Shown piece by piece: positions 1-64,000 of a stretch of 64,000 nt of DNA (positions within the stretch are counted from its first letter, which is position 1; every line of letters begins with the position of its first letter). The notes under the pieces are model-generated. The model made no database searches and had not been told where the DNA came from. It saw only the letters and a list, made by a program, of their open reading frames with translations. Made by a program: the position numbers and the translations under genes. The DNA comes from Macrostomum lignano (Eukaryota), in NCBI GenBank assembly GCA_002269645.1, contig NIVC01001215.1:19635-83634 (forward strand). Reading direction: 5' to 3'.

Positions 1-555
1 CAGTAGCCGACGCACTGTCCAGATTAAGATCAACGAAGGCCGATTTGCAACAATTTGACGTAAGCTCAGTTCAGGACACCCTACTTGTGGAAAAGTTGTA
101 CTTGTGGAAATTTCTTTTTTGATCGAAAAAAAGAAATTCGTCAACAGTCGCTGAAGGACGCTATAATGCGAAGGCTTTTCGCCCAAGTCAAGCATGGTTG
201 GACCGAGACTGGAAGACGTCAGCTTCAGGAATATGCCAGGTTCGAAAATGAAATGTCCATTAAAAGCGGGATAGTGTAACGCGGAAGCAGGATCGTTGTT
301 CCAACAGCGTTGCGCAAAACTGTGCTTAGCGCATTACACGAGGGACATCTGGGTGCCGAGCGGATGAAGTCTATAGCACGACCGTGTGTGTGGTGTCCGT
401 CAGTTGACAGGGACATTGAACACCTGTCCAAGACATATACCAATTGTCAGTCGCAAAAAGATCACGCTAAGTGCGCGTGGACACCATGGCCTCAAGAAAC
501 GGAAAAGTGGAGCCGAGTTCACATCGACTTCGTTGGACCTTTAAAGACTTTGTAA
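1..555 (+). mobile_element. Ty3/Gypsy LTR retrotransposon pol remnant (end of RNase H into integrase zinc-binding region), inside an intron of the RalGDS-like gene
   Basis: VADALSRL at 3-26; LHEGHLG..MKSIAR..VWCPSVDRDIE..CQ..PWP....WSRVHIDFVGPL in ORF 310-555; in-frame stops at 277 and 553. Confidence 0.88.
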
Positions 556-713
556 AGACCCACGACGATAACAGCCTATATGGGATTTGAAAACCCGTCT
601 TTAGAGGTCGAGTGGGATCCCTTTTTAACCGGGAGTTTAGGATCTCATTCTATCTCTACCCAGCATCCTTATAAGTCGATGAGGACCCGGCTGACGCCGC
701 CCCCATTCCGCAG

Positions 714-3700
714 GTGGCGGAGCAGCTAACCCGCCTGGACGCCCGCCTTTTCGAGTCGGTGCGGCTGCACGAGTGCCTGGGCTCGCAGTGGGGCCGCCAC
801 CGCCGCAGCGGCTGCTCGCCCAGCGTCGACGCTACGGTGCAGCAGTTCAACCGGGTGTGCAGCCTGGTGGCCAGCCAGGCGCTGCAGCCGGGCCTGCAGC
901 CTGAGGACCGGGCGCAGCTGCTGAACAGGTGGATCCACATCGCCCAGTACCTGCGGAGAGGCGCAGCTTCTCCTCCCTGTGCGCCATCGTCTGCACGCTG
1001 AACCTGCAGTGCCTGCGGCGTCTCAGCCGCGTCTGGCGCCGCGTGCCGTCGGCCAGCCGCGACCTGCTGGCCGAGCTGTCGCAATTCGCCAACGCCGGCG
1101 AGAATTTCCAGGCGCCGCGGCGCGCCATGCACTGGGAGGGCACCGGCAAGGCGCTCAGCCGCCAGCTGTCCGTGCCGGGCGGCGTCGGCGGCATCGGCAG
1201 TCACCGCACCGCCTCCAGCGTGAGCCGCTTGGGTTGACTGGCGGGATGGAGTGACTGGCGGGACGGAATGACTGGCGGGGTAGAGTGACTGCTAGGATTG
1301 AGTGACTAGCAATTGAGATACATCCGGAGTGACTGGCTGTAGAGGCAGAATCCGGAGTGACTGGCTGTAGAGACAAAATCCGGAGTGACTGGCAGTAGAC
1401 GCAAAATCCGGAGTTACTGGCTATAAAAATCGGCAGAGAAGCGAAATCACTGTGGCTTCGCCTCCCCCCCCGCCGCAGCTGTCTCTGAGCGAGTCCTCCG
1501 GCACGGTGCCCTATCTCGGCACCTTCCTGACGGACCTGGAGGGGCTGCACTCCGCATTCCCGGAGCGAGTCCACGGTGGCCTCATCAACTTCGACAAGCG
1601 GCGCCGCGAGTACGACATCCTGGCCCGCCTGCGGCTGTACCAGGTCACCTGCCGGCAGTACCAGTACTGCGAGGATGCCAGGTTTGAGCACTGGCTCAGC
1701 ACCATCGAGCTGCTCAGCGATGAGCAACAGCAGCTGCTCAGTCTGGAGATTCAGCCGGAGCGGAGGTTTGTGTCCACTGTGTGACCTGCGTGACTGCGGT
1801 GTAACCTGCGTGTCTGCTGTGTGACCTGCGTGTCTTCTGGGTGATCTGTGTCTGTCTGCTGTGTGACCTGCCTGTCTGCTGTGTGACATGCGTGTCTGTG
1901 GTGTGACCTGCGTGTCTGCTGGGTGATCTGTCTGTTCGCTGTTCGCCTGTTCGTCTGTTCGCTGCATCTTCTAGGCTACATGTCGGCGAGGGCCTTCTGT
2001 ATAGAATGAAGTCATGTATTATTTTTTTGGTTTAGAATCAAGTTCTCAAGTATCAAGTTTAGATACAACTATACATGCACCATCATTCAACTAAATATCA
2101 ATAAAATCAGCATGAATTAGAAAATTTTGTGTCGCCTTACCTGTTCTCACTAAGCCGCGGAATCTTCTTTGAAGGTGGTAGCTGCCGATCTTCGTCCTCG
2201 AAGTCCAGCTGCTCTGCTTCAAAGTCACATGGCCGCTTCATTATATTTCTTTTCTGGTGCTTTTAAAACTATTTTGTTTGGAGAAGTACTCTCGTAGCTC
2301 TTCGATGAAAGCTGAAAGTGAACAGAATTAGAAAAAAATGTTTGTTAAAAACTACAGTACAGCATTGTTTGGCAGTAAAAGTCGCACAGCTTAGCCTATC
2401 TTTCCTAAAGAGTTTGAAGATCCTTTTTGAACCAAAGAGAAATAGAAGAGAAGTAAGATCTTAGGCCTAAAACATAAAAACATAAAAACAACTATAAGAG
2501 CACACTCTAGAAGGCAGATTGTAGGAGAGATTGTAGGAGTATAGCTATAAATTGAATAGAAATGAAATGAAGCAGAAAAGTACTAATTAATCGTATATAG
2601 ATGCAATTATTAAACATGCAAAAAGCAAAATGCAACAACATTCTTAAAAAAATTAGTAATGAATGGACGTACGGTGCTAAAAATTTAATTATATACAATA
2701 ACACTTGGTTTACAGCTTACAGAGTAGTGGACGAGTAAATAATTGGCACCTAATAAATTACAACTATAAAAAGTGGAATACAAATATGAAATCGAAATTA
2801 GTCGAAAAGTACAAAGTCGTTACAACACAACATCACACAAGTAAATAAATGAAAGTTAACAAGATAAGATAGTTAATTAAGCACAAGGTTGATACAATTT
2901 TTTGGCGCACTTTTCCACGATGAAAATTTGTTCATCGAAGTCCCCTCAGTCGAGTGACAACTTGCGAGTAATAAGCCGCTTGCTCGGCTTAATTGGGTTC
3001 TTGCTCTTCGGCCCGTTGTTCGCCAAGAGCTCTTTAATGATGGACTTGATTTTTCTCCCAACGTGTTCATCCTCTCAATCGACGCCTCCGCCTTTGTAGA
3101 ATTTCCTCGCTTCGGGAATTTCCGCTTCTCCTCTGAAAAACAACGCTGTTCGCTGGCTATTTTCGTTAGCCAAATCGTCGTCTGAGCCGCCGCAGTCGTT
3201 CGCTAGGTCGTCGGAACAGACCTGGCTCTCGTTGGGATCAGCAGGTGGTCTAAGGGCGGATTTGCCCTTAAAAACGAATCACGCGGCTGTCCTGTACAGT
3301 TATTGGGCGACATGCGTCCGTCCCTGCGACATGTCCGCCCTGGAAAACGAATAATGAAGTACAAAGAAAAAGATAAAAGAATCAGAAGACAGAAGAGGCA
3401 CAAGTCATTTGCGCAAGAAATTCATATGAGAATATCTGGCAATACGGAGAGAGAATGGGGTCGGCATAATTTGTTAACAGAGATAAATCCCCACAAAATT
3501 ACCCGAACAACAACAGTAAAAAATTCTTCATGTTGAGTAAGTAGTAGGAATCTAATATGTACTACCCGAGATCACTACCCAATGTCTGAAGTTCCGCTAG
3601 AAGTGTTTTAAAATGCTTTAAAAAGTCTATTTAACTCTGTAATTTCTGTTAAAAGTGCCTTTATCTACGTAACTGGACATACATACATGCATGACTCAAA

Positions 3701-6700
3701 TATGGCAGTGGGTGAGCCCAGACTCAGTTGATGAAAGCCGAAATGTGTCTACAGAAATGACCACAAAATTATCTGAACAACAGTCAGCGGTGTCTGAACA
3801 TTTTTCAAGTGGGGGGAAGGCTATTGGTGGGAAGGCACATCGCACATTAATTTTTTTAATCCAGGGACACCCCAACTCCTGCTGTTATGTCAGTTTGTGA
3901 CATTTTTACAGCCACCCCCTCCGGTTCCGACACCCCTGACAACAGTAAACATTCTTCATGTTGACTGAGTGGTAAAAATCCAATCTATATGGCTCAAAAT
4001 CCCTCAGGAATTACCTTCAATCATTTACATCTCTGAGCAGATATCGAGGATAGACTCAATGAATAATCTCTTACTATAAGTATATAGCACAAAAAGCAAA
4101 AATAAAATGTCAAGAGCATCTCTACGACAAAGCAAATTGTAAGCAAATTGAAAAGGAAATTGTGGTACTGCGTTTGCACCTGGCAGAGGTGCCAGAAAAG
4201 GTACTGAGATAACGTCACTCGGGTCTCATTTTGGACATAAACCAGAAAACACATAGATTCCAAAGAAGGGCCAAAACACAAACTCACCATGTACACAATG
4301 TATAGACTTCGTCGTTTCCCGACCGAATACTGATGTCGAAGCTTCTTTCCGAAGCAGACGGGATAGTCGGCACCATTGAAGTCGAAGCCGACAACGCTGC
4401 ATCTTCTTCCTCACATGTCGGCGAGGGACTTCTGTATAGAATGAAGTCATGTATTATTTTTTTTGGTTTAGAATCAAGTTCTCAAGTATCAAGTTTAGAT
4501 ACAACTATACATGCACCATCATTCAACTAAATATCAATGAAATCAGCATGAATTAGAAAATTTTGTGTCGCCTTACCTGTTCTCACTAAGCCGCGGAATC
4601 TTCTTTGAAGGTGGTAGCTGCCGATCCTCGTCCTCGAAGTCCAGCTGCTCTGCTTCAAAGTCACATGGCCGCTTCATTATATTTCTTCTCTGGTGCTTTT
4701 AAAACTATTTTGTTTGGAGAAGTACTCTCGTAGCTCTTCGATGAAAGCTGAAAGTGAACAGAATTTAAAAAAATGTTAGTTAAAAATTACAGTACAGCAC
4801 TGTTTGGCAGTAAAAGTCGCACAGCTTAGCCTATCTTTCCTAAAGAGTTTGAAGAGCCTTTTTGAACCAAAGAGAAATAGAAGAGAAGTAAGATCTTAGG
4901 CCTAAAACATAAAAACATAAAAACAACTATAAGAGCACACTCTAGAAGGCAGATTGTAGGAGAGATTGTAGGAGTATAGCTATAAATTGAATAGAAATGA
5001 AGTGAAGCAGAAAAGTACTAATTAATCGTATATAGATGCAATTATAAACATGCAAAAAGCAAAATGCAACAACACTCTTAAAAAAATTAGTAATGAATGG
5101 ACGTACGGTGTTAAAAATTCAATTATATACAATAACACTTGGTTTACAGCTTACTGAGTAGTGGACGAGTAAATAATTGGCACCTAATAAATTACAACTA
5201 TAAATAATGGAATACAAATATGAAATCGAAATTAGTCGAAAAGTACAAAGTGGTTACAACACAACATCACAACAAGTAAATAAATGAAAGTTAAGCACAC
5301 GATGAAAGAAACAAGATAAAAGTTAATTAAGCACAAGGTTGATACATTATTTTTTGGCGCGTTGCAAATGGTTACAAAGTGTATAATAGAATTCGCAAAC
5401 AGGAAAAAACACCACAACATTTATAAAAAATTAAGTAATGAATTGACTTAAGTAATGAATGGTAATAAAAATGCATTAATATACAACGAGTAGTGGACGA
5501 GTAAATTGGCACCTAATAAATTACTTTAAACTATAAATGGAATACAAATAGAATTAGTAAACATGCAAAAAAGATGAAGTAATAAAATGAAAATTAAAAA
5601 CATTGTCTTTAGACGTATAATGTCAGATATTGTCATTCAATCATTTCTTTTGCGAAGTCGCGACCATTGGGACTTCCATCTATTAATTTGCATTGTCATG
5701 CTGTCAGCAACTTCGGCCTTGTCCACAAACCGCAAGGACTGATGTGTCGCGACGTACTGATTGTACGCGGTCTTGCTTGGTGGGATCGGGCAGTTGCTAC
5801 TCGGACCATTAAGACGCAGCAGCTCATCAACAACTGCACTGATTTTCAAGCCGTTGGCTGTCTGCATGCGTCGCTTTGACTCAGTGCGCTTCTCTGCTGC
5901 TGTTAACACTCTAGGAGTGTTGACTTCATGGTGAACGGCCGCATTGGCTCGATAGGCCTCCTGGCTAATGATTTGGTTCATCTCATTGTAACCATTGTAG
6001 GCCTGGGTAACCATTCCGCCAGGTTCGTCCATTGTCGTAGGGGAATTTATTGTACTGATACTCGGCTGTTTTGCTGACTGCTGAGTGTTCACTGGTGTCG
6101 AGAACAGCGCGTTTGCAGTTTCCACAGACGCCTCCACGATGGGTGTGAGATTCCTCCTTGAATAAGAGGAATTTTAGTGGCGAGAGGTAAAGAACAAGTG
6201 CAAAAAATGTAAAATGCGTATACCTCTTTTAAAATGACGGGATTATGTGCAGCGAATGACGGAGATGAGAGGCAGATGAACCGAGAGGTAGACAAACAGT
6301 GCTACTTTTGTAAAATCTACGCTCGAAATACGTGTATCTATGTTGGCATACCGTAAAAAGAGGAAACCTGCACTCACCTCTTTTTAAACTTGACCAACTC
6401 ATCAGTATTGTCAGAATCATCAGAATCATCAGTATTGTTGCCCACGTCGATAGCATCTTCCGCTTTCCGTTGGCTGCCGTCTTCATAGCTCTGGATGCCG
6501 TACTGGTCGTCCTCAGCTGCCGACTCATCATGACTCGTCCAGTCTGGGGCCATGCTTTCTAGGACGAATGCTGTCATCGTCATCATCCTCCTCATGGTCG
6601 TCCTGGTCGTCATCAGCTGCCGACTCATCATGATCGTCGTCCAGTCTGGGGCCATGCCTTCTAGGACGAATGCTGTCATCTTCTTCTTCTGACTTTTTAT

Positions 6701-9700
6701 CGCCTTTCGGCATAGTCAACCAGGCGGGTCCCCGTCTCACTCGCCAAGGCACACTTTCCTATGTCGAGCCAGGTTCGTTGCAGCCTGCTGTCGGCCACAG
6801 TGCGGGCACGGTACCCGTCTACTGCGGTAGATTCTGCCGATGTTGGCCATCGGTGTGGTCCTGATCGGAGTGTCGGCTTGGTCCGTTCTCGTGTTCTGTT
6901 TCTTGCACGTCCTCCAGTGTCTCGCGAAATTGCTGCTACTGAGCCATTTCCCGCAGCTTGTGCAGTTCGTGCGGCCGTCGGACTGGGTGGTTCCGCGGCA
7001 CCACTTATGGTGGTTTTTTCTAGTCGCTTCGGTCTTGAAAGGTTTCCCGCACTTAGGGCAGGGGAGGGATACCTCTGCGACGGTGTGGTGCATGCGTTTG
7101 TGGTGAATGGCCAGGCCGCCTCTTGATGCGCATACCTTTTCGCAGTGCTCATATTTGCACCGGTAGCCCGTTAATTCGGTCTCTTGGGTGGGCTGTGTCC
7201 CTGCTAGGGGTGCTTCGGTTTGCTGATCGACTCCTTCTGGTGGTAAGTTCCCGCGCCTGCTTAACATCTTTTCTAGGATGTCCAGTTGATGCCTTCTTTC
7301 CTTAGTCACTGCTCTCCAAGTCTCCCGATCCAGTGCCAGTCTTTCGATGTCTAGTTCGTCAACCTTTGCTGTTTTTAACATTTTTTTCCAGTAGGACATA
7401 ATAGTTTGTTTCCGTTTACGGGCTTTTCGAACACTCTCGAATGCTGTCATCGTCATCATCCTCCTCATGGTCGTCCTGGTCGTCCTCAGCTGCCGACTTA
7501 GCATGATCATCGTCCAGTCGGCCACGCTTTCTAGGACGAATGCTGTTCCCGGCATCATCGTCCTGCATGTCGTTCTTCTCGCCAACAGCTACTGACGAAT
7601 CCTTGTCGCCGCCTTACTTGACTTAGCTGCAGGGGGCTCCGCGCGTCCGGAAACAGCGAGGAGGCGTTGCCGCCCATTTCGCTAACCCCTGGCCTTGTCG
7701 CCGTCAAGTCGGTCGAGCTCGCTTGGATGACCGCTGCCATAATCTTCATCGTCCTGGCTGTGTTCCTTTTCACCATCCTCATCCTCTGTCAGCGTCGGAA
7801 GCTCTACTGGGCGCGCGGGGTCAGGCAAAGCTGCTGATGCATGTTGAGTAGAGCGGCCATGGTGACATTGTGGTTCCTGGCTTGATAAAACTGCTTCGCA
7901 ATGGCACTGGAATGGCGTCGGGACTTAACAACAACGATTTCCTCCGATGGAGAAAGCAGCTCCTTTGACGCAGTAGAATGTGCTTGGCGGATATGCGTTG
8001 CTGTTAGCTGAAAATTATGGAGAAAGATGTTCAGAAAGTTTCGAGCTCCGGTTGTTGTCAGGCAGCGGTAGTTAGGATGTGGTAGTGCGAATATCTATCT
8101 CCCTCAAAAATATCTTGGGGAATTGGGGAGTGTCCACTTGGGGAATTCCTTTTTTAACCGTCTCTAACTATAAAAATGAAAACTCTGTCTGTGTGTGTCT
8201 GTCTGTGGACAATTTCATTCGCTCCCAAATCTCAAACTCCCAAATCGCTCAACCAAATTACACCAAATTTTTCACCCACCCTAAACTGCGGAGAATGTCT
8301 TAGGTTATCTTTTGATTTCCTAACTCGAGTCTTTTTCCTACCTAAAAGTATCAAAAGGATGATGTGATTAACCTGATTAAAATGCAATCCAGCAAAATTA
8401 GTTACATATGAAAATTTTAGCTCTAAGTTTCACATAAAGGTACTTTACATATCTGCGGTGTGACCTGCGTGTCTGCTGGGTGACCTGCATATCTGCGGTG
8501 TGACCTGCGTGTCTGCTGTGTGACCTGCATGTCTGTGGTGTGACCTGCGTGTCTGCTGAGTGACCTGCATATCTGCGGTGTGACCTGCGTGTCTGCTGTG
8601 TGACCTGCATGTCTGTGGTGTGACCTGCGTGTCTGCTGAGTGATCTGTCTGTTCGCTGTGACCTGCGTGTCTGCTGTGTGACCTGCATATCTGCAGTGCG
8701 ACCTGCGTGTCTGCTGGGTGATCTGTCTGTTCGCTGTGACCTGCGTGTCTGCTGTGTGACCTGCATATCTGCGGTGTGACCTGCGTGTCTGCTGTGTGAC
8801 CTGCATGTCTGCGGTTTGACCTGCGTGTCTGCTTTGTGACCTGCATATCTGCGGTGTGACCTGCGTGTCTGCTGTGTGACCTGCATGTCTGCGGTGTGAC
8901 CTGCGTGTCTGCTGTGTGACCTGCATGTCTGCGGTTTGACCTGCGTGTCTGCTGGGTGATCTGTCTGCTGTGTGACCTGCGTGTCTGATGTGTGACCTGC
9001 GTGTCTTCTGGGTGATCTGTGTCTGTCTGCTGTGTGACCTGCGTGTCTTCTGGGTGATCTGTGTCTATCTGCTGTGTGACCTGCGTGTCTTCTGGGTGAT
9101 CTGTGTCTGTCTGCTGTGTGACCTGCGTTTCTACCTGCTGTGTGACCTGCGTTTCTGCTCTGAAAGCATATATGTTAAATAACTCAGACATGCTTAGAAT
9201 GCACAGCCTTTTAAAGTTTCTCATCTTGCCTCCACTCTGCAGGAATGAGAGCAGCACCGAGATCTCCAGTTTGGCGGTAAGATCAAAGGAATCGGCTAGA
9301 TAAGCCAGTTAAGCCAGTGTGCTATTCAGCCCACTGTAGTTGGTTTCCTGAGAGCGGGTTGGTTTGAGCAGTCAGTTTAGCAGCGTCCCCTCCCCTTGCT
9401 CAACTCGGAACTTCCGACAGAGCGACGCGTCTCTGGAGGTCGTTTCGGAGCAAAAGGAGCCGCAAGAGCTGACGGACGTCTGCATTTTGCTGTTCCGCCT
9501 GGACCTGCCGGAAGGCCATCCGGCCTTCAACCGGCTGCATGTGACCGGCGGCTCCGGGTGACTGTGTCTGTCTGCTGGTGAGCTGCTCGTGACTGTGCTG
9601 GGTGTGACCTGCTGCGGGGATCTGTCTGTGCTGTGTGACCTGGTGTGCTGCATGTCTGCTGTGTGACCTGCGTGTCTGCTGTGTGACCTGCGTGTCTGCT

Positions 9701-11557
9701 GGGTGATCTGTGTCTGTCTGCTGTGTGACCTGCGTGTCTTCTGGGTGATCTGTGTCTGTCTGCTGTGTGACCTGTGTGTCTTCTGGGTGATCTGTATCTG
9801 TCTGCTGTGTGACCTGCGTTTCTACCTGCTGTGTGACCTGCGTTTCTGCTGTGAAAGCATATATGTTAAATAACTCAGACATGCTTAGAATGCACAGCTT
9901 TTTAAAGTTTCTCATCTTGCCTCCACTCTGCAGGAATGAGAGCAGCACCGAGATCTCCAGTTTGGCGGTAAGATCAAAGGAATCGGCTAGATAAGCCAGT
10001 TAAGCCAGTGTGCTATTCAGCCCACTGTAGTTGGTTTCCTGAGAGCGGGTTGGTTTGAGCAGTCAGTTTAGCAGCGTCCCCTCCCTTTGCTCAACTCGGA
10101 ACTTCCGACAGAGCGACGCGTCTCTGGAGGTCGTTGCGGAGCAAAAGGAGCCGCAAGAGCTGACGGACGTCTGCATTGTGCTGTTCCGCCTGGACCTGCC
10201 GGAAGGCCATCCGGCCTTCAACCGGCTGCATGCGACCGGCGGTGGGAAGAGGTGTGGTGATCGAGATGAGCAGGGGGGCTGCTGTGCAGGTGTGAGATAG
10301 ATCAGGTGTGGGATAGATCAGGTGTGGGATAGATCAGGTGTGGGATAGATCAGGTGTGGGATAGATCAGGTGTGGGATAGATCAGGTGTGGGATAGATCA
10401 GGTGTGGGATAGATCAGGTGTGGGATAGATCAGGTGTGGGATAGATCAGGTGTGGGATAGATCAGGTGTGGGATAGATCAGGTGTGGGATAGATCAGGTG
10501 TGGATAGATCAGGTGTGGATAGATCAGTGTGGGATAGATCAGGTGTGGATAGATCAGGTGTGGGATAGATCAGGTGTGAGATAGATCAGGTGTGGGATAG
10601 ATCAGGTGTGGGATAGATCAGGTGTGGGATAGATCAGGTGTGAGATAGATCAGGTGTGGGATAGATCAGGTGTGGGATAGAATGTGTCAGGTGTAGATGT
10701 GTCAGATATGAGATGTGTCAGTGTGAGATGTGTCAGGTGTAGAATGTGTCAGGTGTAGAATGTGTCAGGTGTAGAATGTGTCAGGTGTAGAATGTGTCAG
10801 GTGTAGAATGTGTCAGGTGTAGAATGTGTCAGGTGTAGAATGTGTCAGGTGTAGAATGTGTCAGGTGTAGAATGTGTCAGGTGGAAGTGTGCTGTGTCAG
10901 GTGGCAGCCTCCTCTCCATCCGCAGGTGCACCCGGAGGACAAGACCGGCTCGGTGATCCGGGCTGCCCTGGAGCGGCACGGCCTGGCCGAGTCGCCCGAG
11001 CTGTTCGTCATCGTGCAGCTGCTGGCTGGCGGCGCCGGTGAGCAGGTGGAGCGGGATGGAGCATTGGAGATTTTATATTGATTGTTTAGGATGAGGTTTG
11101 ATATTTCTCAGGGTGAGATTTGATATTGCTGTCAGGGTGAGTTTGATATTGCTCGGGTGAGATTTGATGTTATTGCTGGGGCTGAGATTTGATATTGCTG
11201 GGGGTGAGATTTGATATTGCGGGGGTGAGATTTGATATTGCGGGGGGTGACATTTGATATTGCGGGGGTGAGATTTGATATTCCTCAGGGTGGGATTTTG
11301 CACTGTGTGAATGCAGCAAGCAATGGTCGCCACTTCCCGCAGAGTTGGTGGTCCCTGACCGGTCCAACGTGTTTTACGCCCTGGACACTCGGTCAGCAGC
11401 CCCGGTGTTCGCTGCGGCCGCCGGGGAGGCCGCGGCCGACGGCCCGAAGCGAGTTCTGTGCGCCCTGCGGCACCAGCAGGTGCAGGGCGACCGCCTCATC
11501 AGCAGCAACCGGACGGCCGGGCTCAGGCGGCTGCTACCACACTGGCTGAAGCTGTGA
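714..11557 (+). CDS. RALGDS: RalGDS/RGL-family Ral GEF: CDC25 domain plus C-terminal RA domain; 5' exons lie before the window
   Basis: Phase-compatible exons 714-1219 (one G missing at ~955), 1479-1765, 9381-9540 (duplicate 10072-10231), 10926-11037 and 11343-11557. Motifs VAEQLT..DARLF, GTVPYLGTFLTDL..LINFDKRRREY and RA domain DVCILLFRLD..FNRLH|VHPEDK..VIRAALERH..NVFYAL. Confidence 0.9.
1232..1420 (+). repeat. Degenerate intronic minisatellite (GAGTGACTGGC core)
   Basis: Repeated gagtgactggc starting just after the donor at 1220. Confidence 0.75.
1780..1959 (+). repeat. ~20-bp minisatellite GTGTGACCTGCGTGTCTGCT, left part; the same array resumes at 8451
   Basis: Tandem units visible directly; same unit at 8451-9155 and 9560-9850. 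Confidence 0.9.
3785..3938. mobile_element. 154-bp MITE, probably hAT superfamily
   Basis: Imperfect 15-bp TIRs cagcggtgtctgaac / gttccgacacccctg (13/15 match); exact 8-bp TSD acaacagt at 3777-3784 and 3939-3946. Confidence 0.85.
4288..4677 (-). CDS. Unknown spliced ORF inside the element (MKRPCDFEAEQLDFEDEDRQLPPSKKIPRLSENRSPSPTCEEEDAA...); partial; truncated second copy starts at 2241
   Basis: Exons 4677-4577 and 4431-4288 with GT-AG sites and matching phase 2; 3' exons not resolved. Confidence 0.45.
5637..8007 (-). pseudogene. Tyrosine-recombinase-like protein, C-terminal half (catalytic R/H/Y region, acidic repeats, conserved unknown domain); frameshifted and interrupted by a LINE
   Basis: H-x8-Y spacing in HSSAIAKQFY (Tyr codon 7887-7885). 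Acidic repeats DDDDDSIRPR(R/K)HGPRLDDD on both sides of the LINE. Phase-matched intron 6377-6157 joins KFKKR to RNLTPIVEASVETAN. Confidence 0.55.
6681..7437 (-). mobile_element. 5'-truncated RTE-like non-LTR retrotransposon (3' end) with several C-terminal zinc fingers
   Basis: WKKML..ERLALDRETWRAV motif followed by Cys/His fingers (CKYEHCEKVCASRGGLAIHHKRMH, CPKCGKPF, CTSCGKW, CPHCGRQ); (GAA)n tail; exact 14-bp TSD cgaatgctgtcatc at 6667-6680 and 7438-7451. Confidence 0.88.
8451..9850 (+). repeat. GTGTGACCTGCGTGTCTGCT minisatellite, right part, interrupted by the exon-containing segment 9160-9560
   Basis: Tandem units; source of repetitive ORFs 8398-9257 and 9400-9948. Confidence 0.9.
9160..10245 (+). 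repeat. Tandem segmental duplication (~691-bp offset) containing the first RA-domain exon
   Basis: gaaagcatatatgttaaataactcagac...ccggctgcat occurs at ~9160-9550 and ~9850-10240. Confidence 0.92.
10298..10870 (+). repeat. Two adjacent 16-bp minisatellites (GATAGATCAGGTGTGG, then AGGTGTAGAATGTGTC)
   Basis: Tandem units visible directly. Confidence 0.92.
11090..11290 (+). repeat. ~23-bp intronic minisatellite (GGGTGAGATTTGATATTGC core)
   Basis: Tandem units between RA exons 10926-11037 and 11343. Confidence 0.85.
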
Positions 11558-24160: not shown

Positions 24161-26786
24161 ATGGCCGAAATTGAGAAGCTGCTCATCTGCGCTGCTGTCT
24201 TCTGTAAGCTCGAACTCCAGTGCTTATTCTATGCGGATTTTACCTACTAGATTTACAGACTCAATTTGAATAATTCTTTCCTCTTTCAGTGCTCCAGGCA
24301 AACCTGGCAAGCACCGACTGCTACAACGGCACTCACTTTAACGTCAGGCCGGGTTTTCCGACAAAAATGCCCAAGTGCACCCCGACCACGGCCGGAAATT
24401 GCTACGAGATTTTGCACAAATTCACTGAGTCTTTGGTGAGTGTTTGGTCGTATTTGCAGTGACCAACCTGCCGCTGGCTCCCCTGCACTGCTGCTGACTC
24501 CCTGCACTGCTGCTGGCTCCCCTTCACTGCTTCTGGCTCCCTGCACTGCTGCTGGCTCCCCTTCACTGCTTCTGGCTCCCTGCACTGCTGCTGGCTCCCT
24601 GCACTGCTGCTGGCTCCCTGCACTGCTGCTGGCTCCCTGCACTGCTGCTGGCTCCCTGCACTGCTGATGACTCCCCTGCACTGCTGCTTGCTCCCTGCAC
24701 TGCTGCTGGCTCCCTGCACTGCTGCTTGCTCCCTGCACTGCTGCTGGCTCCCTGCACTGCTGCTGGCTCCTCTCAAGCTCAGCTTCAACACCTGTTGATT
24801 TCAGAGACTGTTTATGGGCTGCGACAAATGCCCTGACGCAATAAAGAGCGTGAAGTACGACTTTGGAGCAAAAAAGTTAACCATTTCCGACTGCTCGGAG
24901 ACCTCCGGCTCCGGCCTGTCCAACACCAAGTGGGGGAACAAGATTAAGAGCTATGTTCTCCAATCTGAGGTCTGCTCATTTGAGGACGCAACCGGCTCGA
25001 AAGGCACCATTCTCTGCAAGCCCAAGGAGAATTGCATGGCGGCCGTCATGTCGACCACCCCGAAGGTAAGAGGGCTCAGTGAGCAGTAGGATGAGACCTG
25101 CAATAGACCTTGCAAGCCACCCTACAAGCCACTCTACAAGCCACTCTACAAGCCACCCTAAAAGGTACCCTACAAGCCACGCTACAAGGTACCTTATAAG
25201 CCACCCTACAAGCCACTCTACAAGCCACCCTACAAGCCACTCTACAAGCCACTCTACAAGCCACCCTACAAGGTACCCTACAAGCCAACCTACAAGGTAC
25301 CCTACAAGCCACCCTACAAGCCACCCTACAAGCCACCCTACAAGCCACCCTACAAGCCACTCTACAAGCCACCCTACAAGCCACTCTACAAGCCACTCTA
25401 CAAGCCACCCTAAAAGGTACCCTACAAGGTATCCTACAAGCCACCCTACAAGGTACCCTACAAGCCACCCTACAAGCCACCCTACAAGGTACCCTACAAG
25501 CCACCCTACAAGCCACCCTACAAGCCACCCTACAAGGTACCCTACAAGCCACCCTACAAGCCACCCTACAAGCCACTCTACAAGCCACCCTACAAGCCAC
25601 TCTACAAGCCACTCTACAAGCCACCCTAAAAGGTACCCTACAAGGTACCCTACAAGCCACCCTACAAGGTACCCTACAAGCCACCCTACAAGCCACCCTA
25701 CAAGGTACCCTACAAGCCACCCTACAAGCCACCCTACAAGGTACCCTACAAGCCACCCTACAAGCCACCCTACAAGGTACCCTACAAGCCACCCTACAAG
25801 CCAACCTACAAGGTACCCTACAAGCCACCCTACAAGCCAACCTACAAGGTACCCTACAAGCCACCCTACAAGCCACTCTACAAGCCACCCTACAAGCCAC
25901 TCTACAAGCCACTCTACAAGCCACCCTAAAAGGTACCCTACAAGGTATCCTACAAGCCACCCTACAAGGTACCCTACAAGCCACTCTACAAGCCACCCTA
26001 CAAGCCACTCTACAAGCCACTCTACAAGCCACCCTAAAAGGTACCCTACAAGGTATCCTACAAGCCACCCTACAAGGTACCCTACAAGCCACCCTACAAG
26101 CCACCCTACAAGGTACCCTACAAGCCACCCTACAAGCCACCCTACAAGGTACCCTACAAGCCACCCTACAAGCCACCCTACAAGCCACTCTACAAGCCAC
26201 CCTACAAGCCACCCTACAAGGTACCCTACAAGCCACCCTACAAGCCACCCTACAAGCCACCCTACAAGCCACCCTACAAGGTACCCTACAAGCCACCCTA
26301 CAAGCCACCCTACAAGCCACCCTACAAGCCACTCTACAAGCCACTCTACAAGCCACCCTACAAGCCACCCTACAAGGTACCCTACAAGCCACCCTACAAG
26401 CCACCCTACAAGCCACCCTACAAGCCACCCTACAAGCCACCCTACAAGCCACCCTACAAGCCACCCTAGAATCCACCCTACAAGCCACCCTACAAGCCAC
26501 CCTACAAGGTACCCTACAAGCCACCCTACAAGCCACCCTACAATCCACCGTACCGCCCTGCCTGCCTGTTCGGCAGAAGCGGTTCCGCGGCTGCGCCAGC
26601 AACTGCAAGGAATTCAAGCTGTCGGACTGTCGGGAGTGCAAAGAGAAAAGCTGCGACCACCCAGCGTTCGACTCGGCTGGCAATTACATAAAAAAATCCG
26701 GCGCCATGCAGCGCGCCGCCAAGACTCAAATGGCGCTCGGCGTGCTGTTCGCCGCTGCGGTTCGCTGCGTCGTGGCGCGAATTTGA
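24161..26786 (+). CDS. 219-aa secreted, probably GPI-anchored, Cys-rich Ly6/uPAR (three-finger)-like protein with two domains
   Basis: Exons 24161-24203, 24290-24435, 24805-25065 and 26577-26786 in phase. Signal peptide MAEIEKLLICAAVFLLQANLA; second domain C..C..C..RGCASNC..CRECKEKSCD; hydrophobic C-terminal tail. Confidence 0.75.
24475..24770 (+). repeat. 19-bp intronic minisatellite CCCTGCACTGCTGCTGGCT
   Basis: Tandem units inside intron 24436-24804. Confidence 0.92.
25100..26545 (+). repeat. 12-bp intronic minisatellite CCACCCTACAAG, ~1.45 kb
   Basis: Fills intron 25066-26576; source of the 535-aa and 590-aa repeat ORFs. Confidence 0.95.
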
Positions 26787-27029
26787 GCGCGCCGCTGAGA
26801 TGCGCACTGAAACGGACTCTAAAAACTTGGAATAATTTGAAAGAACTTTGAAACCCCAACTTTTTTCTCAGTTTTTTGTTTAAATAAGCCTGACTAATTT
26901 TTCAGACTACTGCAGCGAAAATCTGAAAGCATTTTAAACGAATTTCTAACTATTTCCTTTACAGTTAAAGTCGACCTCTTGCTGTTGAATTCGACTCATA
27001 CGTAACAGCCTCTCTGTAGTTAATAAACA

Positions 27030-27790
27030 GGTCTCTGGCCTCTATAAACAGATCTCTCTGGCCTCTATAAACAGGTCTCTCTGGCCTCTATAAACAGATC
27101 TCTCTGTCCTCTATAAACAGGTCTCTGGCCTCTATAAACAGATCTCTCTGGCCTCTATAAACTTGTCTCTCTGGCCTCTATAAACAGGTCTCTGGCCTCT
27201 ATAAACAGATCTCTCTGGCCTCTATCAACTGGTCTCTCTGGACTCTATAAACAGGCCTATGGTTTTTATACACAGGCCTCTGGCCTCTGTAAACTGGTTT
27301 CTGTGGCCTCTATAAACTGGTTTCTGTGGCCTCTATAAACAGGTCTCTGGCCTCTATAAACAGATCTCTCTGGCCTCTATCAACTGGTCTCTCTGGCCTC
27401 TATAAACAGATCTCTCTGGCCTCTATAAACGGGTCTCTCTGGCCTCTATAAACAGGCCTATGGTTTCTATACACAGGCCTCTGGCCTCTGTAAACTGGTT
27501 TCTGTGGCCTCTTTAAACTGGTCTCTGTGGCCTCTATAAACTGGTCTCTGTGGCCTCTATAAACGGGTCTTTGTGGCCTCTATAAACTGGTCTCTGTGGT
27601 CTCTATAAACAGGCCTCTGGCCTCTGCAAACTGGTCTCTGTGGCCTCTGTAAACTGGTCTTTGTGGCCTCTATAAACTGGTCTCTGTGGCCTCTATAAAC
27701 GGGTCTTTGTGGCCTCTATAAACTGGTCTTTGTGGTCTCTATAAACAGGCCTCTGGCCTCTGTAAACTGGTTTCTGTGGCCTTTAAGAAC
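27030..27790 (+). repeat. ~21-23-bp minisatellite CTCTGGCCTCTATAAACAGGT
   Basis: Tandem degenerate units. Confidence 0.9.
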
Positions 27791-28324
27791 ATGTCTCTTT
27801 GGCCTCCATAAAAGACCAATCTGCAGTAAAACACCTTATTCAAAACCCTCTCTTATCGCCCATCCTCTCCCAAATCTTCCTTAATGTGCGGCCAATCCTC
27901 CTTAAATCCTCGGTCGAATGAAAGTTCAGACAGAATGGCTGGACAGGGCGGGCGGCCGCTCAGCAGGGGCCACGCCGGTGCACTCTGGCGTTAGTCAGTT
28001 TGAGCGGGGCCGGGCCGCTGACCCCTGTGCACCGGCCCGCAGGAGCAGCGACCCCAGGATATTCTGATTCCATTTTGATACGGCTGAGGAGGGCTGACAG
28101 CGGGCTTCGCCAGACAGAGGAGTGGAGATGAGGCGGGGGGCACAACAATGAGGCAGTGAGATCCAGACAGTCGCTGCTGAGTGGCCATTCACGGCCAGAG
28201 CGGTCAGCTCTGATCCAAAAACCCTGGGGCTCACAAAGCCGAACGGGGACTGCCACTGCTCCAGTTGAGCTGCTCGGGATGCAGCAGAGGGATGCTGCCA
28301 CCAACACCGAATGGACAGGTGAGA

Positions 28325-28615
28325 ATCTGATCTAGTCTATGTGCCTACCAGCCTGTCTCTGATCTAGTCTATGTGCCTACCAGCCAGTCTCTGATCTAGT
28401 CTATGTGCCTACCAGCCTGTCTCTGATCTAGTCTATCTGCCTACCACCCTGTCTCTGATCTAGTCTATCTGCCTAGAAGGTAGACATGGTAGATAAAGTA
28501 GACAAGGTAGACAAGGTAGATAAGGTAGATAAGGTAGACAAGGTAGGTAAGGTAGATAAGGTAGACAAGGTAGATAAGGTAGACAAGGTAGATAAGGTAG
28601 ACAAGGTAGATAAGG
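28325..28615 (+). repeat. Intronic 32-bp repeat followed by 9-bp GTAGAYAAG repeat
   Basis: Lies between donor gtgag at 28319 and acceptor at 28644. Confidence 0.85.
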
Positions 28616-28644
28616 CCACTCAGTTCCAATCAAATTTGCCGCAG

Positions 28645-29192
28645 AGCTGCGGGAGCCGCTGATGGTCAGCCCAACTTGCGGCGGTGCGCTGCACCACCCA
28701 GCCTCCTGGCAGCTGCCGACTCCACCGAATTTTCTGCCTCCGCCGTCTCCGTCAGATCCTTCATCGCCTCCTTTAACACCGCTGCCGCAGCTGCCGCCCC
28801 CGTCGCTGCCATCGCCGCCGTCACTGCCGAGGCCGCCAACCCCGCCGAAGCCGGCGCCCCGCCGCCGCTCGAACCGGTGCGAGTTCTGCGGCAAGCTGTT
28901 CAACAACTGCTCCAACCTCACCGTGCACCGCCGCAGCCACACGGGCGAGCAGCCCTACCGTTGCCAGCTGTGCGGCTACGCCTGCGCCCAGAGCAGCAAG
29001 CTCACCCGCCACATGCGAACCCACGGCGGAACCGCCAGCTCCAGCAACACCGCCAGCGCCGGCTTCTCCTGCCGCTACTGCGGCGCTCCGCTCATCGTGT
29101 CCAGCACGCTGGAGAAGCATGTCCGGCGGTGCCCGCGGGCTGGCCGGCCGCGTTGCCTGGCGACAGAGGCGCACGTGCAAGATGACGATTGA
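28645..29192 (+). CDS. BCL11: BCL11 (CTIP)-like transcription factor, terminal exon with the C-terminal triple zinc finger; preceding exon ends at 28318
   Basis: [64 protein letters not shown] closely matches the BCL11A/B C-terminal fingers; phase-1 junction tggacag|gtgag to gcag|ag. Confidence 0.85.
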
Positions 29193-29359
29193 TCGACTAA
29201 CTGATTGACTGATTGATTGACTAGTTGATCGATTGATCTATTTATTAATCGATTGATACGTTGATAGATAGATAGATGGATATCTAGCAACTTCGTTAAT
29301 TTGAGTGTTAGAAATGCTTAGTCAAGGCTAAAGTATTGGCATGAAAACTACATTTTTCT

Positions 29360-29850
29360 TGAACTGTCACTGTTATCCCACCGGTGCCACTATTAATTGT
29401 CACTGTTATCCCACCGGTGCCACTATTAAATGTCACTGTTATCCCACCGGTGCCAATATTAATTGTCACTGTTATCCCACCGGTGCCACTATTAATTGTC
29501 ACTGTTATCCCACCGGTGCCGCTATTAATTGTCACTGTTATCTCACCGGTGCCACTATTAATTGTCACTGTTATCCCACCGGTGCCACTATTAATTGTCA
29601 CTGTTGTCCCATCAGTGCCACTATTAATTGTCACTGTTATCCCACCGGTGCCACTATTAATTGTCACTGTTATCCCACCGGTGCCACTATTAATTGTCAC
29701 TGTTATCCCACCAGTGCCACTATTAATTGTCACTGTTATCCCACCGGTGCCACTATTAATTGTCACTGTTGTCCCACCGGTGCCACTAATTGCCACTGTT
29801 ATCCCACCGGTGCCACTATTAATTGTCACTGTTATCCCACCAGTGCCACT
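29360..29850 (+). repeat. 33-bp minisatellite TGTCACTGTTATCCCACCGGTGCCACTATTAAT
   Basis: About 15 tandem units. Confidence 0.95.
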
Positions 29851-30780
29851 ATCGGTGTGCAGCAAAATTGTTCACCAAATTTCAGCTTTGCATCAAAATC
29901 TTCTGGAGCTGCAGACAATGGCTGCAGATCTTAATTAAAAAAGGTAAAATATAAAAAGCAGTCTGAAGTTGCACTGTAATAAATTTTGCCAATTGCTCTC
30001 AGGCTATTCTAAAGCTAACCTTTCGCTGCAAGCACTGTCTTTACCTCTCTCTTTTTCCCTAGCAAAATCCTGAGACCATGCAGATATGCAGCAAAGGAAT
30101 TGTCAGCCGGCAAAAACCAAGCAACCCTCAGGCAGGCAGGCAGTGACGCCAGCCTCCACGCGCCCTGCTACCAGCGGCTTCAAAAAGCAGATTAAGGGTG
30201 AAGACACTCGGCAGGCGCGCAGAGGAGGCTGGGGGCGCGGGCCCACCTGCCCGACTCTCAAAGCTCCCAGCCACCCCACACCTGCAGTCAACTGAGGAGG
30301 AGAGCAGCCGAGGACAAGCCGGGTTGCCATCCCGTGGCTCTGCCCCCGGGGAAAGAAAAAGTTCTGCTCAAGTCTCCGTGAAGAGAGAGGGATGAAGCGG
30401 ATATTGTTCCAGCATCTCCCGGCAAAAATTGCCCTCTCCACAGTTTCCTGCAGCATCTCCAGCTCCCCGGCTCCGTGTCGCGCCGCTTACCCACTTTCTT
30501 CATCCGGCTGAGCCCAGAGTACGGATCCCAGCTCCCTGAGCTCGCGACTTCTCACAGACCGCCTCCCCAGCCTCCGCTGTTGCCAAGGCCACATCGGACA
30601 CAGAAGCTGCAAGACAAAGCCGAGGGTAAGAGAAGGAGGCCGGGGGAAGGAGGGTTGCAGCGGCTTCTCGGGATGAAGAGGCGGGCAGGTGGCCGATCTC
30701 GCAGCAAACTCTGAGTGAGCAGCTGCCGTAACTGCCCGCCAAACTGGGCCGAGACGTCAAGACGACTGCAGCAGCCCGCC

Positions 30781-36596
<5,816 letters not shown>

Positions 36597-36639
36597 CCGG
36601 CTGAAGCTGCTCCGATTGGACGAACATGCTCCGATTGTC

Positions 36640-37340
36640 TGTGTGTCTCAGTCCGTCTGCCTGTCTGTGTGTCTCAGTCCGTCTGCCTGTCTGTGTGTCT
36701 CAGTCCGTCTGCCTGTCTGTGTGCCTCAGTCCGTCTGCCGGTCTGTGTGTCTCAGTCCGTCTGCCTGTCTGTGTGTCTCAGTCCGTCTGCCTGTCTGTGT
36801 GTCTCAGTCCGTCTGCCTGTCTGTGTGCCTCAGTCCGTCTGCCTGTCTGTGTGCCTCAGTCCGTCTGCCTGTCTGTGTGTCTCAGTCCGTCTGCCTGTCT
36901 GTGTGTCTCAGTCTGTCTGCCTGTCTGTGTGTCTCAGTCCGTCCGCCTGTCTGTGTGTCTTAGTCCGTCCGCCTGTCTGTGTGTCTCAGTCCGTCTGCCT
37001 GTCTGTGTGTCTCAGTCCGTCTGCCTGTCTGTGTGCCTCAGTCCGTCTGCCTGTCTGTGTGTCTCAGTCCGTCTGCCTGTCTGTGTGTCTCAGTCCGTCT
37101 GCCTGTCTGTGTGTCTTAGTCCGTCTGCCTGTCTGTGTGTCTCAGTCCGTCTGCCTGTCTGTGTGTCTTAGTCCGTCCGCCTGTCTGTGTGTCTCAGTCC
37201 GTCTGCCTGTCTGTGTGTCTCAGTCCGTCTGCCTGTCTGTGTGCCTCAGTCCGTCTGCCTGTCTGTGTGTCTCAGTCCGTCTGCCTGTCTGTGTGTCTCA
37301 GTCCGTCTGCCTGTCTGTGTGTCTCCGTCTGTCTGCCTGT
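36640..37340 (+). repeat. 26-bp minisatellite CTCAGTCCGTCTGCCTGTCTGTGTGT
   Basis: Tandem units visible directly. Confidence 0.95.
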
Positions 37341-37964
37341 CTGTCAGCCCATCTATCTGTCTCCTCCTTATATAGCTTATAACGTTTTATAAAAATGTAA
37401 CTGTGTCAAACGGGAACTTATTATTGTTGCTTGTCCAAAGTTTCCCAGCCTATAATTATTCTTTTGCTTCATCAATTCTTCAATCTGCTGAACTTTCCTG
37501 CCGTCAAACATTTTGATAATTCAATTTTAAAACGGATTTTCAAGGCTTTTTCTAGACTTGCGGCCCGTCCTGGAGAGTTTCTATCCGAATTGCGGAGCGC
37601 AAATTTTTGCAGATGTCCCAGAAAAGTCGATCTGTCCAAAATGCACCGCGGTTTCCATCGAAGTAAACCAGTAAAATATTTTAATCCCCACCGCGTCACT
37701 GCTACGCCGTGTGCAGATTTCAAAATCGAGTCAGTTGTAAAGGCGAACCAATCCAAATCCATTTAAGGCATCTGAAGTGCAGGTGCCGCGGTAGCCAGCG
37801 CAGTTAAATTTCAAATTCATTGGAAATTTTACCATATGCAGCTGCACTTTCACTGCCGGGAGATTACGTCCGAATTTTCCCAGGGTACCCCTCGGACTTC
37901 GGCTGGGAGTTTCTAAACGAAGAGTTTGAATCAGAGCAGCAGGATGATGAGATACAGATATTCA

Positions 37965-39570
37965 GACTCAGACACCAACTGGGCGAGACTCGGACACCAA
38001 CTGGGCGAGACTCAGACACCAACTGGCTGAGACTCAGACACCAACTGGGTGAGACAGACACCAACTGGCTGAGACTCAGACACCAACTGGGCGAGACAGA
38101 CACCAACTGGGCGAGGCTCAGACACCAACTGGATGAGACTCAGACACCAACTGGGCGAGACTCAGGCACCAACTGGATGAGACTCAGACACCAACTGGGC
38201 GAGATTCAGACACCAACTGGGTGAGACTCAGACACCAAATGAGTGAGACTCAGACACCAAGTGAGAGAGACTCAGACACCAACTGGCTGAGACTCAAACA
38301 CCAACTGACTGAGACTCAGACACCAACTGGGTAAGACTCAGACACCAAGTGAGTGAGACTCAGACACCAACTGGGTGAGACAGACACCAACTGGGTGAGA
38401 CAGACACCAACTATGTGAGACTCAGACACCAACTGGGTGAGACAGACACCAACTGGGTGAGACAGACACCAACTGGGTGAGACAGACACCAACTATGTGA
38501 GACTCAGACACCAACTGAGTGAGACTCAGACACCAAGTGAGTGAGACTCAGACACCAAGTGAGTGAGACTCAGACACCAAGTGAGTGAGACTCAGACACC
38601 AAGTGAGTGAGACTCAGACACCAAGTGAGTGAGACTCAGACACCAACTGAGTGAGACTCAGACACCAAGTGAGTGAGACTCAGACACCAAGTGAGTGAGA
38701 CTCAGACACCAAGTGAGTGAGACTCAGACACCAAGTGAGTGAGACTCAGACACCAAGTGAGTGAGACTCAGACACCAAGTGAGTGAGACTCAGACACCAA
38801 CTGAGTGAGACTCAGACACCAACTGAGTGAGACTCAGACACCAAGTGAGTGAGACTCAGACACCAAGTGAGTGAGACTCAGACACCAAGTGAGTGAGACT
38901 CAGACACCAACTGAGTGAGACTCAGACACCAAGTGAGTGAGACTCAGACACCAAGTGAGTGAGACTCAGACACCAAGTGAGTGAGACTCAGACACCAAGT
39001 GAGTGAGACTCAGACACCAACTGAGTGAGACTCAGACACCAACTGAGTGAGACTCAGACACCAAGTGAGTGAGACTCAGACACCAAGTGAGTGAGACTCA
39101 GACACCAAGTGAGTGAGACTCAGACACCAACTGAGTGAGACTCAGACACCAACTGAGTGAGACTCAGACACCAAGTGAGTGAGACTCAGACACCAAGTGA
39201 GTGAGACTCAGACACCAAGTGAGTGAGACTCAGACACCAAGTGAGTGAGACTCAGACACCAACTGAGTGAGACTCAGACACCAAGTGAGTGAGACTCAGA
39301 CACCAAGTGAGTGAGACTCAGACACCAAGTGAGTGAGACTCAGACACCAAGTGAGTGAGACTCAGACACCAACTGAGTAAGACTCAGACACCAACTGAGT
39401 GAGACTCAGACACCAAGTGAGTGAGACTCAGACACCAAGTGAGTGAGACTCAGACACCAAGTGAGTGAGACTCAGACACCAACTGAGTGAGACTCAGACA
39501 CCAACTGAGTGAAACTCAGACACCAACTGAGTGAGACTCAGACACCAAGTGACTGAGACTCAGACACCAA
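37965..39570 (+). repeat. 22-bp minisatellite GAGACTCAGACACCAAGTGAGT, ~1.6 kb
   Basis: Tandem units visible directly. Confidence 0.95.
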
Positions 39571-41391
39571 CATGGCCAGACTCTGATACAACCCGGGCGT
39601 CATCAGCAGTGAGACCTTGTTACAGCTACTTCAAGAGCTCAGCCAGTGCTCAAATTCGCGAACTCAGTCCGACTCAGGCCAGAGGCACCCGGCCTGTCAC
39701 TGAGCGAGCACTCAGGCAGTCCCAGCAAATTGGTCAGTCCATTCCGATCTTTTCGAGCGAACCGGGGGGGGGGGGGAGGCGGCGGCGGCAGCCCAGTGCG
39801 CAGCGCCTCGGTCGGGTGAGCTCTTGATGTGCCGCGAGACCAGCAACTGTGTGTGGCACTCCGCTGACAGCCCCAAGCCTAGCAACATCCCCGCTGGGAC
39901 TCTCACGGTGCAGCAATAATTGCGGGTAGCCGAGGCTCAAAACAAACGCAAAGTAGGAATTATTCATCACTCGGCCGTGCCACAGACCCGCAACCCGCTT
40001 TAAAATATTGATTCCAATGAGCAGCATTGAAGGTAAAACTGGATCAACTTTTCCTGCAAATTTGGTGAAGCTTTGAGAACTGCGCTTTAAAGAACATTCT
40101 GAACTTACCCAGTGGGCTACTGCGTATGTTGTGAAATTGATTTGCACTGTAGTCTGTGCAGCTGAGGCAGAACATTTCCTACGACATCAGTGTAAACAAA
40201 TATTCTGTTTTAATTCTTACAGTAAGGTTCAGAGACACTGGTCTCTCTGGATGCTAACTTAAATCCTTGTTTAATCTGAAGCTGAAATGCAATAAGAATT
40301 CTGTGCTCTCCATGGCCAACTTCATCAGGTTCAAGCCACACTGCACAAAAGACTTGCATTTGGTGCAGTTATGGCCATAGACAGTAGTGTTTAGTCAGCC
40401 TACGGGTCAGCCTACAGCAGCCCGCCCGCTGAGATGTCTATGGCCAAAGACTAACCAAACGCGTTTCACAAGCCTTCAGGTTAGTAGCCTATCGAACACG
40501 AGCCAGCGGACCAGGGCTCGACTGTGGAGGCGACGAGCGCACCCCAGCTACACAATATCAAGCCATGGCGGCTGTGCACCCTGCAATAAGGGCATCTGCG
40601 TACAGCGGAACGGCCGCACATATCTTTGCCTTTAGCCTTTAAAGCAGCAAAGAAGTAAAACATATTAGAAGCATAAAACGAACGCCATGATTTTGGTAGA
40701 ACAGCGAAAATCAATTCCATGACAGCGGCTAATTAAATGTGCATTTATATCGCGAATCAGAGCGAGCGAAATATATTTTGTCCTCAGTGTCTGCCTGATA
40801 GAAAGGGCTTCAATAATTAGCAAGTTGGGATGGGGACTGACAATACAATTTGAATAGAATAAGTGAAGCATTTGCTACAATCAGCACAGCTAATGAACAG
40901 ATGCATGCAGTTATTGGAGAGGGGCTGCATACGCATGCAGATGCTCGCGCGCATTAGCAAACCTGCGCTCGTGGCAGCCAAAAAAGCGCGACGCCAAACA
41001 AAACGCAGCTCGCTACAGAAATTCGCGCCATCCAAAGTCAGCACGGGAGAGTCGCCTAACAAAACTGGATTTGTTTTAATTTAACAGCGACTGGGGTGTA
41101 CTTTTATGCGATCTAACAGCAACAGAGAGGTGAGCGGCAGAACGGGCATGAACAGCCTTCAAACCCCATTCATTGGAATGGGCGCCATTTCGAATACAGT
41201 TAAACTCAAATTCTGGAGCGGGACTCGGGGAGCATTCAAACAGATCAGTGAGAAGCCATTCAAGTCAGCCAGCCACATTGATTTCCGCACTACTCCGAGA
41301 AGTAGAAGGCTGTTAAACGGCTGTTAAACGGCTGTCATCCCTGCAAAGACGGAGAGGTCATCTGAAGTCACCTGGCAGACGGCGGCAGCGG

Positions 41392-44359
41392 CTACTTGGC
41401 CTCGGCCTTTGGCGGGTTGATCTTGACCACCAGCACCAGGTAGTACAGCCAGTAGAAGCAGTTGTACAGCAGGAAGCAGGCGGGAAACAGGAAGCGGCTG
41501 TACGCGTCGATGTCCGAGTCCGGCGCGGGCACTGGCGAGGCTGGCGGCGCGCCGCCTTTGCCGCCGCCACTGACGCCGCCGCCGACGCCGCCCTCTTCAA
41601 CGCTGACAGCCAGGAGATCCTCGAGCTCCTCCGGGAAGCCGGGATAGCCGTGGCCGCCGCCGATGTGGCCGCACGGCAGGCCGGGCGGCGGGCCGCGGAT
41701 GACGGCGAGGCGCTGCAGCTCGGAGCGGACGACGTTGCGGATCTCCTGCTGCCAGCTCTCCATCTTGGTGCGCCGCGCCCGGAAGGAGGCCACGGCGAAC
41801 TCGATGAGGGCGCCGATGACGAACATGATGCTGGCGATGATCCAGATGTCGATGGCCTTGATGTAGGCAACCCTGCGAAGGCGGCGGGGCAGAGGGTTAG
41901 TCAGGTAGACTGAATAAAAAAGGCACTGCAGAGCCCTGTTTGATATTTTCTGCTTTTTTCAACACAACCTCAGTGTTGTGCCCTTTTAGCAGTGTTGCAT
42001 TCTCAAGTTTATCAGTTTAGAAGTTTGCAAAAATCAGCAAATTCTCGGAGTTGAAAATCCCGATCTCTCCTCTGCAAATTGGCCTGCCGCGACGCGGTCC
42101 TTGTAGAAAAATTTCTGGGGCACAGGGCGAATTGAGAAGGCAAACTGAGCAAACTGAGTGACTCCTGAGGCTGCTTAGGCCCTGCCCTGCTCCATAAATC
42201 AGGAGCCACCACAGCAAGCAGGCTTGAAAGCTGACGAAGCCACAGGAAGAAGCAGCTTAGACACTTAATCTGAGATCAGCGGAGGGGATTTATGACGCCC
42301 TCATTCTGCACTTTCTGCCGAACTCAGCGATAGGACCAGGATTAAGCCAGACTGAGCAGCTCAGCCCAGAGTGCTGGCAGCCCCATCAACCCCGCAGCAG
42401 CCCCAGAGACTCCCCGGACTCGTGCCGTGGGCGATAAAATTGAGTTTTTAGCAGTCTTTAATCAGCCAGCGAGATCTGGCAGCCAGTGCTAATGAGAACT
42501 GCTCAGCCCGGACTCGCCGGCGCCAAGGGCTCCGTGAGGACTTTGATCTCACCGGCCTCACCCTCGATCCTTGCCCAGATTCTTTATTACTCATTGAGGC
42601 GAACAGTCAAGACCTCTTTAATCGGGCACCCTTTGTGTGAAGTTAGCGGTCGCTTAAAACAGTCGGAAAAGGAGATTCATTTGATTAATCACTTTGTAGC
42701 AGACCTGTGTGAGACCTGCAGAACTGTGTGAGACCTGCAGAACTGTGTGAGACCTGCAGACCTGTGTGAGACCCGCAGACCTGTGTGAGACCTGCAGAAC
42801 TGTGTGAGACCTGCAGAACTGTGTGAGACCTGCAGAACTGTGTGAGACCTGCAGAACTGTGTGAGACCTGCAGAACTGTGTGAGACCTGCAGAACTGTGT
42901 GAGACCTGCAGAACTGTGTGAGACCTGCAGAACTGTGTGAGACCTGCAGACCTGTGTGAGACCTGCAGAACTGTGTGAGACCTGCAGAACTGTGTGAGAC
43001 CTGCAGAACTGTGTGAGACCTGCAGAACTGTGTGAGACCTGCAGAACTGTGTGAGACCTGCAGAACTGTGTGAGACCTGCAGAACTGTGTGAGACCTGCA
43101 GAACTGTGTGAGACCTGCAGAACTGTGTGAGACCTGCAGAACTGTGTGAGACCTGCAGAACTGTGTGAGACCTGCAGAACTGTGTGAGACCTGCAGAACT
43201 GTGTGAGACCTGCAGAACTGTGTGAGACCTGCAGTCCCTCCTACCTGTGTGAGAGCTGCAGACCTGTGTGAGACCTGCAGCCCCCTCCTCCTGTTGTATC
43301 AGCACCTGCTACTTGGGCAGATTGGCCATCAAGGTAGATGCCTAGGAGAGTCTGCAGTCCCTACCTGGGCAGGTTGGCCATCACGGTGGATGCCTGGGTG
43401 AGGATACCCAACAGGGTGAGCAGGCCCAGCGTAACCCGAGCGGGCACGGCTTCTATATTGACCCAGAAGCTGAGCCAGCTGACGGCAATGATGAGGATGG
43501 CGGGGATGTAGGTGCCGGCCAGGTAGCTGCTCAGCTGCCGCTCCAGCTTGAAGATCGCCTTCAGGCACGCGTAGCTCCCTGTGCTGGTCGCGCTGCCCTG
43601 CGTGCAGTCCTCCACAATGGCGAAGTCGGGTGTGTTGAACTCGGAAATCTGCATGGAGCCGTCCAGCTCCACCGGGTCTTTCAACCCGTCCCGCTTCCAC
43701 TTGAACAGCAGGTTCCTCGTGGTGTATCCGTAGCTGCCGATGTTCACGAAGCACGTCTGTGTGTCCATGGGAAATGTCTGCAACTGCATCTGGCACGAGA
43801 ACTTCATGGTAACCTTCTGCGAATACAGGATCTGCCCGTCGGGCTCAACTCTGATCAGATAGTTAGGCTGAGTCATGGTGTGCAGGTAACCCTCCTTTCC
43901 ATTACGGAAGAACAGGTCTGGAAGCCACAGGTGCTCCTTCTTGGCGGGGATGGCGATGGACTCGTTGTAGAAACTGAAGTCTTTGCGATGATCCCAGCGC
44001 AGCCGCGTGTCCTTCCAGAACTGACGCAGGTACATGTCCAGCGTAAACTCCATGTTGATGACGTCCACCTTGTTGATGCTGAGAATCTTCATGTTGACGT
44101 CCACGGCCGTGGATGGCTGCACCGGCTTGCTGGAGCCGGACACGTCTGGGGCGGGCTCAGCCGGCTGGCCGTCCGGCTTCGGCGGCATCTCCACCGGCCG
44201 CTGGTGCTTATTGTAGCCGCGGAAGATCGCCTCCACGATGCGGTCCACGATGTTGGTGTAGTTCGGCCGAACTGACCCGCTGGTCGGCTGAATCTCCTCG
44301 GTGGCGAACACAGCAGCGACCGCCAGCAGGGCTGGCAGCAGGCGGCACCAAAAGTGCAT
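41392..44359 (-). CDS. Anion-selective Cys-loop receptor subunit A (GluCl/glycine-receptor-like), 491 aa
   Basis: Exon 1, 44359-43365: signal peptide, WLPDLFF, Cys loop CQMQLQTFPMDTQTC, SYGYT, TM1, PAR-TM2. Exon 2, 41872-41392: VAYIKAIDIW TM3 and IDAYSRFLFPACFLLYNCFYW TM4. Phase-2 junction CCC AG|G. Confidence 0.93.
42705..43270 (+). repeat. 19-bp intronic minisatellite CTGTGTGAGACCTGCAGAA
   Basis: Tandem units in the channel intron. Confidence 0.95.
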
Positions 44360-45184
44360 CGCGATCGGCCTATGGCTGGCTCTCGATGCTCTCCTCTCCG
44401 GCTGTCTCTGCGCTCTCCTGGGAGCGGCTATCGGCAAGTGCGAGGCTGGGAGCAGGAATTGTCAGCACCTGCCAGCCCGGGCTAATGGGAGCAGAGCAGC
44501 TTAGCTCCCAGCTCAAATGCCGGTAGCGGTGAGCCAGGAGGACATGCGGGGCTGCAGTCGCTATTTGAGTATTTCCTATATCTGTTCTGGGGATCAGTCT
44601 CGCGCAAACAACACTCTTATCCGCTTCCCATTTTCCTCTCCCGCTCATTCTCTTCCCTGGCCTTTGGTAGCCAATGACCGCAGCGGCTCGGCGAGCCGGC
44701 TTTAATCCGGCCTGCCCCGGCCCGGTTTCATTATCCCTGGCCTCTGCCCCGCATTGTCAGCAGCCACACCGGCCGGCCATTAGAGCCCCACCGCTGCCAG
44801 GCAGACAACAGCAGCAGAGTGAGTCCGCACTGCCACTTCCTCACTCTGAGTGGTGAGCTGCAGCTCAGCCCAGCCTCTCTTATCTGCGCTCAGCAACTCC
44901 GGGTCTGACTGGATTCGGCCAAAAAGCTCCCATATTACTTTAATCAATTTGGCGCATGCGATCCCCGCTGGAGCAAATTGTCAAGCAATTTGGCACCAAT
45001 TCAGGGCTGGGCGACTGTCGATGCGAGAGAGACTGAACCGACTTTTGCCGGTGTTGGACCTGCAGCTCATCAGCCTGTTCCACACCTGGGTTCCTGGGGA
45101 CCGGGTTTTGAGGAGCTTCTGCTAAGCAAATTACTTAATTGAATTAAATTTTCTAAATGATCTGTAGCTCAACCGAAGAGCTGA

Positions 45185-46678
45185 GTACAGCACGCAACCA
45201 TAGACATGGAACACTGTGTACAGCACGCAACCATAGACATGGAACACTGTGTACAGCACGCAACCATAGACATGGAACACTGTGTACAGCACGCAACCAT
45301 AGACATGGAACACTGTGCACAGCACACAATCATAGACCTGGAGCAGTGTACAGCACACAATCATAGACCTGGAACAGTGTACAGCACACAATCATAGACC
45401 TGGAACAGTGTACAGCACACAACCATAGACCTGGAACAGTGTACAGCACACAACCATAGACATGGAACAGTGTACAGCACACAACCATAGACCTGGAACA
45501 GTGTACAGCACACAATCATAGACCTGGAACAGTGTACAGCACACAACCATAGACCTGGAACAGTGTACAGCACACAATCATAGACATGGAACAGTGTACA
45601 GCACACAACCATAGACATGGAACAGTGTACAGCACACAATCATAGACATGGAACACTGTGTACAGCACGCAACCATAGACATGGAACACTGTGCACAGCA
45701 CACAATCATAGACATGGAACACTGTGTACAGCACAAAACCATAGACATGGAACACTGTGCACAGCACACAATCATAGACATGGAACACTGTGTACAGCAC
45801 AAAACCATAGACATGGAACACTGTGTACAGCACACAATCATAGACATGGAACACTGTGTACAGCACAAAACCATAGACATGGAACACTGTGCACAGCACA
45901 CAATCATAGACATGGAACACTGTGCACAGCACACAATCATAGACATGGAACACTGTGCACAGCACACAATCATAGACCTGAACACTGTGTACAGCACACA
46001 ATCATAGACATGGAACACTGTGTACAGCACACAACCATAGACATGGAACACTGTGTACAGCACACAACCATAGACATGGAACACTGTGTACAGCACGCAA
46101 CCATAGACATGGAACACTGTGTACAGCACACAACCATAGACATGGAACACTGTGTACAGCACGCAACCATAGACATGGAACACTGTGTACAGCACACAAT
46201 CATAGACATGGAACACTGTGTACAGCACACAATCATAGACATGGAACACTGTGTACAGCACACAACCATAGACATGGAACACTGTGCACAGCACACAATC
46301 ATAGACATGGAACACTGTGTACAGCACACAACCATAGACATGGAACACTGTGCACAGCACACAATCATAGACATGGAACACTGTGCACAGCACACAATCA
46401 TAGACCTGAACACTGTGCACAGCACACAATCATAGACATGGAACACTGTGTACAGCACACAACCATAGACATGGAACACTGTGCACAGCACACAATCATA
46501 GACATGGAACACTGTGCACAGCACACAATCATAGACCTGAACACTGTGTACAGCACACAATCATAGACATGGAACACTGTGCACAGCACACAATCATAGA
46601 CATGGAACACTGTGTACAGCACACAACCATAGACATGGAACACAGTGCACAGCACACAATCATAGACCTGAACACTGT
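45185..46678 (+). repeat. 31/33-bp minisatellite CATAGACATGGAACACTGTGTACAGCACACAAT, ~1.5 kb
   Basis: Tandem units with two length variants. Confidence 0.95.
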
Positions 46679-47639
46679 AAGAATCGTCGGAGAGTCAAAC
46701 CTTCCCTCTTTGAAAATGAAAAAAAATTCCATATCTGAATGGTCCGCACAAGCCTTTAACTAAAAATTAAGCTTCTTACACGCTGGTGCATTTAAAAATC
46801 CAGTGAATTTTCAACCAAGCAGACTACTTACAGTAGAATGAGTAGCAAAGCCGGTGGCTCAGGGGACTTCAGTAGGAAGCATTGAAATGCTTCATTCTGA
46901 GCAGTCCAGCTCACACAGGCAGAGTGCATGAGTAGGACTTTGCTTTCTTCAACGAACTACTTGCTGTTTAATTTCGATAATTGGCTAGGCTTTGGCTAGA
47001 GCGGTACAGTTGAGCTTATTCCAATGCACTTCATTTTGCGCACGGGCTGATTGAGCATTTCATAAATTCATGATTATTGACCTGTGGTCGAACTGATGCA
47101 TGAAACAGCTGTTTGCAGCTGCTGTACCGTAGTCGGTGCAGAACTGCCCCAGGTCTTGAATTCCATGTCGAATCTCGTCGCTTATTGAGTGCCCGGGGAT
47201 TAAAAATCAGGGTGAAAGGAGAGTTGAATCCATTGGGACAGGGACTGAACCAATGGATTTTGCCATTCTCATTTTAAGCTCAAAAGCGGAACAGCTCCTA
47301 CATAGTGAGCACTTTCTTCAAGAATTTTTGGAAAAACGTTTTGCTAGTGGTCCTCGTCTATTTTAATCCAGAGCAACGAGTCCCATAGCTTTGAAGAGGT
47401 GAAGTTGCTTCTGGAATATTTGCAGTTCATGCGACCCTGTCACGAGAACAGGTAGGAATAAATGGCAACAGAGTAACAGAGACAGCTTTTCAAATTCTAA
47501 ATGATTTAGAGTGCATCTATTTTTAGAAATTAAATCAACCGAATCCTCAGCAAGTGGCCACTGATTTTGGAGGCTGCGCAAGTCAAAGCCCGCAGTTACC
47601 GAAACCAACGCCTCCACAAAGTACACTCTGCCCTCACTG

Positions 47640-48150
47640 TGTGATGAGATGGTGTGGAGTGAGCAGAGTGTGATGAGATGGAGCAGTGAGCAGTGTGATG
47701 AGATAGAACAGTAAGCAGAGTGTGATGAGATGGTGGGGTGAGCAGAGTGTGATGATGGTGGGGTGAGCAGAGTGTGATGAGATGGTGGAATGAGCAGAGT
47801 GTGATGAGACGGTGGAGTGAGCAGGGTGTGATGAGATGGTGTGGAGTGAGCAGTGTGATGAGATGGAGCAGTGAGCAGTGTGATGAGATAGAACAGTGAG
47901 CAGAGTGTGATGAGATGGTGGGGTGAGCAGAGTGTGATGAGATGGTGGAATGAGCAGAGTGTGATGAGATGGTGGAATGAGCAGAGTGTGATGAGATGCT
48001 GGAGGGCGGGGAGAGGAGATGGAGCAGTGAGCAGTGTGATGAGATAGAACAGTGAGCAGAGTGTGATGAGATGGTGGGGTGAGCAGAGTGTGATGAGATG
48101 GTGGAATGAGCAGAGTGTGATGAGATGCTGGAGGGCGGGGAGAGGAGATG
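47640..48150 (+). repeat. ~27-bp degenerate minisatellite (GTGTGATGAGATGGTGGGGTGAGCAGA)
   Basis: Tandem units visible directly. Confidence 0.88.
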
Positions 48151-49084
48151 CAGGAGACGGGAGAAGGGGATGCAAACATAGGATGGTGCGTGAGAGATGA
48201 TGTGGGATGAAAAGTGAACATAATTGGCGTCTGGATTTTAACGGCGCAGAGAAATCGGCAAGGAGTTTCAGATCCCACCGCTCTGATCCCGCACAAGACG
48301 GATTAGGAGAGCGCCATGACGGAGCCAAGGGGATAATCTGGCCTGAGCTTTCCCTGCCTCTTCTCGAAAAAGAGGCCCTCAAAGGGGATTCGGATATTAA
48401 AAGATGAAAAGCGGGGCTTTGAGCACAGTTCTCATCGGAGCTGAAATTAATAGGCAATCGCAACAGCCGTCAGCCTGCATGTTCAGAAGGCACTCAAGAA
48501 GCGAATGCGTCTTGAAGCTTGTGTCTTTCTAGAGGAAAAGCTCCTCAAAGGTTTGCAGAGGCCAGATGAAAAAACTGAGCTTGGCTGTTTTGATGCATTT
48601 ATGGAGAAACTGGGCCGTTTCCGGCGACAGTCCGGCGCAGGGCGCGGCTTTCTGACCGCCTACAGCTGGGATTCGGGCGGCCCACCTGGCTTGCATAAAT
48701 AATGATTTGAGATCGCACTGGTGGGCTCTCTTCACCTGTCCCCGTGAGAAAGAAGGCTCAGCCTGAGGATTAGGGCCGCTTCTGAACTTATGCAGCCGCG
48801 GATTGAGGAGGGAATGAAGATGCCGAGAGAGGCTGGGTGAGTAAGCGGAGAGGAGCTGGATTTCTAGATATCGGGTGAGCTGAGCACCACAAGCTCTGGG
48901 CCTGAGCCCGCGAAACGGGCGCATGACTTGCTGACAGGGCAAGACTGAAAACTGGCATGAGAGACCGCAGTGAGCAGACTGGATGGGCACTTTCAGTGAG
49001 CCGTCAAATGCTCAAAAAGGGCACCAATTAAGAAATAAAAGTAACCTCAATTTTCTTGAAAACAGCTGACTAAGAATGGCCTAC

Positions 49085-50028
49085 CTGGGCAGGTTGTTGA
49101 TGACTGACATGCCCTGGGTGAGGATGCCCAGCAGGGTGAGCAGGCCCAGGGAGACCCTGGCTGGCACGGCTTCAATACTGATCCAGAAGTTGAGCCAAGA
49201 GACCGCCACGATGAGGATGGCGGGGATGTAGGTACCGGATAGGTAGCTGCCCAGCTGCCGCTCCAGCTTGAAGATCGCCTTCAGGCACGCGTAGCTCCCT
49301 GTGCTGGTCGCGCTGCCCTGAGTGCAGTCGTGGCTCTCAGCAAAGTCGGGCGCGTTGAACTCGGAAATCTGCATGGAGCCGTCCAGCTCCACCGGGTCTT
49401 TCAGCCCGTCCCGCTTCCACTTGAACAGCAGGTTCCTCGTGGTGTATCCGTAGCTGCCGATGTTCACGAAGCACGTCTGCGTGTCCATGGGAAACGTCTG
49501 CAACTGCATCTGGCACGAGAACTTCATGGTAACCTTCTGCGAATACAGGATCTGCCCGTCGGGCTCAACTCTGATCAGATAGTTAGGCTGAGTCATTTTG
49601 TGCAGGTAACCCTCCTTTCCATTACGGAAGAACAGGTCTGGAAGCCACAGGTGCTCCTTCTTGGCGGGGATGGCGATGGACTCGTTGTAGAAACTGAAGT
49701 CTTTGTAATGATCCCAGCGTAGCCGCGTGTCCTTCCAGAACTGACGCAGGTACATGTCCAGCGTAAACTCCATGTTGATGACGTCCACCTTGTTGATGCT
49801 GAGAATCTTCATGTTGACGTCCACGTCGGTCGAATCCTCTTCTATGGTGCCGTCCGGCTTCTGCCGGCTAGCGGGCACGGGCCGCTGGTGTTTGTTGTAG
49901 CCGCGGAAGATGTGGAACACGATGCGGTCCACGATGTTCGTGTAGTTGGGTGCGGCGCCGCAGTCCGCAACCTGCACCCAGGCCAGCAGAACGGCCAACA
50001 GAACCAGGAGCAGCCGCGCTGGCGCCAT
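49085..50028 (-). CDS. Cys-loop anion-channel subunit B, first exon only (signal peptide, ECD, TM1, TM2); no private TM3-TM4 exon found
   Basis: 944-nt exon ending NLP AG|gtag in the same phase as subunit A exon 1; near-identical to A across the central ECD. Confidence 0.88.
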
Positions 50029-50034
50029 CTCGGG

Positions 50035-50385
50035 CGCCTTAGACGGAGACTAGCGGCTTCTGCTGGCGCGATCGCGGGCGCCTCAGACGGAGGCTAGCGG
50101 CTTCTGCTGGCGCGATCGCGGGCGCCTCAGATGGAGACTAGCGGCTTCTGCTGGCACGATCGCGGGCGCCTCAGATGGAGACTAGCGGCTTCTGCTGGCA
50201 CGATCGCGGGCGCCTCAGATGGAGACTAGCGGCTTCTGCTGGCGCGATCGCGGGCGCCTCAGACGGAGGCTAGCGGCTTCTGCTGGCGCGATCGCGGGCG
50301 CCTCAGACGGAGGCTAGCGGCTTCTGCTGGCGCGATCGCGGGCGCCTCAGACGGAGGCTAGCGGCTTCTGCTGGCGCGATCGCGG
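50035..50385 (-). repeat. 44-bp GC-rich tandem repeat (~8 copies) immediately upstream of the subunit B start codon
   Basis: ctagcggcttctgctggcgcgatcgcgggcgcctcagacggagg recurs at 50050, 50094, 50138 and so on. Confidence 0.93.
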
Positions 50386-53300
50386 GCCCCGACGCCCATG
50401 CGGCTTTGGTCGGCTGGAGGCCTCGCTGCAACTGCCGCACAGAGGACGGAAAACCCTGGGACCAGGCCGGTGATCCGAGCTGTCGGTGTCTGAATTCCCG
50501 CTGAAACTTTGGATGGCCGTGCTAATTCGGTGGCGCTCGGGTGGGCCGAATTCCAACTCTCTGAAGTATCAGCCCGCGGGGACTGGCGTACAGCCGTTCA
50601 GCTCGCTTGTGCGCAAAGGCTTGGCGAGGCTGCTATGGACGGGTCACGGGCTGAGTTGCTGCAGAAGGCCGCGGGAGAATCCCCCTCTGGGAGGGGCTGC
50701 AGAGCAGCGCGGGCCTGCTCGGCTCCCATTGGCCCGCTAGACTGTTTAGGGATGAACGGTCGGAGGTGAGGTGGCGCTCACGCAGGGAAACCGGTGCGAT
50801 CCGGAGCGGACGGGCAGGGTCTCCCCTTGCCCTCTGTCCCCCCAGCGAGCGGTCGCCACAACCCGCCTTCCCATTGTTGTTGCAGTGATCGATGGCTCAG
50901 TGGGAAACTCGCAGCAGAATCTGAGAACTCAGTGTTAGTGCAAAGCCTGAGGGAGCTGTTCATGCTATGCTGAATTTTTTTTGCTCAGCAGAAAGCCAGC
51001 AAGGTGCCTTGTATTCAGTTTCGACGCAGGAAGACAGTTGGATACAGATGGCGCAGCTGAATTCCTGGAACAAGGCAGCTGGGAAATTCTTGCTTATCTG
51101 CAGAGTACTCCCTAATGGTTCTGTGTTCTGCCTGGCCGGCACCTCAGCCCCAGCCTCTCCTAACACCCCTAAAAGATTCGCAGCCTGACAGGCAAACAAG
51201 AGAAAGATTATTCAAGCGACAATCCCCTCCCGCAAGAGGAATGCAGCCGGCAGGAAGTCGTCCGCATAAGGCGGGAGAAGCCAATTAGCAAAGCCCTGAC
51301 GACAGATTCTCGCGGACTGGGAACCAGCACAACGAAGTCGGCAACAGGCAGGTCTGGCACTTTTCGCTGGAGCCCTTGGCATGTTAGCGCAGAGTCAGAC
51401 ACGATCCGCAGTTTCTCCTAGCCGACGCGGTGCGCTTTCAGTAGCGGTCACCCTTCGGTGCACTTTTACTACTAATGCATTTAGTCCACGGGCCGGGTGG
51501 CTCCAGCGAGCGGTAAAGCCGAAATAATTGAATAATTATTGCCGCTCAGGCCGACCACCTCGAGCTAGTTTGAGCAGCTGAGCTTTATCGCACTGATTTC
51601 ATTAGTTCCCCGAAACCCCAGACTTGCACTTTTGTCTCCATTGTTGGTCTCGGCTTTTACACAGGCTTTGGCCACAAGCTCATAGCGCGCTTCTACATCA
51701 AGGATTAATCGAGACCGATGACTTTCAGCAGAGCCAGGCTCATGCGGACCGAGCGCCGAGCAGAAGAAAATGAAGCACCGACAGTCATAAGGAGAGCTGC
51801 ATGACCCGTGGCATGAAATTAATATTGAAGCCCGCCGTGCCATACGGAGTCGAATGGCAGCGAAGGGGGCCTAGCGCTGCTCGTACTTTCACTCTGTTTG
51901 CCAGCCCGGGTGGGGCGGCGGAAGAGTCGCGAAGGCTGCTGCGATTCCCCCCTCCCTCAGGAATCTCTTTGGCCGCCTGCCCTGCCCTGCTGCTCCGGAG
52001 AAACCTCAGCCCTCTCCCGGGCCAGCGCACCCAACTTTGAATTTGAGGCCTGCCGGGAGACTCAGAGGCAAGTGGGAGTGGCAGCATGCAGCCCACTCCC
52101 TGTTCATCTATCCCAGCCTGCTCACGGCGACACGCGAGTTGCCTCCCCCTCCGAAGTCCCAGACTAGCGGACCACTGCGGGAACACCGGCAGCGCGCTGG
52201 AGTGACGGTCTCTAGTAATAGGTCGCTTGCCCTCCCCAAGAAGCTGCCTGTGCCTCTTCCACTTTCTCCTAGTTTCTGTCTGTCTGTCTTCTCAAACTCT
52301 CGAGCTACAGATCATGCAAGAGCAGAGATCGGTAAATTAGCCCGCGCTCGGCCATCACGATGGGGCAGCTTTAAAAGTCCCATCAGTCTTAGGCGGGAGA
52401 TTCTCCAAAGAGATTCCGATCATAGCAGCTACTCTAGGAACGAAAAATTGCTCTGCCCGCCCATGCATTGAGAAAGCGTTTTTGAGCATGAGAACTCATT
52501 TTAAAGCTGAGAGCCTTCAGAGAGCTCCTCCGTCTTTCACGTCTCCTACACTACAAAAATCCTTGAGTCGATGTGGGCGTAATTTGCTCCGAGATAGAGT
52601 CAGCCGCATGCTTAGCCAGCCCTGCGAGTTATAAAAGTTTGCATCTTCATCACGCAGTCCTGAGCGGCGTTCGCGATGAAGTTAATCCCAATTTGCTTTG
52701 AGGCTGGCGGCCCGCCCCGGGCGAAGTTGTCACTAATCTGCTCCCGATTTCAGCTTAATCCGGCGGCCTCACCCCAGGGACACAGGGGATGGGGCGGAAC
52801 TTCAGGGGACAGAAAAGCTGATGAGAATTTCTGAGCCCCTCACGAGTCTCTGGACTCGTTGGTTGAGAGAAAGTGCAGCACAGCGGCTTCAAAATTTTCT
52901 CCCGGCGTGAATTCCGGCTGGAGCTGCGAGCCACTTCAACACGAGAGCAACCCGACACCCCCTGCTCAGAGCACCGGACTCAAACAAGGCAACGGCTTCG
53001 CTCAAGAGGGACATGGGCTATAATTTGTATTTTTGCCGAAATAACTGACTGTGAATTCAAAAGAAATCTACTAATAAGAATTCTGCACGACTTGAAGGCG
53101 CTGCAACTCGAGAGGGAGCTCAGCAAGATCCCGTGATGCCTGCTCTCAACTTATGACACACAATCGGATTAACTCGCTGCATCGGACTAGAGGCTCTGGA
53201 ATCCAAGCATCATCTACCCCTCAGCTGCAGCCGCTGTGGAGGCCTATTTCTCTGCCTGTCTCAGCTGCCCCTCTCTCGCACCCGCGACAGAGGAGGGAAG

Positions 53301-54574
53301 GCGCGTCACTTCGCATTACGCGTGAAAACGGGAAATTGCCTCGCGAAACGGAAGACGCTGCCTTTTCCTCCGCTGGCTGGGCCGCTCGGGCCAGGGCGGG
53401 GGGGGCACGGGGACTCGGCTGGGCAGAGTTCGTCTGACCTGCAGTTGCTCAGTAGAGCAGCTTCTACTCTGTCTTAATGAGCGGCAGCGGGGCTGTTGAG
53501 CACTGCATGCTAGCTTTGGCATGCGGAGGTATTGCAGCAGCGGATATTATAATAGTTCAGGTAAGCGAATCTCCGCTAGGCTGAGTGCTAGGGCATGCAG
53601 AGCATAAATTTGCTTGTGCTCTGCCCGTGCCTCCTCTCTCCATTGAGAAGATCTTGTTTGTACTTTTCACTACCAAAGCTTGGCAGAGTTTATTTTGGGA
53701 TGCTGCATCAATAAAACACCTAGAGAATGCAGAATTCAATATTCTCCCATCAATGAAAATGGGAATAAAAAGATAATAGCCACCCACATCCAGCTTTATG
53801 GCCTCAAACATGCCTACCAGGTTCACTGCAGTGTCTTCCATCGGAATGGCCGCTCTATAATTGCTTGCCAGATTTTTTATAAGACAGCAACCGGCTGTCT
53901 CGTAGCGATAGATCTGGTCGAGTGAGCTGCAGCAGGGCGCCCGCGCTGCCCCCTTCCCTATCCCGATCTCCCTTTGTGCCGAACTTTCTAAAGAAGGATC
54001 GCCTTTGGACTGAGAGCTTCCTGCCCAGCACGACCGGCTGCTTTCTGTCCTCTTTAATTTTCAGCGCAATTCATAAGTGGATCTCAAGCCCTTTGGCTCT
54101 CTGGCTTCTTTAAACTACAATAAAGACTCCAAAACGGCTTTTACTTGAAAGGGTAGTCCTGCATCCTGCACAGTGGCTGACTGCAGACAGTGTAGCATTG
54201 GCTAAGCCCGAGGCATCATTTTTCTTTAAAGTACTTTGCACAAATAACTGTCTTGGAATAGCAGAATCGTGGTGGCGAAGGGCAGGTCAGCTAATGGGGG
54301 TGCAAGAGTTGTAGCTGCAGCAGGGCACAGTATAGGCTCAGCCAGGTGCATAAACAGACATACTTGAAGATTATTAGCTAATTTTCATATTCTCGCAACA
54401 GTGTACGAGCGTAGAGTGTCATATCTCTGCACGGAGGGTGTACAAAGCAGTGTACACTTATCTTGCTACCCAGATAAAGAGAAGAACAAATGCCATTAAA
54501 GCTTTTCTAGGCCGAGGTGAGACAGACTGTTAAATACTAAGCCGAGTGAAAAATGTTGACTGTAGCAGTACGCA

Positions 54575-55403
54575 ATGGCTGGACGCGGTGCCGCCTGCTG
54601 CTGCAGCCGGTGGCCTTCGGCATCCGCCAGCTCAGCGGAACCGGGGTGCCACAACAGCGGCTCAGCAGAACTGGCAGGCCCGGGTGGACCTGGCGGCAGC
54701 CTACAGGGCCCTGGACCAGCTGGGCTACAACGAGGGCATCTGCAACCATCTCAGCCTGATGACGCCATCGGCTGACGGCTCCGGAGCCGAGCTGATGCTG
54801 CTGGTGCCCTACGGCCTGCACTGGTCCCGCGTGCGTGCCTCCGACCTGGTCGGCCTCGACGCTGCAGGTCGGGTAGTGGAGGGCAACGGTCGCGCCGAGA
54901 CGTCCGCGGCCACAATCCACCGACCGCTGCACGAGGCCCGGCCCGAGGCCAAGGCGGTCTTCCACCTGCACAGTCCGTACGCCACCGCCCTCAGCTGCCT
55001 GCAGGACTCCCGACTGCGCATGGTGCACCAGAACTGCCTGTACTTTCTCAACAGCATTGCCTACGATCTGGACTACAGCGGCGTCTCCGTCCAGGACTCA
55101 GAGGGCGCTCGGCTGGCTTCCTGCCTGGCACCTGACAAGACCTGCCTGATGATGGCCAACCACGGCTACCTGGTGCTAGCGGAAACCGCGGCCATGGCCT
55201 TCCACTACTCCTACTACTTGGAGCGCTGTGCCATGTACCAGTTGCTGGCCATGCAGACGGGCCGCGAGCTTAAGGAGCTGGATCCGGCCTTCGCCAAGGC
55301 GGCGCAGCAGGACATGCTTAAGTTTGCCGAGCGCGACGGAGATCAATTCTTCCGGGCTGTGCAGCAAAAGCTGCGTGACGAGGGCTCTGACTTTGAAAAG
55401 TAA
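54575..55403 (+). CDS. Class II aldolase/adducin-head family metalloenzyme, intronless, with a likely mitochondrial presequence
   Basis: RVDLAAAYR..NEGICNHLS..PYGLHWS.VRASDL..IH..HLHSPYATALS..MANHG. Adding one base each at the C run (54591) and G run (54643) gives the start MAGRGARLLLQPVAFGIRQLSG. Confidence 0.85.
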
Positions 55404-56348
55404 CGGCGAACTCGTCACGATGACAAATTGAAATTTGTTATTTCCGTTACTCGTATAATAAATGTCATTCGGCTAAGTGATAATGTGCTTGCAAAATATG
55501 AATAATGTGCTTGCCAGTGCTGGATGATGATAAAATGACTGCATTGAATTTCGCCAAGAGACTCATGAAGACTTTCCTTACACTCAAGCTCATTGCAGCT
55601 GACGATACCAATCTATTGTAGCCATCTAAATGTTCCTATGTTGCTGAAAATGTTTTTGAAACAGGCCAAATGGAGCCACACGTCTGTATCCGCTATCTAA
55701 AAACGCTGGCCTTTCTGAAGAATCGATCGAAGGGCCGCGATCAATTTTTAGTGGCAGCTGATGAAGTTTTCTGCCCGTTTCCATGAGGCCCAGAAATCGA
55801 TTTTGTCCGACCAGCGGGCGGGAGCTGAGACTTGCTGGGGGGGGAGGCATCGACCCGCGCCAGCCGAGGTGCCCTAAGGCTGCCAGACTGCGGCCAGAGT
55901 ATTAATTAGAACTCAATGTAACGGGCAAAGAATGAAGCAAATAAAAGTCACGGAAGGTTTAAAGAATGAGGCTGGTAACTAGCAAACACACAGAGTTCCA
56001 TTCTGAACCCCGAGTTGCTTTAGTAAAAGCATCGAACACTGAAGCAAATTAACACGGTAAGAGAGTGCTGAACCGCTCACAGATGGTCCTGCTAGTCCAG
56101 AACACTACGGTCACAATATTGCTGATATTGCCATGCAAACCAAGGCGCAAACCAGGTGGTCAAAGCAGAGTCTATTGTTGGAAATCAATCCATCTTGCTA
56201 GTTAGCTGAAGTTCGCCATGGCAACCGGGATATTCGAAGTTTACAGAAATGATCTACGCATCAAAGTGCTGCCATGACGGACTGTATGAAAACCCAGTCT
56301 AAGCCCAGTTCAGCCAAGTCTGAAGTCGCTGGCAACTCATGGCCTCCC

Positions 56349-57458
56349 CTAAGCTCGGCAACTGGCCGGCAGTGCCTCCTTGAGTTCACCGGCCTGCTGC
56401 ATCTCCCGCACAATATCCAGGCCGCCCAACAGCTGCCCATCAGCGTACAGCTGCGGGAAGGTCGGCCAGTTGCTGAACTTCTTCAGGCCCTCTCGCACGG
56501 AATTGTCCTGCAGGATGTCGAAGTGGCCGAACTGGACGCCCTCGGAGCGCAGCAGCTCCACGATCTGCCGGCTGAAGCCGCAGCGGGGCGCGTCTGGCGA
56601 GCCTTTCATGAACAGCATGACTGGCGCGGCCTTGACCAGCTTCTCCAGGCGGGCCGTCACGGCGGCTTTCAGCGCGGGGCCCAGCTCGCCGGCCTCGTCC
56701 ATCTCGCGAACAACGTCGAGACCGCCCAGCAACTCGCCGGCTGCGTACAGCTGCGGGTAGGTTGGCCAGTTGCTCAGCTTCTTCAAGCCCTCTCGCACGG
56801 CTTGGTCGGTGAGGATGTCGAAGTGGTCGAAAGGCGCCACCTCGGCGTGCTTCCGCAGCAGCTCCACGATCTGCCGGCTGAAGCCGCAGCGAGGCGCGTC
56901 TGGCGAGCCTTTCATGAACAGCAAGACTGGCGAGCGGGTCAGCAGCGACTTCAGGCGGGCCTCCAGCTGCGCCTGCGTCTCTTTTGGCGCCGCGGCGACG
57001 TCCCCGCCGGTAGCCGGGGCGGTGGCGGACACAGCGGCCGAGAGCTTGGCGGCCAGGGCCGCGGGTCAGCACCGTTCAGGCGGTCCACAACTTGCGGCTG
57101 CTGGCTCTCAGCCGCCCTGCGCACAAGCAGAAAGGTGGGCACCGCCAGGACGCCAAACCTGCTGGTTACCTGCGGCACCTGCATGCGATTTGATTGAATC
57201 AAATGGATTTTGCGACTCACTTTGACCAGCAAGCAGCTCCGCACAGCTCACCTGTTCAGCCTCCACATTGACAAAAGTGACAGCTGAGTAGGCCGGCTCC
57301 TTGGCCAGCTCGTCCATCACCAGCGACATCTGGACGCACTGGGCCGCCCAGTCAGCTCTGAAGTGCAGCAGGCAGAGGCCGCCCGGCTTGGCGGAGGCCA
57401 GGGCGGACTCGAAGGTCTCGGCCGAGGTGGCCAGCACCACTCTAGCGCTGCTAGTCAT
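56349..57458 (-). CDS. GLRX3: Glutaredoxin-3 (PICOT): thioredoxin-like domain plus two monothiol CGFS glutaredoxin domains
   Basis: [10 protein letters not shown] Trx-like motif; two [19 protein letters not shown](Y/F)PQLY..LGGLD domains; intron 57251-57179; one base missing at ~57063. Confidence 0.93.
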
Positions 57459-58094
57459 TGGGCAATCAGCTGCAGTTGCCAGACAGAAATTTTGTTATAT
57501 TTTCAACATAAGTTACTACTACTACGAGTACAAATAATATATTATTATCAGGGGGCGGTCAAACAACCAGGGTTCGTAGCGTGAGAAAGTTAGCGAAATT
57601 TACCGCTGAGCTACCCTGTCCCCTAGCATAATTTGCTAAGCTACTACTTACAAACTAAATTAGAAGTAGTCTCATTCGTTGACAGGTAAAATTTAGGCTA
57701 ATAAGCAGTCAAAAAGTTGATAAAGTAACAAACTTCAATTCGGTTCAATTGGTAGCAAATGCTTGTATTATAAAACTGAGAAAATAACCAAAAACAGACT
57801 GACATCAAGCCGGATAGAATATAATGCAACCAGTGAGGCAACGGTAACGCTAAGGTAAACTGGAGCAATAAAGGGATACTTTTAAGCACTCCCTAATAAA
57901 TATAGAAAAATCTGCTTTGTGAGCATAAAATGCGACACCGGGTCAAAGGTACTGAATGAAAGCAGAACAATGTCATTGAAACAGAAACGGTTGGATTTCA
58001 TTATTGCACAACTGCAAGTCACCAGAGCAGATCGGCAAACAAACCAAAACGATCTGTTGGCTACGAAAACACGATTCGATAAACGCATTAAAAT

Positions 58095-58639
58095 TTATTT
58101 TTGGAAGGTCAGGCCCCGGTATTCCAGGTGCTTGTCGGAGGCCAAGCCCCGGTACTCCAGGTGCTTATCAGAGGCCGAACCCCGGCACTCCAGGTGCTTG
58201 CCAGAAGCCAGGCTTCGGTACTCTTGGTGCAGCCGGTTGACCAGCGCCAGCTGGCGCCGCTCCTGCGCCATCATGCTGGCGCGCAGGTCGACACCTTCCA
58301 GGTGGGCAACATCGGCACCAGCCGCTCGCGGTGGCAGCGGAGTGTTGCACAAGCGGCAACTGTGGGCATCGGGCGGGTTCAGCAGAGTGCACGCTGGACA
58401 CGGGGCGTCCTCAGCCTTGAGCCGAGCCGACTGATGGCGCGTAGAGCTCGAGGCAGCCTGGGGGATCTCCTTGCGGGTGGCGCGGTGGCTGCGGCGCTCG
58501 GGTGGCCATGCCAGACAGCGTCGCAGGCGCAGCAGAGGCGCTTGCAGCGGGGCGCAGAGCAGGCCACTGCAGCGGGCTCATCGCCGCAGTACTCGCACAA
58601 GAGGTTGGCAAACTGCTGCTTCTGGCCAGTTGCTGGCAT
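58095..58639 (-). CDS. Small RNF31/HOIP-type B-box plus NZF (RanBP2-type) zinc-finger protein, ~180 aa; may be partial
   Basis: CEYCGDEPAAVACSAPRCKRLCCACDAVWHGHPERRSH (after adding one base at 58500-58502), then CPACTLLNPPDAHSCRLCNTP. Confidence 0.65.
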
Positions 58640-58861
58640 TGCCTGGAGCTGCAGAAGGTGATTGACATCTCAGTTTCCAGGTTGGCTCTCAATCAAGCTG
58701 TCAGAATGTGTATAAAATCAGACATTTACGTTTTCTATTTTTTAACTGTGAATTTACAAAGGGCAATTGATTAAAAAATATTGAGGCAACACTGAGCTTG
58801 CTTGCACCTTAATTGACTAAACTGAGAATGACTGTATGCTTGTTATGACTTATTAGCTTTA

Positions 58862-59005
58862 CTCTTGTACCAATACTCTTGTACCAATACTCTTGTACCA
58901 ATACTCTTACACTAATACTCTTGTACCAATACTCTTGTACCAATACTCTTGTACCAATACTCTTGTACCAATACTCTTGTACCAATACTCTTACACTAAT
59001 ACTCT
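58862..59005 (+). repeat. 14-bp minisatellite TACTCTTGTACCAA
   Basis: Tandem units visible directly. Confidence 0.92.
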
Positions 59006-59667
59006 TGCACCTTGCCTTCATAGAATTTTTTAGTCCTGGGCCTGCAACCCCATTTGTTCTCTCATTGCTCTAGTTAACATTTAAACTAATGCTTATATTC
59101 AGTTAATTCGTCTATTAAAATAGATTAAGCAGGCTAAAAAAATTCTCAATGATTGCATTTGTTTCAATCAAACAGTGTATCAATATAAATTTATATTATT
59201 TTTTATTTTTTTAAAAAATCTCAGGTCTAAGCTATTAGCTCAATGAATATAAGATATAATTATAGACTTTATATTAATTATAAAATCCAAAGCTTAACAA
59301 ATGATAATACAAAGAAATAATACTGTTCAAATCTCTAAATTAGGGCTAAGAAAGTACTACTAGGGACTATTATGATAAAAAACTTTGCAAATAATGTTTA
59401 ATAAAAACTCTTACCATATTTTTAGTCAAAACTAATCCACATGACAAGTATAATATAATTTTAGAAATTGCATATATGATATCAGTATTTCTAGCCTAGA
59501 ACTAACAAAAAACTCAAAATATTTTAAATAGATATTAAGAAATATTTACTATTTATTATAATAGAGGGACTTACTCATTAAAAAATGAAGATTTTATAAA
59601 AGCAATAACAATAACTTTAAACTGTAGGCCTACCTTATAGAAACATAATATTTATAATATTGTAATA

Positions 59668-59690
59668 CCCTAACCCTAACCCTAACCCTA
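59668..59690 (-). repeat. Short interstitial telomere-type (TTAGGG)n tract, ~4 units
   Basis: ccctaaccctaaccctaacccta on the plus strand. Confidence 0.8.
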
Positions 59691-60710
59691 GTCTACTACT
59701 GAGGCAACATTGAAGGAGTCCAATGGCAAGGCTATGTTGCCAACATCATCAACAGCTGACAGCAAACCACTGACAGTGCTGCACCTGCCGGCAACAAAGC
59801 CAAGGCCATCTGCCAGCCATTATCGAGACATGCAGAGGTTATTTACTAGCTTTAGCAGCACAACATGTTGCCTTACTAGGAGCCACCATCTACTAGCTGA
59901 AGGTGACAAGGACTGGGACCATAGCATAGCCAGTGACAACCGCTGCCAACCTGCTTGCTATCTGGTGTTTAAGAGAGTGAGGTTCAGCAGCAATGCTGAC
60001 AGCTGCTACACCTTATCATCTGCTGACAAATCTAAATCCAACAATAATGATGCCAAAGCCATTGACAAAGATTGACCTTTAGGCACCTCAACAACATGGC
60101 AATTGGTCTAAGTAGCGATCATATAGAAGGAGCTCCAGACCCCAAACCATGCCACCACAGCCGAAGCTGCACCAACAAATCCTACTAATAGATGCCAAAC
60201 ATTAAACTTAACTGATCATATCCCAAGGCCAGTCACCTATGAGGAGCTCCAAATCCTACTGATTTGGAACTGAATCTGAGTTGACAACCAAAACTGCCAC
60301 TTAATCAGCAATTAAATATGACAAGAGATGAACAAAACCTATTAGCATTTTAGAAAGCTTAATATCAATATTTGAATATGATTGCAATTTCTAACAACTT
60401 TGCACACCATTGTGCATCGTTAGGATTTTATTAGAACAATTTGAGAAAGTGAGATTGAAAACAATTGATTAAATATTGGTTTTTGCAACGTACATAGATA
60501 AGGAGGGTAAGATTGAAAACAATTGATTACAACTTGGCTTTAACAACATACATAGGTAGGTAGGAGAGAAAATTATAGATTAAGATTGAAAATAAACCAA
60601 AAGTACACAATTCTTGTTCAGTGGTCAAAAGGCAGAATCAGGGGTGGTAGCTTAAGTAAATGAACGTCAAGTTAAGTGTACACAGCATACACGTTTGTGT
60701 CACTCACTGT

Positions 60711-61771
60711 TCAGAAAACGCAGAGAACGTGACCTGCACCATTATGTTGTAATTGGGTGTTGAGATTTGGGGACTGAGCTTTTATGTGTAGGGCCTCGAG
60801 AATTCTAAGTTTGGCATCAGTATGGCTTTGGTCAATGATTTTAAAGTGTTCTTCTGGTTTGCAGTCATTGCAGTTAGTGCATTCAAAGAGGTGAGTTTGT
60901 ATAGCAGGTGGTTTGAGCCAGTGTTCCCTGATCCTCGTGTGTAGGTGTCTTTTGGTTTTCCCCACGTAGGAGACGCTCTGGTCCACAGAGCAGTTAAATT
61001 GGTAAACAACACCTGCACACAGAGTACGAGGAACACGCAACTTTAATCTGCTAACAAAGTTTCCAATCTTGTTTATGTAGAAGACAACCTGGATATTACT
61101 ATTGAAAGAGGCAAAGAATAACCTATGCATTCTGTTTTTCAAGGCTAGAGATGGAGGTCCGAGGAAGGGGAGACGCAGAATGGGTTCAAATTCTTCAGTG
61201 GTAACAGATTGCTTAGGTTTTTGTTTGGTGATTTTGTCCGAGATGAACTTGTTGATGATTTTTTGAACCAGACAAACGGGGTAGTCATTTTGATAGAACA
61301 GTCTGGTAAGGAACTGCACCTCCCAGTCAAAGTTGATCCAGGTGTTATAGGTAGTGAAAGCTCTATGCCTATGGAGCAAACACCTCACAAGCCCAGTTTT
61401 CCATTGTCTGGGGCAAGTGGCTTGGAAATTGAGAATGAGATTGGTAAAGCTTTTCTTATGGAAGACTTTTGTGGAGAGGGTTTCCTTACTGTCTGTAGTC
61501 AATGCCAATGTCCAGGAATAGGAGTCTGGTCAACAGCATGTTCAACCGTGAATTTGATGTTCTTATGAGTGGAGTTGAGAGCGTGGGCCGTGGAGGAACT
61601 GATCAATTTTTTGCTCCTGATCAAATTTAAGATAGCAAACGTATCATCGATGTAGTGCCTGTAGAATTTGGGGGCATAGTTAAGAGACATCCAATTTTTG
61701 GTTTCCCAGTGGGCCAAGCAGACATTTGCCAGAGTGGGGGCCAAGGGGCTTGCCCTAACTAGGCCTATCAT
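60711..61771 (-). mobile_element. 5'-truncated, mutated Penelope-like retroelement (RT C-terminal half plus GIY-YIG endonuclease)
   Basis: SPLAPTLAN, RHYIDDTF, LSTKVFHKK; GIY-YIG motif GVVYQFNC..SYVGKTKRHLHTRIREH..LRILEALHI..PNLN; frameshift near 61500. Confidence 0.9.
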
Positions 61772-63103
61772 TTGAGATAATTTGCCTTTTTATAGTTCTA
61801 GTTCTATTACTTTCTAAAAAGCTTTTTGTTTAAAAAATTATTTTTTATTAAATATATATTGCACTTATAATTTATAGGCCTATAGTATTATAGTCTTGAT
61901 AGCCTTGAAACCAAAAAAATAAAAAAGCTTGGCTCATTGGTTTCATCTCATGAATCAATTTTATAATTCTTAGCCTGAGGCTCTAGTTGACTATAACAAT
62001 ATTATATAACAGATAGAAAAGATAAATAGATTTATAAAAATGATGAGTAAAGCTATGCCATGCATTTTATTTTTTTAGGCATAGTATAGAAAATATCAAT
62101 AGAGCTAGGCCCTATAAAAATGAAAACCTGTTTCTGTAATGTATTTTTTTGAAAAAAACCTGGCCTCCTAAATTCAAAATTTTCCAAGAAACATAGTTTC
62201 CAATTCTTCTACTTGCGCAGGCCCTAGCTCAGCCTATTGACGACCGTCTAGTCGGTAATACAGCAACTAAAATTATGGCGTTTAGACGGGAGCACGGCGA
62301 GCTGAGCTGCCGCGCCGCGTTAGACCGTACCTAGGGCCTTTTCATATTGCTTGTTCTGGTTCCAGAACCAGAACCAATTTGTGAAGTATAACTTTTTGTC
62401 TCCATAACTAGAGGGAGATATGTGCTATAAAGTTTTTATTATTGAATGACAATCGCCAAGAAGAAAGTGAAAAATTGTGCAAAGTGAGGTTGTTAAGGCA
62501 GTCAAACATTCAACAGAATTAAATAGTTATACTGCTGTTTTTCTTGGAAGATCCGAACCGATTCTGATTCTGGAATTGGTAATACGCTCGTATGAAAAGC
62601 CCCAAAGTGAAAATTCCGTTACAAACTCTTAAACTTTTGAATCCATAAAGTTTGGCTGCGTTTTGTTTGAATTTAGTTCAGAAGTTCAGAAAATATCTGC
62701 AAATATAACATAAAATCGTTGTCTATTAACTATCGTCTTCGACTTCGACTATTATTGCATCTTATAGTAAAATACGAGTATTCTGAGTGGTCCTAAGAGT
62801 GCGTCAACATTGAGCACTATGGCCTATACTAAGGCCAGAATTTCTTGACACCATGCAGCTAGTATGCGAAAGGAAGACATAACTTTCAAATGAAAGCTCT
62901 TCGGAGGCGAATTTTTACGTCATATAAGCTCATCGGATGCAATTTAAGGGTTATGTATTGTTCTACATAGGCTCTCAAAACTTTACTGCCCACTGATTTG
63001 GCGCCCCTTTTTAAGCGACATGGCACACAACCAGCGAGAGGCATTACTGCCCATTCCGCCGACTCCCCTGAGCAGGCATACAAGCGCGCGGATACGTACG
63101 CAG

Positions 63104-63104
<1 letters not shown>

Positions 63105-63162
<58 letters not shown>
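63105..63162 (+). repeat. (CA)n microsatellite
   Basis: Visible directly. Confidence 0.97.
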
Positions 63163-63164
<2 letters not shown>

Positions 63165-63294
63165 AGTGTACAGCGGCCCTAACTTTATTTTATCGTTAGG
63201 CATGTACACTTCACTGCGCCTTGGGGGGTTGGCTCTCAAGGCCGTTAATTGCACGAGCAGAGCCAAGCCGAAATTCTAATTCAGCCCCAAATTA

Positions 63295-63360
63295 ATGACT
63301 GCACTTGGAATCGAGCCTGGGTCGCTGGCACACCAGAGCAGCTGCGCTACCGCTGGCTAC
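63295..63360 (-). mobile_element. Possible tRNA-derived SINE head
   Basis: Minus strand gtagccagcggtag (A-box-like) and ggctcgattcc (B-box-like) at tRNA-like spacing; no full cloverleaf. Confidence 0.4.
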
Positions 63361-64000
63361 GGCCCCCTTGGCGCCCCTTTAACAACAATTATTAAGTTTA
63401 ACACCCACTGTCCCTAATTCTAGCAGTTTCCCAGAAGTCAGATTAAAAAAAATTGCTTATGTCTCGCCTCTTACATTTAAAAAAATTAACTAGTAGGCAG
63501 CCTTCGAATCAACATAAAAAAGCCTAATGTAAACATACATGTACATTAGAAGTCCAGAAAGCAAGATATTACAATTATTTTTTTTCTAGGAACTTAGTAA
63601 GGCCCAGCGGCTTGCTCAGCGCATTTAAAAGCTCAGTGCTTCCATTAGGCAAGTCTGAAGTGGGCAAAATGAATCCAGGGAAGCTTTTAACCAAAACTCA
63701 GGAGAAGCCAACTGGACAGAAGCTGTTTCAGCACACGTGTCTGGATGCTGACCAGGAAAAGCTCTGAAGCTACTCTTGTAGGCGCCCGTCTTCTCGTCAA
63801 GCAAGGAGGTTTAGGCGTCTGCAAGATGCCTCTCCAACTGCATGTCGAATCTCTAACCGACCGAGGGTGACTCTCAAGTCCAGAATAAAGTCAACTTATC
63901 AGAGTGCTTAGAGCAGTCTCCATGGTAATGGCATGGCGCTGATAAATCCTCGTCCATCAGTAATCCTTTGTGCAGACTGAATTTACGGAAAGAGAAAAAA

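What the first reader, a model, noticed from the sequence alone, without database searches (positions are those of the whole stretch)
41392..50028. Two complete channel first exons, one TM3-TM4 exon: protocadherin/UGT1A-like variable-constant design in a Cys-loop receptor
Seen: exons 50028-49085 and 44359-43365 each encode their own signal peptide, full ligand-binding domain, TM1 and pore-lining TM2. Both end at the same junction (NLP AG|gtag, phase 2). The only TM3/TM4 exon I can find is 41872-41392; reading 44500-49080 shows no YxKAIDxW-like exon. Known: clustered protocadherins and UGT1A splice alternative first exons to shared constant exons; I know no such design for pentameric channels. 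Inference: promoter choice selects ECD plus pore while the intracellular loop and TM3-4 stay constant.
Basis: partly seen in the sequence, partly recalled or inferred. Interest (0 to 1): 0.78.

Follow-up and report, generated by a model that had tools for sequence, protein, structure and literature searches.

The report
Two-headed flatworm chloride-channel gene
In the flatworm Macrostomum lignano, one glutamate-gated-chloride-channel-type gene has two alternative large first exons, each encoding its own ligand-binding domain and pore helix, and a single shared exon for the last two membrane helices; the public RNA-based annotation already joins the far exon to the shared exon.

Summary
On the minus strand there are two paralogous ORF exons: B (50028-49085) and A (44359-43365). 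Each encodes a signal peptide, the ligand-binding domain, M1 and M2. Both end at CCCAG|GTAG in phase 2. The 64-kb window holds only one M3-loop-M4 exon, C (41872-41392).

The window is Macrostomum lignano assembly Mlig_3_7, contig NIVC01001215.1. The exact B+C protein (474 aa) is already in GenBank as PAA70662.1/PAA71747.1, and its CDS spans 50028-41392. That annotation was built only from RNA-seq and transcript assemblies.

The unproven junction is A-to-C. No A+C protein is on record. A is nevertheless intact in all four copies I could read, and it differs between duplicated genome copies almost only at synonymous sites.

A and B exchange sequence by gene conversion in a 480-nt core. They stay distinct in the N-terminal segment, the strand before loop C, and M1-M2.

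Best reading: a minimal cluster of two variable first exons and one constant exon, in a flatworm GluCl-type subunit. This mirrors C. elegans unc-49 and avr-14. Promoter choice is inferred. It is a new variant of a known kind.

The parts
49085..50028 (-). Variable first exon B. It starts at ATG 50028 and encodes a signal peptide, the ligand-binding domain, M1 and M2. It ends in phase 2 at CCCAG; the donor GT is at 49084-49083.
   Evidence: It is identical to residues 1-314 of GenBank PAA70662.1 (P0121) and PAA70668.1 (P0001).
43365..44359 (-). Variable first exon A. It starts at ATG 44359 and encodes its own signal peptide, the ligand-binding domain, M1 and M2. It ends at the same CCCAG|GTAG junction; the donor GT is at 43364-43363.
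   Evidence: It is intact in all four copies read: window, L001, and L002 twice.
41392..41872 (-). Constant exon C. It holds 1 nt completing the Arg codon, then M3 (YIKAIDIW...), the intracellular loop, M4 (YSRFLFPACF...) and the stop TAG at 41394-41392. The acceptor AG is at 41874-41873.
   Evidence: It is the only M3/M4 exon in the 64-kb window. It forms residues 315-474 of PAA70662.1.
41873..49084 (-). The 7,212-nt intron removed in the annotated B+C mRNA. It contains the whole of exon A.
   Evidence: The CDS span of P0121 in L003, 10001-18637, equals window 50028-41392.
41873..43364 (-). The 1,492-nt intron of the inferred A+C mRNA. It contains a 19-nt minisatellite of 28 copies at 42699-43234.
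   Evidence: The junction is inferred, not observed.
43625..44105 (-). Core of exon A (beta1 to beta8/9 of the ligand-binding domain). It is homogenised with exon B by gene conversion.
   Evidence: dS is 0.06 here against 0.44-0.64 in the flanks. Only 2 differences are fixed between all A and all B copies; the rest are shared polymorphisms.
49345..49825 (-). The matching conversion tract in exon B.
50018..50387 (-). A 44-nt minisatellite (8.4 copies) abutting exon B. B's ATG and first codons lie in its last, mutated unit (ATC changed to ATG).
45181..46678 (-). A 33-nt minisatellite (46 copies) between B and A. It is the breakpoint of the rearrangements seen in the other two copies of the locus.

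Best explanation
This locus encodes a flatworm-type ('S-like') glutamate-gated chloride-channel subunit of Macrostomum lignano. It is built as two variable first exons and one constant exon.

Each variable exon, B upstream and A downstream, is one large ORF. Each carries its own start codon, a signal peptide, the whole extracellular ligand-binding domain, M1 and the pore helix M2. Each ends at the same phase-2 donor in the M2-M3 linker. Neither needs an acceptor. The single downstream exon C supplies M3, the intracellular loop and M4.

A transcript that starts at B splices B's donor over 7.2 kb, skipping A, to C's acceptor and gives B+C. A transcript that starts between B and A splices A's donor over 1.5 kb to the same acceptor and gives A+C. 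The result is two subunits with the same M3-loop-M4. They differ in the N-terminal segment, the beta9 strand leading into loop C, M1, and M2 positions 2', 15'-17', 19' and 20'. They would therefore probably differ in agonist pharmacology, gating or conductance, and assembly partners.

The two exons arose by duplication of the first exon only. A 480-nt core is kept nearly identical by ongoing A/B gene conversion, while the flanking segments are kept different.

**Shown:** the anatomy; the B+C product in an RNA-derived annotation; purifying selection on A, B and C; the conversion tract.

**Inferred:** the A-to-C junction; separate transcription starts; glutamate gating; functional differences between the isoforms.
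For: **Anatomy.**
- Two ECD-M1-M2 exons share one junction and phase. There is one M3/M4 exon in 64 kb.

**B-to-C junction.**
- The window is 100% identical over 28,637 nt to NIVC01001215.1.
- The exact 474-aa B+C protein is PAA70662.1/PAA71747.1. Its CDS spans window 50028-41392.
- The annotation came from STAR/StringTie/TACO, BLAT-mapped de novo transcripts and TransDecoder, with no ab initio prediction (PMC5730564).
- Only 12 nt upstream of the two donors are identical. A junction read assigned to B must therefore carry B-specific bases (inference).
- In a second copy of the locus, a retrotransposon sits between B and A. There the annotated mRNA joins B's donor to a cryptic acceptor inside the element (P0001). 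This shows B's donor is active and takes an acceptor that lies upstream of exon C when the element supplies one.

**Selection: window copy versus the duplicated copy L002.**
- B: 6 nt differences, all synonymous.
- C: 4 nt differences, all synonymous.
- A: 10-11 nt differences with one amino-acid change.
- Roughly 2% of non-coding bases around exon C are mismatched between these copies.
- For A, 9 synonymous events against 1 non-synonymous has a binomial P of about 1e-5, taking 77% non-synonymous sites (my calculation).
- The 4 differences in A-specific segments, which cannot be copied from B, are all synonymous.

**State of A and B.**
- A's M1-M2 residues are mostly the family consensus: I291, S297, V300, A323. 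B's residues match the M. lignano paralogue P0028.
- Neither exon breaks an invariant column.
- A versus B in M1-M2: dS 0.44, dN/dS 0.33.
- Homology between A and B starts inside the ORF and stops exactly at the donor. This is expected for an old duplicate kept only by coding constraint.
Against: - No A+C protein is on record. The exact look-up failed, and no cluster representative above 83% identity to A appeared in the search.
- The only A-containing model on record is a 261-aa call in copy L001 that ends at a +1-frame stop.
- TACO's isoform-frac setting of 0.75 could hide a minor A+C isoform. Equally, A may simply not be expressed.
- I saw no reads, so B-to-C rests on one pipeline. The two annotated loci may reflect the same multi-mapped transcripts.
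- No transcription start or promoter for A is shown. Upstream regions of A and B share only one 22-nt inverted match (E 0.004).
- One copy of the locus tolerates a retrotransposon 8 nt upstream of A's ATG.
- Gene conversion from B could keep part of A intact without selection on A itself.
Confidence: 0.6

Rival explanations
1. Only B+C is a working gene. Exon A is an intronic relic of the duplication that is always skipped. It looks intact because it is young and because gene conversion from B keeps repairing it.
For: - No A+C product is in GenBank or the protein collection.
- The window copy has only the B+C CDS on record.
- A/B conversion is ongoing: A's two polymorphic residues, R126Y and T161K, switch to B's state.
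- A retrotransposon lies 8 nt from A's ATG in one copy.
Against: - The A-specific segments (signal peptide and N-terminus, beta9, M1-M2) cannot be repaired from B. They remain open, keep family-consensus residues, and show 4 synonymous and 0 non-synonymous differences between copies.
- The donor GTAGG is kept in all four A copies.
- In L002 the A-C block was duplicated as a unit.
- A/B divergence in the flanks (dS 0.44-0.64) implies enough time for a dead exon to decay.
Confidence: 0.22
2. A+C is the real gene. B is a truncated upstream duplicate, and its annotated join to C is splicing noise or a pipeline artefact.
For: - A is adjacent to C (1.5-kb intron) and has the more canonical M2.
- In L002 the A-C block behaves as a unit.
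- B's start codon was recruited from a minisatellite.
- B also appears in an aberrant model joined to a transposon.
Against: - The RNA-derived annotation contains B+C and not A+C.
- Between copies B has 0 and 6 nt differences with no amino-acid change, while the flanking non-coding DNA differs by about 1-2% in the same alignments.
- B's M1-M2 is nearly identical to that of a second M. lignano paralogue (P0028), which indicates a conserved subunit type.
Confidence: 0.08
3. Assembly artefact. There are really two complete tandem genes, and B's own M3-M4 exon was collapsed or lost in the repeat-rich interval.
For: - The B-A interval holds two large minisatellites.
- The assembly is redundant and rearranged at these repeats (PMC5730564).
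Against: - Three separately assembled copies all show B followed by A with no M3/M4 exon between them.
- The copy with an extra C (L002) has it after A, not after B.
- The annotated mRNA uses exon C.
Confidence: 0.05
4. One promoter upstream of B drives everything. A is reached by spliced-leader trans-splicing to an acceptor just upstream of its ATG, so the choice is made by the splicing machinery and not by promoter choice.
For: - 38.8% of M. lignano genes are trans-spliced, and about 7% of transcripts are polycistronic precursors (PMC5730564).
- Acceptor-like sites (Y-tract plus AG) lie 86 and 58 nt upstream of A's ATG.
Against: - With B's donor upstream, such an acceptor should be used in cis. 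The annotated B+C skips it.
- No trans-splice evidence was available to me.
Confidence: 0.05

Closest known systems
Multiple-variable-first-exon clusters: vertebrate UGT1A, clustered protocadherins, GCNT2 (PMC1885805, PMC3325998)
   Same: - Tandem paralogous, unusually large first exons of similar length and the same reading frame.
- Each first exon has its own start codon and signal sequence and encodes the recognition domain.
- Each is spliced to shared downstream constant exon(s).
- As in protocadherins, gene conversion homogenises part of the variable exons while other parts stay diverse.
   Different: - There are only two variable exons and one constant exon.
- The animal is a flatworm; those clusters were described as vertebrate-specific.
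- The product is a pentameric ion-channel subunit, and the variable part includes the pore helix.
- Separate promoters and the second junction (A-C) are not shown here.
C. elegans unc-49 GABA-receptor locus (Bamber et al. 1999, as summarised in PMC6920096)
   Same: One Cys-loop receptor locus yields several distinct subunits by joining a shared block to alternative blocks.
   Different: It is the mirror image. In unc-49 the shared part is the N-terminal extracellular block, and the alternatives are 3' blocks carrying the binding-site remainder and all transmembrane helices. Here the alternatives are 5' and the shared part is M3-loop-M4.
Nematode avr-14 (gbr-2) GluCl alpha3A/3B (PMC8841521)
   Same: A glutamate-gated chloride-channel gene gives two subunits from one locus.
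   Different: The isoforms share the N-terminus and differ in the channel and intracellular C-terminal region. They arise by alternative 3' splicing, not alternative first exons.
Schistosoma mansoni SmGluCl-2 / SmGluCl-3 (flatworm GluCl clade; PMC3757052, PMC4338433)
   Same: - These are the closest characterised proteins: 50% identity to SmGluCl-2 isoform 2 (P0022).
- Both have two Cys loops.
- Both have the P(-2') A(-1') T(13') anion motif.
- Both have the Loop A arginine in WLPDLFFRNGK.
- Both have intron-poor genes.
   Different: [quoted passage not shown] The Macrostomum gene has an intron in the M2-M3 linker and a duplicated first exon. Its gating by glutamate has not been tested.

Membership tests
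Cys-loop (pentameric) ligand-gated ion channel subunit | Neur_chan_LBD plus Neur_chan_memb domains | tested here: met
   Pfam hits for A+C and B+C: LBD E 8e-44 and 2e-45; membrane domain E 4e-27 and 1e-26.
Cys-loop (pentameric) ligand-gated ion channel subunit | Cys-x13-Cys loop and four transmembrane helices M1-M4 | tested here: met
   CQMQLQTFPMDTQTC is present in both A and B; C189 and C203 are invariant in 43 homologues. M1-M2 lie in A and B, and M3/M4 motifs lie in C. The full set exists only in the spliced products.
Flatworm ('S-like') glutamate-gated chloride channel clade | Closest relatives are flatworm GluCl subunits | tested here: met
   Hits are almost all Platyhelminthes at 44-56% identity, including SmGluCl-2 isoform 2 at 50%. 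No tree was built.
Flatworm ('S-like') glutamate-gated chloride channel clade | Glutamate-binding motif with the Loop A arginine, and the second Cys pair in loop C (PMC4338433) | tested here: met
   R152 in FFRNGK, R112 in LRQ, the GSYGY motif, T258/T260/Y263 and C252/C265 are invariant in the alignment and present in both A and B. Assignment of these residues to loops follows the paper's description and is my inference.
Flatworm ('S-like') glutamate-gated chloride channel clade | Anion-selectivity residues at M2 -2', -1' and 13' (PMC3757052) | tested here: met
   PAR...T is present in both A (PARVTLGLLTLLGILTQ) and B (PARVSLGLLTLLGILTQ).
Flatworm ('S-like') glutamate-gated chloride channel clade | Channel opened by L-glutamate | not testable with these tools
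   This needs expression in oocytes or cultured cells.
Multiple-variable-first-exon / constant-exon cluster (UGT1A, Pcdh type) | Tandem paralogous large first exons, each with its own ATG and signal sequence, in the same reading frame | tested here: met
   Signal peptides were judged by eye (hydrophobic cores LLLVLLAVLLAWV and LLPALLAVAAVFA), not by a predictor.
Multiple-variable-first-exon / constant-exon cluster (UGT1A, Pcdh type) | A single shared set of downstream constant exon(s) | tested here: met
   There is one M3/M4 exon in 64 kb. The same order is seen in two other copies.
Multiple-variable-first-exon / constant-exon cluster (UGT1A, Pcdh type) | Every variable exon is spliced to the constant exon in mature mRNA | tested here: inconclusive
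   B-C is present in the RNA-derived GenBank annotation. A-C is not on record. Reads were not available to me.
Multiple-variable-first-exon / constant-exon cluster (UGT1A, Pcdh type) | [quoted passage not shown] | not testable with these tools
   There are no 5'-end data. No convincing shared upstream motif was found.
unc-49 / avr-14 type multi-subunit locus | Shared N-terminal exons joined to alternative C-terminal channel blocks | tested here: not met
   The polarity is reversed here: alternative 5' blocks and a shared 3' block.

The most novel reading that the evidence does not exclude
A pentameric ligand-gated channel locus diversifies its subunits by choosing between first exons that carry the entire ligand-binding domain and pore helix, on a constant M3-loop-M4 scaffold. 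Gene conversion holds the structural core constant, and selection keeps the loop-C stem and M2 different. This would be a protocadherin/UGT1A-style logic not previously described for this receptor superfamily. It may be used more widely in Macrostomum: the paralogue P0028 also has a first exon ending at ...NNLP with no annotated M3-M4.
Probability: 0.5. Interest if true: 0.65.

Novelty: new variant of a known kind. Interest (0 to 1): 0.55.

Why it matters
If both isoforms are made, one locus gives two channel subunits. They would have different agonist-site and pore residues but an identical intracellular loop and M3/M4. The cell could then change what the receptor senses and how it conducts, without changing the part that normally handles trafficking, clustering and lipid contacts.

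It would be a natural domain-swap experiment at the M2-M3 linker, and the mirror image of unc-49. It would also extend the variable-first-exon design, described as vertebrate-specific for the UGT1, GCNT2 and UGT2A clusters, to an invertebrate ion channel.

There are practical points too:
- Flatworm GluCls are candidate anthelmintic targets.
- M. lignano is transgenic-ready, so isoform-specific reporters and knock-downs are feasible.
- Annotators should note that A is currently unannotated.
- The older annotations of this family in M. lignano end at the M2-M3 junction.

Tried and rejected
- **Spliced A+C and B+C in the look-up of encoding contigs.** The exact look-up through the listing of cluster members worked instead.
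- **Unspliced read-through products of A (332 aa) and B (315 aa).** Neither is on record.
- **Genomic context of the paralogue P0028.** It is not on record. I could not test whether that locus has the same design.
- **P0001's 67-aa tail.** At first it looked like a private exon for B. It is absent from the window. It lies in a tyrosine-recombinase retrotransposon present only in another copy of the locus. I rejected it as a genuine C-terminus.
- **P0102** (older ML2 annotation). This is a frameshifted model of exon B that reads through the 44-nt minisatellite and into intron sequence at 47635-47533. It is uninformative.
- **The 261-aa 'A' gene call in L001.** Its span is 13 nt longer than a 261-codon CDS plus stop, and it ends at a +1-frame TGA. 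I could not recover the sequence. It is weak evidence for A transcription at best.
- **Pairs of Logan transcripts sharing a C-terminus.** I considered searching the homologues for such pairs, but ran no systematic comparison. No M. lignano Logan transcripts of this gene appear among the search hits or the cluster members read.
- **A promoter motif shared by A and B.** I found only a 22-nt inverted match (E 0.004) and short chance matches.
- **Bacterial promoter/terminator scans, tRNA and Rfam tools.** I did not use them because they are irrelevant to this metazoan locus.

Full report
**1. What is in the sequence**

Three coding blocks lie on the minus strand.
- Exon B (50028-49085) and exon A (44359-43365) are each a single open reading frame.
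- Each starts at an ATG followed by a hydrophobic signal-like segment. Each then runs through a complete Cys-loop ligand-binding domain, M1 and M2, and stops at CCCAG|GTAG, two bases into a codon.
- Exon C (41872-41392) follows cttcgcag|G. It completes an Arg codon and encodes VAYIKAIDIW (M3), a Gly/Pro-rich loop, DAYSRFLFPACF...(M4) and a stop.
- A+C is 491 aa and B+C is 474 aa. Both hit Pfam Neur_chan_LBD and Neur_chan_memb.
- tblastn with exon C finds no second M3/M4 exon anywhere in the 64-kb window: the only hit has E 1e-104, and the next has E 0.4.
- A six-frame motif scan finds the ECD and M2 motifs twice and the M3 and M4 motifs once.

**2. Where the window comes from, and what is already annotated**

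- The best protein hit, P0001, is Macrostomum lignano BOX15_Mlig026840g2.
- The window is 100% identical over 28,637 nt to GenBank NIVC01001215.1 of assembly Mlig_3_7 (GCA_002269645.1). Record coordinate = window + 19634.
- An exact-sequence look-up shows the 474-aa B+C protein is already deposited as PAA70662.1 and PAA71747.1 (BOX15_Mlig000841g2/g5; UniRef100_A0A267FF10).
- Its CDS in this contig spans exactly window 50028-41392.
- The search had hidden it, because it is a non-representative member of P0001's 90% cluster.

The Mlig_3_7 annotation used no ab initio prediction. It was built from STAR-mapped RNA-seq assembled with StringTie and TACO, BLAT-mapped de novo transcripts, and TransDecoder (PMC5730564).

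The two donors share only 12 identical bases upstream of the junction. A junction assigned to B therefore needs B-specific read sequence. This is my inference about the aligner, not something I checked.

**3. The other copies of the locus**

M. lignano is a recent polyploid with a redundant assembly. I read two more copies.

*L001* (same contig, inverted, about 98.8% identical):
- It carries a 4.2-kb retroelement with reverse transcriptase and tyrosine-recombinase domains.
- The element sits 8 nt upstream of A's ATG.
- There the annotated mRNA (P0001) joins B's donor to an AG inside the element at L001 16312/16313. This gives a 67-aa out-of-frame tail.
- That explains P0001's odd C-terminus. 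It also shows that B's donor is active and takes an acceptor upstream of exon C when the element supplies one.

*L002* (contig NIVC01001142.1):
- Its order is B-A-C-A-C, with the A-C block duplicated as a unit.
- Its annotated CDS again gives the identical B+C protein.

No copy has an M3/M4 exon between B and A. This argues against a lost private exon.

**4. Are both first exons functional?**

*Differences between the window and the other copies*

| Comparison | Exon B | Exon C | Exon A |
|---|---|---|---|
| Window vs L002 | 6 nt, all synonymous | 4 nt, all synonymous | 10-11 nt, one amino-acid change (T161K) |
| Window vs L001 | identical | identical | 7 nt, one amino-acid change (R126Y) |

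- Non-coding DNA differs by about 2% in mismatches in the alignment block around exon C.
- With about 77% non-synonymous sites, 9 synonymous events against 1 non-synonymous in A has a binomial P of about 1e-5 (my calculation).
- Both amino-acid changes in A switch to B's residue.
- In the 480-nt core, only 2 differences are fixed between all A copies and all B copies. The others are shared polymorphisms. A and B are therefore exchanging sequence by gene conversion.
- That could keep the core of A intact without selection on A. However, the four differences in A-specific segments are also all synonymous.

*A compared with B*
- Homology begins inside the ORF at PNYTNIV and ends exactly at the donor. 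The flanking DNA is unrelated.
- The core has dS 0.06. The N-terminal part has dS 0.64, and M1-M2 has dS 0.44 with dN/dS 0.33.

*A and B compared with 40 flatworm homologues*
- Neither exon breaks a conserved column in a way unique to itself.
- A's M1-M2 residues are mostly the family consensus.
- B's match a second M. lignano paralogue, P0028.

I conclude that both exons are under coding constraint. A truncated ECD-M1-M2 product is an unlikely target of such constraint. C is the only available M3-M4. So A-to-C splicing is the economical inference, but it is not observed:
- No A+C protein is on record.
- The unspliced ORFs are not on record either.
- The only A-containing model is a 261-aa call in L001 that ends at a +1-frame stop.
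- TACO's isoform-frac setting of 0.75 would discard a minor isoform. Absence from the annotation is therefore weak evidence.

**5. What the two isoforms would differ in**

Both keep the following features:
- the Cys loop and the second Cys pair in loop C;
- the Loop A arginine and other residues of the flatworm glutamate motif (PMC4338433);
- the anion-selectivity residues P(-2'), A(-1') and T(13') (PMC3757052).

They differ in these places (M2 prime numbering is my count from the Arg of PAR):
- the signal peptide and the loop after helix 1;
- the beta9 segment just before loop C (PDFAIVED in A, PDFAESHD in B);
- several M1 positions;
- M2 positions 2' (T/S), 15' (A/G), 16' (S/M), 17' (T/S), 19' (M/I) and 20' (A/N).

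These positions commonly affect agonist sensitivity, channel block and gating in this superfamily. That is my general knowledge and was not tested here.

**6. Mechanism I commit to**

The locus uses alternative first exons. Transcripts that begin at B use B's donor and the only acceptor, C, and skip A, which has no used acceptor. Transcripts that begin between B and A use A's donor and the same acceptor.

My probabilities:
- B-C is real: about 0.85-0.9.
- A-C is also made: about 0.65-0.7.
- Given both, separate transcription starts rather than trans-splicing: about 0.75.

A trans-splicing route is conceivable. Spliced-leader trans-splicing is common in this species, and acceptor-like sites lie 86 and 58 nt upstream of A's ATG. 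The annotated B+C skips them.

**7. Comparison with what is known**

- The design matches the defining layout of multiple-variable-first-exon clusters (UGT1A, protocadherins, GCNT2). Those have large tandem first exons in one reading frame, each with a signal sequence and a recognition domain, each preceded by its own promoter, and each spliced to shared constant exons (PMC1885805, PMC3325998).
- As in protocadherins, gene conversion homogenises part of the variable exons.
- Two defining features are untested or incomplete here: one promoter per exon, and the A-C junction.
- Within Cys-loop receptors the nearest precedents are unc-49 and avr-14. These share the N-terminal part and alternate the channel part. 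That is the reverse polarity, so this locus is not a member of that type.
- By protein family it belongs with the flatworm GluCl clade: 50% identity to SmGluCl-2. [quoted passage not shown]
- No paper in the searchable library contains both 'alternative first exon' and 'Cys-loop'. That is an absence in one library, not proof.

**8. Verdict**

The anatomy is real. B+C is already in GenBank, though apparently unremarked. The two-isoform design is likely but half-proven. This is a new variant of a known kind, of moderate interest to channel and flatworm biologists. It can be settled cheaply by counting junction reads in existing RNA-seq.

Noticed in passing
window 50018-50387 (minus strand), with B's ATG at 50028-50026: B's start codon and first four or so codons lie inside the last unit of a 44-nt minisatellite. 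The unit reads ...GCGATCGCGCCAGC, and the last copy reads ...GAGATGGCGCCAGC. The start of the signal peptide seems to have been recruited from repeat DNA by an ATC-to-ATG change.
   Followed up: partly
L001 16131-20385 (NIVC01001215.1, the other, inverted copy of the locus): A 4.2-kb retroelement is inserted 8 nt upstream of A's ATG. It has a SAP-like gag ORF, RVT_1 (E 7e-17) and a Phage_integrase-type tyrosine recombinase (E 1e-5). The 33-nt minisatellite and A's upstream region are duplicated alongside it. GenBank protein PAA70668.1 is exon B spliced to a cryptic acceptor inside this element.
   Followed up: yes
L002 5044-19308 (NIVC01001142.1): This third copy has the order B-A-C-A-C. The block matching window ~46091-40365 is tandemly duplicated with its junction in the 33-nt minisatellite. 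The annotated CDS runs from B to the second C.
   Followed up: partly
NIVC01001215.1, about 51-116 kb (the window is record 19635-83634): The window copy and the L001 copy lie head to head on one contig, with the B start codons about 30 kb apart. They are about 98.8% identical and each has its own thioredoxin/glutaredoxin and aldolase-II neighbours. This may be a real inverted duplication or a join of homeologous sequence.
   Followed up: no
window 44417-44360 (minus strand): An acceptor-like site (CCGCTCCCAG|) lies 58 nt upstream of A's ATG. If B's phase-2 donor used it, the 20 intervening codons are open and in frame with A. That would give a B-linker-A-C tandem protein. A second site at -86 nt gives a stop before the ATG. 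No transcript evidence supports either, and this may be chance (ORF 43361-44437).
   Followed up: no
window 43350-43315 (minus strand): A decayed partial copy of the last ~30 nt of exon A (ccttGATGGCCAATCTGCCCAAGTAG) sits about 15 nt downstream of A's donor, just before the 19-nt minisatellite.
   Followed up: no
window 49084-49079 and 43364-43359 (minus strand): Both donors read AG|GTAG, so an unspliced transcript of either exon ends ...NLPR-stop immediately after M2. Retained-intron RNAs would encode ECD-M1-M2 only.
   Followed up: partly
Proteins P0028, P0122 and P0123 (M. lignano, UniProt, older ML2 assembly): A second M. lignano paralogue, 71% identical, has an M1-M2 almost identical to B's. 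All three of its models end with unrelated tails right after ...NNLP(R). Its M3-M4 exon is therefore also distant or shared, and the design may recur elsewhere in the genome.
   Followed up: partly
window 42699-43234, 45181-46678 and 47639-48133: Three large minisatellites lie in the introns: a 19-nt unit x28, a 33-nt unit x46 and a 27/79-nt unit. The 33-nt array is the breakpoint for the structural differences among the three copies.
   Followed up: partly
window 25079-26851 (plus strand): A 590-aa ORF is made of PT disordered repeats (Pfam PF04886, E 5e-60). This may be a low-complexity repeat protein or a repeat artefact, and is unrelated to the channel gene.
   Followed up: no
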